A DNA stretch of 64,000 nucleotides, taken from positions 9,123,451-9,187,450 of the forward strand of contig NW_026943824.1 of NCBI RefSeq assembly GCF_035594765.1, given 5' to 3'. Every line of letters starts with the position of its first letter. The first letter of the stretch is position 1. This stretch comes from Anolis carolinensis (Eukaryota). The notes beneath the pieces were generated by a model, which was not told the DNA's origin, made no database searches, and was given only the letters and a program-made list of their open reading frames with translations. This document shows, piece by piece, positions 1 through 64,000 of the stretch. The position numbers and the translations under genes are program-made.

Positions 1-3000
1 AGACAAAATGGCCTTGTAGGTTTTATTCGGATACCAATGTCTCCTTCTTTTCCAGAAGGCAAAATATTACCTTCTTCATTAATTATCTGAAAGAAATCAA
101 ACGAAACATACTAAATGGATGCCAAATAGTGGTGTTTTTTATTTTTTCTGGAATTTTGAATTACAAATTTGGGTCAAAGGAAGATCTGAGAGAGATAAAT
201 GGTATTAAATTCCAGCATCTTCAAGAATAGCAAAGGCCTCGGGTTCCAATTCTGAAGATTAATTGCTGATACGGTACCTGAGTATCATAGGCTGGAGATG
301 GTTTCCCCATAGACCCTGGTTTAATTTTCATCCCTTTGAAAGTTCCACAAACCAGCACCTATTCCAAGAGGGGAAAAGTAAAGCATGGCAGAAATGCCTA
401 TTTGCATACATATATTCAATTTGGTGATGTCTGTTATCAAGAAATTTCAGAATGGGCCAGAGGAAAGTGGTTTACTGAAGCCTCACATGAACCCACAGTT
501 ATATATTGATAAGGTGATTAAATGTTTAACTCGAGAATGAGAAATCTTTGACCATTCAGGTACTTTGGACTACGATTTCCATATACCTTTACTATTTGCT
601 GTGGTGGTTGACTCTCCTGGGAGCTAAAGTTCAAAACACCAGTGCAGTAATACGGTATTCCTTGCACCTTACTTAATAGAGATTTGCAAGATTAATAAGA
701 ATAGCAACACAATATGTTTAAACTTTATAGTATGGATGTAATGCTATTTTATCTTGCAGTTTTATACAAGAATATAAGAGTTAACTGAAGTTTTCTCAAT
801 ACAGAAAGAGACCACACTGCCCTTCCGTTTTGCACATGGTTCAGCTTACTGTTTCTGTCTGGCCATAACCTTCGTAAATATCCAGCCCTGTTTCCATTTT
901 CCATTCTTCCATCACTTCGGGGTTCATGGGTTCTCCTGCACTTAGACAGTGTTTAAGACTGTGGAACTTATAACTTTTGACAAAGAGGAGAAAGGGAAAG
1001 GATGATTGTTAGCATCTTAAAAATGATACTATCAAACATAAATAAAGATTTAGTTTAGTGTTGATTTAGTTTAAAATTTGTGTGTGCACGAGCGTGTAAC
1101 AATTTTGAAAATCATGATTTGATATTGTAATTCAATCTGTCAAGAACAGGCAGGCAACAGTACTCTTTACTCCAAAGGTGAAAAGCCTAAGCTCTTCCAG
1201 ATATAGGTCAGCTCCTATCAGTTGCAGCTAGCATAGTAACAGGCATCATGGAAGAACACTGTAAGGCTCTATTAAAAATGGCTGCTGCTGTCTCTTTGCA
1301 AATAAGTTTACACAGGAAGCTCTTATTAACAATGCAAGAGAGAGGTAATCAATAGGAGGGCTTCTTGCCTCTGCTTCTTGTCACTGCATTTGTGTTGGGT
1401 CACTAATAGAAGCAGGCTGCCTTTTCATCCCCCCCAACTTTATGCTCCTATTACTATCTGTATATATACATGTTTAGAAAGGTTTGTTTTATTGTATTCA
1501 AGAAGCAAAATTGAAGTTACTGATTTCTTTTTTCTATTTATTTTTCTATTTTCTTGCCTCTTTTCTGTTTATTTCTTATTGTTAGAGTTAAATTTTATGG
1601 ATTTGAAAAAATAATAAAATATTATGGGGGGGAAAAAGAGAAATTGGCCCTCTAGAAAATTTTGAACTGTAGTTCCTTTCTAAGTCTCACATCTTTGATT
1701 ATTATTCTTAGGGATGCTGGAAATGGTGGGCTGGAAAATAGCTGGAGAGTCTCAGTTGCTCACCTCGGGTTTAGATTATAATCTGAGCCACACACCAGAA
1801 TAAATAGTCTCAATATGAAAGCATATTAAAACTAGAAGGAAGAAGTCTTTACCTGGTTAACTTGTGTTGTATCAACATTCGATAAGCAGTTGGAGGAGAA
1901 CACAAAGTTGTTATAGGAAATTTGGTCAATGTCTAGATGGTGATAAAACAAACAAACAAGATTTAACAGAACAACAACAATAACAACTTTATTTATATTC
2001 TGCCCTATCTCCCCAAGGGGACTCATGTAATGTCATGTAGAGTGAGGAAGTGAATCTCCCTCTCTTTTTTATAGTCTATAAGATTCAGTAAAAAACAATG
2101 AAACGAGGGCAATGGTATTTATATCAATATGCCTGTTAATTTCCTCTGGCTGATAGTTTATTGTGCAGTTTTAACACTTACCTCCAGGACTGGCTTTGGC
2201 TCAAAACGAGGCATGCTGTGTATAAACACACACGCTCCTTGAATCCATGGTGCAAAAACACTACTCCAAGCAGATTTTGCCCAGCCTGTGTCTGAAGTAT
2301 TCCACATAATGTCCAAGGGAGTCAAATCAAGCCAATACCTAAGAAACAGAAAAGAAAGAGTAGATGCAACTCAAGCAGAGGAGACCAAATATTGCTATCC
2401 TGTAGTCAGGTCGTGACTCCAAGACCCTACAAGCCATAGAATATATGCAATCTGAAAAATTAATGATGAAGCATCTGATGGGGACATAATGCTGAATTGC
2501 AAAAAGATTATGCTGTAAATAAATTAGTTTCAAGGTTGATTTAGGACTGCACGCAGTATCTTCTTATCTCACAATGTTCTGCCAGCATGAATTGATAGGT
2601 AAGACAAAAGGCAACTGGAAAAATACATATAAGAACCTATAAACTTAGCCATACTTTCCATTGATACCAAGTCCAATTCCATGGCTGCTATGAGAATGTT
2701 CAGTCATTTTTGGGGCACCTGTTGTGCCACTGGTGAAGTAGATTGCCATTGGATCATGACTCTTTGTGACCGCACAGTTGTGTTCACCAGGTGAAAGGCT
2801 GAAAGACACACAAGGCAATCAAACATAACCGCCAGACATCCATGGCCTCAAACATAATTTTCAAACATAGTAGCCAATGTTAGTTATTCCAGCTATTATA
2901 GGTAGACATTCGTTAATGCAGTTAGTTCTCCTTGGTGCTCTGTTCACAGAACAAAACCAAAACAGAACTCTGAACTCACAGTCCATATAAAAATCCATCC

Positions 3001-4487
3001 CTAGTTTCTCAAGCTGCATTTCAGTGGTGTAATCAAGAGGAAAAAGATCACTTGTCAATGTTATCATGAAACAGGCAGGACTCGGAAACTATTCTTGCTC
3101 TATTGTAAATAATTTGGTGATCTACCAGTAGATGCTAATCTACATTGTATCTATCCCTTGTTCTACAGTATTTTTAGGCTCTGTTCTGGTTCTGACAACA
3201 CATTTTAGACATTAACCTGCACAAGATCTTAGAAACGCACATCTCTCTCCATCTAAGGAGCAAATCTGGACACTTACTTCAGCAAGTGGTTGAAGTTTAA
3301 CCATCCTTCTCGAGGTTCCTTTGACACAATAAGCTTGAATTCTAGAGATGGGCATTTGGAAGCAACGGTATCGACAGCAGGGGCCAGAACTTGGTCAGTC
3401 ACGATACACCTGGCCTTTGACGCCTGCAGACGATGCAGAATGTCTTTTGATGTTAGCTGTGTTGTTCCAGGAATAAGGATGGTTCCTAATGTAATGGTCA
3501 AATTAGAAGCTCAGTCATAATGTTACATTCTTTCAAGTGCTGGAGGAGAAATTAGGGTCTTATTTTCATGAGATTACTGGGGACTTTGGGTGTTATGGCA
3601 CAAAAGATGGATCTTTATCCCCTATGAAGATGGATCCAGATCCCTCACTCCACAATATATGAGTTAACAAATGAATGTTATTACTGCTAACCTGTTCGGA
3701 TACAAGCCACATTTAAGAGCCACCACTCAGGTATCCGCGGGAGGATCACGATCACCCTGTCATCCTTCTGCAGGCTGCAATGCTCAGAAAGCACTCTGGC
3801 TGCTTTCTTGGAAATGTGTGACAACTCCACAAAGCTCCACTTAACTTGGTCTCCTTGTTCGCTGACCCACCACAGAGCTGGGTTTGAAGGCCTCTTCCCT
3901 TCCTGAAGAGACAATAGAGTCAATTGTGAAAAAATACTTCCATTTTGATCTTGAGACCACAGGCAAGGCATTCTAGGTATGTGTATGATTCCATAAAGAT
4001 TGTGAAGAGAACCCTCAGATTAACTTCAGTAGCAGAATGAGGCCCTTTCTATGCTGTCATATAAAATCCAAATTATCTGTTTTGATAATCTGAATTATAT
4101 GGCAGTGTAGAAGGGAACCTCACTCTGGATCAGCATCACTTTTTCCGCCCTGTTAAGATGTGTGCTTGGATAGAATTTAGAAGACCTTCCACACAGAATA
4201 TCAACAAGCACATTTGAGGGACTTAAGATGAAACATGAGGAAGCAACAGAAAATCATACCATTTCTGCCTTGGCCCACTTGTCCACTACATCTTTTGCAA
4301 AGTTGAAGTATTCTGGCACCTCTGCCTTATACTGTTGCTGGATGGATTCATAATCTAAAAAATTCTGTGCTGCCAGAGCCAGTTGATACTTGCTGAAGCG
4401 TCTGATAGAAGCTATGCCAAAAGTGCGCAAAGTCTTTAGAGATGATCTCTTCCACCATGTCGTTAAGGTTAAGGTGATACATGCCAT
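1..4487 (-). CDS. ACSM3: Acyl-CoA synthetase medium-chain family member 3, mitochondrial (5' part; continues beyond left edge)
   Basis: GT-AG coding exons 4487-4260 (start ATG uncertain), 3902-3692, 3485-3278, 2798-2655, 2338-2182, 1932-1853, 973-850, 358-278, 86-<1. Motifs [21 protein letters not shown] (P-loop), [29 protein letters not shown] closely matches ACSM3 as I recall it. Divergent from THUMPD1 as in mammals. Confidence 0.9.
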
Positions 4488-5725
4488 AATGTGTTCTTCC
4501 ACAATGTCTTAAATTCAATGTATTTGTCATGAACCACCGGTCTAAAATGCATAAGGGAAACCGTTTTAGGAGATAAACCATTAGCCTCATCCACATGTTT
4601 GACATTAGTTCCTGCCCTACTTAAAAAGGCATAGTGCAACCAAAATAAAAAAGTCAATCTATAATCCTCGAAATTTATAAGGGGTGGGGTGGGATTTATT
4701 TGATCTACAACTGCCTTGTAGGTAGATGGGTCAGTCTGCTCTTGCAAGCAGTATTTTTGAAGACCAAAGCATTGTCTTAGCTGTGTAGCTATCTCGACAC
4801 TGCTAGATGCAAAAACAGTATTGCTGTACAAGAAGGCTGTTTAGGTTGAAATACAGGTTATACCAGATCTGCCAAGGCATATTTTGTTGAAAATAGCTGG
4901 TCCAGGTAAGAAACTGACAAATGATGTCCTCTGCAGCAACCTTTTGGAACATATGTACCTATCACAGTCATATGTGTTTATTTCAACTTGAAATCCAAGC
5001 CAAATTAAAATGATCATTGCCACTGTAATAATCCCCCACTTTGAAGAGGGATTTTAAAAAATCAAACCAGGATGCCGTGGATATTTTATTTCAAATTCTG
5101 TTTCTGTCTTTCAGTCGTGGTGTTGTTCACTTAATCCTTATCTTTCATTTTAACCTGCCTCACAAAAGTTTTAGGTAAGAATAAAACAGGAAAGTGGATC
5201 ACTTATATTGCCTGATTGCAGAAGGAAGTGCTAAGCAAAAGTATTGAAGTTAAGGCTGTTGTTTTGCTCTTTAAAACCTTGCAATGTCTGTGTTTTTCAT
5301 GCTGTTCCTGTATTATTACAACACTCTCTTCTGGAGTTCTTGAGACATGCTGTGTCTCCCTTTCTCTTGCTTTTGTTTTGAGCCATTAAAAAAACAAGTC
5401 CAGAACACTATGGAGACAAACAACAGTAGATCAAGACAAATAATGACTCACTGGAAGAGTTGGCAAAGGTTCCTTGGAGCTGCTGGACAATGGACTGGTG
5501 CAAATGGAGGCGGTGTGCCTCCCCAACAGAATCTCTCCTCGTCCAGCTCCGGGGGAAGCAAGGCACAGAGCGATAAGGCAGAAAGTCAGACCAAGTCACA
5601 CCCCTCTAGGCATGAATGTTGCTCTTGGCAAAAAACCTTTCAAACCTCAGGATGATGTGGGCTTTTTGCCATTTCTGCCGCTGGTCCTGGCTGCGAAGAA
5701 GAGATGGAACACGGGAAAACTGTTA

Positions 5726-6048
5726 CAGTAGAGTCTCACTTATCCAACATAAATGGGCTGGCAGAATGTTGGATAAGCGAATATGTTGGATAATAAGGAG
5801 GGATTAAGCAAAAGCCTATTAAACATCAAATTAGGTTATGGTTTTACAAATTAAGCACCAAAACATCATGTTATACAACAAATTTGACAGAAAAAGTAGT
5901 TCAATACACAGTAATGCTGTGTAGTAATTACTGTATTTACGAATTTAGCACCAAAATATCACGATGTATTGAAAACATTGACTACAAAAATGCGTTGGAT
6001 AATCCAGAACGTTGGATAAGCGAGTGTTGGATAAGTGAGACTCTACTG
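5726..6048. mobile_element. 323-bp Tc1/mariner (pogo/Tigger-like) MITE family 1
   Basis: TIR CAGTAGAGTCTCACTTATCCAAC, TA target duplication. Confidence 0.9.
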
Positions 6049-6809
6049 TACCACCATCTGAAAAGAAACCAGAAAGAGAACAGAATATAGATTAATGGGG
6101 AGTGAGGACGGAAAGACATGTCAGGGGGAATATGCCAGGAAAGGAAGTTTGAACAGGAGCATATAACACGTATGTTATATGTGTGCATAGAATCAAAAAG
6201 CTGGGTTAAAAAGATAATCTGGGATCGGGTCCTGGAATATACATACGGGCAGCATGGAAGGGGCCTAAAGCTCCCTTTACACCGTCACATAAAATCCAGA
6301 TTATCTGCTTTGAACTGGGTTATATGGCAGTGTGGACTCTGATAATCCAGTTCAAAGCAGATATTGTGGATATTCTGGGTTATATGGCTGTGCGGATAAT
6401 CTGCTTTGGAAAAATGGATCAGGTCTGGGCAAACTTTCGCTTAAGCGGCTGAGGGGGGAAAGGAAGGGGCCTGAGGCTGTTAGGAATGGTGGGAGTTGGA
6501 GTCCAAAACACCTGGAGGGCCCAAATTGGCCCAGGCCTGATCTAGATTATATAGCAGTGCAGACCCAGCCATAGTAACAAATCCACAAAATAAACCTGCA
6601 ATTCACTTCAGGCCTCTCAGAATGAACCAAAAGTTAGAAGCCTGGAACTCTACCTGGGTCACTTTCCCATATTTTCTGACTGAAGAAGCATCGAAAAGCT
6701 CACATGACATCTTTTGTGAACTTTGGTGAAGTCAGTTATGGCTGTTTAAGGGGTTTGTTGCATTAAGCAGCAAGGCCAGGACAGTTACCTCTAAGTTTTT
6801 TTTATCTCT

Positions 6810-6910
6810 ATGGGCGGCGTGAGTGACGTCATGAAGGCGGTGCTGTTGAGCCGCCAGGGACTTCTCTGCGCCTGCGCGAAGGGGCCTGGCTCCTCTCGCT
6901 CGCCATGGCC
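6810..6910 (+). promoter_or_regulatory. CpG-rich THUMPD1 promoter with CRE and NRF1-like sites
   Basis: GC/CpG-rich stretch from about 6810 to 7200. Palindromic CRE TGACGTCA at 6824-6831, NRF1-like TGCGCCTGCGC at 6867-6877, GGGCGG at 6812. Confidence 0.7.
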
Positions 6911-9900
6911 GCGGTGGAGGCCTCTCGTAAGCGCCGCTCCAAGGCGCCTTTCTTCCCGGCGACCAAGCGGGCCCGGCCGGGCGGCTCTGGGCAGCTGGAG
7001 CCCGGCATGCGGGGCATCCTCATCACTTGCAACATGAACGAGCGCAAGTGCGTGGCCGAGGCCTACAGCCTGCTGGGCGAGTACGGCGAGCAGCTCTACG
7101 GGCCCGAGCAGGTAGGAGGGCGGTCGCTATGGGAACCGGGCCTCGCCCGCAGGGCAGCATGGGAAAGCCCCTGGGCGGCCTCACCAATGTTATGACTCCC
7201 ATCCGCATGGCCTAGAATCCTCGCATTCCTGGAAACACTAGGCTTTTGGGTTGCTGTGAGTTTTCCGGGCTGTATGGCCACGTTCCAGAAGCATACTCTC
7301 CTGAGGTTTCGCTCATATCTATGGCAGGCATCCTCAGAGGTTGTGAGGTCTGTTGGAAAGTAGGCAAGTAGGGCTTATATATTTGTGGAATGTTCTGGGT
7401 GGGAGAAGGAGTTCTTGTCTGAGGCAAGTGTGAATGTTGCACTTGGCCACCTTGATTAGCATTGAATGGCCTTGCAACTTCAAAGCCTGGCTGCTTCCTG
7501 CCTGGGGGATGAATCCTTTGTTGGGAGGTGTTAGCTGGCCCTGATTGTTTTCCTAATAGATAAACACAGATGTCTGTTCTAAACAATGTAAAGAGATATG
7601 CAAAACTCAATGGTGGTTCAAAAACATATGTTATAAACACAGTATGTATATTAGAGCAACATATATATCCAACATTCACAAAAATGATGCCCTGGTCAAT
7701 GTTGTAATACGCAGAAGTATCTAGAATCATAGAATAATAGAGTTGGAAGAGACCTCATGGGCCATCCAGTCCAACCCCCTGCCAAGAAGCAGGAAATCGC
7801 ATTCAAAGCACCCCTGACAGATGGCCATCCAGCCTCTGCTTAAAAGCCTCCAAAGAAGGAGCCTCCACCACAGTCCAGGGCAGAGAGTTCCACTGCTGAA
7901 CAGCTCTCACAGTGAGGAAGTTCTTCCTGATGTTCAGGAAGAACTTCCTCACTAAATATTGTCAATCAAACATAATTATATAAGAAACTGCAAACCTAGA
8001 GGCTTAAAAACGGACTAGAGTCAAACCGACTCAAAGTCTCTGCAGAATTCGAAAGATTCCTCAGGATTCCAAAAACATATGTTGTCAACACAGTATGTAT
8101 ATTAGAGCATCATATGCATTTAACATTCCCAAAACAATATAGGATGATATAAGTCTCTGCGGTCCTAGAGGAATTTACTATAAATTCATTGGCTTAAACC
8201 TGGAATAGAGTCAAACGACTCAATCTTTGCAGTACTAGAAAAATTCTTCAGGACTCCACAGGTTTTGAATCAAATAGTTTAGATAATCAAACTATGAGAT
8301 GAAGATCACAGTATTTTAGATCCTGTGTTGGTGGTGTCGAGGATATAAGATATCTCCAGGAATTGGAGTATAACAGAAGTAAAGCAGAATTACTGTGTAT
8401 TACAACATTGACCAGGGCATTATTTTTGTAATTGTTGAATATATATGTTGCTGTAATATACATACAGTAGAGTCTCACTTATCCAACACTCGCTTATCCA
8501 ACGTTCTGGATTATCCAACGCATTTTTGTAGTCAATGTTTTCAATATATCGTGATATTTTGGTGCTAAATTCATAAATACAGTAATTACTACATAGCATT
8601 ACTGCGTATTGAACTACTTTTTCTGCCAAATTTGTTGTCTAACATGATGTTTTGGTGCTTCATTTGTAAAATCATAACTTAATTTGATGTTTAATAGGCT
8701 TTTCCTTAATCCCTCCTTATTATCCAACATATTCGCTTATCCAACATTCTGCCGGCCCGTTTACGTTGGATAAGTGAGACTCTACTGTACTGTGTTTATA
8801 ACATATGTTTTTGAACCATCATTGTGTCCTGATTGTTTCCTGCCTGGAATTCCCCTGTTTTTCTTCAAGGGCATCTATGAATTGTTAATAGCTGTAAGCA
8901 TAATTTTCCCATTCATTCGGTAAGATTGATTGCACAACTTTAAGGGACTACTTCTTTGTCCCTTGTATCATACTTTTGTTGTTGTTGTTGTTTCTGTTTC
9001 AGTTGCAAGAAAGAGACTGCCAATAGCTTATTGAATGCCATGTCTTTTAGGAGCTTATAAGTAAAACCAATGAATGTATGTGTGAAGTTCACAGATCAAG
9101 AAGAAAGCAGAGTGTCAGGAAACGAAGAGGAGGAGGAGGAGGAAGCTGACGAAGACGATGATGCTGAAGCTGCTTTGAAAAAGGAGGTTGATCAGATCCG
9201 TACTTCAACAGAGCAGAAGAGGCGGCGGTTCCAGTCCGTGGAGAGTGGTGCCAATAATGTGGTTTTTATTAGAACACTGGGTGTAGGTATGAGCACATGA
9301 AATGGGATGATTCAAAGTCTAAGGTATAACTATAAACATATTCAGCTACTTCAGACAAATCCATATTTTTGGGGTTTACCATAAATCAAGCAGATATTAG
9401 CTACTGTTACACTGTCACTGGTCAGAGATGATGGAACCTGTAGGCTGACAGCCATCACTATAAACCAGAGGTCCTCAAACTTTTTAAGCCGAGGGCCGGT
9501 CCACAATCCTTCAGACTGTTGAGGGGCTGGATTATCATTTTTTAAAAAATACAAACAAATTCTGATGCACACTGCACATGTCTTATTTGTAGTGCAAAAA
9601 CAACAACAACAACAATGAAAGAACAATACAATATTTAAAAATAAAAATAATTTTAGCCAACGTACATTTAGCAGGATTTCAATGGGAAGTGTGCTTCTGC
9701 TTCTGGCCAATGAGATAGTCAAGTTAATTAGGGTTGTTGTTGTTGTTGTTGTTGTGTGCCTTCAAGTCATTTCAGACTTTGGGGGAGCCTAAGTCTAAAA
9801 TGTATTATTTATTTATTTATTTATTTACTGCATTTATTTACTACATTTGTATCACACCCTTCTCACCCCAAAGGGGACTCAGAGTGGCTTACAAATTATA

Positions 9901-11098
9901 TGTACATACAATATATTATATTATTAGCATAGCACAATATTAGCATTATATATTACTTTATTGAACTATACCACTATACTATAATATTATTAGTAATATT
10001 ATATGTAATATAGAATATATAATTAATATTATTATATGGTATTATTATTAGTGTTATATTGTATTACATTATAATATTATTATCAATATTATAGCTATAC
10101 AATATATTATATTATAAAACTGAGGGCGGGGGCCAGGTAAATGACCTCGGAGGGCCGCATCCGGCCCCCGGGCCTTAGTTTGGGGACCCCTGCTATAAAC
10201 TGTCAAGTATATATGTCTCTGTTTTTATATTTTGTTCCAGAGGTTGCAAATTCATGCATATTGACACTGGCTTTGGGGTACTTAGGATTTTAAAAGTTAT
10301 CACTGTTTTCCCAGTAAGGCAGGCGCTATGTATAAAATTAATAAAAAAATACAAATAACATCAAATAAAAATTACACAACAATTTTTAACCAATACCACC
10401 ACCACTTTGCCACAGCAACGCGTGGCCAGGCACAGCTAGTCTTTATATATAACTGCATGGTGAAGACATAATTATTTTTCTGCCAGCTTTCTAAATTCAT
10501 GTTATCTTATCACTTTGTGATAATTAGACATTGTTTATTAATCTATGTTTTGTTTTATATTTGAAATATTTATATTCAAGGTTTTTGCAAATTCTTGTTG
10601 AGTGCTAGATTGTGAAAGGCTGGCTAGAGTTTCCTGCACCCCACTAGAAATGCCATTTCTTTGTCCCAAGGAAGGCCTTGTGGGAAATGACTCTCCCAAT
10701 CCTTTTTCCTTGCAGAACCTGAAAAGCTGGTGCACCACATCCTGAAGGACATGCATGCCACCAAAAAGAAGAAAACCAGAGTCATCCTACGCATGCTGCC
10801 TGTTTCGGGCACCTGTAAAGCCTTTGTCGATGACATGAAACAGTACTCAGAGACCTTTTTTGAGCCTTGGTTTAAAAGTCCCCAGAAAGGCACTTTTCAA
10901 ATTGTTTATAAGGCTCGAAACAACAGCCACCTCAGCAGAGAAAAAGTGATCACTGAACTGGCAGGTGGGTGTGCTCTTGGTTTATAGTGCAATTCAGGGA
11001 ATAAGAATTTAGGCTGGGACCTAAATTTGAGAATATAAGGAAGTGGCAGCAAGAGATGGAATCTTTTGATCCTCCAGATGTTTTGACACGTGGCTCCT

Positions 11099-11130
<32 letters not shown>

Positions 11131-11590
11131 TTTCAAATATTTCTATCCCGCCCTTCTCACCCGGAGGGTAGCTGGGGCTTCTTGGAGCTTAGGCCCAATG
11201 CAAATAGAGGGCGAAACTCCCCTTTCAAGGTTGTTGAAATGACTTTCTATCTCCCTTCTCTCCACCCCTTCTTTTTGTGGCCTTGCAGGAGTGGTGGGCC
11301 ATCTCAATCCAGAGAACAAAGTCGATCTGAATAACCCCGAATTCACTATCGTCGTGGAGATCATCAAAAACATCTGTTGTTTGAGTGTGGTGAAGGACTA
11401 TGTGCTTTTCAGGAAGTACAACCTCCAGGAGGTGGTGAAAAGTGGCAAAACGGATTGTCAGGGAGATGCGTCAAAAGCATCACCAGAAGGCAATTCGAAA
11501 GGAGACAAAGCAGTGGTGGAGAACGTGGGAAGTCAAGACCAGCCTGAAGATAAGTTTGAGGAAAAAGCCAATGACAACCATGAGGATTAG
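6905..11590 (+). CDS. THUMPD1: THUMP domain-containing protein 1 (NAT10 adaptor for tRNA ac4C), 318 aa
   Basis: Exons 6905-7111, 9088-9286, 10716-10964, 11289-11590 join in frame (957 nt). Motifs QLEPGMRGILITCNMNERKCV, RRFQSVESGANNVVFIRT, KKKTRVILRMLP, NKVDLNNPEFTIVVEIIK, YVLFRKYNLQEV. Kozak context GCCATGG. Confidence 0.96.
7248..7554. mobile_element. Penelope-like element terminal-repeat fragment
   Basis: Recurring ~300-bp repeat (CCTCTGAGGATGCCTGCCATAGATG...GAAACGTCAGGAGAG). Family assignment from recall. Other copies at about 25670-25960, 36370-36503, 51840-52148, 54805-54900 and 56522-57040. Confidence 0.7.
7722..7953 (-). mobile_element. CR1 LINE 3' fragment
   Basis: (ATTCT)-type tail; encodes RKNFLTVRAVQQWNSL...EAF. 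Older copies at about 22540-22660, 28630-28855, 49395-49505 and 58905-59160 (+). Confidence 0.85.
8465..8787. mobile_element. Tc1/mariner MITE family 1
   Basis: Same TIRs, TA TSD. Confidence 0.9.
9466..10192. mobile_element. Non-autonomous hAT transposon
   Basis: TIR CAG(A/G)GGTCCTCAAACT; 8-bp TSD CTATAAAC at 9458-9465 and 10193-10200. Confidence 0.9.
10332..10439 (+). mobile_element. Helitron 3' fragment (same family as 36969-37441)
   Basis: Matches about 37335-37441 including hairpin and CTAG|T. Confidence 0.75.
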
Positions 11591-12790
11591 GACTATTAAT
11601 GAGTTGCTGGATAGAGACTATGGAGGATGATTCATTTTTATTTTGGTAGTTTGGCATTTTTAAAATGAAAAAACAGCTCTGGTTTTGGTGTTAAAATCAA
11701 TGGTTCCCCAAATATTCTTGAACTTGGAACGGACAGGTTGGGAGCTGCTGGTCAAAGCCAAATTGGGGTGTGACCGTCAGGACCATTCCTAGATACAAGA
11801 ATATCCTTTTCCTCTTGTGCACCCTCTATATTTGCTTCCTAGCCCAAGGGAACTATACCTTGCTGTGCCGTTCAAATTGTGTGAGCAGTGGTTCCCGCAG
11901 AGCATAATTGTGTGGCTTGTTTCCAAAAGGTACCAAACCCGTCTGAACAGATTTTACAGGAATCAGAAAAAAATGTGCTGAGGATATTCGTTCTTTTGCT
12001 ATAAAATGCAGTTTCCTGAATACTGTACTGAAGTGATTTGATACATTTTTATAGTTTTGATCTGTACATAATATTCTACTCCTAGCCAACAGTATGCTGC
12101 CATCTATAATGCGTTCTTCAATTTGTTTGAATTTGGTAACTTTTGGAAACAAATTCCAGTTAATTTCTAACCAGGACTGAAAGCCATGGTTTGAAATCGG
12201 TTTCCAGTTCTATGGGAAAGCAGCTGAAGCTTATAGAGGTGGTTCAAAATATAACTCCAGCATCCAGATCCTAACTTATCCATGAGAGCTGAACCCAGCT
12301 GTAGATGCATTTTAGCAAAAGTTAGTCAAATTTTGATCCCCTGGTTGTGTAGATACTGGAGTGTGTTTGATTACAGTGAGACTTTTGCTGGATCCTCCCT
12401 ATATGATGAACAAAACCATATGCTACTGTTAATGTTGATATCTGGGTGTACATCAACAGCTGTTCCATAGTTGCTAAGACTCTGTGGCAGCCTTTGTTGC
12501 CTCACTTGGTAGCAGTTGATGTCACTGTAGAAACCAGATGGAATACACTTTTGGATTCTGGGGCTTTGATACTTGACCCAATGATCCAGCATAAGTCTTA
12601 CCAGTTTGGGCCAACCTAGCATCGGAATAGCAACCGATCTAAACTTCACCTTTCTAAGCTGTTGCAAATTCAGAGACTCAGAACAAGGATCTCATAAACC
12701 TGATCCTAAATGAAAAAGCAATTTAAAATGTGTATATGTGGAACAGGTGTTTTCCTGAATGTTTTATTTAAAATTTGCATAAAGTTTTAT

Positions 12791-12835
12791 ATTAAAAGTC
12801 TTCTTGAGAACAATACTTTGTGTGGTATTTTGGAT
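12791..12835 (+). terminator. Candidate THUMPD1 polyadenylation signal
   Basis: ATTAAA at 12791-12796 followed by GU/U-rich TTTGTGTGGTATTTTGG. Further AATAAA candidates at about 13005 and 13284. Confidence 0.45.
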
Positions 12836-13830
12836 TTTATAGCAGCTATGCAAAATTAACAATTAACAGATCAGATTGCAATGCCTTTCCCTGTAATTTT
12901 GTGAGGTGGTTCTTGATTACCTTTCAGTACTAAACTGCAATATATTTGGCACCCAGTTTAAGAAAGGATTCCTCATTATCTGAAATATGTCACAGATAAG
13001 AAAAAATAAATTGGAGACTGTTCACATGAAAACTAGTCATCTGGAGCCACTGAATTGTATTAGCTTTGGGCAGTGATTTCCTGGCCCAGCTTGTTTCTTG
13101 ACATTCCTATCAGATGCAGGGGCATTGTTTTAGTGTATTATTATACTACCCAAACGAAGGGGAGGGGTTAAAAGCTGTTTAATGCATTGTTGCATTCCCC
13201 CTCACCCCTTTGTAGTGAATAAGGATTGAATAACTTCACAGAAAAACAATCTGTTCTACGTTAATGAGTTACAATGACATCTAATAAAAAACCATTTTTG
13301 ATGTCAGCGAAAGCTGAAAAAATGGGAAAGGCTTAGCAGGCTTTGATTCTACTGATGAATGTAATGTACTTAAAGAGAAGACATGACTTCATATGTTTTT
13401 GCTGCTATAGATAAGTACTGTAGAATTTTATGTTATAATTGGGTTCTCATCATTGCACCTCAAAATATACTGAAATATACTGAGTTTGAAAAGCTAAAGA
13501 AAAGGGTAATAAAAAAGATCAGAGCTGGAACAACTCTCCTATCAGTAAAGATTACAATGTATGGGACTGTTTAGCATAGAGAAGGCAGTGAAGGGCAACC
13601 AGAAACTACACTTATCCAGCATCTGCCAGTCCACATGGGCACCAGTTAACGGGACGTCTGCTGTATCCGATATATGAATGGCAATGATTGTTGAGTGAAT
13701 TAATGTTCCGAAAGTATGTCAGTGCCACTAGAATTCAATAACCACACTAACATTCGCAGCAACAAGCAATTCATTGCCGTCTACTCTTTTGAGATCGTTG
13801 GGTCAAAAAACAAACTCTTGTTTGCTTCTA

Positions 13831-15612
13831 TCAGTGGGACCTCTCCCATTCTTTATTTCTCAATTCTTTTCTTCGGACTTTTCCAGAAATGGTCTTGGGC
13901 AGGTCTTGAACAAACTCTATCTGGATTGAAAACAGTTAAGGGCGGGGGAGAGAATGAGTACATCAGCATTTATTGAATGTTGTATTAAAAGATAGCCTGG
14001 GCTTGATCACAGGTTGGCAGCCTGTGATCTAGAACCACATATATGGTCCTGCCCTACATCTCTTTCTACATCTCTGAACCATTTCTGGACATATTTGAAC
14101 CATGTGTAAATCCCTTCGGCATGGCTAAGCAGGACCAACATCTTGTCAAGTGACCGTTTTACCTTTTCCAGCCACATCTGGCTCCTTATGAAATACTTTC
14201 TGAATGATGCATCTCAAGGTAAATTGAGACATTTTTCTATTAAGTCTTACAGGAAAGCAGGAATCCTAACAACATACCATTCTAGATAAGCACTGAAGTG
14301 TTCTAGATGTTAAAGTCAACCCTTAGCCCAATGCATAGCTATTCTGAGGACTGTACTTGCCTTTCTGGGATACTTGTATGGAGCGGTTGTTCCCTTGACA
14401 TGATCTTGGAGTTCAAGAATTAATTTGTCTTTATCATGCGACTCATAGGCAGGGGACAGAATGATGAAGGCTTTCACCACCTTTAACAAGATCCAATGAA
14501 AGCAGAATGAGTGGAGCAATAATGGTACAACAACCAGAATTGGCATGGCCAATTCTTTAATACTGCAATGTAGATGCACCCCAAGAAGTTAATGCCTTGT
14601 ATTCCCACTGAATGTAGCTGTGAGGGACTAAGAGATGGGCCTCTCTTGAAGGTCTTGAGACATGGGAAGGCTCCTAGTTGTGTCCTAAATGTCTTACCTC
14701 CCCTCTGATGAGATCTGGGCTGCTGACCACGGCTGCTTCCACCACTGCTGGGTGCCCCAGCAAAGCATTTTCCACTTCAAATGGCCCAATGCGATACCTA
14801 CTCAGGAGGGAGAACTTCGTTTCAGTTCCTTGTTTATAAGATTCACAAAAGGTTAGCACTTTCAGGATGGAAATAATTTGAAATGTGAAGATCTGAGATG
14901 CAGGAGGAAGTAAAATGAATAGTTTTGTATGTCCAGGAACAGGGCTCTGAGTGCATCACTCTTCAAAGTCTGTGCAGAAATGTCACTTCCACAGAAAGCT
15001 TGAAGCTGGTTGACCTCAGTATGTACCTTGGAGCTATCGGGCCCATAAGAGGCTGCTGAATTCAGACAAATCAGGAACTGATGAAAGAGGTTCCTCAGGG
15101 GTTATAAGGAACCCTGAAGCAGGTAGTGGATTATGGATGAGATTCTACATCACAGTGTGTGTTTTGTAATTTGATGAATCTGTGGCTATATAGCCGAAAT
15201 GTAACAGAACCTGGTGAGTGAATTGTGAAGATGCACATCAGGGGTCCTCAAACTTTTAAAGTAGAGGGTCCCTGAGACCGTTGAGGGGCCGAATTATCAT
15301 TTGAAAAAGAAATAGGAACAAATTCCTATGCACACTGTACATGTCTTATTTGTAGTGCAAAAAACCCCCAACAACATTTATTTATTTATTTATTTGCTAC
15401 ATTTATACCCTGCCCTCTCTCACCCCGAAGGGGACTCAAGAGTGGCTTACAAGTTGTATGTACATACAATATATTATATTAATGGCATAGCACAATATTA
15501 GCATTATATATATTACTATTTTGTACTATACCACTATACCGTAATATTAGTAATATTACATTTAATATATAATGTATAATTAATATGTTGCATTATTATT
15601 ACTATGATATTG

Positions 15613-15660
<48 letters not shown>

Positions 15661-16153
15661 CTTTATTTATACCCTGCCACCATCTCCCCAATGGGGACTC
15701 GGGGCGGCTTACATGGGGCCATGCCCAGAACAATACAATATAACAGAATATAAAAAGAACAACAAATAATAACAGTAATTAGTATCAATATTATATGTAT
15801 ACGCAATATATTCTATTATTACCATACCACAATATTAGTAAATGAAAGAACAATACAATATTTAAAAATAAAAACCATTTTAACCAACATACAGTAAACC
15901 TATCAGGATTTCAATGGGAAGTGTGGGCTGGCTTCTGGCCAATGAGATAATCAAGTTAAGTAGAATTGTTGTTTTATTTTTATATACTGTGTTTTATTTT
16001 TATTTTTATTGTATATTGTTCAATGTATTTATGCTGTTGTTTTTGTAAATTGTGCTAGTCTGGCCTTGCCCCATGTGAGCTGCTCTGAGTCCCCGTGGGA
16101 AGATGGTGGCGAGGTATAAATAAATTTTTTTATTATTATTATTGTTGTTGTTG

Positions 16154-16196
<43 letters not shown>

Positions 16197-18673
16197 GACA
16201 CAGAAAACAAGATAGATATGCTGGATTTTGTATCACAAAATCACAAGTCGAACACTTCCCAAGTGTCTAGGACTGTGTGATGTATTTTTGGATGATGCGC
16301 ACAGATCCCAGTTGGGTGACTTTTTGCAGTTGGCAGATCGTGATTTTGTCAATATCTATTGTTTCCAAATGCCAGCTGAGATCTTTTGGCATGGCACCCA
16401 GTGTGCCCATCACCACCGGGACCACCTGCACTGGTTTCTGCCAGAGTCTTTGAAGTTCAATATTATTATTGTTGTTGTTGTTTTTGTTGTGTGCCTTCAG
16501 TTCATTTCAGACTTTGGGTGAGCCTAAGTCTAAAACTGAGAGCAGGGGCCAGGTAAATGACTTTGGAGGGCTGTATCCGGCCCCTGGGCCTTAGTTTGGG
16601 GACCCCTAATGCACATCAAGCATGAGCATCACACCTGATGAGCACTGGCACTCCTGTTACACTCTGGCACTTCCCAGCTTGAGTTTTGAGTGTGCCGTGG
16701 TGTGCCCTAGCAGTCACCAGCACCATGGCGCACCCATTGGTCTATTGGGTACAGTTGCACTATAATGTCATGGCATCCCTTGGTGAATTCCTGCACTCTT
16801 AAGTTAACTTATGAAAATGTCAAGTCGGTTGAAATTTCAACCATCATCACTCTCCCTGCTGAATGCAGTCTAGGTTCTCTGACTCTGCAAGGCCCGGTTG
16901 CACTACATGATTGATCAAGGGTTGTTTAAAGCGGCAAGGAAATGAGCGTACCCAGCAGATAAGATGACGTCATCAGCTCTTGCAACAAAGTGGATGTAGC
17001 CATCTTCAGCCATGACCCCTCTGTCCCCAGTAATGTAGAAATCTCCGCGTTCGGTGGAAGCAGTTTTCAGGGGATCATCCTAAAAACAGTGAAACAGCCT
17101 CCGCTCAAGCCAGCCCATCCTAGCATGAGCCTCGCTTGAGTCCTCAGTGTCTTGCAGGTATGAATAGCCCATCCACCCCAGATGGAACAGCCCAGACAAA
17201 GCATTTGACATCAGACTCAAACTGAATGTCTTCCTCCTTACCACATAACCAAGGAAGAGACCCAGAGGCCTTTTGGGCTTGATTCGAATGCCAATGTCTC
17301 CTTCTTCTCCTAGAGGCAAGGGGTTGCTGTGTTTGTCTATTATCTAGGAGAAGGAAAACCAAATTCAAGCAGTCATCTATCTCTGGCCCTCGGCAAGTCT
17401 GGGAGGAAAACTGGCCCCAGATCCAAGACGGCTGCCCAGTCTCTGCTCCAAGCGCACCTACCTGCACATCATAGGGTGGGTGGGCCTTTCCTAGGAATCC
17501 GGGTTTAACCTTCATATCTCTTGTGGTGGCACACACCAAGGTCTGTCAGAACATCACAGAAACAAATGCAAACACAAGCTGGTTTCAGGTGTTCAGATAG
17601 ACAAAAGGAAGTACTTTACATAACTGCACATAGTCTATGGCTGATAGTCAAACTCAAGACTGAAGTAATACCATCTATGGATGTTCTCTATGGATACAAC
17701 CTCACGGGTGACAAACTCATTGGAATTCCTGTCTTTACCAAGAGCAGATATTTAGTAATATTAATGATTCTTCATCATTCATTCAACCCCAAACCATTCC
17801 AAAATACTTTGTATTACAACAGGGACAGTTCATAGTTGCTGTCCTCCCCATAAAATGCCCTCTTGATGAAAAAACAACCTAGATATAATTCCCAAAAGCA
17901 TGTTTTTAAATGTTGAAGGGTGTGTGATCCCCTTGCAACCTCGTTAAAATTACCGTATATACTTGAGTATAAGCCGACCCGAATATAAGCCGAGGCACCT
18001 AATTTTACCACAAAAAAACTGGGAAAACATTGACTCAATTATAAGCTGAGAGTGGTAAATTTCAGAAATAAAATAGATACATTAGAGTCTTGCTTATCCA
18101 ACATAAACAGGCTGGCAGAACGTTGGATAAGCGAATATGTTGGATAATAAGGAGATATGAAGGAAAAGCCTATTAAACATCAAATTAGGTTATGATTTTA
18201 CAAATTAAGCACCAAAACATCATGTTACACAACAAATTTGACAGAAAAAGTAGTTCAATACTCAATAATGCTATGTAGTAATTACTGTATTTACGAATTT
18301 AGCACAAAAATATCACGATGTATTGAAAACATTGACGACAAAAATGAGATGGATAATCCAGAATGTTGGATAAGCGAGTGTTGGATATGTGAGACTCTAC
18401 TGTACCAATAAAATTACATTAATTGAGGCATCAGTAGGTTAAATGTTTTTGAATATTTACATAAAGCTCTAATTTAAGATAAGATTGTCCAACTCTGATT
18501 AAATCATTCTTCTCATCTTCTTCAATGTAAATGTGCTTATGTATCCTTTTAAGAATAATAGAGTAAAATAATACATGTAATAATATTAATAATAAAAGTT
18601 AAAGGTTTCCCCTGATGTTAAGTCCATAGAGTAAAATAATACATATAATAATAAATAGAGTAAAATAATAAAT

Positions 18674-18715
<42 letters not shown>

Positions 18716-21700
18716 GAGTAAAATAATAAATGTATTATTAATAATAAAAATACAGTAAATTAAATGTAATAGTAGCAACAATAATAGAGAAAAATAATAA
18801 ATGTAATACAGTAGAGTTTCGCTTATCCAACGTAAACGGGCTGGCAGAATGTTGGATAAGCAAATATGTTGGATAATAAGGAGAGATTAAGGAAAAACCT
18901 ATTAAACATTAAATTAGGTTATGATTTTATAAATTAAGCACCAAAACATCATGTAATACAACAAATTTGACAGAAAAAGTAGTTCAATACACAGTAATGC
19001 TATGTAGTAATTACTGTATTACAAATTTAGCACCAAAATATCATGATGTATTGAAAACATTGACTACAAAAATGCGTTGGATAATCCAGAACGTTGGATA
19101 AGCGAGTGTTGGATAAGTGAGACGCTACTGTAATACCAATAATAATAGAGAAAAATAATAAATGTTCCATATATTCTCGAGTATAAGCTGACCCAAATAT
19201 AAGACAACCAGGACCCTCACCCGAGTATAAGCCGAGGGGGGCTTTTTCAGTCTTAAAAAAAGGGCTGAAAAACTAGGCTTATACTCGAGTATATACAGTA
19301 TATTATTAAAATTTTAAGGGGTTTCATTTCAGTTTCAAGCTAGCACTTTGCCCAATCTAGTTTTGCATGAATTACTTGGGGTTGTGTTGCATTTTGCTGA
19401 TTGATTGACAGATTGCCTCTAAGAATGACTAACTCAAACTTTATCAAACTGGTCATTGGCCATAATAAAGTGAACCTGAACTTGACTGACTCAAACTTCT
19501 CTGGGTATAACTAATTAAAATATAAACACAACAAAATAAGATGAGAAAAGATCTGTGACTGAGCAGGAACATACAGTCTCGGTCTGGCCATAGCCTTCGT
19601 AGATCTCCATTCCCGTCTGAGCTTTCCATTGGGCCGACACTTCGGGGGGCAGGGGTTCCCCGCCACTCAAGCAAGACACCAGACTCTTGAACTTGTATCT
19701 GGACAAAGGCATGGAAAGCTATTCATCTTCCTGGAGAAGACCTTTGACTTCACACCGTATGCCATTTGCAACCCAGAGTCCCCATTCTTACTTCCAAAAT
19801 TGGCAAAGGCCTGGCCCAGAGCTTGGAGAAATGATCGTAGGGAACTACAACTCTGAAAATGATCGGAGAACTCTGGAAACTATAGTCTGAGAAGTAACTT
19901 TTCAAAATTCTGCCCTGATGTTTGGCTGATGCAACATAACTTCAGCACCACCCATAAACATGACGGGAGGTTTAACCAATGAAATCAGATCTCTATGTCT
20001 GGCTTGCTGAGAGTTTTCTGGGCTGTATGGCCATGTTCCAGAAGCATTCTCTCCTGACGTTTCACCCACATCTATGGCAGGCATCCTCAGAGGTTGTGAG
20101 GTCTGTTGGAAACAACACTCAGAAGACAGGGGAATTCCAGACAGGAAAAAATCAGAGCTAACACCTCCAAGCAAAGGATTCCCCCAGGTAGGAAGCAGCC
20201 AGGCCTTGAAGCTGCAAGGTAATTCAATGCTAATCAAGGTGGCCAATTACAACGTTCACACTTGCCTCAAGCAGACCAGAGTTCTTTCTCCCACCATGGA
20301 CATTATTTCACAGATATATAAAACCCAGTTGCCTAGTTTCCAACAGACCTCACAACCTCTGAGGATGCCTGCCATAGATGTGGACCAAACATCAGGAGAG
20401 AATGCTTCTGGAACATGGCTATACAGCCTGGGAAACTCACAGCAACCCAGTGATTCTGGCCATGAAAAGTTTCTACAACACAAAGTTATTATTGCTAATG
20501 TTCAAGTCAGAGCCGGCCCTAGGTATTTTTCAAGTGTAGGCGAACAGAATTTTGCCCCCCCCCCCCCCAATCACTGAAAAATAAAATCGTTGGAGAAGCG
20601 AAAATGTTGGATAATAAGGAGGGATTAAGGAAAAGCATATTAAACATCAAATTACATTAAGATTTTACAAATTAAGCACCAAAACATCATGTTTTACAAG
20701 AAATCAACAGAAAAAGCAGTCTCGACTGCGCCCCCGTATGTTTTGCGCCCGAAGCAACCGCTTAATTCGCCTCATTGTTGGACCGGCTCTGGTTCAAGTG
20801 TCCATACCTCCTGACATCATGCTGCAACAGCATGCGGAAAATTGTCGGTGTGCCACAGAAAGTTGTCACTGGATACTTGGAGAGACACTAAGGAGGTAAG
20901 AGAGAACACACGCTTAATCGTCACTTGGTTAGTTAATCGAATATCGCAGGCTTTGCATGTGATGTGTAAAGACAGGGCATAGATGAAAGAAATAATAATT
21001 GCCAACAAAAGAATATTTTTCTTACATTTAGAACCACCAGTGAGTCGAACTGGGCTTTGCCATGCGCAAACACGCAAGCTCCTTCAATCCAGGTAGCATA
21101 CAAACTGCTAAACTGAAACTTGACCCAGCCTGTGTCGGACACACCCCACATCACGCTTGAGGGATTCAGATTCATCCAAGTCCTGTTTAAAAAGTTAGCA
21201 AACACAGATGTAGTTTGTTGTTGATATTTGCCATCGAGTTGGTTCTGGGTTGCCTTAGGATCACCCGAAGTCCGAAGAGACTTGAAGGCACCCAACAACA
21301 ACAAACTGTTGGAGTTCAACCCCACAAGTTTGCAGTCCTCAATTAGTAGTTAGTTCGCTTAGAATAGGCTGAGGGTGAAATGGCAGACAAAGGTTTGAGG
21401 AAATGAGACAAAGAGAGTTCCGGTGGCTGTAGAAAAAATGACGTTTATTCTCAGTGGCCAGTGAGAATATAGACCCTCCTGTCTCCAGGAAAAAAGGGTC
21501 CAAGACAAAGGAACACAGATCCTTATATAGTATTTCGGTCTGCCTCCATCTACGTGACATAGGCATTATCCATCACCAATTAGTGTCAAAAAAAGTCTTA
21601 CTGGGCACTTAACTAAAAAGCTATCTTTGCATTTTCCTAAAATATAGACTACTTCAAGACCTCTGACCCTCCATTAGCCTTATCTCTGGAATTCTCATCT

Positions 21701-24700
21701 CATCCATTAGGGCTCCCCCTCGTCCTCCATTAATTAAGGAATTTCCTCCCTACCTTAGCTTGTCAGAGAGAGTAATTAGTATTCCCCCTGGCGCCAGGTC
21801 TTATCTTGACTTCCCAAAAAGCCTTAATTTGTCTCTTGTCCATTAGCTTATCTACTCTTGTTGACACTTAACATATGTCCCTGGCACTCAGAGTAACTTT
21901 GGTCTTGCTTTTGCTGAGCAGAGTGTATTTTTGGGCTATAGGCACACAATCTGCTGGTGATTACATATTTTCCTATTTGTATTTCTTAACATGATTACAT
22001 TCAATATATATTTTCCAATACAAGTATTATATTTTCCCAATACACCTTCATCAAGGGTATCCTTCCCTCCCTGTCTTCTGAATGACAGTTGGAATGGATC
22101 TATTTCTTCTCTCCTCTCTGCTTCTGCTCTCATTCTGATTGGTTGTGTAGAATGGATGCTTTTCTGCTGCAGTGTGTATTGAGACCTCTCTCGTCTTGTG
22201 TGTCAGGAGAGATGTGTGCTTAGAGATTTTCCCTCTCTTTTGGACCCTAGGGAGATGGAGTTAGAGTAGCTCAGACCCAGTTATTTACTATTGAGAAATG
22301 TAGATATTGTTTTTGTAAATAAACCTTAAAGATTGAACTCTGCATGTCTAAATTCTTGACAGCCACATGGCACTTCATGCTCTGCTTGCTGTGAGCTGAA
22401 TGCATAAGTAACCTTTTTTTGTATTTTTGCATGTCCTGCTGTATTTTGGGAGTTTTTCCCCCAACACAAAAATCCTAACACAAATGATAGTCTGGACCCT
22501 CAACAGTGTTTTAAAAGTTTGAGGACCCCTGTTCTATAGAATTGTAAATTTGGGCCATCTAGCCCATCCCCTTTCTGCCATGCAAGAACATATAATCAAA
22601 GCACTCCCAACAGAAGAGTGGCTAGCTTTTGCTTAAAAGGCTCCAAGGAAGGTTGCTCCAGAGGGAAGGCTATGGAATGGTTATGTTTATTGGCCCCAAA
22701 GATTGAAAAAGAGACAGACATACCTTCCAATATTTCTCATCCCAATCCCCAGATTAGCGCAGGACTGTTTCACCATTTTGGGATAGCCTGTTGTGCCGCT
22801 CGTAAAAAAGATGCTCACTGGGTCTTGACTCTTGGTTTGAACAGGCTGATGTTTATCAGATGCAGCTCTTTGAAACAGAGAGCAGGCAAATTAGGACGAG
22901 CTACAATACAGAGTTTAGAAAATTTTCAAAAGTGATTGGTTCTCTTTAGAGACAGAAAATCCTAATTATTTTTACCCAAGAAAATGCCTCTTTAAGAAAT
23001 TTGAGGTGTTCTACTATGATTCTATGGTTGATTTTTGATGGAAGTGGACCATAGAATTGTACTTTCTCTAGAAATCTCTAAGTCATTGAGCATGACTGGA
23101 AGAAATTGACCATAGTGCCACACTGGAGGACCTAGAGATTCTTAAATAGAACGTTTTAATCAAATCTGTGAATAAACAAATAAGCAAATTATTGGAAATA
23201 ACTGCACCCACCTCCCCTGAGGTGTGGATCAGACATCCACCTCCCCTGAGGTGCAAAGCAGACAGGCAAATACATCCACCTCCATTGAGGTGGTAAACAC
23301 ACACTGAATACAAAATGGAGTCCTGAGTCTGAACATGCTTAGTACAATCACATGTCTATAACCTCTCCTATACCAAAGAGGTACACTCACACTAGCAAAT
23401 CAACATATACAGTAAAGTCTCACTTATCCAACACTTGCTTATCCAACGTTCTGGATTATCCAATGCATTTTTGTAGTCAATGTTTTCAATACATCATGAT
23501 ATTTTGGTGCTAAATTCGTAAATACAATAATTACTACATAGCATTACTGCGTATTGAACTACTTTTTCTGTCAAATTTGTTGTAAAACATGATGTTTTAG
23601 TGCTTAATTTGTAAAATCATAACCTAATTTGATGTTTAATAGGCTTTTTCTTAATGCCTCCTTATTATCCAACATATTCGCTTATCCAAAATTCTGCCGG
23701 CCCGTTTATGTTGGATAAGTGAGACTCTACTGTACATATAAAAAAGGTTAGCAAATATATACCAGCAGCAATTTATTACGGTCTATGACCAGAATAAGCA
23801 AATATATACATTAACAAATAAATTGTGAAAGGCTTGGAGGTTGCTATCTCCTCCAGTCATGCACGCAGCACGTCAAAACTACAAATGTGGTGGGATAACT
23901 GTTCTGACTGTGAGAACCCAATCCCATCTCCTGCCGCCATTCATCTTGAGATGGTTTTCCTCATGAAGCAGGGAAGGGGATACTCACTCCACAAGGTCAT
24001 GGAAGTCCAGCCATCCTTCCCTCCTCCTGCCTTTGGAGACCAAGACCCGGTTCTTCAGTGCGTGGCATTCAGATGCAACAGAGTCTACTAATGGGGCCAA
24101 GGCATCATTTGTGATGATGCACTTGGCCTTAGAAGCTTGGAGCCTGTATAGGAGGTCTTTCGATGTCAGCTGGGTCGTTCCTGGAATAGAGACAATGCCT
24201 AGGAAGGAAAAGAACAAGCAAAGAGGATGGGAAGGAGAGAAGAACATGTCTAAGCAACAAGATGGGAAGGTAATACATTGTTGTCTTTCATTGCCTTTAT
24301 TGGTTTTAATGCATAGTCCAGTTGTACTGACCTGTCCCGCATGCAGCCCACGGAGATCATCCACCACTCTGGGACCCTTGGGAGGACCAGGAGGAGCCCG
24401 TCCCCTTTGTCCAGGCGGCATCCCTCTGAGAGCGCACTGGCCGCTTTCCTGGAGTGGAAGCCCAGCTCCTCGAAGCCCCAGCGCACCTCCTCGCCCTGGT
24501 CATCCACCCACCAGAGAGCCGGGTTGGAAGGCCTTCTCCCATCCTGTCAGAAACAACATATTATATTAATTGATCTCTGTGTTTTGAAAGTTTCTGTCTG
24601 TAACTAACTATTTTGGGGTGTGGCAACATTTTGATGGATCTATATCCCATATGTAATGTAGCAGGAAAAAATAAAAGCCTGAATCCTATTAGTCGAGTAG

Positions 24701-26642
24701 ACCCATAGAATCATTGAAGTTATGTGCTGGCATACCATTCAGCAGCTGATTCAATGGGTCTGCTTTAGCTGAGACTAATCAACAGGGTTCAAAGCAAGTT
24801 CACTTTATTAAGATGCAAGAAGTAATGTTTTCTAGTTACAGTAGAGTCTCACTTATCCAAGCTAAATGGGCTGGCAGAACCTTGGATAAGTGAATATCTC
24901 GGATAATGACGGATTAAGGAAAAGCCAAGGAGCCCCGGTGGCGAAGTGTGTTAAAGCACTGAGCTGCTGAACTTGCAGGTTCAAATCCCAGGAGCGGAAT
25001 GAGCGCCCGCTGTTAGCTCCAGCTTCTGCCAACCTAGCAGTTTGAAAACATGCCAATGTGAGTAGATCAATAGGTACCGCTCCGGCGGGAAGGTAACGAT
25101 TCTCCATGCAGTCATGCCAGCGGCCACATGACCTTGGAGGTGTCTACGGACAACGCCAGCTCTTTGGCCTAGAAATGGATATGAACATCAACCCCCAGAG
25201 TCAGACATGACTGGACTTAACGTCAAGGGAAACCTTTACCTTACTAAGGAAAAACCTATTAAACATCAAATTACATTATGATTTTACAAATTAAGCACCA
25301 AAACATCATGTTATACAACAAATTTGACAGAAAAAGTAGTTCAATACGCGGTAATGTTATGTTGTAATTACTGTATTTACGAATTTAGCACCAAAATATC
25401 ATGATATATTGAAAACATTGACTACAAAAATGCCTTGGATAATCCAGAACCTTGGATAAGTGAATCTTGGATAAGTGAGACTCTACTATACTTTCAGAAT
25501 TTTTAAAGGGCAGTGTTACAGGTATGTTCATGCAAACTTTCCATGCTTTTCTATGTCAATAACTGAGCCGGGACAGGATAATTCTCTGGGTCCCAAAGCC
25601 TCATTTTACTACTGCTCAGATATGGATGATTTCACTATGTCCTTAATATTCCTTAATATAAAGAAAAAGGGAAACAGGACCAGCTAACACCTCCCCATCA
25701 AAGGATTTCCCCCAGCAAGGAAGCAGCCAGGCTTTGAAGCTGCAAGGCCATGCCAATCAAACTGGCTGATTGCAACATTCACACCTACCTCTAACAGACA
25801 AGAGTTCTTTCTCGCACCCTGGACATCACAGATATATAAACCCCACTTGCCTAGATCCCAACAGACCTCACAACCTCTGAGGATGCCTGCCATAGATGTG
25901 GGCAAAACATCTATGCTTCTGGAACATGGCCATACAGCCTGGAAAACTTACAGCAACCCATACAATACTTTGTTTTGCAGAAGTGTGCCATAGTATAAGG
26001 CAGTGTCCAATGGTCCCATAACTTTTTTCTACTAAGGTAAAGGTTTCCCCTGACGTTAAGTCCAGTCATGTCTGACTCTGGGGGTTGGTGCTCATCTCCA
26101 TTTCTAAGCCAAAGAGCCGGCGTTGTCCACAGACACCCCCAAGACCACTGGCATGACTGCATGGAGTGCTGTTACCTTCCCACCGGAGCGGTACCTATTG
26201 ATCTACTCACATTGGCATATTTTCGAACTGCTAGGTTGGCAGAAGCTGGGGCTAATAGCGGGCACTCATTCCACTCCCCAGATTTGAACCTGGGACCTTT
26301 TGGTCTGCAAGTTCAGCAGCTCAGAGCTTTAACACACTGCGCCACTGGGGGCTCCTTTTTACACTACATACTCCAAAATGGGAGATATTTGTTCAAGTTT
26401 ATTGTGAAGGTCCTCTTTTCCTGATTCATCAATGTAAGACAACATGATGCTCAAAGCCATACCTTCTCTTTTTGGGCCCATGCATCCAGCACATCTTTGG
26501 CAAAATTGAAATACTCCGGCACAGCTTCAGAGTCCGGGAAGTCCAGAGATGGTGCTCCACTGCAGGCTTGGCTTTTGATTTGATAAGGCCATTTGGGGGC
26601 AAAAGTGTGTTTTAAGACGGGAAGTCTCGAGAGAAGCTTCAT
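13831..26642 (-). CDS. ACSM-family acyl-CoA synthetase paralog B (13 coding exons; +1 frameshift at end of exon 2 as sequenced, possible pseudogene or assembly error)
   Basis: Exons 26642-26463, 24543-24332, 24198-23988, 22867-22724, 21182-21026, 20887-20808, 19698-19575, 17542-17462, 17343-17242, 17079-16952, 14797-14698, 14480-14361, 13920-13831. Motifs [41 protein letters not shown]. Sum is 1729 nt (3n+1). Confidence 0.88.
15239..16608. mobile_element. Non-autonomous hAT transposon with nested L2-tail and R4 fragments
   Basis: Same TIRs; 8-bp TSD ATGCACAT at 15231-15238 and 16609-16616. Confidence 0.9.
16195..16460 (-). mobile_element. R4/Dong 3' fragment nested in hAT MITE
   Basis: Near-identical to 30943-31216, with microsatellite on both sides. 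Confidence 0.82.
17953..19298. mobile_element. Tc1/mariner MITE family 2 with two nested family-1 MITEs (18080-18402, 18809-19130)
   Basis: TIR C(C/T)GTATATACTCGAGTATAAGCC, TA TSD. Uninterrupted copy at 26767-27377 for comparison. Confidence 0.88.
20003..20480. mobile_element. Penelope-like fragment with inverted partial terminal repeat
   Basis: 20003-20112 is an inverted copy of about 20335-20445, an arrangement typical of Penelope insertions. Confidence 0.7.
20508..20791. mobile_element. Small hAT MITE (CAGAGCCGG termini)
   Basis: TIR CAGAGCCGG; 8-bp TSD GTTCAAGT at 20500-20507 and 20792-20799. Confidence 0.85.
23410..23732. mobile_element. Tc1/mariner MITE family 1
   Basis: Same TIRs, TA TSD. 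Confidence 0.9.
24839..25488. mobile_element. Tc1/mariner MITE family 1 interrupted by a Sauria SINE
   Basis: TIRs at both ends; SINE 24929-25243 inside. Confidence 0.88.
24929..25243 (+). mobile_element. Sauria SINE (tRNA-derived head, ACCTTT tail)
   Basis: GGAGCCCCGGTGGCG head, box-B-like GGTTCAAATCC, ACCTTTACCTT tail, about 12-bp TSD TAAGGAAAA(G/A)CC. Confidence 0.85.
26036..26355 (-). mobile_element. Sauria SINE, full length
   Basis: Reverse complement of the 24929 family. Partial or older copies at about 31681-31782, 32849-33085, 35600-35830 and 50851-51120. Confidence 0.85.
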
Positions 26643-26766
26643 TGCACGCAGCACAGATCCCTTTCTGTGTCACAGGCGTCGAAGGATAATCCCAAATTCT
26701 GTTAAACAACAATCAAATACAGATATCATGAATTAATGAGTAGATCTGATTGCAAACAGATAAATA

Positions 26767-27377
26767 CTGTATATACTCGAGTATAAGCCGACCCGAATAT
26801 AAGCCGAGGCACTTAATTTTACCACCAAAAAACCTGGGAAAACATTGACTCAAGTATAAGCCGAGGGTGTTAAATTTCAGAAATAAAAATAGATACCAAT
26901 AAAATGACATTAATTGAGGCATCAGTAAGTTAAATGTTTTTGAATATTTACATAAAGCTCAAATTTAAGATAAGACTGTCCAACTCTGGACAAATCATTC
27001 TTCTCATCTTCTTCAGTGTAAGTGTGCTTATGTATCCTTTTAAGAATAACAGAGTAAAAAAATACATGTAATAATAATAATAATAAATACAGGAAAATAA
27101 TACATGTAATAATAAATAGAGTGAAATAATAAATGTATTAATAATAATAAAAATAGAGTAAAATAAATGTAATAGTAGCAACAATAATAGAGAAAAATAA
27201 TAAATGTAAAAATACCAATAATAATAGAGAAAAATAATAAATGTACCATATATTCTCGAGTATAAGCTGACCCAAATATAAGCCAACCAGGAGCCTCACC
27301 TGAGTATAAGCCCAGGGGGGCTTTTTCAGTCTTAAAAAAAGGGCAGAAAACCTAGGCTTATACTCGAGTATATACAG
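26767..27377. mobile_element. Tc1/mariner MITE family 2 (611 bp)
   Basis: TIR CTGTATATACTCGAGTATAAGCC, TA TSD, AT-rich core. Confidence 0.88.
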
Positions 27378-28855
27378 TAATACTCCAATGAAACTGAGCA
27401 TTTTGTCAACATCTATTGCATTTCATAAGTAGAAACTCAGATCCTCTAGCCTTACAATGAGAATAAGTAACTGTCGAAGTTACATATGATGTCAACCCTG
27501 CAGTGGCTGTTAGGAATTGTGGGAGTTGAAGTCCAAAACACTTGGAGGGCAAAAGTTTGCCCATGCCTGAAGTTCCTTCTCTACCACAAAGTGCTGATGT
27601 CTCACCAAACAACCTACAACTCCTATGATCCCATAGCATTGAGCCATGGCAGTTAAAGTGGTGTAGATGCACTCTTGGAAAAACAAGAATCTCTGTGATC
27701 ATCACTATCTGGGTTTTCCAATTCACAAGAAACGGAATACAGAATATCTACCTGTTCATATGCAAGTGGATGGCTGGAAGGTTCCTCTCTCTGGATAGTA
27801 AATAGATTGCAGACCGAAAGGAAAACCACAGGAATGAAAGAAAGCGGAATGTCATCTATTTTATGCATAAATAAACCATTAACTTTAAGACAGAAAATAA
27901 TGCACTAAAATTTAGTAGATCTTTTTCCTGCTATCAAACGTTAACTTTCTACCGGAGATATGCTGATATACAGCCTTTTTCCTCTCAGTTAATAAATGCT
28001 TGAAATTGACTGCAAGGCTCTTCTCTCCATTTTTAAAACTGATCATTATTCATTATTCACTAAATAAATTGCTTGGATAGTGGTCTTCATTCTCCAAACC
28101 CAGAGAATACAGAGAACATTTTGTCCGATGGCCTCCCAGAACGCAGGGAAATAATGTATGAGTTGGAATCCTCTTGGTGGGCAACACAAAGCGGTCACAC
28201 TTTTTCTAGAATAGGATTGCCTGCGAAACATACTCTGCCATGAGTGATTGCCTATGAAAATATCGGAAATAGCTGACGGGAATTCTCCATGCTCTGACAT
28301 TTTTTTGTAGCTCCACTTATTACTCAGAATTTTGTATTTTGCATTGGTTAATCAATAGCATTTGAACTAAAATGGACTCCGGTGGCACCGGACATTAGAA
28401 CGAGGGGTCAAGAAGCAAGACCATACTGTTGGAACTCATCATTTTGAGTAGTTAGTCATTTTTAATAAACTAACTGGCAGAAGCCTGTAGGTTGGACCTT
28501 TTATAGAAGTTAATAAGTGTCCGTCTCCTTTGAACTCAGTAGTCTTCCTATCATTGTATTGGTTTGTTGTTATTATTGGAAATATTTGATATAATCGATT
28601 GCTTATAAGGTTCAAGATGGATAGTTTATTCATAGAGTTGGAAGAGACCACAGGGGACATCTCTGTCATGCAGGAGCACACAATCAAAACACTTTCGACA
28701 GATGGCCATCCATCTCCTGTTTAAAACTCTTTCATTCTCACTGCACTCCCAGGAAGCAGATTTCAGTGTCAAATAACACTTACCGTCAGGAAGTTCTTCC
28801 TAATGTCTCTTTTAAATCTCTTTTCTTGTCATTGGAATCTTTTGCTCCATGTCCT

Positions 28856-28904
<49 letters not shown>

Positions 28905-28906
<2 letters not shown>

Positions 28907-30868
28907 TTTATTCTTGTACCCCGCCCCATCTCCCCGAAGGGACTCGGGGCGGCTCACATGGGGCCTTGTCCAACATCACAATATAAAATCAAAACAAAAA
29001 CACAAATTTACAACAATAAATCAACAATATCGGTAAAACAATCGAAAAGGACAATCTTACAAGATAAAATGTTAAAACAGGTATATCAAACACAAGTCTG
29101 GGCCAAAAGGTGAATGTGTCAAGTCGGGGGGAGATAGTTACATAATTGACATAGTCAATGAAGTACTATAAATGACAATAGTGACAATAAGAGGGCAGAT
29201 CAGTGGGTCTATTATTACGTAGGCAGGCATCTTAAACCAACAAAAGTCACTCATCAAAGGCTTTCTGGAAAAGCCAGGTTTTCAGATTCTTCCAGAAGGA
29301 GAGGAGGGTGGGGGCCAGCCTAATCTCCCTAGGGAGCAAGTTCCAAAGCTGGGGGGCCACGACAGAGAAGGCCCTCTCTCTCGTCCCCACCAACCACGCC
29401 TGTGAGGGTGGTGGGAGCGAGAGAAGGGCCTCCCCCGACGAGTGAAGAGATCGTGCGGGTTCGTAGGGGGAAATGCGGTCTCTAAGGTAGGCGAGTCCCA
29501 AACCGTTTAGGGCTTTGTAGGTAAGAACCTGCACCTTGAATTGGGCTCGGAAAGTAAGCGGCAGCCAGTGGAGCTCCTTAAACAGAGGCGTTGAACGTGC
29601 CCTGTAATTTGCTCCAGTTAGAAACCTGGCTGCCGTGCGTTGAACTAATTGCAGTTTCCGGACCATCTTCAGAGGCAGCCCCACGTAGAGCGCATTGCAA
29701 TAATCCAGTCTAGAGGTAACTAAGGCATGGACCACCATGGTCAGATCAGACTTCTCGAGGTATGGTCGCAGCTGGTGCACAAGTTTTAGTTGTGCAAAGG
29801 CCCTCCCGGCCACGGCCGACACCTGAGCTTCAAGCGTCAGCCCCGAATCCAGGAGGACCCCCAAGCTACGGACCTGCGCCTTCAGGGGGAGTGCGACCCC
29901 GTCAAGCACAGGTTGCCACCCAATACCCCGATCGAACTTTCGACTGACCTGGAGGACCTCTGTCTTATTAGGATTAAGTCTCAGCTTGTTCGCCCTCATC
30001 CAGGCCAACACAGCGGCCAGACACTGATCCAGTATCCGAGGGGCTTCCTTGGATTTTGGTGGAAAAGAGTAGTAGAGTTGGGTGTCATCCGCGTAGAGAT
30101 GGCACCGAACTCCAAAACCCCGGATGACCTCGCCCAGTGGTTTCATGTAGATATTGAAAAGCATGGGGGACAGAATAGAACCTTGCGGGACCCCACAGGA
30201 CAATGGCCAGGAGTCCGAGCAGGTGTCCCCCAGCTTCACCATCTGGGAACGCTCCTCCAGGAAGGACTGGAGCCACTGCAGAACAGTACCCCCAAGGCCC
30301 ATCCTGGAGAGACGTCCCAGAAGGATACCATGGTCGATGGTATCAAAAGCCGCTGAGATGTCCAAGAGAACCAGCAGGGTCACACTCCCCCTGTCCAGCT
30401 CCCTGCGGAGGTCATCCACCAAAGCGACCAAAGCTGTCTCGGTACTGAAACCAGGCCTGAAGCCAGACTGCGATTGGTCCAGAGAATCCGTATCATCCAA
30501 GAATCCCTGGAGCTGAGAGGCAACCACCCGCTCCAAGACCTTGCCCAAAAATGGAAGGTTGGAGATTGGTCTGTAGTTATGCAAGTTGGTCGAATCTAGG
30601 GATGCCTTCTTTAAGATAGGTCTCACTACCGCTTGTTTTAGATTAGATGGAAATCTACCCTGCTCCAAAGAGGCATTAATTATTCTCACAAACCAATCAA
30701 CCAACCCACCACTGGCCTGTTTTAAAAGCCAAGATGGACAAGGGTCAAGGGCACAGGTGGTCGCCCTCACCGCTCCAAGAATCTTGTCCACATCATCAGG
30801 CTGCACAAGCTGAAACGAATCCCACAAGATCGAACAGACAGAAGCCTCGGTTACCTCACCGAGGCTTC
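28905..30868 (-). mobile_element. 5'-truncated L2-clade LINE with uninterrupted RT ORF (29247-30827)
   Basis: NYRPISNLPFLGKVLE, QSGFR, GVPQGSILSP, YADD, SRLDYCN, LHWLP. 3' UTR stem-loop GAGTCCCTTCGGGGAGATGG and (TTA)n tail. Confidence 0.93.
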
Positions 30869-30942
<74 letters not shown>

Positions 30943-31615
30943 TTTATTATGACACAGCAAACAAGATAGATATGCTGGATTTCATATCACAAAATCACAA
31001 GTCGAACACTTCCCAAGTGTCTAGAACTGTGTGATGTATTTTCGGATGATGTGTGCAGATCCCAGCAGGGTGGCCTTTTGCAGTTGGCAGATCGTAATTT
31101 TGTCAATGTCTATTGTTTCCAAATGCCGGCTGAGATCTTTTGGCACGGCACCCAGTGTGCTGATCACCACCGGGACCACCTGCACTGGTTTCTGCCAGAG
31201 TCTTTGAAGTTCAATCTTGAGGTCCTGATAGTGGCTGAGTTTTTCCTGTTGTTTTTCGTCAATGAGACTGTCACCTGGGATGGCAACATCAATGATCCAA
31301 ACCTTTTTCTTTTCGACAACTGTGATGTCTGGTGTGTTGTGTTCCAGAACTTTGTCAGTCTGGATTCGGAAGTCCCACAGTATCTTTGCCTGCTCATTCT
31401 CCAATACTTTTGCAGGTTTGTGATCCCACCAGTTCTTTGCTGCTGGAAGGTGGTACTTGAGGCATAAGTTCCAATGAATCAGTTGTGCCTCTGTTTGTAG
31501 TCTGTCTGTGCAATTTTCTTACAGCAGCTGAGGATGGTTTCGTCGGTTTCCTTGCACAGTCTGCACTTTGGGTCATCAGCTGATTTTTCAATCTTGGTCT
31601 TAATTGCATTTGTTC

Positions 31616-31616
<1 letters not shown>
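30943..31616 (-). mobile_element. 5'-truncated R4/Dong-clade element
   Basis: ORFs 31021-31404 and part of 31479-31829 ([28 protein letters not shown]), flanked by trinucleotide microsatellites. Confidence 0.88.
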
Positions 31617-31656
<40 letters not shown>

Positions 31657-31989
31657 ATTATTATTATTATGGTATTATTAGGTAAAGGTAAAGGTTTCCC
31701 CCTGACATTAAGCTTATTTGTGTCCGACTCTGGGGGTTGGTGCTCATTTTCATTTCTAAGCCAAAGAGCCGGCATTGTCCGTAAATCCTCTCTGACTCTA
31801 ATGATGGAGCAATCATAATAAAGCATCATTCAAGATGCTAATTTGGTTCTGGGACTTATCAAAGAATTTGACCCATCTGACCTGTTGCGGGCTCAATTTC
31901 CAGTGTGTTTTCAGCTCCTCCAAAGTGAGATGGTCTGGTCACATGATGCACCCACTAAGAAATGACTCCAAAACAGCAGCTCTTTCTCC

Positions 31990-32252
31990 CATAGAATCAT
32001 AGAATAGTAGAGTTGGAAGAGACCTCATGGGCCATCCAGTCCAACCCCCTGCCAAGAAGCAGGAAATCGCATTCAAAGCACCCCCGACAGATGGCCATCC
32101 AGCCTCTGTTTAAAAGCCTCCAAAGAAGGAGCCTCCACCACAGTCTGGGGGAGAGAGTTCCACTGCTGAACAGCCCTTCTCACAGTGAGGAAGTTCTTCC
32201 TGATATTCAGGTGGAATCTCTTTTCCTGTAGTTTGAAGCCATTGTTCCGTGT
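31990..32252 (-). mobile_element. CR1 LINE 3' fragment
   Basis: ORF 32073-32276 [24 protein letters not shown]...WNSLP...LDGHL, CR1-type tail. Confidence 0.87.
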
Positions 32253-32264
32253 CAATTGCCTTTT

Positions 32265-32430
32265 GGGAAAATTCAATATCTTTGACAGATAAGCACATAT
32301 AGGGTCTCAACTGGCCTGACTGGTTCCTTTGCAATAAAACCGTTCCCAATGGCACATCAGTCACATCCACTGCTCTAAATAGGACCATTGGATCATGATA
32401 TTGGAGAATCGCTCCAGAGCCGAACCATTT
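32265..32430 (-). mobile_element. Decayed Gypsy RNase H remnant
   Basis: AILQYHDPMVLF..DVTDVPLGTVLLQRNQSGQLRP aligns by eye to [34 protein letters not shown] of the young element. Confidence 0.6.
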
Positions 32431-33783
32431 TTTTTTAGTTACATTTCCAATGATCTCATAGCACTGAGTCATGGCAGTTAAAGTGGTATCAAACTGAATT
32501 AATTCTATGACATAGATACAGCCTTAAGCTAACTAGGTACTCAACGCAGCCAATTAAAGGGTTTATATTCATCTCCTTTGTGCATCCCTATGCAGCTTTT
32601 GAGAATGCCTAGTCCTTAGCCGATCTACGTATTTGTTATGCAGTCTTGCACTTTATCCCATGCCCTTGTCCCATGGTTACAGCTCTGCACTTATTCCCAC
32701 TCCCTTGCCCTGTTGTTTACAGCTTGGCCATGTTTACATTAGCTACCGCCACTGACTGATGAGTACTGTTTTATTCTGCTTTTTATGTTGTTGTTTACAT
32801 GCTTATATGTTTTATTCAATTGTATTTTATATTGTGTTTATTTCATGTTGAGCCCCTGGTGGCGCAGTGCATGAACCATTGAGCTGTTGAACCTGTTGAC
32901 CGAAAGGTCGGTGGTTCGAATCCGGGGAGCTGGGAGAGCTCTCACTGTTGGCTCCAGCTCCTGCCAACCTAGCTGTTAGAAAACATGAAAATGTGAGTAG
33001 ATCAATAGGTACAGCTGCGGCAGGAAGGTAATGGTGTTCCATGCAGTCACAGTTGCCACATGACCTTGGAGGTGTCTACGGACAAGGTAGGCATTATTGA
33101 CAAACATTTTGAGCACAGTTTTCCAACCAGTGATTGATCCATCTTCTGGGATTTCTATCTAATCCGTTTTTAATCTGTTTGATAATCAAAATATTATGGA
33201 ACTTTATTCCATGCTTGACTGAACTTCAAATAAACAACACCATTTCCCTAAATGGACAAAAACATACAAGATTTGTTTGGTGGGATTTGTTCCTGACAAA
33301 GTGTATTATGGAAAGTAGCTGAGAAAAAAGTAAAGAACTGAGACAAGTAATTGAGTACATGAAGAACAAGTGGGATCCAGAATTAACTTTGTCTATTTGA
33401 AAGAAAACCAAACTGATCCCCTGAGCTTGGTTTGGTTGAAATAACTAGTCTGGTGTCCTTAGTTGCAGAAGCTGAAACTGATTTAAGATGATGCTACATC
33501 GATCGCCAAACAACAGAGAGATCTGTAAAGCCCTTGAAACTATTGCTAAAATACTATCATTTCTTTTAGGGAAGCCTTCTTGGGATGGAGTGGCACTGGT
33601 TATCCCATCAGCCTTTCATAATCTCGGACTTCCAGAACCCCATAGTGGTTTTGACAGTTGTGCTCATGTGTCTGATGATCCAAGTCCAAACATAAAAGAG
33701 GCCACCCTAGTACCAGTAGGCCTCGAAGAAATGTCCATCGAATTTGGAAAGCTGGTGGTTATTCCAACCCTCTGCTGTACACA

Positions 33784-35104
33784 TTAAACACGTCCCCATT
33801 CCTTGTTCCTTAGTTCATTCCGTTTGATTTTCCCTGAGATTGTCTTTGGCAGCTGTTGGACAAACTCCATCTAGAAAGAAAGAAACAAAATAAGGAAGTG
33901 TGACATTTTATTTTCTTTATGTAACAAGGGTTATTCTTTGGTAGTGTGAATTTCAGGCTGGGCAGAAGAATCAGAATTAATGGGAGGGTAATGGGAGGGA
34001 TTAATGGGAGGGATTTCATGTGTACACATGAAATCCCTCTATTTTCAAAGTTAAAGCACTACTTTTGCACATATACCGAACCTTTACAAAAAGGTGACAC
34101 TATGCTTGCCAGACATGGATGCCAACCTGTCCTATCTTCCAACCATCCCACCTCCTAATTCCACATGAATCTAAGGCTGGATCGATACTGCCATATAATC
34201 CAATTATCCAAACTGATAATCCACATTAATAGCTTTGAACTGGATTATATGAGTCCACACTGCCATAGCTCAAAACAGATCATCTGGATTTTATATAGCA
34301 ATCTAGATACATCCTGAGTTCAGGACTCAGCATGGTTGACTTACTATGGTGAACTTTTCCAAGGGTATTGGAGGTGGATGACCAAAATGTACATTATATA
34401 GTTTTTTCAAAGGTGACACATGAATGAATGAACAAATAAATGAACAACTATCAAAGCCAATAAAGATCAGTCTCTTTGAACGATTCCTCATTCTCTGCTG
34501 GCACTTGCCTTTCTCGGATATTTGTATGGTGCTGTCACTTTCTTGACATGTTCCTGCAGTTCGTGGATTAATTTGTCCTTATCTCGAGACGCAAAACCAG
34601 AAGACAACACCACAAATGCTTTCACCACCTAAAAAGTCAGAGTTGGTACAATAAGACATGGCCAAATCACCTGCATTTTGATGCTTTACATTCCATCCTG
34701 CCTCTAGACCACACTGACTTTGGCTAGACTCCTTATATGACCATTACTTACCATGCAGTACTGTAACAACTGCTATGTATTGAATGTTAGTGTGACCTTT
34801 CCAAACCCCACTTACAAAAAAGCAGCTGCTGGGATTGACAGGGATCTATAGGGGAATGGACCTCAGTTAATCCAAAATACTAGTATATGGAATTTAGGAG
34901 ACTTTCATGGTCTCAATGTGGGCCTGCATAGGGAGAATGAGTATATAGTAGTTGTGGATGCATAACTGTAGGAAGATAGTATCACGCTCTATAACATAAA
35001 CAGCCCAGCCACATAAACACATACATATGTTCACTTTTATTGTGTGTGTGTTTGTGTATGTGTATATATATAGACACATACATATACATACATACATACA
35101 TACA

Positions 35105-35137
<33 letters not shown>

Positions 35138-36896
35138 CTATAGTATCTTGGAGATGGGATTTGAATTCTAGCAATCATTTGTATTCTATCTCCCCCTGCC
35201 CCTCATGAACCTAGATAATGACCAGCCCAAAGTTATCCAGTGAGCTTTATGGCTGAGTGATGATTTGAATGTAGGTCTCAGCCATCCTAACTTACTTGCT
35301 GCATCACTTATTATACTCTACAGACATATATATATATGGCTATATTCTTAAAAAATGCTCATAGATTATAATTACTTCTCCCCTGAGAGGGTCTGGGCTG
35401 CTGATCGCAGCGGCTTCTGCTACTGCAGGATGCTCTAGAAGCGCACTCTCTACTTCAAATGGTCCAATACGATACCTAGGACAGAAACCCAAATTTATCA
35501 ACAGTTTAGTCAGGGAGGGAAAGTATCCAGGGTGTAAATGTCTCTTCACCAGGAAGATTTAACAGGTAGGAAATAGTCCTCTATACATTTGTTGGGCTCT
35601 AGCTGGCATTGTCCGTAGATGCATCCAAGGTCATGTGGCCAGCATTACTGCATTACCTTCCCACCAGAGCAGTACCTATTGATCTACTCGCATTTGCATG
35701 TTTTCGAACTGCTAGGTGGGCAGAAGCTTGAGCTAACAGTGGGAACTCACCCCACTCCCCGAATTCGAACCAGTGCTCTTTTGGTCAGCAAGTTCAACAG
35801 CTCAGCAGTTTAACCCACTGTGTCACTGGGAATTGTATATTGTAGGATAACTAACGTTTTCATGGTTTTGCTTTGACAATTTTGTCGCAGGGGTGGTTCC
35901 CATGTCATTAGGATGATGAATTTTAATTTGACCTTTAAATTTTAGGACAATAAGTTTTAGTCTGACCATTGAATGGTCTATTCAATTCACAGAACCCTAC
36001 CTTGATTTAGTTTCAAGAACTTGGCCAATTGCTTTAAAGTTAAGACTAAAATCCAGTATAGAATTACTGTTTGATTGATATCAGTCACCACTGGATTTTT
36101 GTGTCAGAGATGTATGCCATAAAGGAAGGAAGCAAAGCAAAGAAACCAACCCTGAAGAATTTATGATGTCATCGTTTCTTCCAACAAACCAAAAGTACCC
36201 TTCTTTATCCATCACTCCTCTGTCTCCTGTAATGTGGAAATCTCCACGTATTGTTGCAGCTGTTTTGTCAGGGTTGTCCTGCAGAAGAAATTTCACAAAG
36301 TTGGAATAGGACATATTGCAGGTATAACTACGTAAAGAAGTAGTGTGATTTAGTGGCTCGATAACATATACCTCACAATCTCTGAGGATGCCTGCCATAA
36401 ATGTGGGAGAAATGTCAGAAGAGAATGCTTCTGGAACATGGCCATACAGCCCGGAAAACACACAGCAACCCTGTGATTCTGGCCATGAAAGCCTTCAACA
36501 ACACTCTTAAGCCTACTCTCTTTGTATACCCTGTGAAAAACCTTTCAGCTTTTTGAGGAGCAAAAAACATGTTTCTTACTATATAGCGAGAGAAGAGTCC
36601 CACCGGCCTTTCTGGTTTCACTTTAATAGCAATTTCTCCTTCTTTTCCAGGAGGCAGAATATTGGCTTCTTCGTCTACAATCTGGAAGAAGAGAACATTA
36701 ATGCAAGGATATAAGAGTCCCGTTGTTCCCTTCATAAGTTGCAATGTGGGGTGGGTAATAAAATAACAACAAAAACAACAATAATAGTAATAATAATAAT
36801 AATAAATCACACAGTCCTAGACACTTGGGAAGTGTCCGACGTGTGATCCAATTCAACAGCCAGCAGAGTGTCTGCTGTAGACTCATCTTGTTTGTT

Positions 36897-36963
<67 letters not shown>

Positions 36964-37917
36964 TATAATCTATATATATAAAAGAGTGATGGCATCAGGG
37001 CAGCGGACAAAACAACAAAACTACAGGCCCCCCAACCTCGAAATTTGAGAACACAACCCATCATCCACGCCTCTAGGTTGATGCAACAAAAAGAAAAGAA
37101 AAATAAAGTCCTAATTAGAGAGAGAGGAATAATTGCTTTTATCCAATTGCTGCCAGTTAGAAGGCTAAGCTCCTCCAACTTGGTCTCCTAGCAACCCAAT
37201 AAAAATAATAAAAAACACTAAAAAATAATAAAAAACACTAAAAATTAATACAATAAAATACTATAATAACAGAAAATAACTAAAAATAATACAAGAAAAT
37301 AATAAAATATAATAAATAAAATATAACTTACAATAAAATTAATTTAAAAAATGCAAATAACGTCAAATAAAAATTACACAACAATTTTTAACCAATACCA
37401 CCACCACTTTGCCACAGCAATGTGTGGCCGGGCACAGCTAGTATAATTATATAATTATCATTATATACTGTGGGACTTCCGAATCCAGACTGACAAAGTT
37501 CTGGAACATAACACACCAGACATCACAGTTGTGGAGAAGAAAAAGGTTTGGATCATTGATGTCGCCATCCCAGGTGACAGTCGCATTGACGAAAAACAAC
37601 AGGAAAAACTCAGCCGCTATCAGGACCTCAAGATTGAACTTCAAAGACTCTGGCAGAAACCAGTGCAGGTGGTCCCGGTGGTGATGGGCACACTGGGTAC
37701 CTTGACAAAAGATCTCAGCTGGCATTTGGAAACAATAGGCATTGACAAAATTACGATCTGCCAACTGCAAAAGGCCACCCTGCTGGGATCTGCACGCATC
37801 ATCCGAAAATACATCACACAGTCCTAGACGCTTGGGAAGTGTTCGACTTGTGATTTTGTGAAACGAAATTCAGCATATCTATCTTGTTTGCCGTGACATA
37901 ATAAAATAATAATAATA

Positions 37918-37965
<48 letters not shown>

Positions 37966-40900
37966 TTGCCTCTAATACTGGTATGAGTACTGATAGTTTT
38001 ATCCTTCATGGAATATGGTAACCCCCATATCTACTGGACCATTATCTCTGGTTTCATAGGAACTGTGCTGTATATTATGCCATTTTAGTCACCAGAGAAG
38101 ATATACTTTTAAAACCAACACAAGCCAGCTACTTGTATTCACTAACCTGAACATCATATGGCGCACATGCCTTTCCCATTGATCCTGGCTTAATCTTCAT
38201 CCCTTTGCGAACCCCACAGATCATACCCTGTTGATAAAAAGAACATTACTGTGTAATATACTGAGACATATGCAGTGAGTTCCACTGGTTTAAATATTAC
38301 CTACTTCCCGGTAAGTGTGCAATGTAGCTTAGCTTTCAAATGTTAGTAGTCTACCCTGGAGCAGGGCCGCCTGTCTTCCATAAACAACAAACTGCTGTTG
38401 ATTAATCTGTTCAATTTATCTGTTAAATAAATCACAATTCTGAAGGAGGACAATAATTGGTGCACCGGATGTGCATCTATTATTAAGGTTAAGCTGTCAC
38501 TCCTTCATGCCAAGGACATTTCTGTCATCTTTAGACGTCCTCCCGATCCTCCCGACTGATGTCCTTAAGGGTGCCTTTTATTACCTCCCCACTAAAAGTA
38601 GTACCTATTTATCTACTCGCATTTCTGCTTTTGATCTGATAGATGGGCAGGTGAGCTGGGGCTGACGGCGGATGCTCACTCTGACCCAGGCTTGAACTGG
38701 CAACCTTTCAATCAGCAGGATTTTCTGCAGCACAGTGGTTTAGCCTGCTGTGCTAAGTCCAACCCCACGGCTATTCCTAATTCACATTTCCTGGATCTGA
38801 GCACAGTTCACTTTTGGAGAGGACCATTCTCTGAATTGACAAGTTGCTATTTTGGTCTTTAAAATCTGAATATATCAAAAGGACATACAGAATAAAATAA
38901 TAGTTTTAAGGATTATGCATAAAAAATTATATTATGGGAAAATATTTTAGGAGAGTCTCTCCGGGGAGATAGGGCAGGATATAAATAAAGCATTATTATT
39001 ATATTATTATTTAAATTCATTTTTTTCGCATTTAAAAAGCCCAGAAAATAATGATACAGCAGAGTTATGACAAAATAAATGACATGAACCTACTGTTTCG
39101 GTCTGCCCATAGGCTTCGTGGATGTCCAGTCCTGTCTTGCTTTTCCATTGCTCCATCACTTCAGGGTTTAGTGCTTCCCCTGCACTCACACAGTGCTTCA
39201 GGCTCATGAATTTATAGCTAGACATAAGTGAGACATTTGTTTAGGTTTGTTTTGAAGTTTGCATTTTTTTTCATATTTGAAATGGAAATAAATCAATTGT
39301 GGGAGCAATTCCTGATAGTCCACAGATTGCTTATTTTTTAATGTTGAATTTGGATCTCTCTTTGTATAACAATAATTATAATGAGGCGGGATTCTTCTTT
39401 CCATGGAGAGTCTGCAAGTGCTTCTGCTGGGGACTTAGGCTTGCTTTCCTCCCCCAAATAACACCTTCCCCCTTCTTTCTATTCTCTTTTTCATTGTTCT
39501 CCATTCTCTTTCTACACTTCCTTATAATCCAGAGTATCAAAGCATGGCTAAATCAGTAAATGCTTATCGATATATTCATTATTTGAAAACGTCTTCACAA
39601 GATACCTGCTCAGATCATTCTGCACCAACATGCGGAACAAGGTTGGAGCGCCCAGCATGGCGGTGATGGGAAATCGCGACAGAGTCTAATGTGTTTAAAA
39701 TAAAATAAAAAGGTGAACAAAGTTTGTGTAGTATTGACCAACTAAGCTTTCGAGAACCTTGTAAATTACTCATACAAAAAGACTTGCCAAGTGATGGCTA
39801 TATATCACTTCTAGGATCAGTGGGAGTATGTCTCTGTAGGTCATTTGTTGGGAGCAAGAAGCTATGAGTACAGCTACACTCCTGTCTGCTGGTGGGCTTT
39901 GTTGGGGGTTGTAGATGTAAATAAACAGAAGCTTTACCACTGTTACTGAACCAAAATATACCCTCAGAGCTGGGCTGTGGCGCAGCTGGCTAGTAACCAG
40001 CTGCAATAAATCACTACTGACCGAGAGGTCATGAGTTCGAAGCCCGGGTCGGGTTAAGCCCCCGACCATTAAATAGCCCAGCTTGCTGTTGACCTATGCA
40101 GCCCCGAAAGACAGTTGCATCTGTCAATTAGGGAAATTTAGGTACGCTTTATGCGGGAGGCTAATTTAACTAATTTACAACATCATAAAACTGCCAGCAA
40201 AACACAAGGAATGGAATGAGGAAGTACAGCCACTAGTGGATGGTGAAGCAACAGCTCCCCCTGTGGCCGGAATCGTGAAGCTGGAAAAAAAAAGCTAAAT
40301 GCCTCTGTGTCTGTCTATATATGTTGTTTGTCTGTTGGCATTGAATGTTTGCCATATATGTGTTCATTGTAATCCGCCCTGAGTCCCCTTCGGGGTGAGA
40401 AGGGAGGAATATAAATACTGTAAATAAGTAAATAAATAAACTTTACTTCAGTTCAAAAGATCAAACAGGGCAGTCTCTCTGAATTCTTACAGAGAACAGA
40501 GGGAATAAACAGTTCTTTTAAACAGTCTTTAAATATGCCTTATTTGCCTTAGAAATAATCAGGCTTCAGAGAGTTGGCAGACATTTCCTTCCTGACTGTT
40601 TCCAGTCAGCACTCTCTTTACTCTCCGAGGTGAAAATGACAGTTAAAACCGTTTCTCTCAGCAGCAAGCCAGAGACAGTAGCCCAGGGGTCCTCAAACTT
40701 TTAAAGCAGAGGGCCAGTCCACAATCCTTCAGACTGTTGAGGGGCCGAATGATCATTTGAAGAAAAAAAATGAACAAATTCCTATGCACACTGCATATGT
40801 CTTATTTGTCGTGCAAAAACAACAACAACAACAACAAAAGAAAAATACAATATTTAAAAATAAAAACAATTTTAACCAACTCAAACCGATCAGGATTTCA

Positions 40901-43900
40901 ATGGGAAGTGTGGACCTGCTTCTGGCCAACAAGATAGTCAAATTAATTAGGATTATTGTTGTTGTGTGCCTTCAAGTCATTTCAGATTTTGGGCAAGCCT
41001 AAGTCAAAAATTTATTTATTTATTATTTATTTATTTACTACATTTATATCCTGTTCTTCTCACCCCGAAGGGGACTCAGAGCGGCTTACAATTTATATCT
41101 ATATACAATATATTATATTATTAGCACAGAACAATATTAGCATTATATATTACTATATTGAATTATACCACTATATTGTAATATTATTAGTAATATTACA
41201 TGTAATATATAATATATAATTAATATTATATGGTATTATTAGTATTACATTGTATTACATTATAATATTTCTATCAATATTATATGTATATACAACATTA
41301 TATTATTAAAACTGATATAAAAATATTATATTATAAAACTGAGGGCAGGGGCCAGGTAAATGACCTTGGAGGGCCGCATCCGGCCCCCGGGCCTTAGTTT
41401 GGGGACCCCTGCAGTAGCCAATAGGAATGTTGGCTCCTGGCTGGCTCAGCCAATCAGCTGCCAACACATGCCTTTCCAGTCAACTCATTTACATCATGGT
41501 GTCTTTTTTACAAATTCCCACAGGCTTTATATAGACATCCTGTGGGCCACTGTGTAAATAGAATGCTTAGATGAAACTTCCAACTAATCCAGCAACGTTT
41601 TTATATTTTTAAGAGCAAGGTCAGCTCTAAATATCTGGCTACCAAAACCAAAGGACATTTCAGCTGCAAAAGAACTGAATCCTTTTGTGGTCAGGGTGAC
41701 ATACTTCTTTGCATTTGAGAGTGGTGGACTACCACATTTTATAGGGAACAAGGCAGGTTACGGAGCAGATACAGTTCTGCCCTTCCACCACTGCCTCCTG
41801 GCCTTTACTTTCCTTTGGCATTAAAATGGGATTATCATAAGAATGATCCTGAAGAGCATATGCCCTCAAGGAGGAGAACTAGACAATACTCAAGATGGCT
41901 TAAAGTTTCATTTACCATCTAGGTATAATTGTACTCATATGTCTATAGCTATACTCCTGAACCTTTGCGGACCCATCGGACAAAATCCATACCTTGTTAT
42001 GCTGAAACATGACCTAAATTTAAGATCCATTAAATAAATTGAAACATTCTAAGAAAACACCTGTCTTGCTGAGATCTTCCCTGCATCAACAGAAGGAATT
42101 CAGGACTAGCACTACTGTGCTGAATATGAGATGAGACTCTTGTACCTTTAATAGTTAGTAGAAGACACACTATAAAGTTCCGTCAAGTGGAACTACAGCA
42201 TGCCTGTCCTTTAACCCACCAAACTCCACATTTTAGCTGATTCAGCTCCAGCAGGAATGGCAATGTACTGACTGGTAGAAAGCAGGGGAGGAGGGCCGGG
42301 AGGGTATTCAAAACTATTCCTGTATCGACACACAACACCTTCAATCTCTTATTTTTTGAGGAACGGGACACCTTGGTACTGCCCACAGACTAAACGATAT
42401 ATTAGAATGGTCATCTTACATTGAGGATAGTTGTTGATTCTACTTGAGGCAGATTATGAACAAAGACACAGGATCCCAAAACCCACGGGTCAAAAAGAGC
42501 GCCCAGGCAGCTCAACACCCAGCCTGTGTCTGCCGTGCACCACATGATGTCCAAAGGCGAAAAGTCCAGCCAGTATCTGATAAACAGTGGAAAGAAAACC
42601 AAGAGGCACCTTTATTATTAAACAAAGACTCACCCAATAGTTATATCCTTTGGCAACAAGTTTGAAGATTCATACCCAGTGTCCTACAATTAGAATTCAG
42701 TTGCTACATATTGTTATAATTGGTCAGATTATTACATGATGAGACATGTTCAAGGTGATTGCCATAGCTAGTCAGCAGATATAGTTGGATACTGGAATTC
42801 CACTTATGTCCATTACAGGCAGTGATATTCTCCATAAGACTTTTTGATGTGTCTTTAGACTGAATTTATAATAATAATAATAATAATTGTCAGGACCATA
42901 ATTTCTGGGCCTGTACTCTGGCACCAGAAATCAAGGACGCTTACACAAAGAACTGATAAGGCACCTGCGGCTCCCGGCTCTGAAGGGAAACGGCTGATGT
43001 GCGAGCGGGAAGAATTGCGCGGGGGTTTTCTCTAGGCGGGAATGACTTCTTTGAATGTGGGGGGAGTGTATATAAGGGAGTCTTACTGGGCCGACCATCA
43101 ATCTCGGCTTTATGTGTGTCAAAGTGTTCTTCAGTAAAGTTTTCAGTGACAACAGAGCAAGCCTCTTGTGTTCATTTGGAAGCGGCTGGAGTGAGCTGAC
43201 ATCAAAGCCGAGATTGCAGGCACTGTCCCGTGGCAGCGGTGAGGTGTGATGGAGACGGAGGGAGACGAGCTCCTGGGCGCAGGAGGGGGTCCGTCGGGAC
43301 GAGACACTCCCGACGAGCCGGATGCCGAATTCCACCGACTGGCAGCCCTGGCGTCCTCCACGGCTTATGCCCAGCCGAACGGAGTGACCCAAAGGCGAGG
43401 AGGAGCGCAGAGAGACAGCACCGAAGGAGAGGGCGAGCTACACTTCCCATCCCCACAAAAGATGGTGTTCCTGGAGGAGAGGATGACGGCAATGGAGACC
43501 ACCCTGGCAATAATGTCAAGGGCAATGGAACGCCTAGCACCTTTGGCGGAGCTGGGAAAAGGAAGGGAACCTCGGACTGGCTCAATGTGGGACTTGAGCA
43601 TGGGAAGTAGCCAGAGCTTCGCAGATCTCCCAGCACCGAAGGGAAGGGGAATGCGAAGAGAGCTCGGCGCCCGACCCAAGACCTTAGCAAGCCTGGCACG
43701 GGTGGAGGAAAGCGACAACGAGGAGGAAAGGCCTCCAAGGTCCCCAGCTACCTTCCAGCCAGAACTCCTGGTGCCCCTAGCGAACGCCGGGCGTGGCACA
43801 GGGCAACGGGAGGCAACAGCGGGGCCCCCGGGAACTCGAGGGAGCTTGCGACGGGCGGAACGTTGGGAGCAGCCGCCACAAGATATCCAGCAAAGACGAG

Positions 43901-46900
43901 AGGATCTGAGAATGGAGTATGGAGGAGAATCCTCCGAGCTAGACTTTTTCCTCACTACTGTAAAAGGTTACATGGAAGATAATGGCCACACGTTCCGGAC
44001 GGAGTCCAGCAGGGTTCGGGCAATCGGGGCAGTCCTGAGAAGGGGAGCGGCCAGCTGGTATGTACAACTGCATGCCAGACACGACCCATGCCTGGGGTCG
44101 GTAAGGCGCTTCCTAGCAGCACTGGAGGACCGCTTCCGAGACCCGCTTGAGCGAATCCAGGCGAGGGAGAAACTGAAAGCCATCTACCAGGGGCAGAGGT
44201 CAGTTTCCCAATACGCTGAGGAGTTCCAATGCCTAGCCGAGAGAATTCCGGAGTGGTCAGAGGTAACCAAACTGGAAATATTCAAAGAGGGACTACGGCG
44301 AGAGATCCTTGCATGGGCAGCGCATCGGGATGATCCGGAGACGCTGAGAGGCTGGATCCAGTTAGCAGGCCGTGTCGAAACCACATTGGCCCAAGTGAAG
44401 AGGCACCGGGGGGGACAACAGCAGCTTCCGAGGCCGAAGGAGGTAGCAAGGAAGCCGGAGCAACCCCCAACCAGGAGACAGACCGAGGCGAAGGGAACCA
44501 GCGGAGGAGCGAGAAGGGAGTGCTTTGTGTGCGGGCGTGTGGGACACAGAGCCGCGGAGTGCTGGCAGAGGAAAGGAGGAGGGGGCAATCAGCCCAAACA
44601 GCAGGCAGCAACAGGAAAGCGTGCTGAAGAAGAATCGTCAACAAAGGGCCCTTCGGAGGGATTGGTGAGTGACGACCAAAGGATGCTGGTGGTGAAAATC
44701 AGGCTAGAAGGCAGTGGGAAATGGGCCACTTGCAAAGCGTTTATAGACTGTGGGTGCTCCAGGAACATTATTTCACCAGAGCTAGCCAATGGATTAGGGT
44801 GGGAAAGATCCCAACTAGATGTTCCCGTAGCCTTCTCTCAGCTGGACGGTTCGATAGCCTCAGGCTCTATAGCCAAATATAGCCTTGAGAACGTAAGATG
44901 CAGAATAGGGCCTTGGGAAGGAGAGATATCATTTGTAGTGTCCCAGGTGGCAACATACAACGTGATTTTGGGAATACCTTGGCTCGAGCAGGCTAACCCA
45001 CAAATTGATTGGAAGACAAGGAGCCTACACTTCCAGGGAGCAGAGGCAGAGGACCAGGGGAGTAGGATAGAAATAGCGAGTCGAGGGGAGGACGAAGATG
45101 ATAGAATAGCAAAGTTGGCAAGCGAATTGCCTCCGGAATACCGGGACTATGTTGATGTATTTGATGAGAAGGAGGCAGATAAGTTTCCACCAAAAAGAAG
45201 GGTGGAAGTTGAAATTCAATTAATACCTGGGGCAGAGCTCCCAAAAGCAAAGATTTATCCCATGTCGGCTCAGGAGAAGGAGGAGCTAAAAAGATATATC
45301 AACAAGAACTTAGAAAGGGGTTTTATAGAAAGATCAAATTCCCCTTTGGGAGCACCTGTTCTATTCCGGCGGAAAAAGGATAATTCCCTAAGACTATGCA
45401 TTGACTACAGACGTCTGAACGCTATCAGCACCGTGAATAAATACCCTCTGCCCCTTATGAAAGACCTTATTGCATAGTTGTCTGAAGGGAAAATATTTAC
45501 AAAATTAGATCTTGCAGAAGCATATCATAAAATCAGGATAAAGCCAGAGGACAGATGGAAGACTGCGTTTTCATGCGCCTATGGACTATATAATTATTGT
45601 GTTCTCCCATTTGGTTTAAGCGGGGGGGGGGGGGGAGAGGCTTTCATGCAATTGATTAATGAAGTGCTTCATCCACTGCTGTACAGGGGTGTTTATGTAT
45701 TTCTTGATGATATACTTATTTTGGGTCAGACTAAGAGCCAACATGTGAAATTGGTCAGGGAGGTGCTCCAGAGGTTAAGAGAAGCAAAATTGTATGCAAA
45801 ACTGTCTAAATGTGATTTCAACAAGGAACAGATAGATTTCTTGGGATACAGGATTTCCTCTCAAGGAATAGCGATGGACCCAGCTAAAGTGGAGGACGTG
45901 AAGGGGTGGGAAGCACCCAAGACTAGGAAACAGCTACAGTCATTCCTGGGGTTCGCAAACTTTTACTGAGCTTTTATTGAAGACTTCGCACAAATCACAC
46001 TGCCCCTCTGTTAAAGACAAAAGGGAGGGGGGAGACGGCTAAGGTTAAATCCCCAGGGGCCAAACTGAATTGGACGGGGGAGTGCCAGCAAGCCTTTGAA
46101 GCATTAAAAAGGAGGTTCACTGAGGAACCCATTTTGCAGCACCCAAACACATCCAAGCCTTTTGTGGTGCATTGTGACGCATCGGATTGTGCTTATGGGG
46201 CGGTGTTGTTGCAGAAGGACGAGAAAGGGAACCTTAGACCCTGTAGCTATTTATCCAAAAAGTTCAGCGAAGCGGAGAAACGCTGGCCAATTTGGGAAAG
46301 GGAAGCACTTGCAATATTGAAAGCATTAGAGAATTGGAGGCATTTTCTGGAGGGAAGTGGGATCCCCTTTGAAGTATGGACAGATCATAAGAATTTACAG
46401 TATATACGGTCCCCTCGAAAGCTTTTGGCCAAGCAGATAAGGTGGGCACAGTATTTCAGCCGTTTCAACTTCAGACTGAAGTTCTTCCAGGGAAAACATA
46501 ATGTGTTGGCTGATGCCTTATCCCGGATGCCTCAGCACGGTGTAAACACCCGAGAATCTGAGGGAAGCGTCTTCTCAGACGAGCAATGGGGCCTCGCTGC
46601 GTTGACTCGTGCGCAAACAAAGAAGGGAGAAAATCTTGTAGCAGTCACCACAGTAGGGAAGGTATGGGAGGAGGAGCTGAAACAAGCGTACGAGGGAGAT
46701 GGCTGGCTACAATCCCATAAAGAGCAAGGGGAAACGAGTGAAGGATTGTTATTTGTGAATAAAAAGCTGTATATTCCAGAGAAATTGCGGCCAGAGATGC
46801 TGAAAAGGTGCCACGATAGCAAGGGGGCAGGACATATGGGACCAACCAAAACAATAAAGCTTTTGGCAAGGCAGTGTTGGTGGCCGGGGATGAGGAAGGA

Positions 46901-48197
46901 TGTTAAATCGTATATTACTCGATGTGAATTATGTGCCGAATGTAAAACGCCACCAGGGAAACCACAGGGTCTTTTGCAAAGTGTAGTAGAACCCACAAGG
47001 CCTTGGGAGTGCGTGGCTATGGATTTTGTGGGCAAATTGCCTCCCAGCAAAGGCTACAGGTATATATGGACTGTCCTGGACCTGTTCTCTAAACAGGTTC
47101 ATTTTGTGGCTCTACAAAAGCTCCCATCCGCTGAGAAATTGGCAGAATTGTATGTCCGACATGTTTATAGATTGCATGGGTGCCCTGAGAGGGTGATTAG
47201 TGAGATGAAGGTTTTGGGAGAAGTTCCTAAGCTTGTTAGGGGCGGAAAGGAACCTGTCCTCGGCATTTCACCCGATGACTAATGGAGGAGTCGAATGTAC
47301 ACAGCAGACATTGAGTCAATTCCTACGAATATATCCCAATCATAGACAAAACGATTGGTCGGAACTGCTTCCATTTGCAGAGGTAGCTTTTAACGGAGCG
47401 GTGCACTCTGCAACAGGCCGCTCACGGTTCCAGGTAGTATACGGACAGGAGGTAGCACCCTTCCCCAAGCTGCCAGAATGGAAGGGAGAAGGGGGGCCAG
47501 ATGGAGAGGAATGGTCAGAAAACATCAGGGCAGGGTGGAGAGATGTGGTAGCAGCACTAAAAGAAACACAAAAGAGATATAAATTGTTCGCAGACAGGAA
47601 ACGTAGAGAAGGGGAAAAGCTAGCAGAAGGAGACTTAGTTTGGCTAAGTACTAAGAATCTCAGATTAGGATTTCCATCAAAAAAAATTAGCGCCGCGATA
47701 CATAGGGCCATTCAGAATTTCTAAGGCGATCAATGAGGTCACCTATCAGTTAAAATTACCGAAGGATTTAGGGAAAGTGTTTCACTGTAGCCTATTGAAA
47801 AAATACAAAGGTACTTTGGATGAAGGGGAACTGTAGTTGATTTGATGTTTTCTCCACAGGAAGAAGAGGAGGAGGAAATCATGTCAGGACCATAATTTCT
47901 GGGCCTGTACTCTGGCACCAGAAATCAAGGACGCTTACACAAAGAACTGATAAGGCACCTGCGGCTCCCGGCTCTGAAGGGAAACGGCTGATGTGTGAGC
48001 GGGAAGAATTGCGCGGGGGTTTTCTCTAGGCGGGAATGACTTCTTTGAATGTGGGGGGAGTGTATATAAGGGAGTCTTGCTGGGCCGACCATCAATCTCG
48101 GCTTTATGTGTGTCAAAGTGTTCTTCAGTAAAGTTTTCAGTGACAACAGAGCAAGCCTCTTGTGTTCATTTGGAAGCGGCTGGAGTGAGCTGACAAA

Positions 48198-48233
<36 letters not shown>

Positions 48234-49109
48234 CAAGAAAACCGCACTACAAACTAGAGTTGAGAGCTGGCACAACAAAACATTGCATGGAAAGTTCCTT
48301 GACAAAATTGAAGGAAAAGCTGATAAGGAGAAAACCTGGCTATGGCTCACGAATGGGACCCTGAAGAAGGAGACAGAAGGCCTGATCCTTGCAGCCCAGG
48401 AGCAAGCCATCAGAACAAAGGCAATTCAGGCCTAGATCGAAAAATCAGCTGATGACCCAAAATGCAGACTGTGCAAAGAAGCTGACGAAACCATAGATCG
48501 TATCCTCAGCTGCTGTAAGAAAATTGCACAGACAGACTACAAACAGAGGCACAACTTTGTGGCTCAAATGATTCATTGGAACTTATGCCTCAAGTACCAC
48601 CTCCCAGCAGTAAAGAACTGTTGGGATCACAAACCTGCAAAAGTATTGGAAAATGAGCACGCAAAGATACTGTGGGACTTCCGAATCCAGACTGAAAAAG
48701 TTCTGGAATACAACACACCAGACATCACAGTTGTGGAAAAGAAAAAGGTTTGGATCATTTATCTTGCCATCCCAGGTGACAGCCGCATTGATGAAAAACA
48801 ACAGGAAAAACTCAGTCGCTATCAGGACTCTGGCAGAAACCAGTGCAGGTGGTCCTGGTGGTGATTGGCACATTGGGTGCCGTGCCAAAAGATCTTAGAT
48901 GGCATTTGGAAACAATAGGCATTGACAAAATTATGATCTCACAACTGCAAAAGGCCACCCGACTGGGATCTGCGCACATCATCCGAAAATACATCACACA
49001 GTCCTAGACACTTGGGAAGTGTTCGACTTGTGATTTTGTGAAACGAAATTCAGCATATCTGTCTTGTTTGCTGTGTCATAATAATAATAATAATACTAAT
49101 AATATTAAT

Positions 49110-49158
<49 letters not shown>

Positions 49159-51432
49159 TAAGAATTTTCTGAAATGGCGACACATGTTATCTGGTTTTCA
49201 CAGAACTGTTTCGGTACCTTGGGTTGATGATGGGTCTCAGTCCCATACTCCCCTGAGAAAGTTCCGTCATCTTAGGAGAACCGGTAGTCCCACTGGTGAA
49301 GTATATTATCATTGGATCTTGAACCTTTGTTTGTACATTAGTGAAGTCAGCAGGCGCCTCTCTGTGTGGGAAAGAACATTACGAGGGTTAGGATAGAATC
49401 ACAGCATCATTGGGTTTGAAGAAACTGCAAGGGCCATCCAACCAACCCTTTGCCATGCAGGAAGACACCATCAAAAGCACTCCTGACAGATGGCCATCCA
49501 GACACATCTACTCACTTGAGCAGTTCATTGAAGCCCAGCCAACCTTCTCTTTGGCCCCCAGATGTGACCACCAGTTTGGTTTTCAGGTCGTGATTATCAG
49601 CTGTTACGGAATCCACCACAGGAGCCAACACATCCGTGGTGATTATACATTTGGCCTTGGACATCCGGAGTCTGTATTGGATGTCTTTTGCCGTTAATTG
49701 GGTTGTACCAGGCATAACGGTGATTCCTACAAGAGCAATGACAATATTTGTGCGTTTAGTGCTGATGCACCATTACCCCATGGAGATCTAGTCAGTCATT
49801 TATTGTTGATCATTGCTTTCTTTAAGCTGCAGTGGCACAACTCTTGTGCTGGCTGAACTGCTGACCTGAAGGTTGGCGGTTCGAATCCATGAGACGGGGT
49901 GAGCTCCCATCTGTCAGCCCTAGCTTCCCATGCGGACATGAAAGAAGCCTCCCTGGGTAACGTCTTTGAAAACAACCAATTCTCTCGCACTAGAACCTAC
50001 CTATTTCAATTTGCTTCTGATATGATAAAAATATTGCTTTCTTTAGGTTCTTAAATAAATGAAGAGCCTGACCAATCATTTTCATAGTTTCAGCTCAAAT
50101 TTTAGAAATTTTATTTCCTTTTTTTTTTTTTTTGGGACTATGACACCCAGAATCAAAACTCTGGAAATTGTTCTCAAGAGCCACTTTGACTAAAGCACTT
50201 TCTTAGTCCAATTATCATCTAATATTCACAATATTAGTATTAACCTGTTCTTATGCAAGCCACGGTCACCAACCACCATTCAGGGATCCGGGGCAGAATG
50301 GCCAGAATCCTGTCTCCCTTCCGTAGGCCACATCGGTCGGAGAGCACATTGGCCACTTTCCTGGACAAGACCCCCAGCTCCTCAAAGCTCCACCTCACTT
50401 CGCCTCCTCTCCCATTTATCCACCATAGGGCTGGGTTGGAAGGTCTCTTCCCATCCTAAAAAAATGAGAAAGAAAGAGGCATCGGAAAGCATGCTTTCAT
50501 TGTGTTTAGAGCTAGTACAGAGTTCATGCCATTACCCTCTTCCAATTAAATTTATATCTCAGGGCCCATTTACACATCTAGATGTTGACTTTGGATGCTG
50601 TGTCTTAAAATTGGAATGTATTTGAATTATGTTTTTATGTCTGTATAAATTTTAATATAATTTTATGTCATGCTTATGTTTTATGTCCAAGGCACTACAC
50701 TAGTGCCGTTATAAGTCACCTCAAGGTAGAGAAAAGCAGGATATAAATATGATAAATAAATAATAATAAATAACGCATCTTTATCCTACAATTTAAAAAA
50801 GGTGCACAATGCCTCAAGCTTCCCTGAAGCTCCAGAGCTCACCTGTGTTTTGGGGCTGCGGTGGCACAATGGGTTAAAACTTTGTGTTGCTGAACTGCTG
50901 ATCAGTTGGCAGTTGGAATCTGCGGGATGGGGTGAGCTCCCACTGTTAGCCCTATCTCCTGCCAATTTATCAGTTCAAAAACAAATGTGAGTAAATCAAT
51001 AGGTACCACTTCGGCGGGGAAAGCCAAAAAGTCCAAGCAGTCATGCCGGCCACATGACCAGGAGGTGCCTATGGACAATGCAGGCTCCTCATCTTGGAAA
51101 TGGATAAGAGCACATCTACAGAGCTAAAGATCTGGACCTATGTGTATGTTGGCTATCACTGCTCATTCCTTTCAAAAGGAAAGAGAAGATCATATGTTTG
51201 GTTTGTTTAGAAATCAGGAAAATAACTTCACCTTTTCAAGTTGGGACCATTTATCCAGCACATCATTTGCAAAGTTAAAATATTCAGGGATGGGCTGCTT
51301 TCCTTGGCTGACGGCTTCATATTGTGCAAAAATGGGAGAGCTCAGAAACCTGGGATGTCCGTGAAAGGGCTGGTGTGGCCCTCGAAGTATCCAGCAGAAC
51401 TTGAAAAGGCGAGACTTCGCTAATGTCTTCAT
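33784..51432 (-). CDS. ACSM-family acyl-CoA synthetase paralog C (ACSM4/ACSM2-like), 581 aa, intact
   Basis: Exons 51432-51232, 50455-50245, 49726-49516, 49361-49218, 42576-42420, 39685-39606, 39217-39094, 38227-38147, 36681-36580, 36278-36151, 35475-35376, 34628-34509, 33870-33784 total 1746 nt in frame. Basic mitochondrial-presequence-like N-terminus. Motifs [25 protein letters not shown]. Confidence 0.92.
35076..35133. repeat. (CATA)n microsatellite
   Basis: Direct reading. (AAT)n tracts also at about 15615-15660, 28857-28906, 30869-30942, 36898-36961 and 49080-49158. Confidence 0.9.
36805..36898 (+). mobile_element. Very short R4-like 3' end with a different 3' UTR (second subfamily)
   Basis: CACACAGTCCTAGACACTTGGGAAGTGT is shared with the other R4 copies, then diverges. 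Embedded in (TAA)n. Confidence 0.6.
36969..37441 (+). mobile_element. Non-autonomous Helitron
   Basis: A|TC 5' end, subterminal hairpin GCCACAGCAATGTGTGGC, CTAG|T 3' end, no TSD. Confidence 0.85.
37463..37900 (+). mobile_element. R4/Dong 3' fragment
   Basis: ORF 37531-37827 is the same C-terminal domain, followed by (TAA)n(TGA)n. Confidence 0.85.
39971..40440 (+). mobile_element. tRNA-derived SINE with L2-like 3' tail (Anolis SINE2-type)
   Basis: Box A TGGCGCAGCTGG, box B GAGTTCGAAGCC, tail CTGAGTCCCCTTCGGGGTGAGAAGGG plus (TAAA)n resembling the L2 3' end. Confidence 0.8.
40684..41411. mobile_element. Non-autonomous hAT transposon
   Basis: Same TIRs; 8-bp TSD CAGTAGCC at 40676-40683 and 41412-41419. 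Confidence 0.9.
42888..43201 (+). repeat. 5' LTR
   Basis: TG...CA ends with 6-bp inverted termini, TATATAA at 43069-43075, AGTAAA polyA-like signal at 43133-43138. Confidence 0.95.
43246..47836 (+). pseudogene. Gypsy gag-pol polyprotein (gag and protease intact; RT/RNase H/integrase disrupted)
   Basis: Capsid segment ([13 protein letters not shown]...FKEGL), zinc knuckle [14 protein letters not shown], protease [19 protein letters not shown] and FLDD, RNase H DASD, integrase HHCC, AMDF and GPF. Stops at 45475 and 45967; indels near 46009, 47204 and 47680. Confidence 0.93.
47882..48195 (+). repeat. 3' LTR
   Basis: Direct repeat of 42888-43201 with two substitutions, preceded by the polypurine tract. 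Confidence 0.95.
48196..49080 (+). mobile_element. 5'-truncated R4/Dong-clade non-LTR retrotransposon (restriction-like endonuclease C-terminus)
   Basis: [17 protein letters not shown], zinc finger CRLC..., [12 protein letters not shown]...PDI...EK. Contains a stop and a frameshift. (TAA)n 3' flank. Confidence 0.88.
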
Positions 51433-53203
51433 GGCAGAAAAATAAAACCTTGCAACATTAGTAAATCCAGCCCTTTGGGTTTGTAATCTGCAAGAAAACC
51501 ACAGCAGACAAGTCAATGGTTAGACTTGCAGGAATATCACTGCTGTTACAGGTACTGCAACTAATACAACTAGTAGGGGCTGCGGTGGCGCAAGGGGTTT
51601 AAACCCTTGTGCCAGCTGAACTGCTGACCTGAAGGTTGGTAGTTTGAATCTGTGAGACGGAGTGAGCTCCTGTCCGTCAGCCCCAGCTTCCTATGCAGAA
51701 ACTTGAGGGAAGCAGGATGGTAACATATATGGACATTCCCTGGGCAACATCTTTGTAGACGGCTGATGTTCTCACACCAGAAGAGACTGGTAGTATGTTC
51801 TCAATTCACTTCTGACACAATAAAAAAACTAATTCCAGTTAGGAAACAATCAGGGCCAGCTAGCAGCTCCCAACAAAGGATTTCCCCAGGCAAGAAGCAG
51901 CCAGGCTTTGAAGCTGCCAGGCTATTCAATGCTAATCAAGGCGGCCAATTACAACATTCACACTTGCCTCCAACAGACAAGAGTTCTTTCTCCCACCCTG
52001 GACATTATTCCACAGATATATAAACCCCACTGGACTAGTTTCCAACAAACCTCACAACCTCTGAGAATGCCTGCCATAGATGTAGGTGAAACGTCAGGAG
52101 AGAATGCTTCGGAAATATGGCTGTACCACCCGGAAAACTCACAGCAACTCCATGGTTTATATGTTTTAGGTTAGTAAGGCAGGTAAAGGTTTTTTAAAAC
52201 AATTCTGGAGACCTCATCAGATGGCTTCAGAGAAAATGGTATATTTTTTCTGATTGCACTCTCAGTTGTTATAATGGAATGAGACACCAATGTTCACCTG
52301 CTCATGGTACTGACCTGCAAGATGCGTTAGTTAGGAAGCTTGGCCACTGCTTTCCAGGAACAGCTTCTTCATTGGCTCCGTGGCTTCAGAAATACATGGC
52401 GACGATCCTTTGGAGAAAATTAGACCTTCTGAGAATATCTTCTGATTCTGGTATGTCCTTCAATAGAAAAAAAAATGTGTGTGGTGCAGTTCAAAGTATA
52501 CCCTGGGGCAAGCTACTGAATGCCAGCAAAATCTAATAATTGACATGTTCAGTAGAATGTGAGGGTACCTTGACCTTCAGCATTTGCTGTTTGTTCCTTT
52601 TTGCCCACATTTAGGGAGAAGAATGTATACAGTAAACAGATTGGTTTTCTTTTTAGTAATTTCAGACAATATCCCCATTCCTTCAACTCTAAATACAAAG
52701 AACTTGATGCGTCTGTGAAAAATACATTTTAGGTGGACAGCAAACCACAAAAATACTGTAGATTGAATATCATAGAATCATAGAATTATGTATCTGAATT
52801 TTTTTGGGCCAGAAGTGTTTTGGATTTTTGGCCATTTTTGGCCCAGTCTAAACACCTTCTACACATAGCCTGAAGTTAATTTTGTGCATAATATTTAATA
52901 AGGTTGTATAAGAAACAAGGTTTTAGTGGTGTGCATTTATATGGAATCGCTGTTGTTTTGTTTAGTTTCATTCATTTTGTCTCAGTTTCGTTTTTGTCCC
53001 TGTTTCCGAAAAGGGGGTGCCTATACGAAAATAATGTTCATCTCGCGTCCAAAAAAACCAAATTTTTTTGTGCCATTGGAGGCAATGGAAGGGCTTCCGA
53101 GGCTCATCCCCCCTGCTCAGTTTTTGGGCTGGAGGGGTGAAAATTTCAACACACGGAGGGCATTTCGATCCCTTTTAGCTCACCAACTTTTAAAACATTT
53201 GCT

Positions 53204-54290
53204 CCCAGAGTAACTATTGTTATTAATATTAATATTATTATTAACACCCATTGGTACACACCAGCTGTCATGGGGTAACAGACCTCTCTCAGACTCAGTT
53301 TAGGTTCCCAGAGTAACTCTTGTTATTAATATTAATATTATTATTAATACCCATTGGCACACATCAGCTGTCATGGAGAGCAGACCTCTCTCAGACTCAG
53401 CTTAAGGTTCCCAGAGTAAATATTCTTATTAATATTAATATTATTATTAATACCATTGGTACACATCAGCTGTCATGGGGAAGCAGACCTCTCTCAGACT
53501 CAACTTAGGGTCCCAGAGTAACTATTGTTATTAATATTAATATTATTATTATTAACACCCATTGGTACACATCAGCTGTCATAGGGAAGCAGACCTCTCT
53601 CAGACTCAGCTTTAAAGAGTCCCAGAGTAACTATTGTTATTAATATTAATATTATTATTATTAACACCCATTGGTACACATCAGCTGTCATAGGGAAGCA
53701 GACCTCTCTCAGACTCAGCTTTAAAGAGTCCCAGAGTAACTATTGTTATTAATATTATTATTATTAACACCCATTGGTACACATCAGCTGTCATAGGGAA
53801 GCAGACCTCTCTCAGACTCAGCTTTAAAGAGTCCCAGAGTAACTATTGTTATTAATATTATTATTATTAACACCCATTGGTACACATCAGCTGTCATAGG
53901 GAAGCAGACCTCTCTCAGACTCAGCTTTAAAGAGTCCCAGAGTAACTATTGTTATTAATATTAATATTATTATTATTAACACCCATTGGTACACATCAGC
54001 TGTCATAGGGAAGCAGACCTCTCTCAGACTCAGCTTTAAAGAGTCCCAGAGTAACTATTGTTATTAATATTAATATTATTATTATTAACACCCATTGGTA
54101 CACATCAGCTGTCATAGGGAAGCAGACCTCTCTCAGACTCAGCTTTAAAGAGTCCCAGAGTAACTATTGTTATTAATATTAATATTATTATTATTAACAC
54201 CCATTGGTACACATCAGCTGTCATAGGGAAGCAGACCTCTCTCAGACTCAGCTTTAAAGAGTCCCAGAATAACTATTGTTATTAATATTA
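53204..54290. repeat. Minisatellite, 10 full units of 102-109 bp plus a partial unit
   Basis: Units start at 53204, 53307, 53410, 53512, 53621, 53730, 53833, 53936, 54045, 54154 and 54263. No unique spacers. Confidence 0.95.
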
Positions 54291-57200
54291 CATGGCCCGA
54301 AACAAAAGGAAAACTAAAGTAAGCATGGTGACTGTGCAGCTTTCTCTTTTGTGTCGCCTTTTGTTTTGTTCGAAAATGGCATCGTTCGTTTTGTGCATCC
54401 AGATGGATGATATTAAACGAACAGATGAATGAAACAGATGAAACAAATACTGTGCACATCTCTAGTTTGCATGCATTGAACCATCAAAAAGTAAAAATGT
54501 CTTTTGATAATCATCCAAGAAAGACAAAGTTCATGTGATGTCTATTGAGTCCAAACTAGTTTCTTCCAGTTCCTTCCCCAGTTCCAACCATAGCTGAACT
54601 TTGGTTACATTTTGAAGAATTTCACAACTGGAAGACTTAATCTGTTTTGGTGAGTGGAAGGTAGATATCAGGCAAGCCGCATCGAAAAATGAGTAGGATC
54701 GGGTTGTCTGCACAAAAGGTCTGGGTTTCTTAAATATGCTGGATTGTTACAGAGAGCAATGCGAGCTCAGTCAATAGATGTTAACAGAAGATAAGAAGAA
54801 GATCTTCACAACCTCTGAGGATGCCTGCCACAGATGTGGACAAAACGTCAGGAGAGAAAGCTTCTGAAATATGGCCATACAGCTTGAAAGACTCACATCA
54901 ATCCAATCTAAGAAGAATCTGTTTTTCTCTTTGTAGAGACTGGAATATCAGGTTACTCTTTCTCCTTATGTAGACAAGGACAAAAGTCTGGACTAGGATA
55001 TGGCAAGTCTGTGATTTGAGCCATCTGATGCTGAAGGAGGTTTAATGAGGGATGGCAAGTGCCTTGTGTTTGTTATCTGTGGCAATGCCCCACCAACACA
55101 TCTTCTAGGCAGCTCATCTAGCGTCACTTTGGAGAAGCTGATGGATGACCTCCCACAAGTTAAAGCTGCGTGAATACTCGACCACCCAATAGTGGAATAG
55201 TAGTCATTTGTGGGGAAGGGAGTGAGAATGAGGCTAGGCCCATTGATAGCAGAAGATGGGTCAGAGAAATGAGGCCTGCCATTTGTGATGATAGGATGGC
55301 TTTCAAAGCTATTGTATTCTTGTGATGCTTCTGTGGCTGGAGACATCAATTGAATATTCAACATACGAGTGACAAGTGAAGGACTGGTTTTAATTCAGAT
55401 TTTGATAACATCTACATGGCAGTCAGGTAGAACATGATTCTGGCCAAAGTTACATCTATTTCATATAGCTATAATTTTGTTTCAATTCAATTATGAAGGG
55501 ATTGCTAAAATTCATGCATTTCCTATTTCACCCTAGGAATAAAACATAATTTTCAAATAGGGAGAAAGTGAAATTGATGTATTTTCACCATCTTTACTGG
55601 ATTGTGGTGAGAATGAAAAAAATCTTGAGAATATTCAGGAAAAAAATGGTAAAAAGCATCATTATTAAGTGTTGAGCAACCATGATGAGAAGAATCCTGA
55701 ACCGATGAGAATCGTTGCAATTGTGAACTTACTTTTCATAAAATTCAAAAATTTTGTGCACAGAATAGCCTCTGTTGTAAAAGAAACTGCACTTAGAGCA
55801 CAGAAAATATCATTTCAATGCAGAAACATTATTTTTGTGCAGAAAATGATGTAACTGGAAACTCATTCAGCACAACATGTGAATGTGTGTGATTTGCCTA
55901 GAAAACTGAATTGAATATTGGTCAAGTGTGGATCCAGTGTGGTCAAGTGTGGAATACTAATCAGAAGAAAAACTGGTAATCACTTATGATGCATCATCAT
56001 CATCATCATCATCATCACCATCTATGGTTGCTTTGCAAGTGTAAAATCTTGGTGGTGGGTCTGTAAGTGACTGTAGAGACCTGTTCTGGATCCACATGGT
56101 CTTTTGCGGTGAGGACTAATGCACCACGACGGGAAAGGTAGAAGATAAAAATCTTCATAAGATCTTATGGTTCTCATTAGAGGCATGAATATCCAGAAGT
56201 TTGCAGAGGACTGTGCAACAGTTCTAGAGTACCCTCTAATGGTCTTATTGATAATAGCAGAAAAAACACCTATAGTGGAGTAGCTACTAACACTGCTTCA
56301 TTAACATCAGGATATCCAAATCTGGATATCAAATTATTTGAAGGAGTAATTCCCTATTGAAGAACATGGTTTGGTAGGTAAAAGGTTCAACTGACTTCCG
56401 TTCTGCGGGCTGTGGTTAAATAAAAAGCATTCTCCTAAGCATCAATCCAAAAAGAGTGAATGGAGAGATTTCTAAACTGGCCACCTGGACACATGTAGCG
56501 TGTGATCATTGTTGTCACTGTGTTGTCGAAGGCTTTCATGGCCGGAATCACTGGGATTGTTGTGAGTCTTCATCCTCAACCTCAGAGGATGCCTGCCATA
56601 GATGTGGGTGAAACGTCAGAAAAAAAATGCTTCGAGAACATGGCCATACAGCCCGGAAGACTCACAACAACCCATTGTTGTCATGTTTAAGGAACGACCC
56701 AATAACCTTAAAAGTGAGTTGCTGTGAGTTTTCCGCACTATATGGTCATGTTCCAAACACCTCCAGCTAACACCTCCCCTACGCAGGAAGCAGCCAGGCT
56801 TTGAAGCTGCAAGGCTATTCAGTTTTAATCAAGATGGCCAATTGCAACATTCACACTTGCCTCCAACAGACAAGAGTTCTTTCTCCCACCCTGGACATTA
56901 TTCCACAGATATATAAACCCCACTAGCCTAGTTTCCAACAGATCTCACAACCTTGAGGATGCCTGCCATAGATGTGGGTGAACTTCAGGAGAGAATGCTT
57001 CTGGAACATGGCCAGGCAGCCTCAAAAACTCACAGCAACTTACTCATGGCTTTTACATTTAAATAAGCACGACAAACCTACATCCTAACTAGCTCATGAT
57101 AAAGAGTTTCATTCTTAACTCACCAGCAAAGTATAGATGAAGTATTGGAGAAGGAGTCCGAAAGAGAGAGAAAGAGACTGAAAACAGGGGAGGATTTCTA

Positions 57201-58174
57201 GGACTGATTTCAAGAACTGCCCGAGATCACATGGTCTAATTACACAAAAAATTGTATATCTTAGATAGGAGATCAAAGGGGAGGTCAGAGAGAAGAAAAG
57301 AGATATCACACGTAGCACATTCTATTTTATCTAAACGCTGATTGCTCTGGTCCAGGCCTGGGCAAACTTAGGCCCTCCGAGTGTTTTGGACTTCAACTCC
57401 CGCAAATCCTAACAGCCTCAGGCCCCTTCCTTTTCCTCCTCAGCCGCTTAAGCTGGAATAACTAGGTCAGCTCGGGGATGAGCCAGTCACTTTCCCTCAA
57501 TAATCCTCGTGTAATCTTCCTTCCCGTGGGCACTGAACAGAATACAACTATCCTTTCTCAGAAGATGAGAGATGGAGTCCGACAACTTTGGAAGGGTCCT
57601 TGAGCAACGTGATCAAAGCTGGAAACATTACAACACTTTACCTGAAATTCACATTGAACTTGAGGAGGCATGTACTGAAATAATACACTTTATTTTGGGG
57701 TAAAGGACAAGGAAGGAGACAAGAAGGTGGCTACAGTTAGGAGCGGAGCTTATTTGCAATATTTTAGAGCACCGGATGTTGTTTGAGCCATAATTTTAAA
57801 AAGATGCCAAAAGTATAATTTTAGCCAGAAAGCTTATGTGGGACTTCACATCTTCCTAGCATATGTGGGACTTCGTAAGTGCGCTTATGTAAGAGCAGCA
57901 GTTGGGAAGTTCTATAAGATCCACATTCAGCATGGGACTACCACGCAGTTATTGCACAGGGGAGCTGGAAAAGTAACTGATGAGCATTGCAGGGATGTGC
58001 ATCAAAGCCCTAGCTAAGGAGAGTTGATGTACAGTATATTGGTAAAGCTTGATGCTCATTAAAGGCACTTGCTGGTATTTCCCCGTAAGCATTTTCACAG
58101 TTTTTGAAGAATGTCATGTCATAGTTAAGTATGTAGCTAAGTATGTAACTGGAGGTCAGCTGTGACCAGCAGTG

Positions 58175-58300
58175 CTGTGGAATGGAAGGTGAATGGGAAG
58201 AACATGCCAAGAGGAAGGCGTGTCAAGCCAACCCTGACCGGGACCACCTTCCACCTGGAAACCGATGTCCTCACTGGGGAAGAACATGCGGGTCAAGATT
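58175..58300 (+). mobile_element. Probable RTE-clade LINE 3' fragment
   Basis: Degenerate C-terminal zinc finger KRKACQ...CPHWGRTCGSR. Confidence 0.45.
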
Positions 58301-58569
58301 AACACTTTGCAAAGAATGCCCACCCATTGTCCATAATCTTAGGGCGAAAATCATGAATCTTGTGAGAATTTTAGATCTACTTTAGGAGCATCTGTGGGTC
58401 AAAAAAGGTAAAGTTTTTTCTTGACTGTGTCAATGCCTCTGCTTAGCATTTTAGAACAAACTTCTTTACAAAAATATATCAGAAATCGGGACAATAGTGG
58501 GAAATGATCCACCTCAATAGACAAGGACAGGGATGAGGAGAACCATCATTTGCAAACGCTTATCTGAAG

Positions 58570-61500
58570 CTAGATTTTCCCCCATTCTCGGTTCCTTAAT
58601 ACATTCCTTTGGACTTTCCCAGTTGCTGTCTTCGGTAGATCTTGGACAAACTCAATCTGTGTTGTGAAAAAAAAAGAGTCAATTAATTCTTAATTTACTT
58701 GTTAGCTACGTTTCTTTCTTGGTTTTCCATGAATAAGTTCAGGACGGCAGCTTTCTTCCTCACTATTCCATCCCAAGGTCACCTGATACATTTAATGGTC
58801 TACTTCAGTATGGACCTCCCAAATCCCATTCCATGTTGTTGTCTTAAGAATAGATGGCAAAGATTTGAGCCAAAATTTTGGAGAAATCTGGATCTATCTG
58901 GCTTTTCTTCAAATTACAGGAAAGGAGATTCCAGCTGAACATTAGGAAGAACTTTCTGACCATAACAAGAGCTATTCAACAGTGGAACTCTCTGTCTCAG
59001 AGTCTGATGGAGGCTCCTTCTCTGGAGGATTTTAAACAGAGGCTGGGTGGCCATCTGTCAGGAGTGCTTTGATTGTGCTTTTTTTTTTGTAGGGCAGAAT
59101 GGAATTGGACTAGCTAGCCCATGTGGTTTCTTCCAAGTCTTATTATCCTATGATTCTATGAAGGTGGTGGAATCTCCAGCTTTGGGGGTCTTTGAACAGA
59201 GGATGGATGGGCATCTTTCTGTAGTCTTTTAATTGAATATTACAAGAATTGGACAAAACAGCCCTTTGGCTCCCTTCCAGATCTACAATTCTATTAAAGC
59301 AGGAAAATACTTGCCTTTCTGGGGTATTTGTAGGGAGCTGTGATCTTTTTCACATGATCTTGAAGTTCCTTGGTAAGCTTTTCTCGATCATGTGATGCAT
59401 AATTCGGAGACAAGACAACAAAAGCTTTCACCACCTGTAGAAGACCAATTTGAAGTATTAACAATTCAGAGAAATAATTCTGCATTACTGGGTTTGGGGT
59501 GGATTGGAGGGCTGCTTGCGTTCTTAAGATAATATTTTGTTCTACACAAAATCTGTTAATTTTATTTGTAGCCCAACTTTTCCCCATTTCCTCCTTTCTC
59601 TCAGAAATGAACAGTCTTGGGTTGACAAGATGACAGGGCTGGTGAAGATACTCAGGTCCCATTGTTTCCTGAGAACATCATCAAGAATCAATGAAAGAGT
59701 GGGGAAGTGAGTTGTTTCTCATTACCTCTGTCCTGACAGGGTCTGGGCTGCTGACAACAGCAGATTCGACAACCGCTGGGTGTTCGATCAAGGCACTTTC
59801 CACTTCAAAGGGGCCAATACGGTATCTAAGGGAGGACACAGTCGTTATTCTTTGATCTATTGGGGACTAAACGCAGACCAAGTAAGAAAGATTACTAACT
59901 AAACCTATCTCAAGGGAACTTACCCAGAGGAATTGATGACATCGTCCGACCTTCCGACAAACCAAATGTAGCCTTCTTCATCCATCAGCCCTCTGTCGCC
60001 GGTGGAATAAAAATCCCCACGCTCACTGGCTGCGGTTTTCTCAGGGTTGTCCTGGAACCAACCAGACATGATTTCCATAACATCTAATCGACACCTCAAG
60101 ACAAAAGAGTAAGGCGAGGTGGCCTTTTCATACTCCACTAGTTCCCTATTTTTTGGGGACAAATGATGGCTGGGAGCAGTCTGTTGCACTCCAGGCCTGG
60201 AAACACGTATGACCACTGCACCACACAAGAACCCAGGAATATAAGAAAACAGTTTATTGTAAAAACAAGAATAAGAAAGGAAGATATATAATCCAAAAAG
60301 GTTTAGCAAAAAGGTGAGAACCAAACAATAAGCCAAATGTCTTACAAAGTTCCAAAGGTGACAAAGTCCAGGAACAGCCAGGAATCACAGATACAGCATA
60401 AATCCACAATCAGGAAGATATAACTAGTAAGACTTGAGTAGGCGTACATGGACAGGAGCATAGAAAACTTCCAGGATATATTAAATCCAAAATCAAAGCT
60501 TGACTTGAGCCATGAACAAGAGAACTCAGGCTTAGCTTCTCACTCTAATGCAGCGTTGCCTGAACTGACCTTAAGGTAAACAACTACAGTAGAGTCTCAC
60601 TTATCCAACACTCACTTATCCAACGTTCTGGATTATCCAACGCATTTTTGTAGTCAATGTTTTTAATACATCGTGATATTTTGGTGCTACATTCATAAAT
60701 ACAGTAATTACTACATAGCATTGAACTACGTTTTCTGTCAAATTTGTTGTATAACATGATGTTTTGGTGCTTAATTTGTAAAATCATAACCTAATTTGAT
60801 GTTTAATAGGCTTTTCCTTAATTCCTACTTATTATCTAACATATTCGCTTATCCAACGTTCTGCTGGCCCGCTTATGTTGGATAAGTGAGACTCTACTGT
60901 AGTTGTTTAATAGACATCCAGGAAATCATTCTGTTTCCCATGAATTTTTCCACAACTTTCTCATGTATAGAGGTAAATAAAATAAATATAAAAACCAAAC
61001 ATTAACAGCACTTGCAAGACTTGAGAAACAGGCTCATTTTCCTTTTTATGAAGTACAGCTGAAGCATCCTTTGCAAAGTTGACTGTAAACATTGCACAAC
61101 AGATTTGTGCAAATGTACAAAAAAATTTAGAAAAAAATTCAGGACTCCAACATTGAGCTAAAGCAGGCAGCCGCTTAATTTAAATGAGCAAAATTTACAA
61201 ATAGTTCCACATCTGAGCAAACTCCAGCAAAGTCCAGCAACATCACGGGATCTCCTCCAAAGTGAAGGGGCTGCTATAATCCAAGCATTCAATGGGCTGA
61301 TCCGAGAAAATGAATACTTACGACATACTGTTTGAAAAGACAAAATGGCCTCTTTGGTTTGATTCGGATAGCAATATCTCCTTCTGTCCCTGGAGGCTGG
61401 ATTTTGCCTTCATCATCTATAATCTGTTGAAACAACATTTTAAAGAGGATTTGGTACCCAGGCTTTCTGCAATATGGCTTCCCTTGATCTCTGAGCAATG

Positions 61501-63447
61501 GATATTTCCCCAGTCACAATAACATTCTGGGAGGATAATAAGTGTTTCCATTGTATTCCCTGTCAATCTTGGGAGGGATACAGCTTTTGCAAATTTACAG
61601 TTGTCCTTGTACCTGAACATCATATGGTGGAATTGCCAACCCCATGGAACCTGGTTTAATTTTCTTTCCTTTTACATTTGCACATATTGCTACCTGAAAC
61701 AGAACAAAAGAGTATTTTAGTTAAATGATCTGGTGCATAAGGAAGGAAGGGATATTCAAAAATATTTGGAAAATGGTTGAAAAACATTTTGAGTGTTTAT
61801 TTAACTTATACCAAAGGAGTGCCAAAATGAAGATACATACTGTTTCAGTTTGTCCGTATCCTTCATAGATATCCAGGCCAGTTTGCTTCTTCCAGTTTTC
61901 ATACACTTCTGGGTTGAGTGCTTCCCCTCCTGTCACACAGTGGTTCAGACTCATGAATTTGTACCTACATAAAAAAGATTACAAACCTCAGTAACCGCAT
62001 GAGTGAAATTTGCAACAAAATGTTGTAGAATGGATGTCATTGTTGTGTGCCTTCAAGTTTTTCTGACTTTTGATGGCCCTAAGGCAACACTATCACAGGG
62101 TTTTCTTGGAAGGATTTGTAGCCTTGATCTTCTGAAACTGCAAGCGTATGTATGGAGTAGACTCAGGGATGGTACATACCCAGGTAGCACAGGATGGCAG
62201 TGTGAATGTGCACACAGTAGCCCTAGCTTCGGGAGGTGGGCAGAGGAAGCAATCCATCTCCAACCTGTGGCACAGATGGTTAGTAGCCAGCAGCAATAAT
62301 TCACTACTGACTGAATGGTCATTGGTTCAAAGCCCGGGTTGGGATTAAGCTCCCGACCATTAATAGCCTAGCTTACTGCCCACCTAAACAGCTCGAAAAC
62401 TGTGAGAAGAGAATTCTAGTTATCGCTTAATATGAGGAGGCTAATTTAACTTAATTAACGACACCATAAAATTCCCGGTGTGCGAAGAGCAATGAAGAAG
62501 TACTACCATCAAAAGGACTTGGTGTCACAGTGGATGATGAAGCTGGAAAATGTTAAATTGCCTCTATTGTCTGTCTGTATGTTGTATGTCTAATAATGGG
62601 ACTGAATGTTTGCCATGTATATGTGCATTGTAATCCACCCTGAGTCCCCTTCGGGGTGAGAAGGGTAGAATATAAATATTGTAAATACATGAATAAATAA
62701 ATTCCTGAAGTTGGGCTGTTATGTGAACGTTCACATGGACCTAGGCTTGGGGAGGGAAGATGCAACAGGAGAAATGGAGACATATTTTTGTGTTCACTGC
62801 CACTCAAGGATTCCCCCAGACGCCTGCTTGGCAAGTCTGGGAAGCACTTAATTGTGCAGTACAGTAGAGTCTCACTTATCCAAGCCTCGCTTAGCCAAGG
62901 TTCTGGATTATCCAAGCCATTTTTGTAGTCAACGTTTCCAATATATCATGATATTTTGGTGCTAAATTCGTAAATACAGTAATTACAACATAACATTACT
63001 GCGTATTGAACTACTTTTTCTGTCAAATTTGTTGTATAACATGATGTTTTGGTGCTTAATTTGTAAAATCATAAGCTAATTTGATGTTTAATAGGCTTTT
63101 CCTTAATCCCTCCTTATTATCCAAGATATTTGCTTATCCAAGCTTCTGCCGGCCCGTTTAGCTTAGATAAGTGAGACTCTACTGTATTTGCAATTTCTCC
63201 ACTTTTGTGGATTCACATGATAATAATAATAATAATAAAACTTTATTTATACCCCGCCACCATCTCCCCAACGGGGACTCGGGGCGGCTTACATGGGGCC
63301 ATGCCCAGAACAATACAATATAAACAGTATATAAAAAAACAACACATCACAACACAGTGAAAAATACCTTGTGATATCATGCTGTACCAGCATCCGGTAT
63401 CCAGTAGGAGGTGCGCAGAAGTTGGTGACTGGATAACTGGCAAGAGT
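58570..63447 (-). CDS. ACSM-family paralog D, ACSM5-like (3' 8 coding exons; 5' part beyond right edge)
   Basis: Exons 63447-63368, 61964-61841, 61693-61613, 61423-61322, 60051-59924, 59825-59726, 59434-59315, 58656-58570. [28 protein letters not shown] and DDVINSS resemble ACSM5. Position in the cluster is consistent with mammalian gene order. Confidence 0.88.
60587..60899. mobile_element. Tc1/mariner MITE family 1
   Basis: Same TIRs, TA TSD. Confidence 0.9.
62265..62700 (+). mobile_element. Second, more diverged copy of the L2-tailed SINE
   Basis: Colinear with 39971-40440. Confidence 0.75.
62862..63184. mobile_element. Tc1/mariner MITE family 1
   Basis: Same TIRs, TA TSD. Confidence 0.9.
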
Positions 63448-64000
63448 CTAGTAGAAGAAACAAAAGCACTATCACCGAAGAGCCATCTCCTGTATGGACT
63501 TGCCAGGTTTTCAGGTCTTCTGAGTAAGCGCTTTTCTATGTCCTGCCAACCTCACAAGCAAGAACAAGCAAGAGAGCTTTCTTGGCAGCTGCTCCCAGGT
63601 TCTAGAACTCCCTTCAAAGAGAAGCTAAACCGGAATCCATAACATTTAGTGACCCTTTACTTTTGAAGTATTGTGTGCTGTTCCGTGCCTCCAAGTCATT
63701 TCCAGTTTATGGTGACCTTAAGGCATAGCATTTTTTGGGTTTTCTTGGCAAGATTTCTTGAAGACCATTTCCCTGAGACACAGAGACCATGACGTGCTTA
63801 GAATACTCTCAAATGAACCTTCCAGGGTCTAAGAATATTTCCCAATTGTACCTGGAGACACCATGGGATGAACTGGGGATGATTCCCATGCTCTAAGCAA
63901 ATTCGTTTGCAATGGAACAAGCACCTTGGATTTCAACAGGTGTCCTTACATTTAATACAACTGTAGGTTCAAACACTGGCAATTGATGTATGAAGACACA

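What the first reader, a model, noticed from the sequence alone, without database searches (positions are those of the whole stretch)
43069..43216. tRNA-independent self-priming signal: PBS is the perfect complement of the predicted transcript 5' end
Seen: the sequence after the 5' LTR has no TGG tRNA-type primer site. Instead AAAGCCGAGATTG (43204-43216) is the exact 13-bp reverse complement of CAATCTCGGCTTT (43099-43111) in the LTR. That segment starts about 30 nt downstream of TATATAA (43069) at an Inr-like TCA, where transcription should begin. Known: this geometry is the self-priming mechanism shown for S. pombe Tf1 and proposed for fungal and fish sushi-group elements. Inference: a recently active amniote element primes reverse transcription with its own cleaved 5' end.
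Basis: partly seen in the sequence, partly recalled or inferred. Interest (0 to 1): 0.75.

Follow-up and report, generated by a model that had tools for sequence, protein, structure and literature searches.

The report
Self-priming lizard retrotransposon splices out pol
A broken copy of a lizard jumping gene has, right after its left repeat, 13 bases that exactly pair with a stretch inside that repeat, so it likely starts copying itself with the front end of its own RNA, as is already expected for its group, and database gene models suggest it likely makes its coat protein by splicing out the whole enzyme region.

Summary
Observation confirmed: 43204-43216 is the exact reverse complement of 43099-43111, 2 nt after the 5' LTR and 30 nt below TATATAA; 0 of 20,000 shuffles match it. 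The element (42888-48195) is a green-anole-type Ty3/gypsy that falls in the fungal/vertebrate Tf1/sushi clade. Distant relatives keep the geometry with different letters (5 of 7 with both LTR ends defined). Self-priming is likely (~0.85) but is the published default for this group; start site and cleavage were not mapped. 'Recently active' is only partly right: LTRs are 312/314 identical, but pol is broken. New: this anole lineage lacks the chromodomain, and pol lies between the element's only GTRAGT donor (44665) and an acceptor at the polypurine tract (47859). RefSeq Gag proteins of the same family end exactly as that splice predicts, and the donor position recurs in other anole and snake gene models. 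This resembles Drosophila copia; junction reads were not checked. A 12-nt tRNA-Leu-like site lies 29 nt past the LTR, too far to prime. The scan noted self-priming before on other DNA (copia, BEL, marine gypsy), not on this element.

The parts
42888..43201 (+). 5' LTR, 314 bp, TGTCA...TGACA
   Evidence: Direct repeat of 47882-48195 with 2 differences (43002, 43085)
43069..43075 (+). TATA box (TATATAA)
   Evidence: Sequence; relatives have a TATA-like site 31-37 nt above their primer
43098..43104 (+). Initiator-like TCAATCT; predicted start at 43098-43100
   Evidence: Sequence and spacing; inferred, not mapped. Many related LTR contigs read G at 43098 (18 contigs in each of two runs)
43099..43111 (+). 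Predicted self-primer (12-14 nt depending on start; 3' end U43111)
   Evidence: Perfect complement of 43204-43216
43133..43138 (+). Variant poly(A) signal AGTAAA (only candidate among the hexamers searched in the LTR)
   Evidence: function inferred
43202..43203 (+). 2-nt spacer between LTR end and primer site, predicted to be copied first and trimmed by integrase
   Evidence: offset 2 in most positive relatives; role from general LTR-element knowledge
43204..43216 (+). Primer-binding site complementary to the element's own LTR
43230..43241 (+). 12-nt stretch complementary to the 3' end of human tRNA-Leu(AAG), lacking the last two bases; role unexplained
   Evidence: Window compared by eye with two primer rows in supplement 8 of PMC6049499
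43249..45477 (+). Single frame gag (capsid, CCHC) - protease (DCG) - start of RT, ending at a premature stop
   Evidence: 98% identical to Anolis carolinensis UniRef A0A803SW01
44665..44670 (+). Splice donor GTGAGT at the gag/protease boundary, phase 0 after codon 472
   Evidence: Only GTRAGT in the element; matches the switch point in RefSeq Gag proteins P0161, P0162
45478..47824 (+). Broken remainder of pol: RT (FLDD), RNase H, integrase, GPY/F (SH3_Tf2-1) module, then stop; no chromodomain
47848..47859 (+). Splice acceptor TTTTCTCCACAG directly at the polypurine tract
47858..47878 (+). Polypurine tract (21 purines), 3 nt before the 3' LTR
47860..47895 (+). Predicted second coding exon, [15 protein letters not shown], running through the PPT into the 3' LTR
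   Evidence: Translated on its own it equals the tail of P0161 and P0162
47882..48195 (+). 3' LTR

Best explanation
This is a decayed copy of an anole Ty3/gypsy retrotransposon of the Tf1/sushi group whose RNA is predicted to start at about 43098-43100, folds back in the computed structure so that these first bases pair with the site after the 5' LTR, and would be cut after U43111, likely by the element's own RNase H, to give the primer for minus-strand DNA without a tRNA. Synthesis would begin at C43203, leaving the usual 2-nt overhang. The same RNA is likely spliced from 44665 to 47859 to make a Gag-only message, which would supply excess Gag from a single-frame gag-pol. Shown: sequence, boundaries, complementarity, tree position, splice motifs and their match to database proteins. 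Inferred: start site, cleavage, priming, splicing in vivo. This copy cannot supply its own RT; it would depend on intact relatives.
For: 13-bp perfect duplex, 0 of 20,000 shuffles; offset 2, TATA at -30, no TGG at the LTR end. Tree on RNase H-integrase (57 rows): window in a squamate clade (100/100) nested in a 40-row clade (98/97) with fungal chromoviruses and all 13 metagenome loci placed; plant and non-chromoviral rows fall outside. Relatives at 29-38% identity: 5 of 7 with both LTR ends defined have a 10-12 nt perfect complement at offset 1-2; the other two have 11 nt against the 3' LTR (L002) and 11 nt with one mismatch (L061); none of the 7 has TGG. Close families change both arms together (L032/L081 ATCCTAATCT vs L062/L071 ATCTAATTCT). 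Tf1 mechanism: 11-nt primer cut by RNase H (PMC7175516, passage). RNase H D-E-D residues are present in P0002. Splice.
Against: No start-site or RNA-end data. The duplexes flanking the primer site that Tf1 needs were no better than shuffles (275-831 of 1000 as strong). 39 of 48 metagenome loci and 13 of 17 viral contigs gave no perfect match of 10 nt or more in the blind scan; many probably lack the 5' LTR, and 4 more were recovered with one G-U pair, but L079, L088, L090 and L039 stayed negative, and L063 gave a candidate end followed by TTGG with uncertain boundaries. No squamate relative was available as DNA, so covariation in the lizard clade is untested. A 12-nt tRNA-Leu-like site lies 29 nt past the LTR. 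Splicing rests on gene models, which can be predicted without reads.
Confidence: 0.85

Rival explanations
1. A host tRNA or tRNA fragment primes: tRNA-Leu at the 43230-43241 site, or an internal tRNA fragment at 43204-43216; the hairpin has another role.
For: 43230-43241 is complementary to 12 consecutive bases at the 3' end of human tRNA-Leu(AAG) (window vs supplement rows); my rough post-hoc estimate of chance is about 1e-3. Half-tRNA priming exists in copia lineages (PMC6317226, passage).
Against: The site misses the terminal two bases of CCA and lies 29 nt from the LTR, while the integrated element ends exactly at TGACA, which needs a primer end about 2 nt away. 43204-43216 does not start with TGG, so no mature tRNA 3' end fits. 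Half-tRNA priming is reported only for copia in that paper. Relatives show self-complement, not TGG.
Confidence: 0.05
2. The 13-bp duplex is only a structural or regulatory leader hairpin (packaging, poly(A) occlusion, translation control); the transcript starts elsewhere and priming uses some other RNA.
For: The whole R-U5 folds into one long stem, and pairs 43099-43110 stay at 0.87-1.0 when the RNA is started at 43050. Tf2 uses alternative starts (PMC5341516, passages). Pretzel duplexes not significant.
Against: The pairing begins 30-37 nt below a TATA-like box and ends 1-2 nt from the LTR end in many unrelated families; a generic hairpin has no reason to keep both registers. No other primer site is next to the LTR.
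Confidence: 0.08
3. Chance complementarity or an assembly artefact.
For: The copy is decayed and sits in a microsatellite without a perfect target-site duplication (AATAAT / AATAAG).
Against: 0 of 20,000 shuffles; contigs of public runs X5 and X8 span the LTR-PBS junction with 1 and 0 differences (records 12 and 18); the same geometry occurs in relatives.
Confidence: 0.01

Closest known systems
Tf1/Tf2 of Schizosaccharomyces pombe (self-primed Ty3/gypsy; PMC7175516, PMC10085805, passages read)
   Same: PBS complementary to the predicted 5' end of the RNA, no tRNA site, single gag-pol frame, GPY/F-type integrase tail, same broad clade.
   Different: Primer 12-14 nt predicted rather than 11; CCHC knuckle present; no chromodomain; flanking 'pretzel' duplexes not demonstrable; candidate pol-spanning intron; no experiment here.
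V-clade vertebrate chromoviruses: sushi-ichi, Amn-san, Amn-ni, Amn-ichi of Anolis (PMC2774666, PMC6317226 passages; Piskurek 2009 seen only as a reference title; Butler 2001 only as cited)
   Same: Vertebrate branch of the Fungi/Vertebrates cluster, for which self-priming is stated as common; same host species as Amn-ichi by best protein hits.
   Different: Amn-ichi is described as chromodomain-containing; this family and its anole sisters stop right after the GPY/F module. Another Anolis protein (P0010, 58%) keeps a chromodomain-like tail. No named V-clade sequence was available for the tree.
Drosophila copia spliced Gag RNA (Yoshioka 1990 as described in PMC5580714, passages read); EVD and BARE1
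   Same: Single-frame element making Gag-only mRNA by removing an intron of about 3 kb that covers all of pol (3,195 nt here).
   Different: Those are Ty1/copia; that paper found no conserved splicing in Arabidopsis Ty3/gypsy. Here the acceptor abuts the PPT, which is translated as an acidic Gag tail, and the evidence is gene models rather than RNA.

Membership tests
Ty3/gypsy LTR retrotransposon | Paired TG...CA LTRs, PPT, domain order Gag-PR-RT-RH-IN, no env | tested here: met
   best solved relative Ty3 Gag-Pol
Tf1/sushi (Fungi/Vertebrates cluster) | Pol phylogeny groups with fungal and vertebrate chromoviruses, apart from plant ones | tested here: met
   RNase H-integrase tree, 40-row clade 98/97; no named reference such as Tf1 or sushi-ichi in the tree
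Tf1/sushi (Fungi/Vertebrates cluster) | At least 10 nt starting 0-5 nt after the 5' LTR complementary to the LTR, no tRNA-type TGG (criterion of PMC6317226) | tested here: met
   13 nt at offset 2
Tf1/sushi (Fungi/Vertebrates cluster) | Self-primer lies at the true 5' end of the transcript | not testable with these tools
   Only contigs were available, which cannot show starts; TATA and initiator spacing are consistent
Tf1/sushi (Fungi/Vertebrates cluster) | Three-duplex 'pretzel' around the PBS | tested here: inconclusive
   6-bp candidates on both sides (43116-21:43197-202; 43123-28:43219-24), but no stronger than shuffles
Tf1/sushi (Fungi/Vertebrates cluster) | RNase H-dependent cleavage releases the primer | not testable with these tools
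   Catalytic D-E-D present in P0002; activity needs an experiment
Chromovirus in the strict structural sense / Amn-ichi | Chromodomain at the integrase C-terminus | tested here: not met
   Stop follows the SH3_Tf2-1 module; 7 nearest Anolis proteins and 8 of 8 further long cluster members end at the same place; snake relatives carry PF00385. Chromodomain-less members of the lineage are known (PMC6317226, PMC4131045)
tRNA-primed LTR elements | PBS beginning with TGG within 0-5 nt of the 5' LTR | tested here: not met
   First TGG at 43231
tRNA-primed LTR elements | PBS complementary to an internal tRNA fragment | not testable with these tools
   No lizard tRNA set or genome on hand; no tRNA family hit in 42800-43400
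copia-like Gag expression by a whole-pol intron | GT-AG sites flanking pol, in frame with a short Gag tail | tested here: met
   Donor 44665, acceptor 47859, tail equals P0161/P0162
copia-like Gag expression by a whole-pol intron | Spliced RNA observed | not tested
   The single read-laying run covered 42888-43487 only

The most novel reading that the evidence does not exclude
Squamate Tf1/sushi elements make Gag by splicing out all of pol, convergently with Drosophila copia and not found described for vertebrate Ty3/gypsy in my search. Because the spliced RNA keeps the self-primer, PBS, PPT and both R regions, it is itself a complete self-priming template that needs only RT and integrase in trans, so lizard and snake genomes should hold precise pol-less LTR-gag-LTR copies, and the donor can splice Gag onto host exons, a route to domesticated PEG10-like capsid genes.
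Probability: 0.4. Interest if true: 0.65.

Novelty: new variant of a known kind. Interest (0 to 1): 0.45.

Why it matters
The priming signal alone adds one more member to a group already held to self-prime; it has been demonstrated only in fission yeast as far as the passages I read show, so a young, high-copy vertebrate clade offers a place to test it with CAGE and cDNA-end data. The side result matters more: a single-frame vertebrate gypsy clade with a conserved pol-spanning intron would answer how these elements get excess Gag, would show convergence with copia, and would explain many 'uncharacterized' or 'PEG10/RTL1-like' Gag gene models in lizard and snake annotations as element transcripts rather than host genes.

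Tried and rejected
No genome is held for the window, so copies could not be compared directly; the window has no second copy. No RNA holder listed among public runs; four runs laid were all contigs and cannot show a start, strand or level. The variant table was cut to 40 rows (123 not shown), so changes inside the primer and PBS of lizard relatives could not be read. P0002 found no relative in viral contigs. Alignment A2 had no stretch conserved enough for a scan; A3 was used. Rfam gave three matches far below threshold; ARAGORN found 0 tRNAs. Pretzel duplexes were not above shuffles; of 7 LTR positions that vary in relatives, 6 are unpaired in the predicted inner stem and 1 breaks a G-U pair, which is no covariation evidence. 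A text search for the 13-mer gave 13 papers whose titles are unrelated. Searches for reptile self-priming found no paper on it. Not held: Piskurek 2009, Lin and Levin 1998, Esnault and Levin 2015; these, Butler 2001 and Repbase entries may already describe this family's PBS or splice. One search for spliced Gag RNA in gypsy elements listed 20 of 22 papers, none on vertebrate gypsy by title; one search is thin. I considered that the conserved Val-Ser is a protease cleavage site rather than a donor; gene models leaving exactly before it favour a donor, but both can hold. No earlier scan notes on this sequence or genome.

Full report
1. The observation. The coordinates are right. The 5' LTR runs 42888-43201 and the 3' LTR 47882-48195, 314 bp each, with two differences. 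After the 5' LTR come TC and then AAAGCCGAGATTG (43204-43216), the exact reverse complement of 43099-43111; pairing stops on both sides. The first TGG is at 43231. TATATAA begins 30 nt above the first paired base, and 43098-43104 fits an initiator consensus (recalled) with +1 at A43100. None of 20,000 dinucleotide-shuffled LTRs gave a 13-nt complement at offsets 0-5. The leader folds far better than shuffles (z = -4.5), and the core of the duplex has near-unit probability whether the RNA starts at 43100 or 43050. Contigs of public runs X5 and X8 span the LTR-PBS junction with 1 and 0 differences, so it is not an assembly artefact.

2. What the element is. One frame from 43249 carries capsid, CCHC knuckle, protease and the start of RT; RT, RNase H, integrase and a GPY/F module follow in pieces. 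Pol is broken by stops at 45475-45477 and 45967-45969 and frame changes near 46010, 47200 and 47680, so this copy is not autonomous. An Anolis carolinensis protein is 98% identical; its cluster has 4 members, while sister families at about 70% identity have 160 and 107, several with ORFs of 1,540-1,610 residues. The clade is therefore young; this copy is dead. In a tree of the RNase H-integrase stretch (57 rows: the window, 43 of the 120 listed proteins chosen to span the hits, and 13 loci; L056 dropped for a short match) the window lies in a five-row anole clade (100/100), inside a squamate clade (100/100), inside a 40-row clade (98/97) with fungal chromoviruses, apart from plant and non-chromoviral rows. 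No named reference such as Tf1 or sushi-ichi was in the tree. The integrase stops right after the GPY/F module, as do the nearest anole proteins, while snake relatives keep a chromodomain: a loss in one lineage. That lineage also has DCG in the protease and FLDD in RT.

3. Do relatives keep the geometry? I obtained 78 metagenome loci and 18 viral-collection contigs, 28-43% identical to the query; none is a squamate element by the tree rows tested. Seven metagenome loci had both LTR ends defined. Five of the 7 have a perfect 10-12 nt complement at offset 1-2, reached by 0-9 of 1000 shuffles. L002, whose two LTRs differ, has 11 nt against its 3' LTR; L061 has 11 nt with one mismatch. None of the 7 has TGG. 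A blind scan of 48 of the 78 loci found 10 nt or more in 9, and in 4 of 17 viral contigs, one doubtful; allowing one G-U pair recovered 4 more of one family among 12 loci re-scanned. The rest were negative; many probably lack the 5' LTR, but L079, L088, L090 and L039 had room and showed nothing, and L063 gave a candidate end followed by TTGG with uncertain boundaries. Among positives, primers differ entirely in sequence, mostly start at an A 31-37 nt below a TATA-like box, and close families change both arms together (L032/L081 against L062/L071). The two loci nearest the squamate clade (L001, L002) have primers starting GC. In the lizard, many related LTR contigs read G at 43098, which would pair with C43217 and give 14 bp, so the start may be 43098 in those families.

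4. How it most likely works. By the Tf1 model (11-nt primer cut by RNase H; PMC7175516, passage), the RNA would start at 43098-43100, pair with 43204-43216, be cut after U43111, and prime at C43203. Start, cleavage and priming are inferred. Tf1 needs two further duplexes around the PBS (PMC10085805, passage); here 6-bp candidates exist but are no stronger than shuffles, so that feature is open. A tRNA rival deserves note: 43230-43241 is complementary to 12 bases at the 3' end of human tRNA-Leu(AAG), checked against two primer rows in a supplement of PMC6049499 (one of its files could not be searched). It lacks the terminal two bases and lies 29 nt from the LTR, which does not fit an element ending exactly at TGACA. 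The lizard tRNA set was not available, so internal fragments are untested.

5. An unlooked-for feature. RefSeq Gag proteins of this family (P0161, 98% identical over residues 1-480; P0162) end ...[18 protein letters not shown]. The window explains this exactly: its only GTRAGT lies at 44665, in phase 0 after that leucine, and TTTTCTCCACAG ends at 47859; the frame after it reads [15 protein letters not shown] through the PPT into the 3' LTR. Pol is thus a 3,195-nt GT-AG intron candidate. Among proteins P0123-P0191 with a CCHC motif, 34 of 35 short-tailed ones end in an acidic run plus MS after the same leucine, including two from A. sagrei, and 22 of 25 that continue into pol have LVS there; the 3 exceptions are a salamander, a fungal and an unnamed protein. 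Val-Ser sits 27 or 29 residues before the protease Asp in all 14 squamate-clade proteins with sequence there and in none of 4 others with a detected motif, of 25 examined. Of 38 short snake-type proteins, 23 show the junction motif: 13 continue into the protease region, 9 leave the element exactly before Val-Ser (three with a four-residue tail ending in Trp, one into host exons by its name), and 1 ends there. These are gene models; they may be spliced predictions, read-supported, or genomic pol-less copies, which I could not tell apart. Junction reads were not checked.

6. Comparison with what is known. Self-priming is given as a common feature of the Tf1/sushi group, equal to the Fungi/Vertebrates cluster (PMC10085805), implicated from fungi to vertebrates (PMC4600332, PMC6317226); the V-clade includes Amn-ichi and occurs in amniotes (PMC2774666); full-length chromoviruses are reported in reptiles (PMC3670739). 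For all of these I read passages only. I found no paper on self-priming in a reptile element, but the papers most likely to state it were not held or seen only as citations. The element works like Tf1 and meets the sequence and tree criteria of the group; it fails the chromodomain criterion and so is not Amn-ichi as titled. The whole-pol intron parallels Drosophila copia, and PMC5580714 (passages) found no conserved splicing in Arabidopsis gypsy; my one search found nothing on vertebrate gypsy. Earlier scan notes report self-priming in copia, BEL and a marine gypsy clade and Gag splicing in a fungal gypsy, all on other DNA and unchecked by me.

7. Verdict. The signal is real and probably functional (0.85) but expected for the group; alone it would merit about 0.3. 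The chromodomain-less, single-frame lineage with a conserved pol-spanning intron makes it a new variant of a known kind; overall interest 0.45.

Noticed in passing
window 44665-47859: Candidate intron spanning all of pol; matches RefSeq Gag tails in this family, sister anole families and snake gene models.
   Followed up: partly
window 43230-43241: 12-nt complement of the 3' end of human tRNA-Leu(AAG) in the 5' leader, 29 nt past the LTR; chance, vestige or tRNA-fragment target unknown.
   Followed up: partly
window 43217; loci L001-L092: The base right after the complementary block is C in 14 of 23 positive elements, though the LTR base opposite is not G. Could be a C copied from the cap of the retained primer, marking the 5' end; post hoc, lineages related, one whole family has T or A.
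   Followed up: partly
window 44749-44757 and 45703-45714 (approximate): Protease motif DCG and RT motif FLDD, shared by the chromodomain-less anole families but not by snake relatives.
   Followed up: partly
window 42939-42951: Variants at 42942, 42945 and 42951 in many related LTR contigs make this part of U3 resemble the LTR-end/PBS junction.
   Followed up: no
window 42860-42887 and 48196-48232: Insertion sits between an (AAT)n and an (AAG)n microsatellite; no perfect target-site duplication (AATAAT / AATAAG).
   Followed up: no
window 48230-49140: Stretch that looks like the 3' end of a 5'-truncated non-LTR element with a (TAA)n tail; R4/Dong-like by recall only; part recurs at 37646-37904.
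   Followed up: no
window 29247-30986 (-): 579-codon frame with a reverse transcriptase domain, probably a LINE.
   Followed up: no
window 53200-54400: Tandem array of 103-109 bp units, about 10 copies.
   Followed up: no
window 43314-43485, runs X1, X5, X11: A sister family about 84% identical is present at much higher contig depth than this one.
   Followed up: no
P0218, P0216 (Crotalus tigris gene models): Gag of the snake family appears joined at the conserved donor to a host gene annotated as malonyl-CoA-ACP transacylase.
   Followed up: no
L002:860-1262 and 5596-6058: The two LTRs differ strongly and only the 3' one complements the PBS; probably a chimeric contig or recombinant.
   Followed up: partly
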